DNA of 64,000 bases. Source: Octopus vulgaris. Lineage: Eukaryota. Positions within the stretch are counted from its first letter, which is position 1. Each line of letters begins with the position of its first letter. The DNA lies in NCBI GenBank assembly GCA_951406725.2, contig OX597828.1, positions 7,192,001-7,256,000 on the forward strand, written 5' to 3'. The notes below the pieces were generated by a model, which worked only from the letters and a program-made list of their open reading frames with translations, made no database searches and was not told the origin of the DNA. The position numbers and the translations under genes were made by a program. Of the stretch, positions 1-64,000 are shown piece by piece.

Positions 1-330
1 TAAACATTATACTTAGTGTTTACATTATACAATCAGTAATTCTAACCGCGTAACAACGACGTCTGTAACCAATCCAGATAAAGTAAATCTAGGCTTTTCA
101 CTAATTCAGGGTCAATTGACCTTTATCCAGCTATTGTTTAAGTGCATTCGTGTTGTGTGGGTGTATGTTTAAACCTCTCTTTCTCTCTCTCTCTCTCTTT
201 TACTCTTTCTCCCTCTCGCTTTCTCTTTATGTGTACTATATATATATATAAGTACACGCACATACACACACCACACACATACACACACACATATATATAT
301 TGATATATAGATCGATAGACAGTGAGTGTA

Positions 331-370
<40 letters not shown>

Positions 371-373
<3 letters not shown>

Positions 374-569
374 TTTTATTCTTTTACTTATTTCAGTCAT
401 TTGACTGCGGCCATGCTGGAGCACCGCCTTAAAGGGCTTTTTAGCTGAAGAAAGCGACCCCAGGACATATTCTTTCTAAGCCTAGTACTTATTCTACCGG
501 CCTCTAAGTTATGGGAACATAAACACACCAACATCAGTGGGGACCAAACGCAAGCACAAAGACATACAC
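371..569 (-). mobile_element. SINE family A, 3' part
   Basis: Carries the family-A 3' module 'tttcagtcatttgactgcggccatgctggagcaccgcc', seen in about 20 copies in this window. Confidence 0.85.
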
Positions 570-870
<301 letters not shown>

Positions 871-892
871 GATACAAGTTCACACATAGATA

Positions 893-2010
893 TGTTTCTT
901 TATTAGCCACACAGGGCTGCACACAGACAGAACAAATTACAAGGTAGAGCTTTTCTTTTGGGGGTAAAAAAAAGGGGGTTGGTTTTCGATCAAAAGGGAT
1001 CGTAAAAGGAAAGAAAGAGGACAAAAAAAGGGAGGATTTAAAAAAAGGGGGAGAGGAAAAAAAGAAAAGGGGAGAGGAAAAAAAGTTGATCAATAGGGAT
1101 CGTAATCACAGAAATGTCAATATGAAGTGTAAAGGGGAGGACAGGTGAGGTTTACCCGTGGAAGGAAAAGCCTACGGAAAAGACCACGGTAACCTCGGTC
1201 AATGAAGTCACATGTTATATTTCTTTTTTTTTTTTTTTTGCAAATAAGCAACTCTCTGTATTAATTTTTACGGTTCATAGAATCATAGTCAAGGTGGCTT
1301 CGTCATTCATACGTGCCATCCTTGCTACATTCACCCATCTTTTTTAAAACATTCACTAGACAAAACTTGCCTCTCTACTCTCACTTTCCTCTTCAAGTGA
1401 TACTTGAAGAAGTTGATGAGAGATTGACCAGAGAGGAAAGTGTTTGTCTCTAATCCTTTCAGGCGCGTCCACCAGATACATTCTTTCGCCATAGCCACAA
1501 GTATGATAAAAATAGCTCTTCCTTCCCGTTTGAAGGAAGGAGGCGTGACGATATTAACGATAGACTCGGCTGATAAACCGACACGTCCTACACGTGACAG
1601 CAGTCGTTCGACGTAAGCCCACAGGTCGGAAATTGCTGGACACTGCACGATTGCGTGCAGAGCGGTTTCGTCGCTCTGCCCGCATCTCGGGGAGGTCGAC
1701 CCCGTGTTTCACGAGCCATGCCTATAGAGCTTATCCCGAACGGGTAGCGCTTCTCGGTAGCCCCGCCAGGCCAGGGATCTCTGGAAGTTGTCCATAGGTC
1801 CCGGGCCGAAAGTCGTTTGAAACAGGCGGGTCAGGTATTCCTCGTCGACGCCCAGGTTTGCCCCGAGATCGTCGTCGTACCTCCCTTCCACTAATCCCCT
1901 ATAGAATGCTTTGGTTGCGTTGAAGTCACTCAAGGTCGACCCGGGACGGCAGAGTTGCTTGAGAGCAACGCGACACTCGCGGTGCCATTCGCCCTTCCTC
2001 GGCCTCTTTT
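893..2010 (-). mobile_element. 5'-truncated L1/Tx1-clade non-LTR retrotransposon (ORF2 C-terminus plus 3' UTR)
   Basis: ORFs 1709-2608 and 1331-1648 are the same frame, split by one TGA: ...[45 protein letters not shown]...ECIWWTR. This is the zf-RVT CxxC-H-C motif (first Cys mutated to Ser) followed by the 'IW..R' motif. The pyrimidine-rich 3' UTR ends AATAAAGAAACA. Confidence 0.88.
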
Positions 2011-2011
2011 T

Positions 2012-2077
<66 letters not shown>

Positions 2078-2086
2078 CAGACTGAC

Positions 2087-2137
<51 letters not shown>

Positions 2138-2146
2138 CAGACTGAC

Positions 2147-2217
<71 letters not shown>

Positions 2218-2222
2218 CTGAC

Positions 2223-2256
<34 letters not shown>

Positions 2257-2278
2257 CTAGATAGATAGACAGACTGAC

Positions 2279-2335
<57 letters not shown>

Positions 2336-2540
2336 CATAGATACATAGATACATACATACATACATACATACATACAAACATACATACATACGTTATCGA
2401 GTATGGTCATTGCACGAAGCTTAACTGTTATTGGTACAGTGATCGAATGTGACACATACATACATACGTACGTACATACATACATGCATACATACATACA
2501 TACATACATACATACATACACACACATACATACATACAAT
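2011..2540. repeat. (GATA)n then (CATA)n microsatellites
   Basis: Seen directly. Interrupted at about 2392-2450 by a fragment also present at 29505-29537. Confidence 0.95.
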
Positions 2541-2845
2541 GTTTGCGTACGTGTGCACGTGCATGTACATGCATGCGTCATGCACATGCATCGCTTTATC
2601 TTTAACATGTATGATGTGTGCGTTGCATTCTAAGGGTGCCCGAAAAAGGTAAAGCACTCAACGTAAAATTCCATGACGACGCAATGCAGGCATGTATTAT
2701 CGTGGGTGGCATATCTCTGAAGATAGGCGCCTATCGTTGCCCCATCTGTGCAGAAGGAGTGTAGGTCCCTTGCAAAACTGAAAGCCGCATACTTGCTGCA
2801 TTAAGAAAACAAGAGAAGCGATGGAATTGCTCGAAACTGAGTTGC

Positions 2846-2888
<43 letters not shown>

Positions 2889-2893
2889 TTCAT

Positions 2894-2929
<36 letters not shown>

Positions 2930-2932
<3 letters not shown>

Positions 2933-3272
2933 AATAAACTGAGACAACAAAAACGAAGGCTGTGTGGAGTTTATAAGATATTTGCAAAGAGAAAGTTAGG
3001 CTTACAGCTATTTCTGGGACATTAGGGATATCCCTTCATCAGAGACGACATGAGAACGTTAACTGGGGGGAGGGGATGATTGAGCTCAATATAAGGAGTT
3101 ATTTTGGAAAAGGATGAATATGGGAAATATAAAGGGAAATAAGAGAATAAAAATAAAGATATATGTAGGATGTTACAGTTGCTGTTCCATTATCCGAGGA
3201 AAGTACTGTGTAGAATGGGTAGGAATGCGTTCTTGTCCCTGGTATGTAGATTCCAATAGGAGTACATATTTT
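2930..3272 (-). mobile_element. Penelope-like relic with minimal hammerhead ribozyme motif (2999-3046)
   Basis: Minus strand reads gtct-CTGATGA-agggata...tgtccca-GAAA-tagctg-TA-agcc. The island is bounded by microsatellites. Confidence 0.6.
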
Positions 3273-3273
3273 G

Positions 3274-3326
<53 letters not shown>

Positions 3327-3327
<1 letters not shown>

Positions 3328-3660
3328 CTTTTATTCTTTTACTGTTTCTTGTTTCAGTCTTTTGACTGCGGCCATGCTATAGCACCGCCTTAAAGAGTTT
3401 TTAGTCGATGAAGTCGACCCCAGAACTTATTCTTTGTAAGCCTTGGACTTATTCTGCCGGACGCTTTTGCCGAACCGTTAAGTTACGGGGACGTAAACAC
3501 ACCAGCATCGGTTGTCAAGCAATGATGGGAAGACAAACATAGATACACACACACACATATACGACAGGTTTTTAGTCGAACGAATCGGCCCCAGGACTTA
3601 TCTTTTAAGCCTAGTATTTATTCCATCGGTGTGTTTTGCCGAACCGCTTATTTATAGGGT
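3327..3660 (-). mobile_element. SINE family A, two adjacent partial copies
   Basis: Family-A 3' module, followed by a second 'tttagtcgaa...gccgaaccgct' segment from about 3570. Confidence 0.8.
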
Positions 3661-3661
3661 T

Positions 3662-3900
3662 GTATCACGGTTTATATATTGACCAGACTATCAGATGTTG
3701 TTACATATCGCTGGTTACAATGCGTTTTGCATTGTTTTAACTTTCGACTGATGCTACCCCACTAGTTAGGCGAGCAGGCCAGCATATAGTCCAGTGATCA
3801 GAAGTCTATTCCGTCACAGGGTTACCTGTTTACGGCTAAATGGACTGGGACAGCATCAAATGAAGTGTTTTGCTCAAAACCACCGTCAGGGCAATACCCC
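3662..3900 (-). mobile_element. Diverged SINE with the same tail as 16128-16245
   Basis: 'gaccagactatcagatgttgttacatatcgctgg...gagcaggcc' is the reverse complement of 16128-16235. Confidence 0.65.
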
Positions 3901-4605
3901 AACCTCTAGTCCACGCGCCTTCGTGCGCACAGAAACGCAGGCACATACACACGTACACACGCACGCACACTCACACATACATGAATATATAGAAAGCTTA
4001 CCCTGCATCAACTACGAAACCTTTCAGCATCGTTTGTATCGCCTGAATCTATTCGGATGAACACGTGCGGTATTTTGTAAAGAAAAGAAGCAAAACCAAA
4101 CCAAACCAAAACGTCCGTTTATCTCAATATGTATTGATAAAAGGAAGGGGAAATGGGTCATATCTTTTAGTGTGCTTCGTTTTCATTGCATTGTGTAACA
4201 AAAGATCCCCTTAATTTGACTCATCGATATTAATCACGAATTTAGACAGGCTCAGATTCAGAATGTTTGTTGGCGACATTTGTTTTACAGTATATTTTAA
4301 AATATATAAAAAAGACATTTTACCTAAAATTGAGTCGGTGGGTGGGAGCCGTATATTTGACATTTCTAGCATAAAGGATTCAGGTTTTTAACAATAGATG
4401 CATAGTGCTATGTAAGTGGGGGCATGTATTTTGTAACTGTTTCGACTGTAAGCATTTCGATAGTCGATCAAAACACACAATTATACCTCTACCTCTTATG
4501 ATATAGAAGTGTGTTGTCTGTAACTCGGTAATCTTTAATGATATAGCTCTCTAGTAGACTCTATGCATGCATACATTACATACATTCAAATATTCATACA
4601 TATAT

Positions 4606-5026
<421 letters not shown>

Positions 5027-5646
5027 TTCGTATATACACATATGAAAACTGTGACTAAGTCGCTGAAAAATAAAGAAAACCTCCATATATATACAGTGTA
5101 TATATATAGAATGTTCGAAATGAGGAATAGATAGTCAAACGATAACTGATAAAGGGTCCTTTCTCTGTGTTTACGTCCTCTCCCGTCAGCCACCACCAAA
5201 ACAAATCATATACAGACTTTAACAGCTGATAACATTCTTAATTTTTATTTCTTTTTACATTTGACCTATTAGAGATAACAATGGAAGCCAAATTAAGCTT
5301 TGAATAAAAACATGTTACCATATTGTGCTACAGGAAGTTTGAAACACTTGAAAATGCAAAGCAAGCGTAGGAGAGAATTCCGAAGGAATTCACCTTCGTG
5401 ACTTACCATCACTGGAATTAGGGATAAATTTAAGAAGACAGAACTGTTCAGAATGTACTTAAGAAACGTTTCGGAGGAGCACGAACGTCGACGAGCACGT
5501 AAGCGAGAAAGGGCACTAGAAGCATGTTGCCAGATCTCAAAAAAAAACAACTTATCCGCCAAGCGAGTAGTGAGAAAGGATTTGCAAAACCAAGCGTGCT
5601 TTGCATTTTGAAGCGTTGTTTTTGGAACAAGAACATTCCAAAATAA

Positions 5647-5865
5647 CTTTACTTACTTTTACTTTTACTAGTTTCAGTCATTTGACTGCGGCCATGCTGG
5701 AGCACCGCCTTTAGTCGAGCAAATCGACCCCGGGACTTATTTTTTGTAAGCCTAGTACTTATTCTATCGATCTCTTTTTGCCGAACCGCTAAGTGACGGG
5801 GACGTAAACACACCAGCATCGGTTGTCAAGCAATGCTAAGGGAACAAACACAGACACACAAACAT

Positions 5866-5912
<47 letters not shown>

Positions 5913-6075
5913 CGACAGGCTTCTTTCAGTTTCCGTATACCAAATCCACTCACAAGGCATTGGTCGGTCCGGGGCTATAGTAGAAGACACTTGCCCAAGG
6001 TGCCACGCAGTGGGACTGAATCCGGAACCATGTGGTTGGTTAGCAAGCTACTTACCACACAGCCACTCCCGCGCC
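5647..6075 (-). mobile_element. SINE family A, full length
   Basis: tRNA-like head (ggcgcgggagtggctgtgtggtaag...ggttccggattcagtccc), CORE-like 'accttgggcaagt', internal microsatellite and AGTAAA-repeat tail. Confidence 0.92.
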
Positions 6076-6494
6076 TAAGTTCATGTTCTCGATGGAAAAG
6101 AGTGTACTTGGAAATTATATGGCTCAGATGCGATGATGATACATTTAAAATAAATGGCTTGTTTAATCGCTATACTTACACCTAACGAGGACCTGAGAAT
6201 CTGCGTATTGCGTAGGAGCATCATGTCAGTTTACCAAGGGTTACAGTATGGTACAGCTTAGCATCAAAGGATAACTTGAACCATTCTTCTTTGACGATAC
6301 TCTAAGTGATCCTATTACTGGAATTTGTTGTGACGATCTGGCATGCTAAGCATTCAATAACACTTTGAAAATGTGGAGTTTTTTTTTTTCCAGCAAGATG
6401 GGACAGCCCCACACTACCATAGTAATGTAAGGGCGTACTTTGATGAGCTTTTGCCAATTAGGTAGATTGAGCGAAGAGGTTCAGTAGAATATTC

Positions 6495-6887
6495 GGATCT
6501 TTTCAGTTTGAACGGCAGTTTTTTCTAGCGGTGTCATATGAAATTGTCACCCATAATTATGACCCTAGTATCGATCTATTGCATTTCAATCTGTTTTAGG
6601 GTTAGGGTTAGTTAGAGTTAGGGGTGGGAGGAAGGGTATCTTTTTTCTTCAGAAATGTAAATAAACCCAATCTGTTTCTTAAACGAGGGACATATTCATA
6701 CGACACAGAATGTTTTAACCTCAATAGACGTCATTAATTGGTTAAAATTGCAGAAATTGAAGAAAAAACAACAAATATCTTACAGAAAGAAAGTTTTATA
6801 TACACTTTCTACCAGTATACGAAGTTTAAAAGTGTTTAGTTACGTGGAAATTATTTAAAAAAACTGCCGTTCAAACCGAAAAGATCC
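6495..6887. mobile_element. MITE with about 30-bp TIRs and 8-bp TSD (Merlin-like)
   Basis: TIRs ggatcttttcagtttgaacggcagtttttt (6495-6524) and aaaaaactgccgttcaaaccgaaaagatcc (6858-6887). TSD gaatattc at 6487-6494 and 6888-6895. GG...CC termini with an 8-bp TSD fit Merlin/IS1016; the superfamily call is inference. Confidence 0.88.
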
Positions 6888-7069
6888 GAATATTCTCCAC
6901 GTTCACAGGATCTCATTCTTTAAAAAAAAAAAGAAATACTTGAAAGATAAAACTTATGGCACAAATCTAGCAACAGCCGACAAACTAAGGGTGCTAGTGA
7001 ACGGGATTGCACACAATTACTAAAAGAAATACATCTTGATAGTTGCTATTCCATTGCTACGAATTATCA

Positions 7070-7449
7070 GCGGTTGTGTGGTAGGTAGCTTGGTCCCGGG
7101 TTCAGTCCCACTGCGTGGCACCTTGGGCAAGCCTCGGGCCGACTAAAGCCTTGTGAGTGGATTTGGGAGACGGAAACTGAAAGAAGCTCGTCGTGTATAT
7201 GTATATATATATATATATGTGTGTGTGTGTCTGTGTTTGTGTGTCTGTGTTTGTTCCCCCAACATCGCTTGACAACCGATGCTGGTGTGTTTACGTCCCC
7301 GTAATTTAGCGGTTCGGCAAAAGAGACCGATAGATTAAGTACTAGGCTTAGAAAGAATAAGCCCTGGGGCCGATTTGCTTGACTAAAAGGCGGTGCTCCA
7401 GCATGGCCGCAGTCAAATGACTGAAACAAGTAAAAGAGTAAAGAGTAGA
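7070..7449 (+). mobile_element. SINE family A, near full length
   Basis: Head, body and tail match the other family-A copies. Confidence 0.9.
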
Positions 7450-8438
7450 GTGCTTGAACCAATTTGAAAACAGGAGTTTGTAAAAAAGATGAAATTCTGT
7501 CAGTAAATTCAATCAGATTTTAAAACTAAAACGTATTCTGATAAACAATGACTTTATAATCATTCAGTGAGTGAATACATTTTTGGCGACTCCCTGTGTA
7601 TAATATTGGTTTTTGTATGCTTTCGCTGATATACGTATCTAGACAGAGTAAACGTCCTTCACCCATATCTAACCCGCGAACTTATGCAATGCTCCTATCT
7701 ATAATAATATCCAGTACTCTGGTACTGTAGTTAACGATCTTTTTGAAAAATGCTGTGAAATTTCCATACTCTCATTCCACTCCCATCCGTGTTTGTGGGT
7801 TGTGTTTCTATGTATAGGCGCTAGTGTAGTGTGCATGTGCGCTGTGTTATTTTTGTGTGTGTTTGTGTTATTTTTGTGTGCGTTTGAGCGTTGTGCTTTA
7901 GCGTAGGTTTGCTTGTGTCTTGTGCTTTTCTACCGATGTCTGCTTCTGTGTTCTGTTTCCGCATATCTATGAATTTGTGCTCGTATTTCGACTGTGTGTG
8001 TGTCTGAAGGATTCAATGTGTTTAGCAGCCGAGGGAAATTTTTTTTGTATGCATTTCTCTATGCATTTGTGTATGTGTATCTTAGAGCGTGTGATAATTC
8101 GGTTGGTGGTGTGAGGAACCTCTACGTGTGTGCACGCGTGCGAATGTGTCTGTTTGTGTGCGTGTACATATATGTACGTTTGTACATGTGTATACGTGTG
8201 TGTATATGTATGTATGTCGATATCACATTCATTCATTCCTGTCAAAATTGCGAACATTCACATTTATTTCTTCTCTCTATCCCATCTTTTATGTTATGTC
8301 CGATATATAACCGTTCGTGTGTGTGTGTGTCTGCATCTACAAGTGTATATTTGAATGAACCTATACGCATATATATATATATATATATTTATACATCCAC
8401 ATTCATACACTTCGAATATGACTCTATGTATACATATG

Positions 8439-8532
<94 letters not shown>

Positions 8533-8579
8533 ATATAATATAATATAATATAATATAATATAATATATATATAAATATA

Positions 8580-8637
8580 AGGTGGTGCTCCAGCATGGCC
8601 GCAGTCAGATGACTGAAACAAGTAAAAGAATAAAAGT
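8580..8637 (+). mobile_element. SINE family A, 3' fragment
   Basis: ggtggtgctccagcatggccgcagtcagatgactgaaacaagtaaaag. Confidence 0.8.
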
Positions 8638-8707
8638 ATACACACATTCACGCACATATGCATATGAATAGATGTGTATGTGTGTATGAGAGAGTGAGTT
8701 TGTGTGT

Positions 8708-8782
<75 letters not shown>

Positions 8783-8897
8783 CGTGTGTGTGTACGAAAG
8801 GGTTCGGACTACTAAGGCGTCGGTCGAAGAAAAGTGGATTATTCACAATTCCCTAATAGATCTACTTTTTGCGCACTAAAGACTAATTATATCACAG

Positions 8898-8965
<68 letters not shown>

Positions 8966-8997
8966 CACACACACGTACATAATACACATATATTTAA

Positions 8998-9028
<31 letters not shown>

Positions 9029-9374
9029 TATGAACATATATACATGTGTGTGTGTTTGTGTGTGTGTGTGTTCCCATCTGTGTGTAATAGAGATAGTGTA
9101 GTAGAATATACAATCTATTCGTAAAAATCACAAATGCTTCCTTCGTTTCTAGTGCGGAGTTCAAATCCTGCTGGTGGACCTGGATTTTAATAAGAATTAC
9201 AACATACATAATATAATCCGTTTTCTTCTCCTGTATCACTCCAACCCTTGCTGTGGGCCCCTAATGAAAGCCCTTAAAGATTTGTCTCCTTGATACACTG
9301 ACATACATTTGTAGGAACAAAGTATAGATAATTGAATCGATCCAGTATACAACTGGTTCTTAACACGGATTATT

Positions 9375-9510
9375 AGCGGCGATTTGGCATAGTTGCTCGA
9401 ACGTTGGATAAAATGCTCTGCCGTATTCATTCCGGTTGCTTACGTTCTAAGTTCGAACCACGGCCGAGGTAAACTTTTCCTTTCATCCATCCGGGATCAA
9501 TAAATATAAC
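9375..9510 (+). mobile_element. SINE family B, diverged
   Basis: Head 'gcggcgatttggca', then 'tacgttctaagttcgaa...gccgaggt...cctttcatcc'. Confidence 0.65.
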
Positions 9511-10026
9511 AGCAATAAATCTTTTTATATAACTGCGATACATCTTTCTCTCATTGTTTCACTTTCGGAACGGCTACGTTGAACTGTGTGGGTGGTTGTA
9601 AAAGATTTTGTATAAAGGGCCACTCGTAGCGTCCTTCCTGCTAGAAACCTCTTAACGTTTGAGCGACAGCCTAGCGACGTCTCAAAGATAAAGAAAACAA
9701 GAAAAAAAGGATGAAGAAAATCGATAAGGTACTGGAACTGTTTAAGAACAGACCGATGTATACAACAGCACGGAACGGAAATAAGAAGTAAAAATATCAC
9801 AGACTATTACATATAATATGCCCTCCCCTCAACATACTTTTTTTAAGACGGTAGGGTGGTTTTGACTGCTATTTCTAATCGGGCATGCAACCATGTAGAG
9901 GTTCATAGTTGTTATTATTTTTGTTGTTGTTGTTGTTGTGGTTATTGTTGCTGTCATTGTTTGTCACAAATCTCTGAAAGAACAGGCCTGTGACAAGAGG
10001 CGTTCCAGGTATGACTATCACGTGTT

Positions 10027-10070
10027 TTCTTCTTCTTCTTCTTCTTCTTCTTCTTCTTCTTCTTCTTCTT

Positions 10071-10165
<95 letters not shown>

Positions 10166-10195
10166 TATTATTATTGTTGTTGTTGTTGTTATTAT
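10027..10195. repeat. Compound trinucleotide (TTC)n(ATT)n(GTT)n
   Basis: Seen directly in the sequence. Confidence 0.97.
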
Positions 10196-11003
10196 TTTGC
10201 GATTGCATTATTCAATGTTGTGATTTGAGGTAGATTTTGGCTGTTAATTTTAGCAAGACCAGCCTACCTCCTACCAGCTCCCTAATAACCTCTCTCTATT
10301 GTAGTTTTGACTTAGCATACATACAACTGTCTCGAAAGAGTCGTGATGGTCACGGCTGGGATGCTTTTGATCACATGTTTTTTTTCTTTTTACATACAAA
10401 ACCAACAAATATAATACGTGCATACATATACATACACATACATACACACATACATACATACATACATACATACACACATACATACATACATACATACATA
10501 CATACATACATACATACATACATACATACATACATACATACATACATACATACATACATACATACATACATTTGTGTGTGTGTGTGTGTGTGTGTGTGTG
10601 GACATTCCAACGAAGTGCTTATAAGTAGTCACTCAACCTGCTAGAAATAATAGCCAAATTGCCCCCAAACGACATCTTACTATCCTTTTTTTTAACAAAA
10701 AGATTAAAAAAATGAAAAAGGATGATAGCCGACCAGGATATGAAGTCTGCGAAATGCACACTGTTGCTGAAAATAAGACGGGATGGTCATGCTTGGAATA
10801 TCTTTGATCATAGATTTGTCCGAGCTGTTACACTTAACTTCCTCCTCATCAGCGGTTATTACCGTGAGGTAGGAGGGCGTCGTGTAAATTCTATACCAGT
10901 AATAAACCCGGGTCAATCAATCAGCTAATAAACCGCATACTAAATGTTATTGTTTCATATTAATGAATAGTTTTATTATCTCTCCTTCTTAATCTTTCTC
11001 TGT

Positions 11004-11039
<36 letters not shown>

Positions 11040-11395
11040 TCCTTCTTTCTTTATTTCCTTCTTTCTTTCTTTCCTTCTTTCTTTCTTTCTTTCTTTCCTT
11101 CTTTCTCTCCTTCTTTCCTTCTTTCCTTCTTGCTTTCTTTCTTTCCTTCTTTCTCTCTTTCTTTCTTTCTTTCTCTATTGTTCATTTGTGTATATGTACA
11201 CTGATTGATGTTTGTGTGTCTACATGCGTATTCATATGTTTATATGAGTATATATATATATATATATGTATACATATGCATATAACATATATATACATAT
11301 ATATATATTCATATGTATGTATGTATGTGTTTACACACATATCATGGCTAGACGAATAAACAAAATAGATAAACAGACAGACTGACAGACAGACC

Positions 11396-11567
<172 letters not shown>

Positions 11568-12006
11568 AAGAGAGAGAGAGAGCATGGTTGTGCACTTAAG
11601 AATTCCGCTTCGCAAACACTGGTCTCATGTTCGGCCTCACTTCGTGGCAAATTGGGTAAAATGACTTTATTAAATTTTTGTTCTACGGTGCCATATTTTA
11701 CAATCCTGTATAATAATAATAATAGTATTTTTATACCGCCTTAAAGCTTATGGCGATCACCGTGCAATGACTAAGGGAAATAGTGTAATATATATGTATA
11801 CACACACACACACACACACATTTATTTATATATATAAATGTATGTGTGTGTGTGCCCCACCGGCTCTTGACGACCGGCGTTGGCGGGATCGATTCGAGCG
11901 ACCATAAACCCTTCATAGCGATTCCCCAGCCTGGTCGCGGTCCAATGACTAAATCAAGTAAAATTTATATATATATACACATACATACATACACACACAC
12001 ATACAT

Positions 12007-12086
<80 letters not shown>

Positions 12087-12444
12087 TCCCAGACGTGATG
12101 AAAGCAATTTTAGCCAGGAACGGCTCGTCTTTTTAGTACTCAGCCCGTTTTATAAGAGATTAGAGAGATATTTGAGTGAGATATAGTTGCTATATCTAAC
12201 AGTTAGTAGAACCTCCCTTGTGAGTCCATAATCTATGTTATATTAGTAGCCAATGACAATTAGAGAAGACATCAACCACGGTATCCAATAAAAGGCCTCT
12301 TTCTATTATAAGAAATAATGAATTGCAGAACAGTTACAATAAATCCGTTGTGTAAGTGTATATGTGTGTGTGTATGTCCAACCGCAACAAGTGCATTTAA
12401 CACTCTCTCGCATTCAGTGGTTTCCGGATTCTTGTTTTTTTTTT

Positions 12445-12600
12445 TTTTTTACTTGTTTCAGTCATTTGACTGTGGCCATGCTGGAGCACCACCTTTAATC
12501 GAGCAAATCGACTCCAGGACTTATTCTGGGGTCGATGTAATTCAGTTACGCCGTCCCTCGAAATTGCTGGCTTTGTGCTGGAATTTGAAACCAATATTCT
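12445..12600. mobile_element. Fused SINE fragments: family A 3' end (minus) joined to family B tail (plus)
   Basis: A-module 12445-12525, then 'ctggggtcgatgtaat...aaattgctggctttgtgc'. Confidence 0.65.
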
Positions 12601-12702
12601 AAGATTATTTTGCGAACAGAAACTGTTGCTATGCGAGTGACTCACGGGCCTAAAATATAATACAAAGACCCTTTTATACCCACACACGCATATATATATA
12701 TA

Positions 12703-13720
12703 TGGTGTCTGCTCTGTCTTCACAGATGATTGCCGTCTCTCTGAGCTTTCTCGTTCTTAATGGCATTTCTGATCTTCTGTCTATGACCTCTCACATGACT
12801 TTTCAACCACGCTGCAGGCCTACACGGATCGAAGCATATGCGATAGACGAAAGCCGTAGTTTTCATTGGATCGGTCGGGTTACTTTGTGAGATATGATTC
12901 TTGTGAACCGCTATATGTCTCTTCAGACCCGAAATCGACTAGAAAGCCCTTTCACACACTGCACACACCGAATGACCCGGTCTAAGAGGAAAGACGTTTC
13001 ATACATTTGATCTTTCATGTTGGCTTTTATGCAGTCATTATACTTTTATCGTAGTTTTGCGATGAGGATGCTGTCCAGAGCTTACTGCACAACAGTTGTT
13101 TTGGAATCCTATTATCTTCCATGTGGAGGTGCAATGGCCCTGTGGTTAGGGCAGCGGACTCGCGGTCGGAGGATCGCGGCTTCGATTCCCAGGCCGGGCG
13201 TTGTGTGTGTTTAGTGAGCGAAAATACCTAAAACCTCCACGAGGCTCCAGCAGGGGTGGGTGGCAATCCCTGCTGTACTCTTTCGCCACAACTTTCTCTC
13301 ACTCTGTCTGCCTGTTTCTTGAGTAACGCTGCGACGGACTGGCGTCCCGTCCAGCTGGGGGTAATACATGCGCCACAGAAACCGGGAAACCGGGCCCATG
13401 AGCCTGGCTTGGCTTGAAAAGGGCGAAAGAAGAAGAAGAAGATTATCTTCCATACGTTCAGCATGGCTTGACCAACGTATCTGAGTAGATATGAGGAGTG
13501 ACCAGATGCTTCTGCATCCCGCTTTTGCAAGGACTTCTGTGTCAGAGCATTTACTTTGCCAATTAATGTTGATTATATGTTTCAAACACGTTTTGATGAA
13601 AGCGCTCAAAAACAGCTTGAGATGTCTACGGTGTTCAGAAGAGTTACAATAAAGCCGTTAATACCTACGCTTTGTAAATGCTTAGCTTGGTCTTGTTGGT
13701 AACATGATTTGCCACACTCT
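12703..13720 (-). mobile_element. RTE-clade LINE 3' fragment with C-terminal C2H2 fingers, interrupted by a SINE
   Basis: Minus strand reads CLKHIININWQSK.SDTEVLAKAG...QIRWSSHAERMEDN / RIPKQLL across the SINE, then CAVCERAF*SISGLKRHIAVH and FVYRICFDPCRPAAWLKSHVRGH. RTE-like 3' end runs into (TA)n. Confidence 0.82.
13123..13441 (+). mobile_element. SINE family C (tRNA-derived), tail variant 1
   Basis: Head ggaggtgcaatggccctgtggttagggcagcggactcg...ttcgattccc; (AAG)n tail; 12-bp TSD attatcttccat at 13111-13122 and 13442-13453. Confidence 0.9.
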
Positions 13721-13960
13721 CTTTCCAATCTTTCCAAATGATGCACACACACACACATACACACACACACACACACACACTCGCGCACGCACGCACGCAC
13801 GCACACACTCAGAAACACGTACGTGCACGCCCATCCATATGTATAGAGCCCAAAATTTAATTATCAGTAGCTCTTTCAGTTGTGTCGCTCTCTGGCCGTG
13901 TATTTGTGTGTGTATGTATACGTGTGCGTGTGTGTGTATGTGTGTGTGTATGTGTGTGCG

Positions 13961-14038
<78 letters not shown>

Positions 14039-14047
14039 CGTTCGTTT

Positions 14048-14185
14048 GTATCATCTTCATCGTTGTAACGTACTTGTTTCCACATTTGCGTAGTTCAGAC
14101 GGAATTTGTTGAGGCAGATTTTCCGTGGCCGGATGAAATTCCGGCCGCCGAACCTCGCCAGTTCTCAAATTAGGTAATATTGCCA
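14048..14185 (-). mobile_element. SINE/LINE-tail fragment of another family
   Basis: Minus strand 'catccggccacggaaaatctgcctcaacaaattccgtctg...gtacgttacaacgatgaagatga' has the form of a retroposon 3' end. Confidence 0.5.
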
Positions 14186-14190
14186 TTTAG

Positions 14191-14345
14191 CTTTACGTTC
14201 AGAGTTCAAATTCCACCAAGGTCGACTTTGCCTTCGATCCTATCGGGGTCGATAAATTAAGTACCATTGCGTACTGGGGTCGATCTAATCGACTGGCTCC
14301 CTGCCCCAAAATTTCGGGCCTTGTGCCTAGAGTAGAAAGGAATAT
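14191..14345 (+). mobile_element. SINE family B, tail type 2, 5'-truncated
   Basis: Body gtcgactttgcctt...ggggtcgataaattaagtacc, tail 'aaaatttcgggccttgtgcctagagtagaaag'. Confidence 0.88.
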
Positions 14346-14724
14346 TTTCTATGGAAGTGTGGAAAAGAATAACACCGCTTGTATGAACCCGAAACCATAT
14401 ATTTAAGAACCGATTAGCACAACCATGGCTGCGCCTATGAATGTGCGTGTGTGAGTGCGTAGGAGTGTTTGTCTATGTATGTGTATCAAATGAATTTAGC
14501 ATGTATTAGACGCGAGGACAATCAATGCTGGCTTTGACTGAGTTTGATATAATAACGGTAAGCAGTTAAAATTTCATGTGGCTCCAGTCTAGATTTATGC
14601 AGCAGTTACGTAAGACTCTAATTCAGGCCATTTGTTTATCATGCAACAATTGCATAAATTCACAAAACAGTCTCTGCACAAATTAGACCTTAACTGCAAT
14701 GATAATGACAGATATGTGTAGCTA

Positions 14725-14862
14725 ATAAGAAGAGACACTTGGAAATAAAATGAAACCACTTATGTATAATACCTTCTGTCTCCGGACATCTTGTGTTTCT
14801 GGCAGTCTGTTGTCACATGATACCTTCGCCAGCGGTCCTGCAACGAGAATCGTTCGTTGCAG

Positions 14863-14865
<3 letters not shown>
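14725..14865 (-). mobile_element. Penelope-like relic with hammerhead motif (14782-14835)
   Basis: ccg-CTGGCGA-a-ggta...tgcc-a-GAAA-ca(caaga)tg-TC-cgg. All three stems form; one core substitution (A6G). Confidence 0.55.
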
Positions 14866-14961
<96 letters not shown>

Positions 14962-14984
14962 GTATATATATATGTATATATATA

Positions 14985-15090
<106 letters not shown>

Positions 15091-15507
15091 GGTAAACAGT
15101 AAAAATAATTACAGACATGGACAAGAACATGAAACGCCACAGAGACGACACAAGAACCACAGGACGGGACATTCGAAGCCCTCAGTCATCAGTCAAGAAC
15201 CAGATCATCTTAGCAATTTCGGCTGATTAATCTTGAGATTGCTCCGATATGGCCAGCCCGCCACGGGAAATCTAAGCCAAGTGCATTAGATCCCCTGGAA
15301 GAAAGCTTCGAATGTATACAACACGAGGACGGAAAACGAACGAAGTACACGAACAAAAATACAGAATACGTGACAACAATAAGAATACAAAAACGTAAAA
15401 CAATAACGGTAAAAATAAAGTATAAAGAATAAACAACAAAACAAGACCAGGACGTAGGACAAGGGTCTTTCGACAGGACGAATTGAGCATGGGGCTAGCT
15501 TATGAAG
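15091..15507 (-). mobile_element. Dispersed repeat (probably Penelope-like) with hammerhead core elements; second copy at 61245-61378
   Basis: 15105-15230 is the reverse complement of 61247-61375 with scattered mismatches. Contains CTGATGA and GAAA motifs and is flanked by (TA)n. Confidence 0.65.
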
Positions 15508-15577
15508 TATATATATATATATATATTAAATGTATACATAAATATATACATACACACACATATATATACATACATAA

Positions 15578-15608
<31 letters not shown>

Positions 15609-15631
15609 CATACATACATACATACATATAT

Positions 15632-15674
<43 letters not shown>

Positions 15675-15675
<1 letters not shown>

Positions 15676-16021
15676 GTTGTTGGTACTCCGTCGCTTACGA
15701 GGGTTCCAGTTGATCCGATCAACGGAATAGCCTGATCGTGAAATTAACGTGCAAGCGGCAGAGCACTCCACAGACTCGTGTACCCTTAACGTAGTTCTCG
15801 GGTAGATTCAGCGTGACATAGAGTGTCCTTTGAATTACAGGCTCAACAGCAACAAGTAAGAAAGAGAAACTTGTGGTGAAAGAGTATAGCAGGGTTCGTC
15901 ACCATCCCCTCGTGGAGCTTTAGGTGTTTTCGCTCAATAAACACTCACAACGCCCTGTCTGGGAATCGAAACCGCGATCCTATAATCGCGAGTCCTAACC
16001 ACTGGGTCATTGCGTCCCCAC
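15675..16021 (-). mobile_element. SINE family C, tail variant 2
   Basis: Reverse complement of 25891-26270 with deletions. Confidence 0.88.
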
Positions 16022-16097
16022 TATATGTACATACATACATACATAGATATATATATATATATGCATTCATACATATATACATACATACATACATACA

Positions 16098-16127
<30 letters not shown>

Positions 16128-16128
<1 letters not shown>

Positions 16129-16245
16129 GGCCTGCTCACTTAGCCAGCGGGGTGGCGTCATTTGAAGGCTAAAAAAACAATGCGAAGCGCATTGTGACCA
16201 GCGATGTGTAGCAACATCTGATAGCCTGGTTGGTCACGGTGATCA
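16128..16245 (+). mobile_element. SINE 3' tail fragment inside (CATA)n
   Basis: Matches 3662-3782 on the opposite strand. Confidence 0.7.
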
Positions 16246-16796
16246 CATACATAGATATATATTGCTGCAGAGTAACAGATGATGTACGGAACGTTGGAAA
16301 TATCAAAAACACAACCATGTCCAAATAAAACCGAACAACGTTGTTAGAGAGCTCCAGCTACAGGAATCGACACAAAGAAAATGGAAATTCAAGGAAACTT
16401 TCGGAAATGAGTCTTGTAATAATTACATGGATGAATATTTCGGAGTGATACCGAATTTTTTTTGTTTTTTCTTTTTCATTTAAATCTATTCATTTATTTC
16501 TCTATGTTTATTTGCAAAACTATTAATTAGAGCATTCAATAAAAGTGAAAAAGTATCAAATTTACCGTTATAATATATACAATAATATAGATAATATATA
16601 GAACTCAAAAGGTCCATAACATTCCTTCCTTCCCGGGCTATCTCCATTGTTTTTTTTTTTGCACAGTTTTTTTTTTCATTTCACTTTATTCTTAATTTCT
16701 CAAATTTCTTTTTTCTTCCTTTTCCAGTTGTCCGTTCTATTTTCTAATCTCCGTCTCTTTCATCATTTTTCATATTCTTCCCATATTTCATTCTCC

Positions 16797-16844
<48 letters not shown>

Positions 16845-17607
16845 ACTCTCTTTCTTCAAGTAGCTTTCTTTTCTTCTTCTTTCTCCTCAACTCTACCCTC
16901 TTCGATCTTCGTTTCAATTTATCTCTTAATCCCACTCGCTCTCGCTTTGTCCCACATTTTCATACACACTCACTCACTCATACACACACACATACACACG
17001 CACGCACGCACGCACACATACACACGCTCCTTTTCTCCCTATTTCTCTCTCTTCCCTCTATCACTCTTAGTGTTTCACAGTCTGAATCTCATCCAAACAC
17101 TCTTTGGGAAAACCCTGGGAAAACTTCCAATCTCTTTCCTTCCCCCACCGCTCTCTTTCCCTTCTTCCCCTCTTCCTCTTTCTTCTTTCCGCCCCTCTCT
17201 CTTTAATTCACAATTTCTCCCCCCCTTCTCTCTAATTCGCTATTTATCACACTCTCTGACCTTCTCTCTCCGAGCCAAGCTAAAACTAATTCGCATAGTA
17301 CTTAACTTTCATTCAAACTTTCTGTCTCACAGATTGTCTATCATTCACTCATTGCCTCACTCACACTACACACACACACACACATAACACACTCTCTCAG
17401 AGACACACACAAACACTCAGTTTCTCCTTCTTTCCACTCCTCTATCCCTCTCTCCCTCTCTCCCTCTCACAGTTCCACAGTCACCATTTCATTCATGCAT
17501 TTCTTGACCATCATTCATACATAACTCCCTATCTCTCTTTACCGTCTCTCTTCAGCCTCTCTTTGTCTAAGTCTGCCTGCCTCTCTTTCTCCTTTTCGTT
17601 GTCTCTC

Positions 17608-17654
<47 letters not shown>

Positions 17655-18027
17655 CTGTCTATCTACTATTCACTCATTCTTGCTTTTACCCGCTCTCTGT
17701 TTTACAATTCGCGTCACATTCATAATATCCCTATCTCTCACTTTTACACTCATTTCCTCTCACTCTCACTCATGTCTTCTCTCTCTCTCTCTCTCTCTCT
17801 CACACACTCACATACACACAACCTATTCCTCATTCATTCTCACACTCCCATACTTTCCCTCACACCTTGGCCCTCAGTCTATCTCCCACTTTCACACCCT
17901 TCCGTCAACCCCCCTCCATTTGTATTTCATCATTCTCATTCATGTACCTGTCTTCTCCCCCCCCCCTTTTATTTTTGTCAATCCGAACCAATGAAGGAAC
18001 CATCCAGTCTTCTTACCCTATATATAC

Positions 18028-18086
<59 letters not shown>

Positions 18087-18092
<6 letters not shown>

Positions 18093-18295
18093 TTTATAGA
18101 AGGAGCTTCTACAGGACTAGAACTGTTTCATTCAAAAGAAATCATCAGGAAGCTCAGGAAGCTTCCTGATGATTTCTTTTGAATGAAACAGTTCTAGTCC
18201 TGTAGAAGCTCCTTCTATAAAATAAATTAATTTACTCTGCTATGTATTGAGTACCTTATTTACTGTGGTTAACCCCGACTCAACCCGGGACCTAC
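18087..18295. mobile_element. Penelope-like inverted-repeat relic with a hammerhead motif on each strand
   Basis: Perfect 68-bp arms at 18087-18154 and 18160-18227 with a 5-nt spacer. Motif: agcttc-CTGATGA-tttcttttgaat-GAAA-cag(ttctagtc)ctg-TA-gaagct. Confidence 0.8.
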
Positions 18296-18313
18296 ATATA
18301 TATATATATATAT

Positions 18314-18344
<31 letters not shown>

Positions 18345-19139
18345 TATATATATATGTATGTGTGAGTGTGTGTGTGTGTATGTATGTATGTATGTATGTA
18401 TGTGCGTGCATATATAAGGTTAGAGATAGGAGCGATGACCTCCCCTCGCAAATTCTAATCGGACACAGACAGTGCTTGGTTAGCCAGTAGGAGGAGATGT
18501 CTTCCAGGGGTTAAAACAACAGTAGCATAGTCCTCTATGGGACCGCCACATTAATTGGCAAATATATATATATATATATATGTGTGTGTATGTGCGTGTG
18601 TGTGTCACTCTCCTTAAAACGTTCATACACATTCTCTCTTATTCTCTGACTCCCTACTCTCTTCCCTTTACCCTTATCACTACCGCTACCACTCACTAAC
18701 CATCACTTTCCCTCTCTCACTTATACTTCTCCAGTTATCCCTATTCACTCACACTTTACTCTTTCTCCCTTCAATCTCTTTCTCGCCTTATATTTTTCAC
18801 GCTCCTTTAACTCACACCTCTTTATCTCTCTTTCCCGTTCTCGCTATTGTGCCGCCCCAAGTTAGATTTGATCGGACAAACCTATAATCAAAGTCTTTTC
18901 AGCCGTGGCCATCCCATCTTGTCTTCAAAACATGATTCTTTCATTCTTATTCCTTCCACTTGTATTTTATTCATTTCTTTCATTTCATTCATTTCATTCT
19001 CTATCCTGCATCCCTTCTTCCTCTACACTCCCTTTTTACGTCTCTCTCCTTTTCTCATTTCCCTCTAGTTCCCTAAACCTATTTCTCCTTCTTTATTTCT
19101 CTTTTCTCTCTTTCCTTCTTCCGTCTCCTCTCTCTCTCT

Positions 19140-19250
19140 CCCCCTTACCTCCCTAATCAGCCCTTATTTTATTCAGTGATATTCCTTCCTTTATCCTCTC
19201 TCTAACCATTTTACTATATCATTTTCTCTACAGCCCTCTCTCTCTCTTAT

Positions 19251-19285
<35 letters not shown>

Positions 19286-20199
19286 GTCTCTCCCTACCTC
19301 TCTAATCAGCCCTTATTTTATTCAGTGATATTCCTTCCTTTATCTTCTCTCTAACCATTTTACTATATCATTTTCTCTACAGCCCTCTCTCTCTTATGCT
19401 CTCTCTCTCTCTTAGTCTCTCCTTACCTCCCTAATCAGCCCTTATTTTATTCAGTGATATTCCTTCCTTTATCCTCTCTCTAACCATTTTACTATATCAT
19501 TTTCTCTACAGCCCCCCCTCTCTCTCTCTCTCTCTCTCTCTTAGTCTCTCCCTACCTCCCTAATCAGCCCTTATTTTATTCAGTGATATTCCTTCCTTTA
19601 TCTTCTCTCTAACCATTTTACTATATCATTTTCTCTACAGCCCTCTCTCTCTCTTATGCTCTCTCTCTCTCTCTCTCTCTTAGTCTCTCCCTACCTCCCT
19701 AATCAACCCTTATTTTATTCAGTGATATTCCTTCCTTTATCCTCTCTCTAACCATTTTACTATATCATTTTCTCTACAGCCCTCTCTCTCTCTTATGCTC
19801 TCTCTCTCTCTCTCTTGGTCTCTCCCTACCTCCCTAATCAGCCCTTATTTTATTCAGTGATATTCCTTCCTTTATCCTCTCTCTAACCATTTTACTATAT
19901 CATTTTCTCTACAGCCCTCTCTCTCTCTCTTATGCTCTCTCTCTCTCTCTCTCTCTCTCTTAGTCTCTCCCTACCTCCCTAATCAACCCTTATTTTATTC
20001 AGTGATATTTCTTCCTATATCTTCTCTCTAACCATTTTACTATATCATTTTCTCTACAGCCCTCTCTCTCTTATGCTCTCTCTCTCTCTTAGTCTCACTC
20101 TACCTCCCTAATCAGCCCTTATTTTATTCAGTGATATTCCTTCCTTTATCTTCTCTCTAACCATTTTACTATATCATTTTCTCTACAGCCCTCTCTCTT

Positions 20200-20237
<38 letters not shown>
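19140..20237. repeat. Tandem minisatellite, 8 units of about 129-149 bp
   Basis: Core 'ctaatcagcccttattttattcagtgatattccttcc...ttttctctacagccc' starts at about 19153, 19302, 19431, 19560, 19699, 19834, 19979 and 20108. Length variation lies in the (CT)n tracts. Confidence 0.95.
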
Positions 20238-20241
<4 letters not shown>

Positions 20242-20917
20242 GCACACACAGTCTCTCTTTCTTATAGTCTCTCACCCCGTCTTTACGTTCCTACTGTACC
20301 ATTTTTACTGCTGCAGACTTACTCTCCCTTTCAGCTTCTCCCTAAAACATTCTTACTAAATCACTTTCGCCATTGCTGTTTCTCTCTCTCTCTCTCTATC
20401 TTACTCTCTCCCCCTCTAAAAACATTGGCACCATACCACTTTCGTCTCCCTCACTCTCTCTTCTTTCTCTATACCGTACTCCCACTTAGAAGCTTTGTCT
20501 TGCTCTCCCCACTACCCCCTATTTTTGTTTTTTATTTTTGCCTTCTTCCTATAAATGAAATATGTCTGATGTTGGGATGTTTGGAACCCTACAACGGGAA
20601 GATGAAAAAGAAGAACGAAAGAAACGAACGCAAGAATTGAAGAATGAATGAACGAATGAATGAATGAATGAATGAATGAAAGACAGAAATAAGAAAGAAA
20701 GGAAAAGGAAAAGAATGGATGAGAGAGAAGAAGGAAAGAAAGAAAGAAAACGAAAAAAAAAGAAAGAAAGAAAGAAAGAAAGGGAGAAAGCAAGGAAGGA
20801 AAAAGCTAGGAAGGAAGACGGGAAGAATATCCACCAATCCTGACTGGATTACGAAATTGTGGGTCGAACTAGACTGGGGTAAGTGACCAGAGCGCACTGC
20901 ATACGCATACACACATA

Positions 20918-20962
<45 letters not shown>

Positions 20963-21152
20963 ACACATGTATGTTATTGTACGTATGCTCATACAGATAT
21001 GAATATTATACATGTACGCACCACGCACTCACAATCATACACGCACACATCTACAGGTTATACCGAGTAAACTGCATACCTACGTAACCAATCTCTGTTA
21101 AAATATAAATGCACACACATACACATATATGTAAATATCAGTACACCAAAAC

Positions 21153-21187
<35 letters not shown>

Positions 21188-21640
21188 TGTATATATACGT
21201 GTATGTGTTGTGAGTGAGTGTGTGTGTGTGTATTTATATAATGTACTTAAATAGAACCACCGAGCGTTTAAACCGCGTATATACGTATACCTACTCATAT
21301 TTATATGCGCAATAAGAAGACTACCTTTTTTTCAAAAATACACACAAACATACACTAACACTCAACAGCCACAACAACAACAACAGTAACAATAACAACA
21401 ACACCGTATGTGCATGCGTTATACGGTGGGCGTAGCTTCAGTCTTGTCAATGCCCATACATACATACATACATACATACATACATACATAGATGGATACA
21501 TACATACATACATATATACATACATACATACATACATATATACATACATACATACATATATACATACATACATGCATACATACATACATATATACATACA
21601 TACATATATACATACATACATATAAACATACATACATACA

Positions 21641-21671
<31 letters not shown>

Positions 21672-22077
21672 GGCTACATGTGAAACTGAGTTATCTCATG
21701 ACATCCCAACCGTGGCCATCCAATAGTTATCGTTTTTCAGTCTCATAATACCATATCTCCAGTGTTGTATTTAAAAAAAAAAAAAAAACCGTCAAGGAAA
21801 TTTGGCTGCTATTTCTAGCGAATCGAGTTTGTTGTGTGTCGTGGGACATCACATGGTCTTGTGACATCGGACTGTGTTTTCGTTGTTCTTTAATCGGGTT
21901 GTAATATATCTAGGTATATGCATGCGTGTTTACAGGTAGTGGGTGTGTCTGCGTGTTTAAACGTACATATATATTCATATGCATACATACGTACATACGT
22001 GCATACATACATGCATACATACATACATACATACATACATACATACATACATACATACATACATACATACATACATG

Positions 22078-22109
<32 letters not shown>

Positions 22110-22132
22110 CAGCAAAATTTAGATTCAGATGA

Positions 22133-22182
<50 letters not shown>

Positions 22183-22985
22183 TGTATATATATGCGCATT
22201 GTGTATTATATAGTGTGTGTATATATATATATATATTATATGCATGTATGTATGAATGAATACATATCATTTAGATATACATACACGCGTAGACATATAC
22301 ATACAGACACACAAACAAACACACACACACATACATGTAATTCATATATGTGTAGGTATGTACGTATCAATCTATCAGTCAACCACTTTATCTCTCTCCC
22401 ACTCTCTTTCTCCACACGCACACACACACACACTCACACATACACACACACACACACACCCCACACATACAGATGGAGGGAAGAGTGTTTCATATTCATG
22501 TGATTACGTGTATTTTAGATATTAAGCCAGGTAAAGTATTGTGAATGGCTGCACACACACACGCGCGCGCACACACACACGTCACATCACACTGCACCAT
22601 ACAAACACGCGCGCGCGCACACACAAACACGCACACACATGCATAAACACATACCACCCCACACCATGCACATCTCTGTGCCTGTGTGCTAGTGCACGCA
22701 CGTTTGTCTGAGTATGTATACATATACATTAACATGTGCACACACACGCACACACACGTGTGTGTGTGATTGTCCATCGTGGTATTTGTTCCGACGTTGT
22801 ACTGAGTTCAAATCCTGCTGAGGTTAAGATGCCTTACATGTTAAAAATCCACCAGTCCAAAACAGTTGACTGACAAATGTATAAAGAACGGATGGACCCG
22901 ATACCTTGCAGTATCTGTTATTTGCGTTCTGAGTTCAAATCGCCCCATAGCCTACTACACTATACCTGTCACCTGGTTTAATACC

Positions 22986-23194
22986 TATTTCTATATTACC
23001 CACAAGGGGCTAAACACAGAGGAGACAAACAAGGACAGACAAACGGATTAAGTCGATTAATCCGTTAAACGGATTCATCGAAAGGATGAAAGGCAAAGTC
23101 GACCTCGGCGGAATTTGAACTCAGAACGTAGCGGCAGACGAAATACCGCTTAGCATTTCGCCCGGTGTGCTAACGATTCTGCTAGCTCGCCACC
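22986..23194 (-). mobile_element. SINE family B, tail type 1
   Basis: Head ggtggcgagct to tail gccccttgtgggtaatatagaaata; 34-bp TSD at 22952-22985 and 23397-23430 (2 mismatches). Confidence 0.9.
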
Positions 23195-23211
23195 TGCTAC
23201 TACACTATACC

Positions 23212-23396
23212 TATTTCTTTATTACCCACAAGGGGATAAACATAGAGGGGACAAATAATGACAGACATAGGTATTAAGTCGATTACATCGACCCCAGTGC
23301 GTAACTAGTACTCAATTTATCGACCCCGAAATGATGAAAGGTAAAGTCGACCTCGGCGGAATTTGAACTCACAACGTAACGGCAGACGAAATACCG
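23212..23396 (-). mobile_element. SINE family B, tail type 1, 5'-truncated, inserted in the TSD of the neighbouring copy
   Basis: TSD ctactac(a/g)ctatacc at 23197-23211 and 23397-23411. Confidence 0.9.
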
Positions 23397-23659
23397 CTAC
23401 TACGCTATACCTGTCACCTGGCTTAATACCGCCACCGGGGACCTTGAATACCTTTCGGAGAGTCCATTCTGGCGCACACATTTGGGTAAGGTTTCTGGTT
23501 TAATGGTACCTTCCTCTTTCCCACAAGCCCACAAGTCTCGGCGACCCTATCACTGGCCATGGGAGCTGGACTTCTTCCTGACTAAAAGATGGAAAAAGAA
23601 ATTGCAATATTAAAAATCTGTGAGTGTGATTTTACAGCTGAATGCATGTATATGTACGG

Positions 23660-23814
23660 GGGGCTGTGTTGTAGGAAGTTTGCTTCCCAGCCACATGGTT
23701 CTGGGTTCAGTCCCATTGCATGGCACCTTGGGCAAATGTTTTCTACTATAGTCACAGACCGACCAAAGCCTTGTGAATAGATTTGGTAGTCGGAAAATGA
23801 GAGACGCCCGTTGT

Positions 23815-23859
<45 letters not shown>

Positions 23860-24100
23860 ACAAATGTTATGTGTGTGTGTGTGCGCCGGTGTGTCTTAGA
23901 GTCTGTATTTATACTCCACTACTGCTTGATAACCGGTTTTGGTGTGTTTACGTAACTTAGCCGTTCGGCAAAACATCCGATAGAATACATAAATACTAGG
24001 CTTAATAAATAAGCACCGGGGCTGAATTGTTCGATTAAACCCTTCTGTGCGTGTGTCCCTACATGACCCATAGCTGCAGCCTAATAAATGAAACAAATAA
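23660..24100 (+). mobile_element. SINE family A, diverged
   Basis: Head, 'gcaccttgggcaaatg', internal CA/TG tract and degenerate tail. Confidence 0.8.
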
Positions 24101-24852
24101 AATATACTTAGATACACACACACATGTATGTATGTATGTATGTATGTATGTATGTATGTATGTATGTATGTATGTATGTATGTATGTATGTATGTATGTA
24201 TGTATACATGTATGTATGTTTGTATGTTTGTATGTATACCTGTACGTATGTTTACAATGTGTATATTTGTTGTCTATGAGTTTAAATAAAGAAACACTTT
24301 AGAATGATAGTGTGGCTACGTACCCAGCGAAACACGTTTCCATTACAGATTCTTCCATTACCAAGATCCTTGCTTTCCTTTTCCTTGTTCCGAGTGATGC
24401 TTAGCCTAAAGTTGTTCTAGGATTAAAATCGCTTCAGCCGCGACCATCCTGTTTTCCTTAGGGATATCCAGAACGGGTGTATGAAATGTCTGCATCCATT
24501 TTTTTTTTATTTTGATGTCAGCTGTGATTGAAGGTAGGGTTCAATTTTCTAAGTGCTATTTCTAGCATGTAAAATGACCACATAGAGGCTTATAATTGGT
24601 TTATTCTAATATAGGAAGATATACACAATAAATTAATGAATAAATCAGATGAGACGGTCACGCCTGGAAGTATCCTGGCTACTGATATTAATGACAAGAA
24701 CGTTCCTGTGTGGGCTTGGGTCGATTTATGCCAGTTGATGATGTATTCCGTTGCTATTTTTGTTGTTGTTGTGCATCTTATGTTGTTATTGTCACCGATG
24801 TTATTGTTGTCATTTTTTTAATGCTTTAGCTAGTGTTCTTGCATTCATTGCT

Positions 24853-25830
24853 GTTATTATTACTATCCTTACGAAGGCTGCGAGCTGGCAGAGTCGTTAG
24901 CGCGCCGGGCAAAATGTTCAGCGTCTTTACGCTCTGAGTTCAAATTCTGCCAAGGTTGACTTTGCCGTTCATCCTTTCGGAGTCGATAAAAAAATAAGTA
25001 CCAGTTGAGTACTGAAGTCGATGTAATCGACTGTCCCCGTCTCCCCAAATTTCAGGCCTTGTGCCTATAGTAGAAAGGATTATTACTGTCCCGAAGAAAG
25101 TGGCGAGCGCACAGAATTGTTTGCACGCTGGGTAAAATTCTGAGCGACATTTCGTCCGTCTTTACTCTCTGAGTTCAAATTCCGCCGAGGTTGACTTTGC
25201 CTTTCATCCTAGGGTCGATGTAATCGACTTACATATTCCGACCAAAAATTTCAGGCCTTGTGCCTATTGTAGAAAGGATTATTATTGTCTTTAGGAAGAA
25301 GGTGAACGGGCAGAATCGTTAGCGCTCCGGGAAAAATTCTGAGCGGCATTTCGCCCGTCTTTATGTTCTGAGTTCAAATTTCATTGAAATCTACATTGCC
25401 TTTCATGCTTTCGGTGTCTATATATTTCGGAGTTCGATATAATTAACTTTCCCTTCCTCTGAAATTGCTGGAATTGTGCCAAAATTTGAAACAATTCTTG
25501 CTGTCCTGACGAAGGCGACGAGCAGGCAGAATCATTATAGCACCGAAATGCTGAGTGGTATTTCGTCTACCGCTACGTTCTGAGTTCAAATTCTGCCGAG
25601 GTCGACTTTGCCTTTCATCAGTTACGCACTGGAGTCGATGTAATCGACTTAATCCCTTTGTCTGTCCTTGTTTGTCCCCTCTATGTTTAGCCCCTTGTGG
25701 GCAATAAAGAAATAAGAATCATTATAGCACGCCAGACAGAATGCACTCTGTATTCCGAGGTCAAATACTGCTGAAGTCAACTTCGCCTTTTATCCTTTCG
25801 ATAAAATAACTTCCAGTTGAGCATTGGATT
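24853..25830 (+). repeat. Head-to-tail array of four diverged SINE-B units (about 210-225 bp period) plus one young nested copy (25544-25714)
   Basis: Heads at about 24874, 25099, 25299 and 25512, each preceded by a related 'ttactgtcc...gaag' linker. The nested copy has TSD agaatcattatagcac at 25528-25543 and 25715-25730. Confidence 0.82.
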
Positions 25831-25888
25831 CACTGTCCTTGCAGCAAGATTTGAACCCATTGTTACTGTTAAGGGTGGTAGATAGGTT

Positions 25889-26272
25889 GTGGAGGCGCAA
25901 TGGTCCAGTGGTTAGGGCAGCGGACTCGCGGTCGTAGGATCGTGGTTTCGATTCCCAGACCGGGCGTTGTGAGTGTTTATTGAGCGAAAACACCTAAAGC
26001 TCCACGAGGCTCCGGCATGGATGGTGGTGATCCCTGCTGTACTCTTTCACCACAATTTTCTCTCACTCTTACTTCCTGTTTCTGTTGTACCTGTATTTCA
26101 AAGGGCCGGCCTTGTCACTCTCTGTGTCACGCTGAATATCCCCGAGAACTGCGTTAAGGGTACACGTGTCTGTGGAGTGCTCAGCTACTTACACGTTAAT
26201 TTCACGAGCAGGCTGTTCCGTTGATCGGATCAACCGGAACCCTCGTTGTCGTAACCGACGGAGTGCTTCCAC
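25889..26272 (+). mobile_element. SINE family C, full length, tail variant 2
   Basis: tRNA-like A and B boxes; TSD ggtagataggtt at 25877-25888 and 26273-26284. Confidence 0.92.
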
Positions 26273-26299
26273 GGTAGATAGGTTATATCGTTTGTGCAT

Positions 26300-26490
26300 C
26301 GAAAACATATTATGTGGCGTATGTTCCGGTTCTTGGTGCTTTGAGATCAAATCCTACAGAGATTAACTTCGTCTTTCATCCCTTGTGGGTGGAGTATCTA
26401 TACTATAAAGCACAATTCAAGTACTGAGTTCGAAGGTTTTAACTAACCCCTCTTCATAAAATCTTCTGGCGTTGTGCCTGAGTTAAAATA
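26300..26490 (+). mobile_element. SINE family B, old diverged copy
   Basis: Degenerate 'tttgagatcaaatcc...ctttcatccc...tctggcgttgtgcct'. Confidence 0.5.
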
Positions 26491-27059
26491 TTATCAATGA
26501 TGTTCTTTTAAACACAGATCATTTCTGATAGAGCAGGCTTAGGTCAAAATGATTTTCTGTAATAACCATCCACTCCGTCATTCTTTTGAGATTCAGTAAA
26601 TACATAAATACAATCTGTCCGTTATTTAAAAAGTTGGGAGTCCATCTAGCAGGACATTCGACAACTTAGGCTCTTTTACAGTGGATCACCAGCGTCAGAG
26701 AAATTCTGTTGATAATGGTCGTTTCTAAGATAAAATATAACATATACAACATTTAGTGTGAAATAGGAGGGCAAGAGGGATTAACATTCCAATAAGGGTA
26801 CTTCACACTTGTTGCTCTCGATGTCATTGTTGTTTTTTCACATGATTAATTATGACTGAGTAGACTAAAGCTATGGTTACAGACATTTTAACCACGTCCA
26901 TCTTATATTTCGCCAAAAGTAGCGTACCCAAGATTACAATATAAAATGTGACCCGTTTTTCTATTAAAAACGGTAGGTTTTGATTTGGGAAAGATATTGT
27001 TATAAATCTCTTGGTAGTAAAGAATATATAGAAACAGGCATCCATACACAGTATTGTAC

Positions 27060-29320
27060 AAGAAGCACACGTTCTAAAAGGAAATTCTCACGACTCTGTT
27101 TAAAAAAAATTGGATACTGAGCTAGTTATACCAGATTGGCTGACGGTTGCATGAACGACTCTTATCTTAAAGAGCAAAGATACCCATGCGACCAAAAACA
27201 ATAGGTCCATAGCAAGATTGAATGTTAAGTACAAACTGTACACAGGTTTTTCTAAATATGTTCCTCCAAGACCACTGCCAAACAAATAGCTTGATAACTG
27301 ATGAACTGGCAGGAGGAAAGAGAGGAGTCTGGGGCTGTGCTAAACGGTTTCTTCTCAACCTTAAGGAAACGAAGCAGCATCACCGTAATCTCTTAACAGT
27401 ATCGCCCGACTACAGAAATACCTTCGACTCTTTCTCTCTCTCATGGGTGATAGAATTACTACACCTTGCCAAAGAACCAGCTACTGCAGTGAATGCCATT
27501 GAAAGACTAATCACAACATGGTCCACTCAGTTATCACTGACAATTACAAAAGCAACACCTATTGTTTACAAACATAATTAAGTTATCAAACGGTAAATTC
27601 CAGACTGATAGTTTATCTGTAATGTTGTTTGTACTGGGAGAGAATCTCTTGTCAGCCCTGTTATCAAAATGCCAAGGCTACATTCTGGGATATGCAGGAA
27701 AGAATAAAATTAATGTCGCCCACACATATTTTGTTGATGACCTGAAGTTATATTCCGGTAATATGATCAAAATCAAGAGACAATTAGAATTAGTCACAAC
27801 ATTCTCACGATACATAGGCATAGAGTTTGGGCAAGATAAATGCTCATACATGATAATCAATCGCAGAAAGATTGTCGTCAGAACAGAGAACATGTACGTC
27901 AAAGGCCGGTCTCAGAATTGATGAGAATGTTACATAGGCTGGTGCTGTGACTAAAACCAGACTAACAAAGAGTACCTCTGTAAACCCCGGAAAATATGGA
28001 ACTCTGAGCTGCCTGCATTTCACAAGACCACAACGCTTTTGAAGTGACAATGCTAGTACCAAAAGTTTGAATATTGGACTGGATACTTGACGAGATCTGC
28101 AACCTGTACATTTTAAAAAGGAAGGTACTGACCACCACTAGCAACTTACGCATTAACAGCGACACGGATAGGATGTGTGTGAGACGAAGTGATGGCGGTA
28201 GAGGCATAAGGTAAGTGACGAGAAACTTTGAATGTCGCATTGGATCACTCACACAGCAGCTGCTGAACATTAAAGAAAGAAACGAGTATGTTCCATGTAA
28301 TACTCAAGGGTGAGAGCAACATCTTCAAAGTTGGAGAACCACTAAGCAGGTACTTTGAGAATACAACTGTCTCATGCGACCGAAAGGAGGCTGCACTGGC
28401 TTAACTAAACAGAAGCTTGGAAGGGAAGCAGGTATCATACCACCATAGAGCTATGCATAGCTTTATCTTCTATCTCTGACAGGACGAGTAACCTCTTCTG
28501 GATCGGTGATAGATACATTGCATCCCACTTAGAAGGATATACGTTCGCTGTCCAGGAACAGTACATAGCTACTAAATACCTGATAAATCAGAGGGACAAA
28601 GATACCAGAAAACCTCCATGCTGTGATTGAAAATGTCTGCCAGTGTGGAAGATATCACTAACCTTATCAGCAGCTGCCCCCAAAATGTCTACCAGATGCT
28701 ACATGCTCCTGAGACATGATATTGCTTCAAAGATTAATTACAATGCTATCCACAGGAAGGACTGCCCTGGTGTATACACCAAAGGCATGTACAAACCAGC
28801 ATGTATTTACACCGTTAAAAGCAAGGAATACTGGAGGAATACTCCAGTGAACAACAGCAATTCGGTGCAAAAAGAACACATCTGATATTATTCTATGGGA
28901 CAGGGAACAGAAAGTCATGCACTGCTATAGAAGTCAGCTGCCTGGTGGAAGTGAATGTACCATCAAAAGTCCAGGAAAAAGAACATTTTTGGCGAATTAA
29001 TGCGCAACTTACAGTTCTTGGACTCAGTCTATAAATTACACAAAAACTTAGTAATACTAAGCTTTTCGGAGAAAGAGCAAAAGAAATCGGCGAATATTCT
29101 CCAAACCCAATTTAACAGCAGCAATGAAGATTTGTAAGACATTCCAAGGATTCTCCATCTGAGACTCTTATGTGAAGAAATGCATACACATCGACTGCTC
29201 GACCAACTATTACATATAACCATATATTTACAAACACCCGGAACTCTCTTGACGCTAAAAGTCTTCTCGCTTTGTTAGTGACTGGCTTGATCTCTCTTAA
29301 AAGAGAACTTAAATAAAATT
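27060..29320 (+). pseudogene. Degenerate R4/Dong-like non-LTR retrotransposon (RT, zinc knuckle, restriction-like endonuclease)
   Basis: Motifs in order: PDWLT..TTLILKSKD...NNRSIARLNVKYKLYT; FVDDLKLY (YxDD box); SDTDRMCVRRSDGGRG; VEDITNLISSCP...RHD; SDIILWDREQK...IEVSC (PD..D/ExK-type nuclease). Many stops and frameshifts. Confidence 0.85.
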
Positions 29321-29490
29321 GCATATACATACATACATACATACATACATACATGCATACATACATACATACATACATACATACATACATGCATGCATGC
29401 ATACATACATACATACATACATACATACATACATACCTACATACATACATACATACCTACATACATACATACATACATACATACATACAT

Positions 29491-29925
29491 GGTGGCTGCC
29501 CCATCGTTATCGAGTATGGCCATTGCACGAAGCTTAATCAATGTTGTTATCGTGCAATGCTTGTGAAAGAAGATTTTTTTTAAAGTGAGGAAAGGCTGTG
29601 CACTGAGTCAATCCCACTCACTAAGCAACAGCAACCATAATCCGAAAAGAAGAACAAGTCAACATCATCGGTAACCACTGAGCCGCAGGTTTTATGTCGG
29701 AGTTATCCCAGTTACCTGAGTTACCTTCTCCTAGAAGGATACCCTAACAAAGGCTGGGAGTCCTTCACTTCCAAATGTTTAACCGCGCGATCGGGTATTC
29801 AGTCCGATTATTTCTATGTCCCTGTGCATGATACTGCCTTAAGACATTTATTGGATGGCCGTTGACTCTCAAGAGTTCCTCTGCCCTTTGACGGGTTTTG
29901 TTTTTCATTCTGCAGGGTGTCCAAT
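29491..29925 (-). mobile_element. Short non-autonomous RTE-type element ending in (ATGT)n
   Basis: Minus-strand 3' end 'ggccatactcgataacgatggggcagccacc-atgtatgt' resembles RTE tails. Internal 'ccttctcctagaaggataccctaacaaaggctgggagtcc' resembles RTE 5'-UTR motifs (from memory). A tail fragment recurs at 2392-2424. Confidence 0.55.
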
Positions 29926-29981
29926 AAACACATACATACATACATACATACATCGTCTTTTGTCTTTTTTTGTGAATTCTC

Positions 29982-30044
<63 letters not shown>

Positions 30045-30389
30045 GCATTCACAAAAATGCTTATATACATATATATATATATATAATTATATGTACACCT
30101 ATAAAGATTATATATGCGAATATATATATTTCTGCACACACGCACACATACACAAAAATATGTATATAGACCCATACACAATGTCGGAAGAGTCAAATGC
30201 TTACAATGAACAGTTGCCTCATGTTGCTGCTGTTGATGTTGTGTTTCCTTGTTATAGTTGTGATGTTGATTGTGTTATTAGTGTTGTCATTGCTGTGAGT
30301 GGCGTTTTAAATGTGTCTGTGAAGCTGTTCGCTTCCTTTCTTATTAGACCTTGTTTTCGGTTTTCGTATAGTCGCCACGGTGGAAGCTG

Positions 30390-30865
30390 TGTGTATGTAT
30401 GTATGTATGTATGTATGTATGTATGTATGTATGTATGTATGTATGTATGTATGTATGTATGTATGTGTGTGTGTGTATGTATGTATGTATGTATGTATGT
30501 ATGTATAAAATGCATGCATGTATGTATGTATATATGTATATGCATGCATGTATGTATGTATGTATGTATGTATGCATGCATGTATGTATGTATGTATGCA
30601 TGCATGTATGTATGTATGCATGTATGTATGTATGTATGTATGTATGTATGTATGTATGTATGCATGCATGCATGCATGTATGTATGTATGCATGCATGCA
30701 TGCGTGTATGTATGTATACACATGCATGCATGTATGTATGTATGTATGTATGTATGTATGTATGTATGTATGTATGTATGTATGTATGTATGTATGTATG
30801 TATGTATGTATGTATGTATGTATGTATGTATGTATGTATGCATGTATGTATGCGTGTATGTATGT
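30390..30865. repeat. (TATG)n/(CATG)n microsatellite
   Basis: Seen directly in the sequence. Confidence 0.95.
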
Positions 30866-30940
30866 CATTATTCAGTTTATTTCAAGATTTCTTGCCAATA
30901 GAGAAGGAACCGATTCAGAAGGAAACTGAAAGAAGTCCGT

Positions 30941-30977
<37 letters not shown>

Positions 30978-31004
30978 CTCTGTGTGTGTGTATATGTGTA
31001 TAGA

Positions 31005-31155
31005 TGAATTTTACAGGTGTATTAACAGACAGGTGTATTAACAACAATCAGGTATATCACTTTGACGCTCGGGGAAGTGAGAAAGTCTTTTACGTTTTAA
31101 ACCTATGCTCTTCAACAGAAGAGAGAATAAAAAAATTGTGGATTTTGCGATCAAG
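31005..31155 (-). mobile_element. Penelope-like relic, same family as 56018-56210
   Basis: 'agtcttttacgttttaaacctatgctcttcaacagaa' versus 'agtcttttacgtttcgagcctacgctcttcgacagaa'. Confidence 0.55.
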
Positions 31156-31169
31156 CATATATATATTTC

Positions 31170-31690
31170 TATGAGTCTTTGTGTCTGTTGGTGTGTTTAC
31201 GTTCCCGTACCTGAACATTTCGGCAAAAGTGTCCGATAAAATAAGTGTTAGGTGTAAAAGAATAAGTCCTGGGTTCGATTTGTTCGTTGACCCAGTATGG
31301 CCGTAGTCAAATAACTGAAGCAAGTAAAAAAATAATATATATATTTTCATTTTTCTTTTTTTCTTTTTACTTGTGTCAGTCATTTGACTGCGGCCATGCT
31401 GGAGCACCGCCTTTTGTCGAACAAATCGACTTCAGGACTTCTTATTTGTAAGCCTAGTAGTACTTATTCTATCGGTCTCTTGTGCCGAACCGCTTAGTTA
31501 TGGGGACGTAAACACACCAATATCGGTTATCAAGCGACGATGGGAAGACAATTAAATGCATGTATATATACGACTGGCTTCTTTCAGTTTCCGTCTTTCA
31601 AATCCACTCACAAGGCTTTTGGTCAGCCCGTAGCTATAGCAGAAGACATTTGCCGAAATTGCCACGCAGTGGGACTGAACCCGGAACATT
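31170..31690. mobile_element. Two tail-to-tail SINE-A copies (31170-31330 plus; 31355-31690 minus)
   Basis: Family-A modules in opposite orientations. Confidence 0.8.
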
Positions 31691-31764
31691 GTAGAATGTC
31701 GAAAAGTGACACACAAGTTGATATGTATAAAGAAAATAAGACAAGGTAGAAATTGCTAAAATAC

Positions 31765-31959
31765 TTTTATCATGAAATACATTTTGTAATGGTTAGTACC
31801 GGATTTTGCCTTTTAGACTTTTTCAACTTAGAGTAAAACAAAGGTGGATATTAATTAAATTGTTTTTCTTCTTGGTTAATATCCACCTTAGTTTTACTCT
31901 TAATTGAAAAAGTCGAAAAGGCAGAAACCGGTACTGACAAAATGTATTTCATAATAAAA
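31765..31959. mobile_element. Imperfect inverted repeat, Penelope-like relic with decayed hammerhead
   Basis: Arms of about 85-90 bp (ttttatcatgaaatacattttg...ggtggatattaa and ttaatatccacc...caaaatgtatttcataataaaa). Contains GAAAC-CG-GTA. Confidence 0.65.
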
Positions 31960-32004
31960 TCATATATATATATATTCTTTTATTTTTTCTTCATTTACTG
32001 ATTA

Positions 32005-32215
32005 AAGCGGCGAGCTGGAAGAATCGTTAATGCGCCGTGCAAAATGCGTAACAACATCTTCTTCCGGTTATATAGTTTCTGAATTCAAAGCCGACTTTGC
32101 TTTTCATTCTTTCGAAGTTGTTAAACCAATTACCAGTGTTCGACTGGGGTTTATGTAACTGACTTCCTCTTCCTCTAAACATTTCTGGTTTTGTGCCAAA
32201 TTCAGAAAGAATTTA
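32005..32215 (+). mobile_element. SINE family B, tail type 2, diverged
   Basis: gcggcgagctggaagaatcgtt head through to 'tttctggttttgtgccaaa'. Confidence 0.75.
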
Positions 32216-32765
32216 ATTTACTCATTTCAGGTCAATGGCCTGAAGACTACACTCGAGCTTTGCTTTTAGATTCTTTATAGCACGTAGCTATTCTAACTAT
32301 TAGTACACCTGAGATTTGTTTTTATGATCATTCTATATTGCACCTGTTGGCATTCTAAATATATATGCTTCTGTATATGTGTTTCTGTATGCGCGCGCAT
32401 GTGTGTGTGTGCTTGAGAGCCAGCTGTAACGAATATCTTAATCTATAAGTGTGGTTGGCTCCATAGATTATGGGAAGGCAAACCTTTTTCCTGATGACCC
32501 AGTCATCCATCCAGTAAGCTTTACGTAACGTTTTAGCAGTAAACGTAACGTTTCTCACTTTCACTCTCCCTCTCTCTCCCTCTCTCTCTCTCTCTTCCTG
32601 AATCTCACAGATTGTATAGCTTTCTCCCTACCTTTCCTCTCTCTCTGTCTCTATCTTTCTTTCTTTCTTTCTGTCTATTTCCCTACCTATGTATATGTAT
32701 AGAAAGTTAGGCACACACAAACACATGTACATGTATATATATGGCTATACCAATATATGCACATA

Positions 32766-32882
32766 CAGGGTGAGCCATAATCTTGGGACAGTTATGTAAT
32801 GAATATATTTGGTACTCTATGACATTTTTATAATCCAAGACATTAGCATTTAAAATGTGCTCCATTATTATAGCCCACTCTG
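32766..32882. mobile_element. Tc1/mariner-type mini-MITE
   Basis: TA-cagggtgagccataat ... attatagcccactctg-TA: imperfect TIRs with TA flanks. Confidence 0.7.
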
Positions 32883-32913
32883 TATATATACCCATCTATC
32901 CACCCATACACCC

Positions 32914-32946
<33 letters not shown>

Positions 32947-32984
32947 TGTATGTATGTATGTATGTATGTATGTATGTATGTATG

Positions 32985-33049
<65 letters not shown>

Positions 33050-33086
33050 CTCTATCTATATCTATATATATATATATATACATATA

Positions 33087-33420
33087 TTTGACTGCGGCTG
33101 TGCTGGAGCACTGCCTTTAGTCGAACAAATCGACATATTCTTTGTAAGCCTAGTAATTATTCTATCGATATCTTTTTCCGAACCGCTAAGTTAGGGGGAC
33201 GTAAACACACCAACACCGGTTGTGAAGCGATGGTGGGAGGACAAACACAGGCACAATATATTTGTAAACAAGTTTCAGTCTACCAGATCCACTCACAAGG
33301 CTTTGGTCGGCCCAAACCTATAGTAGAAAACACTTGCCCAAGGTGCGACGCAGTGGGACCGAACCCGGAACCATGTGGTTGGTAAGCAAGCTACTTACCA
33401 TACAGCCACTCCTGCACCTG
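33087..33420 (-). mobile_element. SINE family A
   Basis: Head and 3' module match the family. Confidence 0.85.
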
Positions 33421-33424
33421 TATG

Positions 33425-33523
<99 letters not shown>

Positions 33524-33964
33524 GTGTTCTCAATCCTTGACGATACGTTGCTGGTGAAACGTCCGTACCATAGTTAACCTGTATCCCTCACTAATGACAT
33601 ATAAACTTCTACTGGGGTCTTTTTAATTTAATTCCTTAATCGTATATTCAAATATATTTACACGTTTGTATGTGTCTCTTTCCGTACGTACTCCCACATA
33701 TATAACATCACACACGCACACACACACACACGCTCACAGACACATACACATACACACCACACACACGTCCGGGTACGCGAAGATACGTGCGTATATACAC
33801 GTACCAAGCCGTGAGTAAAAGCGCACCCGTGTTTAGTGGGTGTTTGTGTCTGTGTGTTAAAAGGGTGGACAACGTTTAGAGAGGCATGTGACTTGACGTA
33901 TTGAGCTATGTACTTGCATCATAGCTGTTATCCCAATACATATGCCTCTGTATAGCACATAACT

Positions 33965-34006
<42 letters not shown>

Positions 34007-34007
<1 letters not shown>

Positions 34008-34042
34008 TCATTCACACGCTTACTCATACACACTCGATCACA

Positions 34043-34079
<37 letters not shown>

Positions 34080-34108
34080 ATTCACACGCTTACTCATACA
34101 CACTCGAT

Positions 34109-34139
<31 letters not shown>

Positions 34140-34258
34140 ATTCAGACGCTTACTCATACACACTCGATCACACACACACACACACTCATTCACACGCTTA
34201 CTCATACACACTCGATCACACACACACACACACACACACACTCATTCACACGCTTACT

Positions 34259-34297
<39 letters not shown>

Positions 34298-34325
34298 ATT
34301 CACACGCTTACTCATACACACTCGA

Positions 34326-34356
<31 letters not shown>

Positions 34357-34470
34357 TTCACACGCTTACTCATACACACTCGATCACACAAACACACACA
34401 CACATACACACACACACACTCATTCACACGCTTACTCATACACACTCGATCACACACACACACACTCACA
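34007..34470. repeat. Tandem minisatellite, 8 units: about 33-bp core plus variable (CA)n
   Basis: ctcattcacacgcttactcatacacactcgatc at about 34007, 34077, 34137, 34185, 34241, 34295, 34353 and 34419. Confidence 0.95.
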
Positions 34471-34939
34471 CACACACGTACACACATACACAAAACGATT
34501 TTAATAATAATAAAATACAGTCCGAGCGAAGAGCGAGCGATATTTATGGACGAACGACGGAATATTTAGTGAGTTATCTCTAGCTTCATAGTGGAATATG
34601 TTTACACACACACATCGACCTTCGTACATATACACACATGGTCCCTTACACAAGTATACGCACACACACACACGCGCGCGCTCCCCCCCCGCCGCGAGCG
34701 CATACGCGCGTATATATAAGGAGATAGTGTGAAAGATAAATTAATCTAAATCAAGAAATGTATACTTCGATTGATTTGTTAATTGGTGACGTTTCTCACT
34801 CTGTCGAAGCTTTCGCGAACACACGCACACATACACACCTACACACAGACACACATACTCTTACAATCACTCAGTCACATTTTCACACACATACTTAAAC
34901 AAACACACGCACATACATGCACACACAAGTAATATACAT

Positions 34940-35330
34940 AGTGGCTGTGTGGTAAAGTAGTACACTTCCCAACCACATGGTCCCAGGTTCGGTTCCACTA
35001 CCTGGCACTTTTTGGGCGAGTATTTTATACTATAGCACCAGGCCAACCAAAGACTTGCGAGTGAATTTGGTAGAAGGAAACTAAAAGAAGCCTGTCGACA
35101 ATACTATATACATATAGGTGAGCATGTCTTTGTGTACGTGTTTTTCACTTACTACCGGTGGTCGACCGGTATTGGTTTGTTTACGGCAGAAACTTAGGAA
35201 TTCGGCAAAAGTGGGATAAGATCAGATAAGTATCAGGCTTATGAAGGATAGGCACTGGGGGTCGATTTGTACTGCGAAACCCATCAAGGCGATGCACCAA
35301 CATGACTGCAGTCCATGAGATAAATAATAT
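34940..35330 (+). mobile_element. SINE family A, diverged
   Basis: gtggctgtgtggtaa head and recognisable body and tail. Confidence 0.75.
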
Positions 35331-35392
35331 ACATAAGAGATAAAAGACATATATAAATATATGTATGTGTGTGTGAGCATAAGAGATAAAAG

Positions 35393-35432
<40 letters not shown>

Positions 35433-35437
<5 letters not shown>

Positions 35438-35622
35438 TTCAGCAAAATTTAGATTCAGATAAACATGGTACTTAAGTTAAGGGCACCAGAATTTTGTATG
35501 GTATTATCCATATAAATCAAATGGGGTGATTATAATCAAAATAAGCAACAAGTATATCCAAGGTTGAGTAGTACAATTGTTTCATGCTACTTCATTTTAT
35601 CAAACACTTGTTGCTTATTTTG

Positions 35623-35628
<6 letters not shown>
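35433..35628. mobile_element. Penelope-like relic with 23-bp inverted repeat
   Basis: tataatcaaaataagcaacaagt (35531-35553) and acttgttgcttattttgattata (35606-35628). Minus strand has GAAAC-AATT-GTA. Its first 21 bp recur at 22110-22130. Confidence 0.55.
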
Positions 35629-35668
<40 letters not shown>

Positions 35669-35669
35669 G

Positions 35670-35702
<33 letters not shown>

Positions 35703-35704
<2 letters not shown>

Positions 35705-35875
35705 CGTAGGAGTGGCTGTGTGGTAAGTAGCTTGCTTACGAACCACATGGTTCCGGGTTCAGTCCCACTACGTAGCACCTTGGGTAAGTGTCTTCTACTA
35801 TAGCCTCGGGCCGACCAAATCCTTTTGAGTGGATTTGGTAGACGGAAACTGAAAGAAGCCCGTCGTATATTTGTA

Positions 35876-35920
<45 letters not shown>

Positions 35921-35934
35921 CAAAAACAAAACAA

Positions 35935-35972
<38 letters not shown>

Positions 35973-36184
35973 TTGTGTGTCTGTGTTTGTCCTCCCAACA
36001 TCGCTTGACAACCGATGCTGGTGTGTCTACGCCCCCGTCAATTAGCGGTTCGGCAAAACAAACCGATAGAATAAGTGCTAGGCTTACAAAGAATAAGTTC
36101 TGGGGTCAATTTGCTCAACTAAAGGCGGTGCTCCAGCATGGCCACAGTCAAATGACTGAAACAAGTAAAAGAGTAAAGAGTAAA
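35703..36184 (+). mobile_element. SINE family A, full length
   Basis: Complete head, CORE-like segment, internal (TA)n/(TG)n and tail. Confidence 0.93.
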
Positions 36185-36190
36185 TATTAT

Positions 36191-36224
<34 letters not shown>

Positions 36225-36969
36225 AGTACGTGTGTGTGTATAATCTATATATTTATCATTATAAACATATGTATAGATGTATATACCTATTTATAAATGT
36301 ATGTGACTATGTATGTATGTGGGAGGCTATGTGAATAGTATAATTAATCTGATGTATATAAGACATTGCTAGAATTCCTTAGAAACCAGTGCAATGTAAA
36401 CATGTAAAACAAAAAAGTAGTTTGTATCATTAGCTTCCGTTTCTATATTTCAAGATAAGTGAGCTTCTTAGCGAAAAGGTGGGTTTTATACTTCAAATAT
36501 GTGTAATGAATATCACCTTGCTAACATCCGCCATTGTCTCTTGATAAAGGGATTTTGACCCAAAATATTGAAATACAATTTAAAAATATAAACTGGCGTT
36601 TTGGTTATTGTTTTCCTTTTCACGCCCATATTTAGGTCGTAAAATCTAGCAGCTCCCTAAACTATATATGCGTGTATGTGTAGTGTCTATACATACATAC
36701 ATACATACATACATACATACATACATACATACATACATACATACATACATACATACATACATACATGCATACATACATACATACACATATATGTTTTCGG
36801 TGATTTCGGGCGATTATAGTGTCTGCCAGTATATATGTATGTATACATGTACTTTGATTGCAACATTAGAGCATTTTAGCCCTTATTTCTAGCACTGTAG
36901 GTATTTCTAACACCCTTGTCACATTTAATGACAATTATGATTTTCCTTTTTAGTAAAACCTAGCAGACT

Positions 36970-37130
<161 letters not shown>

Positions 37131-37146
37131 CTATCTATCTAACTAC

Positions 37147-37194
<48 letters not shown>

Positions 37195-37329
37195 ATATAT
37201 ATATATATATATAAACATATATATATCCATGGGTGTGTGTGTGTGTGTGTGTTAGTTATATGTATTCATATATTATTTACTTATGGAGTTCTTGGGTATC
37301 ATTGTTACCTTTTGAAGTTTCTTGTGCTT

Positions 37330-37560
37330 TTATACTCACTATATCCATGCTGCAGTGAATGGAAACAATTTGTAGTTTTCTCCAGACTGGTCAGTTTGAT
37401 GCACTTGATGCCAGCATGAACATTTGCTGATCAATGTCTCGAGAATGTGAGAATTACGCTGCAGGAAAAGAAGCAATCTTCCCTCACTCATCCCACTCCA
37501 TCCCGAAAATCTGGTCCGGATGTTGGAGACCCGCAATGGTGTCTTTAATTGTGGTGTTTC
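37330..37560 (-). pseudogene. Possible DNA-transposase C-terminal relic (Academ-like Cys-rich end)
   Basis: Frameshifted pieces HPDQIFGMEWDE, LISKCSC and VHAGIKCIKL resemble a 'P..GW...IKCGC...AGLKCT.LC' pattern. Weak. Confidence 0.3.
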
Positions 37561-37867
37561 ACAGAGTGGCCTGATAAGCCTAAATATCTTTCATCATATA
37601 AGTGACAGACAGTCTCCATAAGTTTCATCAGTGCGTGTCGTATTAGACAGTATAGACAGTAGTTAAGAAAACAAACCTGCGGAACCCACTTTATCATTTG
37701 TTTCACGATCTGTGCGTCATAGAATTTCTGGATAAGAGTTGTGCTGAGGTTTACTCAACAAATTAAAGAGAACTAACAAAGACCGCCGATAAGAGCTGCC
37801 AAAATATCCCTGCTATCGTACAACTCTGTCTTAAAAACAGAAATTAAAAAGGAGATTGGACAATATA

Positions 37868-38257
37868 TAATTCTTTACTGCCCACAAGGAGCTAAACATA
37901 GAGGGGACAAACAAGGACAAACAAAGGGACTGGGTCGATTACATCGACCCCAGTGCGTATCTGGTACTTATCTAATCGACCCCGAAAGGATGAAAGGCAA
38001 AGTCGACCTTAGCGGAATTTGAACTCAGAACGTAGCGGCAGACGAAATACCTATTTCTTTACTACCCACCAGGGGCTAAACATAGAGGGGACAAACAAGG
38101 ACAGACAAAGGGATTAAGTCGATTACATCGACCCCAGTGCGTAACTGATACTTAATTTATCGACCCCGAAAGGATGAAAGGCAAAGTCGACCTCGACGGA
38201 ATTTGAACTCAGAACGTAGCGGCAGACGAAATACTGCTAAGCATTTCGCCTGGCGTG
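37868..38257 (-). mobile_element. SINE family B tail-1 dimer (one head, two bodies)
   Basis: Junction aaagaaata|ggtatttcgtctg (minus strand) at 38052/38051. Confidence 0.9.
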
Positions 38258-38732
38258 TATTCTGAATGTTGGGCAAACAACAAAATGAAATAGAGAGAAA
38301 GTATTTCAGCATAGGTTTCTTGGATTTGGGTGGAACCTGAAGCAAACCAATAACAACAGCTGCAGCTGAATTAAAAATCACGCCAGATGATGAAGACCTG
38401 AACCTACTCTTCTTTTAGACGAGGGTTATCATTATCACGATGGAACACCTGTTTGAGAGCTGAAGCGGGGCTAAAAACTAAAGAGCAATACAGGAACGTT
38501 ATAAACAGTATCTATTGTGTAATTACATTTCATTAATAAGCTTCCTGCCTTAAATCATTGTCATTAATTATGGAAACCATTATTGTTATTATTAATTTGG
38601 TTGTCGTTATTGATGTTGTCATTGTTATTTTCTTTGTCTCTAGAAAGCTGATATCATGTGACACTTGCGAATTCTCAGCCGGAAGTATAGTTCTGTAAGA
38701 CATGATTGCCACAACAAACGTCATGTTATCTG

Positions 38733-40080
38733 CATGTATGTATGTATGTATGTATGTATGTACGTTTGTATGTATGTATGTATGTATGTTTGTATGTATG
38801 TATGTTTGTATGTATGTATGTATGTATGTATGTTTGTATGTATGTATGTATGTATGTATGTTTGTATGTATGTATGTATGTATGTATGTTTGTATGTATG
38901 TATGTATGTATGTATGTTTGTATGTATGTATGTATGTATGTATGTATGTATGTTTGTATGTATGTATGTATGTATGTAAGTATGTATGTATGTATGTATG
39001 TATGTTTGTATGTATGTATGTATGTATGTTTGTATGTATGTATGTATGTATGTATGTTTGTATGTATGTATGTATGTATGTATGTTTGTATGTATGTATG
39101 TATGTATGTTTGTATGTATGTATGTATGTATGTATGTTTGTATGTATGTATGTTTGTATGTATGTTTGTATGTATGTATGTATGTATGTATGTATGTTTG
39201 TATGTATGTATGTTTGTATGTATGTATGTATGTATGTATGTATGTATGTATGTATGTATGTATGTATGTATGTATGTATGTATGTTTGTATGTATGTATG
39301 TATGTATGTATGTTGTATGTATGTATGTATGTATGTATGTATGTATGTTTGTATGTATGTATGTATGTATGTTTGTATGTATGTATGTATGTATGTATGT
39401 ATGTATGTTTGTATGTATGTATGTTTGTATGTATGTATGTATGTATGTTTGTATGTATGTATGTATGTATGTATGTATGTTTGTATGTATGTATGTATGT
39501 ATGTATGTATGTTTGTATGTATGTATGTATGTATGTTTGTATGTATGTATGTATGTATGTATGTTTGTATGTATGTATGTATGTATGTATGTATGTATGT
39601 TTGTATGTATGTATGTATGTATGTATGTATGTTTGTATGTATGTATGTATGTATGTATGTATGTTTGTATGTATGTATGTATGTATGTTTGTATGTATGT
39701 ATGTATGTATGTATGTATGTATGTATGTATGTATGTATGTTTGTATGTATGTATGTATGTATGTATGTTTGTATGTATGTATGTATGCATGTGTATGTAT
39801 GTGTGTATGTATGTATGTGTGTGTGTATGTATGTATGTATGTATGTATGTGTGTATGTATGTATGTGTGTGTGTATGTATGTGTGTGTGTATGTATGTAT
39901 GTATGTATGTGTGTGTGTATGTATGTATGTGTGTATGTGTGTATGTATGTATGTATGTGTGTATGTGTATGTATGTATGTATGTGTGCGTATGTATGTAT
40001 GTGTGTGTGTGTATGTATGTGTGTGTATATGTATATGTGTATGTATGTATGTATGTATGTATGTATGTATGTATATATGT
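38733..40080. repeat. About 1.35-kb (TATG)n array with interspersed TTTG then TGTG variants
   Basis: Seen directly. It accounts for the 350-470 aa spurious ORFs. Confidence 0.97.
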
Positions 40081-40677
40081 ACGTGTTTGTTTGTTTTTTA
40101 TTTGTTACTAATCTTTCATGAATAAGGGTGCTGGGTTTTAAAAAAGAAATAAAAGCTCCATCATTGGAACGTGGATAACAACAAAAATAATTGCTATATA
40201 TCGAACTTTTAGAAAATGTTGCATATTTTTACTGTTCCGCATACAGACTTTACCTCTAGAGTAGGTCGCCGGTCTCTTTCTTTGCTTGAAACTCAAAGCT
40301 CCTCCGGATTGTAGCTTAGACATTTACTAGCATAATTGAGCGCACTAATGATTATAATTATTGATACAAAAGTAACTTCATAATTAGGATTAGAGGAGTT
40401 ACAAGTTTCGAAGCAGGGAAATGTTCTCATCTGAAGGGCAACTTACTTCTATGACTCTACATCACTTTTCTTTCCCGATCCAAATAACTATATCAGATCT
40501 GTTATGTTGGGTAGAAAATTTCATGGAATTGCTTCCCTATGCACGTATTCCAAAGCATATGTTTTCTCAGGGCATATCTCCATCCCCTGTGAATGGTATT
40601 CTTTAGTTTTAGTAACGATATCGTACCACAATGGGAAGTAGTACCTCAGTGACATCTCTGGACGGTTGCTGATAACA

Positions 40678-40893
40678 AGGCGGTTAGTTGGCAGAAACGT
40701 TAGCACGCCGGGCGAAATGCTTAGCAGTATTTCGTCTGGCATTCCGTTCTGAGTTCAAATTCCGCCAAGGTCGACTTTGCCTTTCATCCTTAGTGGGTCG
40801 ATAAATTAAGTACCAGTTGCATACTGGGGTCGATCTAATCGACTGGAATCCTCCCTCAAAATTTCGGGCCTTGTGCCTAGGGTAGAAAAGAAC
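40678..40893 (+). mobile_element. SINE family B, full length, tail type 2
   Basis: aggcggttagttggcagaaacgttagc...gggccttgtgcctagggtagaaaaga. Confidence 0.92.
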
Positions 40894-41087
40894 ATGTTTT
40901 TTGTTCCCCGCCCCCAGGATAGTATAATTTGGTTGGATTTTGAAATTTTAAAGACTTCCCTCTCTCGTTTGTTCATGAGATATTTTGTAGCTTATGCCTG
41001 TTCTTAGATTGTAAAAACCTAGCCTACAAGATGTGATGTACTGTAGTGGTGTACAAGGCCAGAAGAAGCTAAACTTCATGTCAATAT

Positions 41088-41232
41088 TTGTTCCAAATTT
41101 TGGCACAAGGCCAACAATTTTTGGAGAGAGGTCAGTCGGTTACGTGGACCCCTGGGTTCAACTGTATTCATTTTATCGACCCCGAAAGAATAAAAGGCAT
41201 AGTCAACCTCGGTGTAATTGGAACCCAGAACG
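41088..41232 (-). mobile_element. SINE family B, diverged, tail type 2
   Basis: tttggcacaaggcc...tttatcgaccccgaaag...gaacccagaacg. Confidence 0.75.
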
Positions 41233-41245
41233 ACTCCATGTCAAT

Positions 41246-41779
<534 letters not shown>

Positions 41780-41793
41780 GATTTCATGTCAAT

Positions 41794-42340
41794 ACTGTCA
41801 ACTTTTTTATGAGAAACATACCCATGCGTGACTTTCTTCTGATATATAGAGTGTTTCTCTTCCGGGATTTTGTGAAGATATGCGGATCCTGTTTTTCTGG
41901 GCTCGCACAGGAGGTCAACAGGAAGTAAATGTTTGTTAAGGAGTTCGTTAATGACCTGCAGGATGTCATTCACTTAAGTTTTTCGGCATTCGGTTGATAT
42001 ATTTATTTTTACTGCAAATCTATAGTAGATGTTTCCTTTCATGCAGCGCTTAAAGGCTGTTTGCTCAAATCTCAAATCTTAAGCCTCTTCCTCCTTCTTT
42101 TCTTCTGAGATAGAATCTATCGGTATCTCTATTTCTGTTGAAATTTGCAGTCAGTCTCAAGATCTTGCAGGTTTTTATGTCTAAGGAGTGGATTTCCTCT
42201 ACAGCTCAGCCGAGATCCCCAAATGCTAGTATTAGTACGAATACTTCAAATGCGTTTTTGGATGTTGCCATGTTGGAGGAAGAAGTCTCTGACTGTCATA
42301 AAGTCTGGTGCGATTCTCTATCCATGATATCCTTGTGATA
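41794..42340 (-). pseudogene. Second R4/Dong-like LINE fragment
   Basis: Minus strand NAFEVFVLILAFGDLG*AVEEIHSLDIKTCKILRLTANFNRNRDTDRFYLRRKEGGRGL, the post-RT 'RLY..R.EGGRGL' motif, homologous to about 28030-28210. Confidence 0.8.
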
Positions 42341-42604
42341 CTATATCTTTGTGTATGATACAATTTTATCAATACCTAGGTATTTTTTGCACTCATTTTG
42401 TAGATAGGGGGGAAATAAAAGGATCATTGACTTTAAAGTTTGGGGTTTGGGGATTGTTTACCTACGTTCATCTGTTGAATATAAACATTTCATTTTGGAC
42501 AAATTACATCTCTGTATCAATTAGAAATGTTATATAAGGCAGCTGCTTTTCAACATTATATATATTTCGGGCATAAATTTTTAGATTTTCTATGAAGAAA
42601 TATC

Positions 42605-42820
42605 GGTTTCGTATTTTTGCACAAGGCCAGCTATTTCGGGAGGAGGGGTTAAGTCGATTGCCTCGACCCCAGTGCTTAACTGGTACCTTATTTTATAGAC
42701 CCCGAAAGGATGAAAGGCAAAGTCGACCTCGGCGGAATTTGAAATCAGAACGTGAAGACTCCCCGAATTGCCGCTAAGCATTTTGCCCGATTAGCTAAAT
42801 ACTCTGTTGACTTGCCACCA
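42605..42820 (-). mobile_element. SINE family B, tail type 2
   Basis: gaccccgaaaggatgaaaggcaaagtcgacctcggcggaatttgaa core. Confidence 0.85.
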
Positions 42821-43688
42821 TAATGATGGATAGTATTAGTGTGCCTTGCTGTTAAAGAACTTAGCACACAGCCAGTGGACTTTCGTAGGAGGAATGACAG
42901 TGAATTTAGACTCAAAATGAAACATAATTACAGATAGATTATCGACTTCGAATATTCCCGTTGAAATATTTAGAGCCAACCGTTTCACTTTCAGTTACAA
43001 GTGAGGATTATAGACTGGGACTTCATGAGCCATTCGAGGGCAGCTGTTAAGGCAGTCAGGATTAATACTAGCTGTAAATTACCTCAGTAGCCATGAGTGG
43101 AAAATAGATTCAACGTGAAGTAGGTTTAGAAATTTTGAATTTGAAAATGAGAAATACGAGGAACACCAGAAAGAAGCATAGAATTCAAACATACACACAC
43201 GCGCATCACGCACTGATATTATCTCAGGTTGAATACTGCAGTAAATTAGGCTTGCAATAATATATCTGCTTTTAGTATGATATACAGATTGCTATTTTAT
43301 AGTAATTCTGTTTCTGTCGCACACAACGAATTATTCTTCAGCTTGCCGGTTAATTGCAATATCAGTGATGTTTCTCAATCACTGTATTATTATATTAGTT
43401 ACAACCACTTTGTATCACAATGCGGTTCTCAAGGGATGCTTACTACTGATGGAACTCGAAGTGACAGAAATACACAATCCTACCACCGCTGCTGAACAAT
43501 TTTCGTCTGCTACTGATATTGTTCTGTGGTTTTTAACGCTCTACGCCTATGATAAATGCTATCTCGTAACGAATACCCCAGTAAATTAGGCTTGTATCTG
43601 CTTTAAGCATGATACACAGATTGCTACATACTTCATATATTAATGCAATATTAAACAGACTAACCAAGCTAAATTCAAATCAAATAAA

Positions 43689-43776
<88 letters not shown>

Positions 43777-43778
<2 letters not shown>

Positions 43779-44155
43779 GTTCGGAGTTCAGTCCCACTGC
43801 GTGGCACTTTAGGCAAGTGACTTCTATTATAGCCTCGGACAGACCAAAGCCTTGTGAGTGGATTTGGTGGACGAGAGCTGAAAGAAGCCTGTCGTATTTA
43901 TATATATGTTTGTATTTATTTATGTGTGTGTCTTTGTATTTGTGCTTGTCCCCACCCCACCATCGTTTGACAATCAATGTTGGTGTGTTTACGGCCCCGT
44001 AACATAGCGGTTCAGCAGAAAAGATCGATTGAATGAGTACAGGACTTACAAAGAATAAGTTCTGGAGTCGATTTTTTAAACTAAAATCCTTCAAGGCGGT
44101 GCTCCAGCGTGACCGCAATAAAAATGACTGAAACATGTAAAAGAATAAAAGAGTA
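43777..44155 (+). mobile_element. SINE family A
   Basis: Body and tail match the family. Confidence 0.85.
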
Positions 44156-44199
44156 CACACACACGCGCACATATGTATGCATATACAATACATATATGA

Positions 44200-44242
<43 letters not shown>

Positions 44243-44700
44243 CATATGCAACACCCACACCCACGCATATATGTATGTATTAAAGTATACGTATATACTA
44301 CATGCGGAACAGATTCGTATTTCGGTTTGGTGGATAAATAAAAATAAATATTTAAAAAAAAATTGTTGGAATCATCTTCTTCAGTCTGCCCAACATTGTT
44401 GTAAGATTTTGGTTTATTAAGCTCTTTGTTGGAAGTCTCCATGAAAAAATTTTATTTTGAGAAATATCTATAATTTATAAGCTCCATGTATAAGCTCTAG
44501 CGGACTTTATGTAAATAGAAGAGATTCGAAGTCAGAATCGTTGCGAACCAATCTGATGTCTCAATTATTCAGTCGCTTATGCGTTAATAACCTCGTCCAC
44601 TTCAAATATCCGCTATTTCACTTCAGGATAATGAAAATTCTGTTCGATTTTTTTTACATATATCCATCGCCAGAAACACAATCGTATCCCGGATTTTATA

Positions 44701-45266
44701 TTGGGTTGTCCGGAAAGTTCGTGCCGATTTTTAAAGGAAAGAAAAAGGTCAATAAATACTTGCCATTACATTCTTGATCGACCAAATATGAACCATTTTG
44801 TTGCACAATCCGTCTCCATCTTTCTTTTAACTTGAAAATACCCTCTTTCCAGAATTGAGGTGGTTTCATGGCAAAGAATTCATCAAGGTAGCTTTTTACA
44901 TCATCCAAGGAATTGAAAGTTTTACTATTAAGACTATTCTGCAGAGATCTGAATAAGTGGAAATCCGAAGGAGCAATATCTGGTGAATATGGAGGGTGGG
45001 GTAACACATCCCAGCCGAGCTGCAGCAATTTTTGTCTGGTTCCCAAAGCATCAAGTACCGAAAATGAACTTTCTTATCTTTCATTTTAAAAGGTTACAGA
45101 ACTAACACAGGTTATAGGAACATAAACCTTCTTCCACGAAAAGATAGCTTAAACTGTGCTCTTAATGGAGGTGTAGTCAAATCCTATTTTATGGACTCAA
45201 ATATGTTCTAAAATAAGTCGAAAGGTAAGCTGCTATAAATCGGTACGAATTTTTCGGACAACCCAA
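44701..45266 (-). mobile_element. Internally deleted mariner (mellifera-subfamily-like), 566 bp
   Basis: TA-ttgggttgtccggaaagttcgtgccgattt ... aaatcggtacgaatttttcggacaacccaa-TA. N-terminus MKDKKVHFRYLML is fused out of frame to the C-terminus LGWDVLPHPPYSPDIAPSDFHLFRSLQNSL...ERWRRIVQQNGSY. Confidence 0.95.
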
Positions 45267-45998
45267 TAATAATAAAATTTTTGTGTATTGTTTTCAGTTC
45301 AGTGAGTTTTTTCAAGTAAGCATTATATCAATTTATACGACTCTTAGTTGACTCGCATCTTGGGTAAGTGTTTTTACCGTATATTCAGGTGTTTCTAAAC
45401 CACGCCAAAGAATTTGGGGTTGTCACAAAATTTCTTGGGTTCTCGTCGTATGGATTTTAACTGTATTTGAAAGATCCATATTTGTCTATCTTGAATCGTT
45501 AAGCGTACATGTGACTGCGGAACACGCAGCCACTTCGCTGGCTAACTCTATGATCTGTCCGTCCATTTGATTGAATAACTGGTCTTTCGCGCGAATATAT
45601 GGACGAAAGAGTACATCATCATCATCGGTATCATCATCATCATTATCGTCATCGTCATTGTCATCATCATCATCATCATCATCATCGTCATCGTCGTCGT
45701 CATCATCATCATCATCGTCGTCGTGGTAGTGGTGGTAGTAGCCGTTGTCATCGTCGTTGTCACCGCCGTCATCATCGTCATCATTGTTGTCATCACCATT
45801 TATGAATTTATACATGCATGTACGGATGATTCTATGTATGTACATACGTGTATGCAAATATTATGTGTGCGTGTGTGTTTAAATGTTTATGCGTATGTGT
45901 GTATACATTCATACACGCATAGAAACCAGCTCCTTGCTAAGAAGAAGATTTCAAATAAAAAACAGAAATGAATATATGTGTGTATGTGTTGATATGTG

Positions 45999-46029
<31 letters not shown>

Positions 46030-46052
46030 TGTATGTATGTATATATATATAT

Positions 46053-46242
46053 TACTTGTTTCAGTCATTTGACTGCGGCCATGCTGGAGCACCGCCTTTT
46101 AGTCGAGCAAATCGACCCCGGGACTTACCTTTGTAAGCCCAGTACTTATTCTATCGGTCTCTTTTGCCGAACCGCTAAGTGACGGGGACGTAAACACACC
46201 AGCATCGGTTGTCAAGCAATGCTAGGGAGACAAACACAGATA

Positions 46243-46326
<84 letters not shown>

Positions 46327-46480
46327 CGACAGGCTTCTTTCAGTTTCCGCCTACCAAATCCACTCACAAGGCATTGGTCGGCCCGAGGCTATAGCAGAAG
46401 ACACTTGCCCAAGATGCCCCGCAGTGGGACTGAACCCGGAACCATGTGGCTGGTTAGCAAGCTACTTACCACACGCCACT

Positions 46481-46483
<3 letters not shown>
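46053..46483 (-). mobile_element. SINE family A, near full length
   Basis: Highly similar to 5647-6075. Confidence 0.92.
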
Positions 46484-46534
<51 letters not shown>

Positions 46535-46658
46535 AATGTATGTATGCATGCATGGATATATGTATGCAAGTATGCATATATATTATATGCATACATACAT
46601 ATACACACACGCATATGTATACATACATAGACGTATATACACATTGATATATCCATGC

Positions 46659-46753
<95 letters not shown>

Positions 46754-46905
46754 CGTACGTGTGTGTGCCTGCAAGCACCTTTGCGTTTGCCTGTGCGCAT
46801 TTATTTATGCATGCCACAAAGAAATGTGCATAACATATAATGCACTGTGGAATAACGAACACGCACGCACGCACATGCACGCATGCGCGCGCACCCACAC
46901 CCACA

Positions 46906-46939
<34 letters not shown>

Positions 46940-47568
46940 TACTCATGCACCCACGCACCCTTACGCACCGACGCGCGCACAGAAACAAGCAGCTAACATA
47001 CAGTGCACCCTCTAAAACCAATGACCTAGATATTGATTTTCGCACAGGGCACATGCACTTGTCCCTTATTTCTAAGGTTAGGGAGCGCATCCGATGGATG
47101 TACACAAAGGTAGGCGCTCAGTATGGCATTCATTTCTAAGCAACGCATTTCCGAGCTGGCGTTGTGAAAGTATATTCGTTACGTAGCCAGCCTATACCAG
47201 TGGTTTCCTACAAGGAAAAAACACATGCTTGTCACGTAATCATATTTTATAAAGATTGTGCTTTTTCTGTCTTTTTTTTTGATTTTTTTTAGATTCGAGA
47301 CCGTCCTACGTTAGGATTTCTTAGAAATTTCATTTTTCTTGCGCCTTTGTTTATCTGTTATATATTACAAAGTGTGTGTGTTTGTGTGTGTGTGTGTGTC
47401 CGTGTGGATGGGGTGAGTGCTTGTGTGCGTGCTCGTGTGTGTGTATCTGTTTGTGTGTGTGTGTGTGAGTTTGTAGACATTGTTATAGATATAAATACAT
47501 ATATAAAATCATAGTGCCATTTATATATTATATATATATATATACATACTTATATATATATACACATA

Positions 47569-47604
<36 letters not shown>

Positions 47605-47803
47605 CAGACAGACAGACAGACAGATGCATATATACATGAATATATAAATATGTGTACGTACGTACGTATGTATGTATGTATGTATGTATGTATGTATGTA
47701 TGTATGTATGTATGTATATGTGTATGTATGTATGTATGTATGTATGTATCTATATATATATGTGTGTGTATATATGTATGTATATATATATATATATATA
47801 TAC

Positions 47804-47854
<51 letters not shown>

Positions 47855-48542
47855 TGTGTGTATATATATATTTGTGTATGTATGTATATATGTAAATAGT
47901 TCGATAGTTAAATAGATAGATAGATAGATAGACAGATAGATAGACATATGTGTGTGTGTATGAGTAACTACTTGCATGCATATGTTTTAAATGTAAGTTT
48001 ATACAGAAATATATATACGCATATATCAATATATGTATACATGCTTGAATATGCATGAATATACATAAATTGACAGTAAATAAAATGTTTATGCATACAC
48101 ACATTCGCACGTACACACACACAAACACAGACACTCACATACACACACACACACACATAGATAGCCATTGACAGCCAAATACATGTTTATATGGATGTAT
48201 CTGGTTGTAGGTGTGTATATAATGATATATGCATGCGATTATATGTATGCATCCCACTCAAATTCCTTCCTAACCCTAACCCTAACCTCCTTCATTCAAA
48301 TACACACCAAATCTCTCTCTCTCTCTCTCTCTCTTCCTCTCTTTCTTATACTTTCTCTCTCTCTGTCTCACTCACGTTCCCTCTCACTCCCTCTCTCTTA
48401 CATACACAGTCGCCAACACACAGACAAATCCCCAGAAAAGAAGGTTTCTACTAATTTTAAATAAAATTTAAGATAAGGAAACTTTTTCAATTAACTACAT
48501 GGATATATACATACAATGAAAAACGAAGTATATATATGTACA

Positions 48543-48629
<87 letters not shown>

Positions 48630-48695
48630 TGATATATATATATATATGTATGTGTGTATTATGTAAATAGGTATATCTATCCATCCACCTATCTA

Positions 48696-48762
<67 letters not shown>

Positions 48763-48767
48763 GTATT

Positions 48768-48813
<46 letters not shown>

Positions 48814-49342
48814 CTATCTATATGCATATATAAATACATGTATTTATATACTGTATATCACTTCACACACACATGCATGCACGCGCACACACACGTGTGT
48901 GTATGTAAGAATGTATGTAGGTATCTATAGTTCTAAAACATGATGTACGTTTTCATGCACGCACGCACACACACACACACATACACACACACACGTGTGT
49001 GTATGTAAGAATGTATGTAACGATGCACGTTATCACAGACGTATCTTTATGTAGAATCGTTCTTGCACAAATACAAATACATGTCTATATAAACTTTCCA
49101 CTCTATCTTTCTGTTAGTGTGTGTGTGTGTGTGAGTGTACACATATCTGTGTGTAGGTATGCGTGTATGTATGTGGGTATATATATATAAGTGTATGTGT
49201 GTGTGAGTGTGTGTATAGAAATATATTTTTATACATATATGGATGTACGTGCATGCATATGTACACGTACACACACACACACAGATATGCATATTCACAA
49301 ATACAAACATAGACACAGTCTCTCGCACTATTCCTTCTTGTA

Positions 49343-49570
49343 TTTACTTGTTTTCGGTTATTAAACTGCGGCCAAACTGTAGCACCACCTTAGAGCCATT
49401 CACTGGGACGAATGGATACTTACTTACTTATCACTCTTATTATTATTTATTTTTGAAGTCTGGTACTTTTTCTACCATTCCCATTTGCCGTGCCGTTAGG
49501 TTACGAGTTCCTAAATTGACCAACACCAAGGGTCAAGCGGACGTAGAGATCAAAAACTGAAGGACACACA
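49343..49570 (-). mobile_element. SINE family A, old 3' part
   Basis: Degenerate 'ttacttgttttcggttattaaactgcggcca...agcaccacctt'. Confidence 0.55.
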
Positions 49571-49576
49571 TGCACA

Positions 49577-49701
<125 letters not shown>

Positions 49702-49900
49702 GTCTGTCTGTCTGTCTGTCTGGCTGTCTGTCTGTAAATCCATCTATCTGTCTGTCTGTCTATAACAATACATATATATTTTTTTATTTATTTATTTATT
49801 CATTTATTTATACTTTATTTAAAAGCTGCTTTTAAAAAAAGCATATTACTCTGCCTCTGGTATTTGAGTACTCTTTTTTCACATTTATGTGTTTACCCCG

Positions 49901-49951
<51 letters not shown>

Positions 49952-50483
49952 TATACATACACTCACACACACATACATACATACATATATGTATGTATAT
50001 ATTTATACATAGATATATAAATGTTCCCCAATGTTTATGTTTGTATACATATGTGAATATATATGCACATTATGTACGCTTGTATACATACATTTGTATA
50101 TGTATGCATACGTGTTTTGAGTGCATGTCTGTGTGTCTGAATATATGTGCGTGTGTGTATGTATGTGTCTGAGTGTAGGCTGTGAGTTTGCATAATACTG
50201 GGGCAGTGGGCTAAACCCCTCAAGGTATTTCTCTCGGCTCTTTACATTCTCAGTTCAATTCCGGTGAGTTCAACGATGTATTTACGACTCCTGTGGTCAA
50301 CATGATAGGGCAGAGGCCAAATACATGATGACATCACCGTTCTGCAACAGTCACATGCTGGAAGCGAACTAGGTAAAGACGGGAAGAAGTTAAAAACTTT
50401 TCATACCCCTTGTTATTGCAGTGGAAACAAAAATCATTTGATTCGTAGAGGCTGATATAAAGGCAATACACTGTTGCGAGTGA

Positions 50484-50707
50484 AAGGCGGCGAGCTGGCA
50501 GAAGCGTTAGCACGCCGGGCGAAATGCGCAACCGTATTTCGTCTGCTGTTACGTTCTGAGTTCAAATCCCGCCGAGGTCGACTTTGCCTTTCATCCTTTC
50601 GGGGTCGATAAATCAAGTTCACTGGGGTCGATATAATCAACTTAATCCGTATGTCTGTCCTTGTTTGTCCCCTCTGTGTTTAACTCCTTGTGGGTAGTAA
50701 AGAAATA
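50484..50707 (+). mobile_element. SINE family B, full length, tail type 1
   Basis: Perfect 19-bp TSD aatacactgttgcgagtga at 50465-50483 and 50708-50726. Confidence 0.95.
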
Positions 50708-51170
50708 AATACACTGTTGCGAGTGATGTATGCATGTATGTATGGATGGATGGATGTGTGTATGGATATATGCATGTATATATATACGTTCCACACATGT
50801 ATTTATGCTTGTAAATGTATAAATAAGTGCATGCACGCCTTTATGTTATACGCCTGTATAAGCACATGCATACGTATATGTATATCGATATATATGCATA
50901 AGTGTGTATCTGTATGAATATATATGTATATATGTATATATGTAATTGTGCATGTATGTATGCATTTATGTGTGTATGTATGTAAGCACCTATCTATCTA
51001 ATTTTCTGTATCTTTTTCATTCTTCCCTTCTGTCTATGTATGTATATTTCCATGCTTTTGCATATGTATACACATCTCTCTCTCTCTCTCTCTCTCTCTC
51101 TGTTACTATATATATATACACATATATATACAAATATATATGAATATATGTACATAGGTATATATGAATG

Positions 51171-51227
<57 letters not shown>

Positions 51228-51340
51228 AGTGTGCATGTGTGTACATATATGCGTATACATACATACCTTTATATACACATGCAAAACGCAGTTACACAAA
51301 CACACATATATAAATGCATATATGTATGAATCTAAGTATT

Positions 51341-51432
<92 letters not shown>

Positions 51433-51455
51433 TACATATATATATACATATATAT

Positions 51456-51503
<48 letters not shown>

Positions 51504-51828
51504 ATGTATCTATGTATGTATTTGTTTTATTATCTATCTATCTATCTATCTATCTATATATATATATTTATTTATATATATATATATGCACACACTTGTA
51601 ACGGTGTAACAGTAGAGAGTATATGCATGTGTATTTATGTATCAATAAAAAAACACACGTATACTTATTGACATGCATTCACGGTCTAGGCCCTGTACGT
51701 TCCCATTAAACGCATGCCCGCGCACACACGTCCTCATACACACGAGCGCATTTATATGTATATATATATATGTATGTATGTATGAATGTATGTCTGTATA
51801 TATATACGTACATTTATATATATATATG

Positions 51829-51879
<51 letters not shown>

Positions 51880-51893
<14 letters not shown>

Positions 51894-52052
51894 GTATGTA
51901 TATATATATATATATGTATACACATTTATGTATATATATATATCCATACATGCATGTGTGTGTATGTATATGTATATATATATATCGCATTGACCGCACC
52001 TCTCTCTCCCTCTCTTTACATTTATATATATATATATATACACATATAAATG

Positions 52053-52110
<58 letters not shown>

Positions 52111-52212
52111 CATTTATGTATATATATATATATATATATATATCCATACATGCATGTGTGTGTATGTATATGTATATATATATCTCACTGACCGCACCTC
52201 TCTTTCTCTCTC
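51880..52212. repeat. Local tandem duplication (about 210-bp period) within TA-rich DNA
   Basis: 'tatccatacatgcatgtgtgtgtatg...tgaccgcacctctct' occurs at about 51941-52005 and about 52141-52203. Confidence 0.8.
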
Positions 52213-52582
52213 TGTGGATTGGCATATACACACTCACAAATACATCTTTGCGACCGTGCAGCCAGACACACACACGACCTCAGGCGTATGTGCGTGTGTG
52301 TATGAATGCCTCTCAATTAGTAAACATGAAACATATGACACCTCTCATAAGGTGAAAAATTTATCGAACCTGAGAGATATGGGTCTGAGTTACATAGGCC
52401 TGTGCACGTTTGCACATACTTAAGGTGATATACATATATATACTTATATCTATATATAAATGTGTGTGTGTATATATATATATATATGTATAGATATATG
52501 TAGTTATATACTTATATTTGTATATATACATGTATATACGCATAGGCATATATATATGTATATGTATATGTGTGTGCGTATA

Positions 52583-52629
<47 letters not shown>

Positions 52630-52728
52630 ACTCACATATATACATACACACACATGTATGTATATATATCTATATATATACATACATATATATATGTTTA
52701 TATATATATATATAATATAATATATAAC

Positions 52729-52765
<37 letters not shown>

Positions 52766-52816
52766 GGGTGAAGTGAAGGAGAGAAAAATGGAAGTGGTAG
52801 TGAGAAACATATATAC

Positions 52817-52854
<38 letters not shown>

Positions 52855-52906
52855 GACATACATAATACATACATACATGCATACATATATACATACATAT
52901 ATATAC

Positions 52907-52940
<34 letters not shown>

Positions 52941-52974
52941 GTATATGTATTTGTATATATGTATATATATATAA

Positions 52975-53006
<32 letters not shown>

Positions 53007-53078
53007 ATATAAATATATATATGTATATATATATATGTATTATATATATATATATATTATATATATATATATATATAT

Positions 53079-53120
<42 letters not shown>

Positions 53121-53323
53121 GACCTAGTGCATGTGCATGCACATCGATATGTTTGCAGGTAGATGTGTAGGTGAGTAGATGTAATGTGTTATCAGAAAGG
53201 ATTTAACTTATATCTTTATTTTGAACGTTATCGATCTAAGAGACAATAATTGCTATTGTATTAAGGTAGGTCCCAGCGTCTGATTGTTCCTCTGTGTATG
53301 AAGGTGCAAATGTGAGTGCGTGC

Positions 53324-53368
<45 letters not shown>

Positions 53369-53859
53369 TGTTTGTATGCACGTGCTAGGCAGAGTGCCTA
53401 TGTGCACGTATGTCTGTTTTGGTATATAAATAGGTACACTCGTAACTACATGTGTACGTAAATGCAAACAGTTATACATACATACATATATACATATATA
53501 TATACATACGCATTTTTAACACATAGATAGTCTAGTGCATGTCTATATATTCACATACACACACAAATACATATACGTTATCAATATACTTGTAAATATG
53601 CATCTATATATATATAAATGCACCCCTCCCACATATATATGCATTTATATATATATATATATACATAATGTTGCACTTCCCTACGTATACAGATGTGTGT
53701 TCATTTACATACGCACACACACTCACACACATATATACATAAATATAAATATAAATATAAATATACATATATATATAATATACTTATATATATATATGTA
53801 TATATATATATTTGTATTTGGGTATATACCTATAAATGCATGTTCGTATATATATTTGG

Positions 53860-53932
<73 letters not shown>

Positions 53933-53940
53933 CATACACA

Positions 53941-53986
<46 letters not shown>

Positions 53987-54317
53987 CACACACATATGTA
54001 TGAGTGTGTAATATTGTATCATAGTTTAAATGAAGCATTGTGATGTACAATTAAAATTGATTTCGAAAACCAGTGCAACGTCAGGTCGAATTGCAAAAAG
54101 GAAAAAAAAAACTGGAAATACAATTAAATAAAAAATGAAAGAAAATTTACAATTTTACATTTTATTGAAATATTGAAATACAAGGTAAAAGGGTAATCTA
54201 TTCTTGTTTTACTTCGCTTCTGTTCAGAGGCCTTTATTACCAGCCTTCCATTGTTATACACACTTTCTTAATGTGTGTGCAGGTGCGTGTGCCTTCGTAT
54301 ACGTGCGTATAATATGT

Positions 54318-54403
<86 letters not shown>

Positions 54404-54956
54404 ATACATATATATTTGTATATAAATTCAAGCATATATATACATATACATATATATATATAAATAAATGCAAATATATATATATATACATAGATATATA
54501 CACACTATAGAAACATACACAGAAGCATTCTTACACACACATGCATATATATATATTGATATATGTATATATACATGCATACAAATATACATGTATATAT
54601 CTATATATATACATGCATATATATATGTATATATATATAAACATGTATATATATAAACTTGTATATATATATATATATATATATATCAATTAGAATCGTT
54701 AGTGTAGTGGAGTACATATATACATGCTAATCAGCTGTGCCTATACTATATATATAAATATACAATTGATGTATGTATGTGTCGGTTTGTGTGTGTTTAT
54801 ATGTGTGTGCGATTCTGTGTGTGCGTGTGTGCGCGATTTTATTTATGTTTCCTCTTTTTGTGTCTTTTATTTTTTAGTTCATTTTTTTCATACTGAAATA
54901 TACGTATGAGTGTATACGTTTGAACCTTAAAAGATTATGACTTTTATTTAATTGTC

Positions 54957-54993
<37 letters not shown>

Positions 54994-55227
54994 ATACAGA
55001 CATACGCTCACTCAGACGAACACAGACACACACACGTACGCACACATACACACACACACACGTACACACATAACATGGATATGCGTATATGTGCAAATGT
55101 CTGCATGTGTGGGGGGTTTGCACGTATGCGTAAATACCTCATCACACATATGTATACTGATAAGTTCATATACACACACACATACATACATACACACATA
55201 CATACTTACATATACTTACATACATAC

Positions 55228-55258
<31 letters not shown>

Positions 55259-55335
55259 CATACATACATACATACATACATACAAACATGCATGCATGCA
55301 TATACACATGTAACGTTACTAGTTTAGATATTACC

Positions 55336-55568
55336 TATTGCATTACTACCCACAAGGGGCTAAACACAGAGAGGACAAACAAGGACAAACAAAGGGATTA
55401 AGTCGATTATATCGACCCCAGTGCGTAACTGCTACTTATTTAATCGACCCCGAAAGGATGAAAGGCAAAGTCGACCTCGGCGGAATTTGAACTCAGAACG
55501 TAGCGGCAGACGAAATACCGCTAAGCATTTCGCCCGGCGTGCTAACGTTCCTGCCAACTCGCCGCCTT
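55336..55568 (-). mobile_element. SINE family B, full length, tail type 1
   Basis: 14-bp TSD gttt(a/t)gatattacc at 55322-55335 and 55569-55582. Confidence 0.94.
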
Positions 55569-55939
55569 GTTTTGATATTACCGCTCAATAAAATCACTTA
55601 AAGTCTGGCGTTGATTCGGGGTTCAGTCATTGATCGCCAGTCGGTGTAGTAATAGCAGCCACATATCTCTAAATTGATGACCTACATCTGAAAAATAACA
55701 CCCAAAAGAAAAAAAAAACAGAACAAAACCAAAATGAAAAACAAACAAAAGAACATAACAAAAGAAAAACCAAATGTATAATGCGGTGTTCTGCAAATAA
55801 TTGGTCTTATCTCGATTGAATCATTTGTGGCCATTGATCTGTTTTATCATGGCGGCCTGTTTATGCAACTGGTTCGCAAAATTCCAGTTTCCTCGACTCA
55901 CAGCTAAAAAGTGCTTGTGAATTTGTTTGTCTCTCGCTT

Positions 55940-56017
<78 letters not shown>

Positions 56018-56018
<1 letters not shown>

Positions 56019-56207
56019 ACGGGATGGTTTACGAAAATAAACAAAAGATGAAGGCATGTGGAGTACAAACAAACAAACGGCGCTCAGGAATAGAAATAGA
56101 ATAAGTCTTTTACGTTTCGAGCCTACGCTCTTCGACAGAAATATACACAGAAAAGAAACAAGGAGAGAAAAAAATGCCTGTATGATCTAACGGTCTATCA
56201 TGGCGTT

Positions 56208-56210
<3 letters not shown>
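56018..56210 (-). mobile_element. Penelope-like relic with variant minimal hammerhead (about 56106-56142)
   Basis: ttt-CTGTCGA-a-gagc(gtag)gctc-GAAAC-GTA-aaa; A6 replaced by U. Confidence 0.55.
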
Positions 56211-56254
<44 letters not shown>

Positions 56255-56259
<5 letters not shown>

Positions 56260-56552
56260 ATGGACAGATTTTTGGAGTTCAATAATACCCTGTACACCTA
56301 TTTGATTATGAAGATTTACAAACATACTTTCTCAGTGAAACTCAATATACTTACCATTATAAATAATACCAAATGTTCTTTTTCGGACTCTTCATAATGT
56401 GATACAAGTCTTTGGTGTAGTAATTGCATGCGGCTGAAGAAGGCTTTAAACTATCTGTTATGTCGATTATACATTGATGTAAGAATAAGTTGTTTTATAA
56501 AGCTCGAAACACGTGTACCGCGACATCCTTTGTGTTCTGTTTTCATTTCTTT

Positions 56553-56555
<3 letters not shown>
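56255..56555 (+). mobile_element. Penelope-like relic between (TA)n tracts
   Basis: Contains the hammerhead at 56430-56521. Confidence 0.6.
56430..56521 (+). ncRNA. Type I hammerhead ribozyme motif with palindromic stem III
   Basis: gcgg-CTGAAGA-a-ggcttta...taaagct-c-GAAA-cacgtg-TA-ccgc. The core is fully canonical. Confidence 0.75.
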
Positions 56556-56614
<59 letters not shown>

Positions 56615-57074
56615 AAATAGTTAACGTTTAATTACTTTTCTCTTTAGTATGTTGGTTGTACAAGGTTAAAGAATTATAAACTCCCTAATTTCATTTAACG
56701 CTGCAATTTGACTACATCTCCGTATTTAATCCTTTCTTTAGCAAATGGCCACTTGTACGAGAATCATTGGCATAAATAACAACTAGATGTGCAGCAATGA
56801 CTAATTCCTATTCTTGGGGCTCTGAATGCATATCTGCTCAGGGTCATCTTTGTCTTTCATTCTTTCGGGGTCGATATACAACAAAGCAATTCAGAAACAG
56901 TATAATTCCGAGACTTTTGAAATTTATCTGAGTGGGTTCCTTTATACTTTTTTCTCAGCCATTTTTACCTATGGACCCTTCTGATTCCTATTTTACTTGG
57001 TTGGGGCTTTGCAGCCATTCGATATTCAAAAATATCATTTATCTTCATAATTAAATATTATTATGAACTGTATA

Positions 57075-57535
57075 GGCGCAGGAGTGGCTGTGTGGTAAGA
57101 AGTCTGTTTCCTAGCCACATGGTTTCGGGTTAAGTCCCACACCGTGGAACCTTGGCAGGTGTCTTCTATTATAGCCTCAGGCCGACCAAAGCCTTGTAAA
57201 TGGGATGGCACCTTGGAGAAGTGTCGGGCCGACCAAAGCCTTGAGAGTGGCTTTGGCAGATGGAAACTGAGAGAAGCCCGTCATATAGATATATATTTAT
57301 GTATATATCTATGTGTACGTGTGTGTCTGTGTTTGTCCCCCATCACCGCTTGACAACCGGTGATGATGTTTTTACACCCCTGAAACTTAGCAGTTCGGCA
57401 AAAGAGACCGATAGAATAAGTACTCGGCTTCAAAAAAAAAGCCCTAAGGTCGATTTGTTCGATTAAGACCCTTCAAGGTGGTGCTCCAGCATGGCCACAG
57501 TCTAATGACTGAAACAAGTAACAGGCAAAAGATAA
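57075..57535 (+). mobile_element. SINE family A, full length with internal duplication, probably nested in an older hAT-like MITE (about 56950-57659)
   Basis: The 'ccttgg...gccgaccaaagccttg' segment is duplicated. The flanks share atgga/accc motifs and end 'ggttgaaaacctctg'. Confidence 0.85.
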
Positions 57536-57812
57536 AAATATTTTGTGTGTTGTAGAAGTATAACCAAGTTATTGCAGATAAATTTTAATGACAAGAACTT
57601 ACATGAACCCCTCAAGGGATATATGGACCCTCAAGGGCTATATAGGTTGAAAACCTCTGCTCTTTACAATAACTTCCAAGGCCTTTGATATACGAACAGT
57701 TTTCAATCCTCTTAATTGGTTATTTGATGGGCTGATGGGACTCTTCAGTGTGGTCAATTGGTTTATGCTGTTGTTATTGTATAGCCCACTTCCAATCCGA
57801 GTCAGATATATC

Positions 57813-58145
57813 GGAGACCCCTTTCGGTCACGAATGACCATAAGATTGCACCTAGAAAATTAGCTTCCGAGGCACAAGTCCGGGCAAGGTTGATTATGGA
57901 AGACCAGTAGTCGCCCATACATTCCAGCCTCCTCTCACCATGTCACTGATGTTATCCAAGGGAAAGGCAAAGGGGCCGATACAGCTTGACACCAGTGACG
58001 TCGCAACTCATTTCTACAGCTGACTGAACTGGAGTAACGTGAAATAAAGTCTCTTGCTCAAGAACACAACACACAGCCCAGATTCGAACTCACAACCTGA
58101 CGGTCGTAAGTTCGACGCTCTAACCACTGAGCCATGCGCCTTCAC
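57813..58145 (-). mobile_element. tRNA-derived SINE (C-like head, CORE-like body, RTE-like tail)
   Basis: Head gaaggcgcatggctcagtggttagagcg...gagttcgaatc; tail atggtcattcgtgaccgaaaggggtctcc; 10-bp TSD cagatatatc at 57803-57812 and 58146-58155. Confidence 0.88.
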
Positions 58146-58653
58146 CAGATATATCAGGCTCAAAGGTATTCAATGTATAGCCAAGGTTCTTCTGGGCAAG
58201 AAATCGTCTACCCAGAAAAAAAAATGGTGAATTGGCGAAGTCGTTACAGCATTAAAAAAAAAACACCTTGCAGAGTTTGTTCAGGTCGTCTGCTCACTGG
58301 GTTCAAATTCTACCGAAGTCAACGTCACCTTCCATTTTTTCGAAGTGGGTGATAAAAATACCAAAAAAAACCCCAAAAAACAGTGCGATGGAAAGCTGGA
58401 ATTTCGAGACCGTCGAAGAGATGTTTTGCAGTGTTTGTTTGCGGTCTGGCGGTAACGTCCTTGTCGACACTGGCACCAAGCCCTGATAGTGTGGAACGAT
58501 ACCAGTGCCATTTTGAGGAGACATTTGTATGCGTGGGGAATTGCTGTCCCGGAGTTTTAATGATTCTACCAGCTCACCACCTTAATAGTAATGATGATAA
58601 TAAGGATGATGATGATGATGATTATGATTATAATTATGATGATGATGATGATG

Positions 58654-58714
<61 letters not shown>

Positions 58715-58749
58715 ATAATAATGATGATAATAATAATAACAACAACAAA

Positions 58750-58926
58750 AATAATCCTTTCTACTAAAGGCAGAGAGCCTGAAATTTCACTGGTACTTAA
58801 TTTATCGACCCCCAAGGATAAAAGGCAAAGTCGACCTCGGCAGAATATGAACTCAGAATATAGCGACGGGCAAAATACCGCTGAGCATTTCATCCGGCGT
58901 ACCAACGATTCTACTAGCTCACCGTC
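58750..58926 (-). mobile_element. SINE family B, tail type 2, embedded in (AAT)n/(GAT)n/(AAG)n/(AAC)n arrays (58590-59180)
   Basis: ggtacttaatttatcgacccc...aaaggcaaagtcgacctcggc core. Confidence 0.85.
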
Positions 58927-58928
58927 TC

Positions 58929-58978
<50 letters not shown>

Positions 58979-59106
58979 TAATAATAATAATAATAATAAT
59001 GATGGTGATTATGATTATGATGATGATGATGATGTCAACGAGAAGAAGCAGAAGAAGAAGAAGAAGAAGAAGAAGAAGAACAACAACAACAACAACAACG
59101 ACGACG

Positions 59107-59155
<49 letters not shown>

Positions 59156-59981
59156 CTAGGATGATGATGATGATGATGATACAGAACTTTGCATTTAACA
59201 CACCACTTATCTCTCATTCGCCCAGTACCCAGTTAAATTCATGGCCGACTTTCATAACTCTTTTTCCTCTTTCTCGCTTGCTTCCCTCCATTTCTTCTTA
59301 CTCTTCATCCAATTCGCCCTCGTCATATATATATATATATATATATATACTTTTATACATAATTTGCGTACAAGCATTTATATATATATATTTTACAATT
59401 CATTTATGGAATATATATTTTACTTATGTAATATGTATGTAAGTATGTATATGTATGTATATGTATATTATATATACATATACATACATACATATATACA
59501 TACATACATACATATACATACATACATACATACACACATATATATATACACATACATCATACATACATGCATATATATATATCTATCTATATATATACAT
59601 ACACACTTACACACATAAATAAATACACAGTACACATAATCACACACAAACGCGCACATACACACACATATGTATAAAACAACAATAGAATTTATCTGTA
59701 GTGTTGTTTGCTAGACACATAATTTAATGAAAAAATATAAAAATCGATAATAAAAGGAGAACATAGATTATATGAAGGAAATGGAAAAAGTGAGTGTATG
59801 TGTGTGTGTGTGTGTGTGTGTGTTCGTGCGTGTGTTTGAGTGTGTGTTTGTGTGTATGTGTATGTATTGATAGATTAATAGATAGATACATATATACATA
59901 GATATACATACATATATACATATACATGCAGGCATACATATCTATCTGACTGTGTGTCTATCTATCTATACATATATATAT

Positions 59982-60170
59982 TCTTTTTTTTTTTAAAATT
60001 TTTTTTTTTGTTTTTTTCTTCCCTTTTACGATCCCTCTTGATCGAAAACCTACGCCAACCCTTTTTTTTTTGTTTCTTTTGTTTTTTGTTTTTTTCATCC
60101 CCCAAAAGAAAAGCTCTACCTTGTAACTTGTCCCATCTGTGTGCAGCCCTGTGTGACCAATAAAGAAACT
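59982..60170 (+). mobile_element. 3'-UTR-only copy of the Tx1-like LINE at 893-2010
   Basis: ccccaaaagaaaagctctaccttgtaa...gtgtgcagccctgtgtg..caataaagaaac matches the reverse complement of 893-965. TSD tatctatacatatatatat at 59963-59981 and 60171-60189. Confidence 0.88.
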
Positions 60171-60224
60171 TATCTATACATATATATATATATGTATATA
60201 TACATATACATACATATATATTTA

Positions 60225-60265
<41 letters not shown>

Positions 60266-60342
60266 TTATTTATATGTATATATATACATATATATATATA
60301 TATCTATATACATACATACATGCATACATACATATATATATA

Positions 60343-60409
<67 letters not shown>

Positions 60410-60884
60410 ACGTAAATATTTAACGTTCAATACATCTGTGTGTATATGTATTTGAAGTTATGTATGCGTTATACCGTCCTAATGAGTCCGAGTAGAACTG
60501 TAGCAAACCAGCGTCACACCTGCCAGTACACACCAATGATCCCAGAAGGAAGGAAAACACAAAGTCAACTCTGACCGGGTTTGAAAGTTCAACCATGACG
60601 AATTAAAATACTGTGATTCCTTCAGTTGGGTGAACTGATACCTCATTATATTCTAGTTATTATTGCAAGACTTATTTAATAAGCCATAAGGGATTTCTAA
60701 TGACTGATCCCTGTGGATGAAGGATATAATGGGGTTTTAGAGTTGAATTCTATTCTATTCCACGACTGGAAATGTTGAGCTTTATCTACTTAAAGTGAGC
60801 CTATGACGCACACAGGTCATCAGTAACGAGCCACGGGTTTTTGGTCTACATGTGATGGCCTTCGAAAAACTAAGATCTCTGTAT

Positions 60885-61375
60885 AGGCATAGCTGTGTGG
60901 TAAGAAGGCGGCGAGCTGGCAGAAACGTTAGCACGCAGGGCGAAATGCTTAGCGGTATTTCGTCTGCCGTTACGTTCTGAGTTCAAATTACGCCGAGGTT
61001 GACTTTGCCTTTCATCCTTTTGGGGTCGATAAATTAAAGACCAGTTACGCACTGGGGTCGATATAGTCGACTTAATCCGTTTGTCTGTCCTTGTTTGGCC
61101 CCCTCTGTGTGTGGCCCCTTGTGGGAAGTAAAGAAATAAGAAGTTTGCTTCCTAACCACATTGTTCCGGTTTCAGTCCCTCGGGTCAACCAAAGCTTTGA
61201 GAGCCGATTTGGTTGACGGAAATTGAAAGAACCAAGTCGTATATGCAATCAGCTGAAATTACTACGATGATCCGGTTCTTGACTGAAGACTGAGGTTTCG
61301 AATGTCCTGTCCGTGTTTATTGTATCGTCTTCTTGAGTTATACGTTCTTGTCCATGTTGTATTTTTCTACATACC

Positions 61376-61474
<99 letters not shown>

Positions 61475-61599
61475 ATATATATATGAATATGTATATATGA
61501 TGAACGGCAACGAGAAACTCAGAGTAACAGATTTTGTTGAATTTTCTGCTGCTTAAAATAAAGTATATATAAATATATATATTTATATATATGTATAAA

Positions 61600-61641
<42 letters not shown>

Positions 61642-61842
61642 TGTGTTTCTCCCACACACCACTTGACAACCGGTGTTTGCATCTCCGTAACATAGCTGTT
61701 CGACAAAAGAGACTGACGGGATTAAGTACCAGGATTAAAAATATCAGTACTGTGGTCGATTCGTTCAACAAAAATTCATGAAAGCGGTGCCCCAGCATGG
61801 CCGCAATCTAATGACTGAAACAAGAAAAAGAGAAAAAGAGAA
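60885..61842 (+). mobile_element. SINE family A split by a SINE-B (60906-61138) and a Penelope-like insert (61245-61378)
   Basis: The A head 'gctgtgtggtaagaag' resumes as 'agaagtttgcttcctaaccac' at 61139. The A 3' module is at 61640-61842. Confidence 0.82.
60906..61138 (+). mobile_element. SINE family B, full length, tail type 1
   Basis: Complete head, body and tail; short duplication agaag. Confidence 0.93.
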
Positions 61843-62154
61843 GTTATGTTGGAGTAGTCTTCATTGCTCACATTTGACCAGACATTTGCATATGTAAGCG
61901 CCTGGAGGTTTCCCAAGCATGCAATTTACCCTTATTCACGAAATCGTTTATCCACGGCAAAGGCAACCGACGTGTGCTCTTACAAATTGGTATCAGTGTC
62001 GTTGCAGACGTACCGTTAGAACATATAGAACTGGAACAAAGACCACAAGGCACCTTCAAAACATTTTCTCCAATCCACCACCTTAGATTGGTCCCTTGTT
62101 TTATCCACACTGAAGAACGATAAGCTAAGGTGACACTTTTTAGTAATTAATCTA

Positions 62155-62405
62155 TTAGTCATTAGACTGCAGCCATGCTGGGGTACCACCATAAAGAAAT
62201 TGTAATTGAATATATCGACCTCAAAACGCAAGGTTACGGGGACTTAAACACACCAACACCGGTTTTCAAGCGTTGGTGGTGGGGAGGGACAACATAGACA
62301 CAAACACACATATAAACAACGGTCTTTTTACAGTTTCCATCTACAAAATCAATTCACAGGGCTTTGGTCGGCGAGAGGTTATAGTAAAAGACATTTGTCC
62401 GAGGT
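62155..62405 (-). mobile_element. SINE family A, diverged
   Basis: gtcattagactgcagccatgctgg...aaacacaccaacaccggtt. Confidence 0.75.
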
Positions 62406-62724
62406 GAAATAATCAGCTATCTTTCTGGAACGATGATGTACTTCGGCTGAGTAAGGTATGTCCAATAGCTTGTTGTTGAATGAGGATGCCTTTAGACGGC
62501 CGCTGAGCCTACTGGAAATAGAACTAAAGCCATCTGTTAATTAAATCCGATTCACTTAAATAGTGAAGGAGCTTCCCCTCATACTACCATCAGAATTAAC
62601 AAAACTATCAGCAATTCTAATGAATGTTATAAGCCTAAGAGCGGGAAAGAGATGGTGGGAGAGAGGAGGTGAGAGAAAAAGAGCAAGAGAAGGGAGAGGG
62701 GGAGAGAGAGTGAGAGAGAGAGAG

Positions 62725-63249
62725 CAAGGAAGTTTCGATGTGGTTTCTTGCACTGCCAGAAACAGCAGGCAACTCTTCCTCCAAATATCCTGCATCTTTA
62801 GGAAAAGGGAAGAGACTTATTTGATAATGTATTCCTAGATATACACCGACCCTAAAAAGAGAAAAACAAGGACAGTAATTAAGGTGTTGAGTCTGGGGCG
62901 GAGTGGGAAGATGATGGAAGCATAAGGTCGCCATCACTAGTGATCACTCCAAACACCATGATGCTGACTGGATGTTTGGTTTTTGTCACTCTCCGTACAT
63001 ATCTTCAGATTGTACTGTCCTCAGATTGACACCTAAACACTCTGAAATGTTTGTATTGGAACTTGCGGCGCGAATGCCAAAGCAGTACAGCATGTCATTT
63101 CCAAATTTCTGGCAGAGTGAATTGCATCATTGTGCTTTATTTCTCACAGACGGTGCCTAACTGACCCTACTATACTGTGTAGTGGACAAAATCAAAAACA
63201 AATAATGCGCGTACATATCTAATGGCGACAATTCGCTCATCGCACCCTG
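62725..63249 (-). mobile_element. Internally deleted maT/Tc1-like transposon
   Basis: TA-cagggtgcg terminus at 63249. N-terminus MMQFTLPEIWK*HAVLL...SSNTNISECLGVNLRTVQ (HTH-like). Core motif KTKHPVSIMVFGVITSDGDLM. Confidence 0.75.
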
Positions 63250-63324
63250 TATATGTGTGTGTGTGCTAATATGCATACACACACACACACACACATACAT
63301 ATGTATGTATCATATGTAGTATAT

Positions 63325-63560
63325 GTCTTTGTGTCTATGTCTGTCCTCCCCAACCACTAGGCAACGGAGGGGGTTGGTGTGTTTAACATCCCCGTAACTT
63401 AGTGGTTCGGCAAAGTAGACTGATAAAATAAATCCCAAGAACAAAAGCAATGGAACAAAAAACAGCAACAGGAAGTACTACGGTTGATCCATTCGCCTAA
63501 AAATTTCTCTAGGCGTTGCCCCAGCATGGCCGCAGTCTTGTAACTAAAAGAAGTAAATTA
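63325..63560 (+). mobile_element. SINE family A, 3' part
   Basis: ccccgtaacttagtggttcggcaaa...ccagcatggccgcagtc. Confidence 0.75.
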
Positions 63561-63909
63561 TAAATATAATATATATTTATACATATATAATACAACACGC
63601 ATTCCTCGTTTGACATGTCTATAGAATTGGTAAGTTCCTGGTTAGTTACATGACTGATGGTGGCCCGATACACGGCTGAAACATTATAGTACGTCTACTT
63701 CCTCAGTCAAATTACTTAATGCAACTGAATAACGACATACCAGGAAGTACGTGAAGCTAAATGCTTTAACGGAGTATCAGACCACCATCACGTGACCGAA
63801 CAGGAATTAACCCATGACGTACATAACGGGGCGTATCGTTTTTCTTTCAACAGAGAACATACATTGTTACATACATACATTGTATTACATACGTTGTGTT
63901 ACATACATT

Positions 63910-64000
63910 GGATCTTTTCGGTTTGAATGGCAGTTTTTTAAAATAATTTCCACGTAACTAAACACTTTTAAACTTCGTATACTGGTAGAATGTGTTTATA
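63910..64000. mobile_element. Second copy of the Merlin-like MITE (opposite orientation; runs off the window)
   Basis: Reverse complement of about 6815-6887, including the TIR ggatcttttcggtttgaa. Confidence 0.88.

Follow-up and report, generated by a model that had tools for sequence, protein, structure and literature searches.

We consider it quite probable that a hammerhead ribozyme, with its chain opened inside the catalytic core between A9 and G10.1, lies near the 3′ end of a non-coding repeat in Octopus vulgaris, and that it cleaves its own RNA after an AUC triplet whose C17 is position 15237 on the minus strand. The repeat is likely a Penelope-like element (PLE) of the Naiad type. Positions are those of the window, the whole 64,000-nt stretch of contig OX597828.1 that was analysed. 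The motif is confirmed as real and beyond chance, and the sequence, the pairing pattern, the copy structure and the distribution of copy ends are direct observations.

The host of the motif is a dispersed, young, non-coding repeat inserted in (TA)n, of which the window has two copies:

15091–15508, minus strand: repeat copy 1 (subfamily A), 5′-truncated, with a fixed 3′ end and (TA)n on both sides; 418 nt of a 781-nt tandem unit
61247–61379, plus strand: repeat copy 2 (subfamily B), 5′-truncated 8 nt past the predicted cut
61255–61258 and 61283–61289, plus strand: GAAA and CUGAAGA, respectively, of copy 2, in which C11.1 is changed to U

Copy 1 used as query gave 2,558 candidates across the 2.8-Gb genome, and the 40 that were scored are all ∼ 100% identical; copy 2 belongs to a second young subfamily with 1,289 candidates. 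A 16-mer across stem I and the core has 8,283 exact matches genome-wide (reversed control, 5), and the older subfamily E has 1,915 exact 16-mer matches versus one in the control. The 5′ ends of copies are variable, while the 3′ end is fixed and runs into (TA)n. Tandem copies are common, with units of 781 nt and ∼ 860 nt (overall range 780–860 nt) that each hold one CUGANGA and one hammerhead. No PLE-like open frame was found in the unit, the longest ATG frame being 124 aa and of low complexity. Assembled contigs from four presumed-RNA runs contain the repeat family; the contigs give neither strand nor ends. Head-to-head inverted copies with junctions inside the ribozyme, typical of PLE insertions, were seen at three places (L084/L085, L082/L083 and L166).

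A preliminary description had reported the motif on the minus strand and a second copy at 61247, and on re-reading the letters of both match. AGCAAU (15243–15238) pairs with AUUGCU (15217–15212) as stem III and UCAAGA (15236–15231) with UCUUGA (15198–15193) as stem I; the core blocks are GAAA (15220–15217), CUGAUGA (15192–15186) and C17 (15237). The non-cyclic order claimed for this core also holds, since it reads S-G-C and the C-G-S order of types I, II and III is absent. The extent originally given, 15182–15243, has to be widened to 15169–15315. The two nucleotides that were thought to be extra ahead of GAAA are no insertion, because an upstream helix, GGCUGG/UCAGCC, adjoins GAAA directly and supplies the G10.1–C11.1 pair. 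The parts of the predicted fold are, from 5′ to 3′:

15299–15315, minus strand: 5′ strand of the closing helix P0, 15 bp plus two U–Y mismatches; the mismatched pairs are mostly U–A in subfamily E
15261–15298, minus strand: hairpin Pa, ending 0–2 nt ahead of G10.1
15253–15258, minus strand: 5′ strand of stem II (GGCUGG), with G10.1 at 15258, upstream of the cleavage strand
15246–15252, minus strand: 5′ strand of the stem I–II interaction helix, with one U–C mismatch in subfamily A
15237–15243, minus strand: 5′ strand of stem III and cut site, with U16.1 at 15238 and C17 at 15237; predicted cut between 15237 and 15236
15231–15236, minus strand: 3′ strand of stem I (UCAAGA); two pairs are altered on both sides in 10 of 42 copies
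15221–15230, minus strand: 4-nt linker and 3′ strand of stem II (UCAGCC), with C11.1 at 15221
15212–15220, minus strand: GAAA (G12–A15.1) and 3′ strand of stem III
15200–15206, minus strand: 3′ strand of the interaction helix, immediately ahead of the stem I 5′ strand
15186–15198, minus strand: 5′ strand of stem I (UCUUGA) and core CUGAUGA (C3–A9)
15169–15185, minus strand: 3′ strand of P0, directly after A9; includes the CUGA earlier assigned to stem II

In the model the chain would run from P0 through Pa, the 5′ strand of stem II, an interaction strand, the 5′ strand of stem III, UC and the 3′ strand of stem I, and then through the linker, the 3′ strand of stem II, GAAA, the 3′ strand of stem III, the second interaction strand, the 5′ strand of stem I and CUGANGA back to P0. 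It would be opened between A9 and G10.1, where two extra helices, P0 and Pa, enter the core and may hold A9 and G10.1 close, replacing the backbone link. Its cyclic order would be the one common to types SGC, CSG and GCS, with a fourth opening point that lies within the core. Viroid hammerheads tolerate insertions at the A9/G10.1 position.

The model was evaluated on aligned copies. Alignment A1 leaves out 5 of 41 candidates; A2 joins 32 of those rows with ten copies of subfamily E (42 copies), with subfamily B represented once. CUGANGA was part of the copy-selection pattern, and the other core positions were unselected. Over the 42 copies the seven-helix model has 87.9% of cells paired, against 31–51% in slid controls. 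Two-sided change affects 13 pairs and 52 cells, a level reached by 2/500 and 0/500 shuffles; as the copies are related, the 52 cells represent a handful of events. Stems I, II and III, all flush with the core, are paired in 98.8%, 94.0% and 97.6% of cells, and the 10.1–11.1 pair is G–C in 39 copies. The interaction helix (90.7% paired) has two pairs with two-sided change, and the sequence after A9 pairs, as P0, with a strand ∼ 115 nt upstream. Within the core, G10.1 and C11.1 are each kept in 40 of 42 copies, G12 in 39, A14 in 41 and both A13 and A15.1 in all 42, and N7 takes all four bases. In subfamily A, P0 has two mismatches where it meets the core, and the interaction helix has one. Folded without constraints, 15165–15318 gives back P0, Pa and stem II in its upstream form (z −2.76; 4/200 shuffles); folding 15150–15280 alone is uninformative (z +0.5), because P0 is omitted.

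That standard descriptors would miss such a motif had been anticipated. Indeed, Rfam finds no hammerhead at it, and scans of the window and the motif returned only microsatellite look-alikes and chance matches. The search in S-G-C strand order that the preliminary description proposed was run as a descriptor (stem I at least 4 bp, stem III at least 3 bp) on 489,569 bases, DNA that is family-enriched by selection, and matched only repeat families of this type. Fifteen shuffles gave two matches in total, none with the upstream stem II.

On a cut RNA, reverse transcription begun at the fixed 3′ site should proceed no further than the cut. We counted 5′ ends in 92 copies, picked by the core pattern only from the first 32 Mb of one contig with ten of the first 100 matches left out; a few of these 92 ‘ends’ are inversion or internal-deletion junctions (L084, L114, L151 and L166). 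Forty-two copies end at or 3′ of the predicted bond, five of them exactly there and ten within the next 4 nt, and none ends in the 7 nt upstream of it. Per base at risk, the end rate is 35/1108 in the 16 nt after the cut versus 2/787 in the 16 nt before it (Fisher P = 8 × 10⁻⁷). The rate drops ∼ 12-fold at the cut, and a change-point fit left free picks the same position. Genome-wide, the junctions with (TA)n number 123 at 0/+1, 14 at −1 to −3 and 7 at −6/−7; for subfamily E they are 9 versus 2, which are small counts. The predicted cut after AUC at 15237, placed there in the earlier work, is supported: the site is kept (U16.1 in 41 and C17 in 42 of 42 copies) and copy 5′ ends stop there. Because many copies start exactly at the predicted site, with 5′ ends piling up to the bond, the motif likely cuts its own RNA in the cell. 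Fifty of the 92 copies run through the site, so cutting would be partial or reversed. Copy 2 is a short product of this end class. It was correctly said to have no ucaaga strand, but the reason is that it is 5′-truncated 8 nt after the cut site; the ‘mismatch’ noted in its stem III is a compensatory change, full copies of subfamily B reading AGUAA/UUACU.

The fold might be real and catalytically silent, a binding or pausing signal at which stalling of the reverse transcriptase, or a protein nuclease, produces the pile-up of 5′ ends. In the accessible sections of a study of an Anolis PLE, the hammerhead was dispensable for insertion in vitro and needed protein for cleavage, and RNA-seq gave no reads with an end at its site (PMC11167929); in the present family, copy ends are scattered over ∼ 16 nt past the cut and do not fall on one base. 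However, the bond at which the pile-up ends is precisely the scissile one, predicted before ends were counted, and the catalytic core is conserved with N7 free. We therefore regard a silent fold as unlikely.

The identity of stem II decides between a split core and an ordinary type SGC hammerhead, in which one strand of stem II would come from downstream of the core, as CUGA/UCAG with a bulged CC or, past a 5-nt insertion, as GGCU/AGCC. Both pairings can form in subfamily A (duplex energies −2.0 and −4.2 kcal/mol, respectively), SGC ribozymes have 0–1 extra nt past A9 in the published alignment rows available to us (PMC10085705), and two further repeat families described below, D and N2, permit a G–U-rich downstream stem II of 3–4 bp in the ordinary register. 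CUGA/UCAG, followed by CC ahead of GAAA, is the stem II of the preliminary description, and its letters are complementary; as a helix it does not hold up across copies, with 78% of cells paired, its four pairs broken in 10, 6, 12 and 9 of 42 copies, and no compensatory change. Stems I and III of the same description do hold. The G of its CUGA covaries instead with the P0 partner (C–G in 29, U–A in 6 and U–G in 6 of 42 copies). The GGCU/AGCC register loses the G10.1–C11.1 pair in 14 of 42 copies, and an insertion of 0–2 nt allows only 0–1 pair in the window family. The upstream stem II has a duplex energy of −8.3 kcal/mol and P0 one of −20.9 kcal/mol, and P0 sequesters both of the downstream strands. 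Variation of the upstream stem II within the family is almost one-sided (one two-sided cell, none recurrent); its covariation comes from comparison between families, partly by eye. Taken together, these data make an ordinary SGC fold very unlikely.

A conventional core built from strands of two copies, a dimer or tandem arrangement that the preliminary description had allowed for, is scarcely tenable: tandem copies are common and the minimal hammerheads of PLEs can work as dimers, but every helix here closes inside the 147 nt of a single copy, which makes a second copy unnecessary, a palindromic short stem III is absent, the linkers are like those of monomeric SGC ribozymes, and the only other GAAA of the unit sits in a GNRA loop that is GUAA in other subfamilies.

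15465–15474, minus strand: GNRA-type hairpin of 3 bp with the only other GAAA of the unit, outside any hammerhead

A conventional hammerhead built on this GAAA, which would have spoken against the motif, is rejected. Across 82 matches it reads GAAA in 56, GUAA in 23 and otherwise in 3, differing by subfamily. The hairpin is conserved ∼ 150 nt upstream of P0 and might be a tertiary contact or a protein site.

Among known systems, the split hammerhead that we favour is closest to type SGC, whose S-G-C order is already published: the experimental validation of HRIMA-1 and variants included cleavage as well as compensatory mutants (Eckert et al., 2023; PMC10085705). As described in the sections of that paper available to us, metatranscriptomes were the only source of SGC ribozymes, with none from the genome of a known organism, and CUGANGA with its adjacent stem strands is assumed to be uninterruptible. 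The two share the strand order, a full core, a short linker between stems I and II (4 nt here), a tolerant position past A9 and a fourth helix that links stems I and II at their distal ends; the validated SGC-3 has identical stem III letters and the AUC triplet. In the SGC alignment rows, however, the 5′ strand of stem II follows CUGANGA after 0–1 nt, whereas here it lies ∼ 70 nt upstream, with P0 and Pa entering the core, and the window family has no intact block C. Type CSG, published in the same source from only two metagenomic sequences, has the same cyclic order, but is opened between the 3′ strand of stem III and the interaction strand and keeps block C intact. What would be new is thus the chain opening inside the core; by the model the motif is related to SGC and falls outside it for want of an intact block C.

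The pistol-like pseudoknot hammerhead also has an extra helix IV and a pseudoknot replacing a simple stem II, but in the text available A9 and G10.1–C11.1 still form the short stem of one loop and the strand order is conventional (Zhan et al., 2024; PMC11300833). In the largely open-access literature covered, we found no hammerhead opened at A9/G10.1 and no permuted one in an animal genome. Passages of PMC10162972, bioRxiv 10.64898/2026.09.16.752053 and PMC13725137 gave no precedent for the extra helices; in the last, ‘additional helices’ carry a citation, its reference 13. Non-LTR retrozymes, as far as described in the portions available (bioRxiv 10.64898/2026.07.22.740005; PMC7229834), share non-coding tandem units of < 1 kb, one hammerhead per unit and a proposed PLE origin, but they are defined by a type I hammerhead, which that of the window unit is not. 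Tandem DNA copies mimic circles, that is, circular RNA monomers.

Families D and N2 and a Naiad tail of the same genome repeat the split layout, each with a stem II of unrelated sequence. D, N2 and subfamily E were found by descriptor scan in flanking DNA, and each has an upstream strand, G at its start, that pairs perfectly as stem II, together with an interaction helix and a hairpin whose end lies at G10.1. A scripted layout check fitted 10 of 13 chosen loci; the three others were worn copies. P0 is clear in subfamilies A–E, short in N2 and worn in the D and Naiad copies. Copies of D and N2 lie at L091:+ ∼ 950–1070 (a minus-oriented locus), L007, L092 and L097–L110, with compensatory changes of their own. 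By eye, N2 copies often begin just past their predicted cut.

In the parts of Craig et al. (2021; PMC8557442) available to us, no canonical hammerhead is reported for Naiads, and 18 rows, Naiad_Ovul included, carry ‘HHR_core’ or ‘HHR_half_core’ flags. We read by eye 12 whole-line CTGATGA matches in the accessible supplement that look like non-coding Naiad tails. Good fits to the split layout number six (two coral records, Naiad_Obim, Naiad_Ovul and one record each from parts 12 and 19). Of the others, three fit despite wear or a stem I of 2 bp, the two nematode tails (CTGATGA matches 34 and 35) read as intact type CSG, and one has no fit. CTGAAGA gave one partial case among the first 30 of its 43 matches there. 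The Naiad_Ovul tail has matching repeats in the window genome; these Naiad copies are old (87–90% identical to the query copy), and subfamily A copies are near-identical to one another.

With Naiad PLEs, as set out in that part of the source, the window family has in common the (TA)n target, tandem and inverted 5′-truncated insertions and a motif near the 3′ end; it differs in having no PLE-like frame and no detected sequence match. The (TA)n target, fixed 3′ end, 5′ truncation and tandem and inverted copies are all found in the window family. The (TA)n, truncation and tandem features are not diagnostic of Naiad, because they are common to other PLE clades. Blastn of the window family against the Naiad tail and PLE loci gave no match, the query having ∼ 80 nt of flanking DNA and lacking part of the unit. 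A link to Naiads would be one of layout and target. A frame with N-terminal GIY-YIG and reverse transcriptase, which marks Naiad PLEs, is absent from the window family, which is at most a non-autonomous dependant of such an element.

We infer the fold and its catalysis, and with them the template history and the enzyme, from these observations, and propose the following cycle. Transcripts through one or more units would be cut, so that the 5′ end of the RNA lies at UCAAGA. A reverse transcriptase of the Penelope type, acting in trans, would prime on nicked (TA)n and start internally, at a fixed TA-rich site ∼ 146 nt downstream. Run-off at the cut end would give short copies beginning at or just past the cut, and passage of an uncut or re-ligated site would give long and tandem copies. 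An internal start of reverse transcription has been shown for a PLE (PMC11167929, in the sections available), and such a start agrees with a 3′ end fixed inside the unit, where the sequence is TA-rich. The chemistry would be that of standard hammerheads, with G12 as base and the G8 2′-OH as acid (as given in the accessible text of PMC11300833), and with P0 and Pa in place of the A9–G10.1 link. In a search for a GIY-YIG partner (148 matches), the motif was at none of the 50 loci examined, where readable frames have a C-terminal endonuclease. A candidate donor of the reverse transcriptase is a young PLE at L202, L207 and many other genomic places, with a 781-aa frame (reverse transcriptase and C-terminal GIY-YIG). 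This element ends in (TA)n, and no CUGANGA was found within 1.5 kb downstream of it. We take it to be Neptune-like from its linker motif.

More broadly, and with somewhat less assurance than for the window motif itself, we think it probable that this architecture lies beyond the six-permutation scheme, the core being opened at A9/G10.1 with two helices instead, and that it is the ribozyme of many Naiads and their non-autonomous dependants in cnidarians, molluscs and other invertebrates, active in vivo and setting the 5′ ends of insertions. If so, it would overturn what the sole paper on non-circular permutations of the hammerhead assumes, the inseparability of CUGANGA and stem II, would move the class from environmental RNA to animal genomes at thousands of copies, and would explain the reports of Naiads without hammerheads. 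The cliff in 5′ ends would be evidence, at the level of single nucleotides, that insertions in vivo are shaped by a ribozyme of the PLE type, a point left open by the one in vitro PLE study, and a descriptor for the split layout should reveal many missed ribozymes.

Two further features of the window were noted. At 41685 (plus strand) and 41358 (minus strand) an inverted pair of worn motifs looks, by eye, like minimal type I hammerheads such as Penelope elements usually carry; Rfam gave no match on them, and the letters of their stem II are similar to those in the split ribozyme. At 18087–18227 there is a perfect-looking inverted repeat of 141 nt with CUGAUGA in each arm, and a similar sequence occurs in L222.
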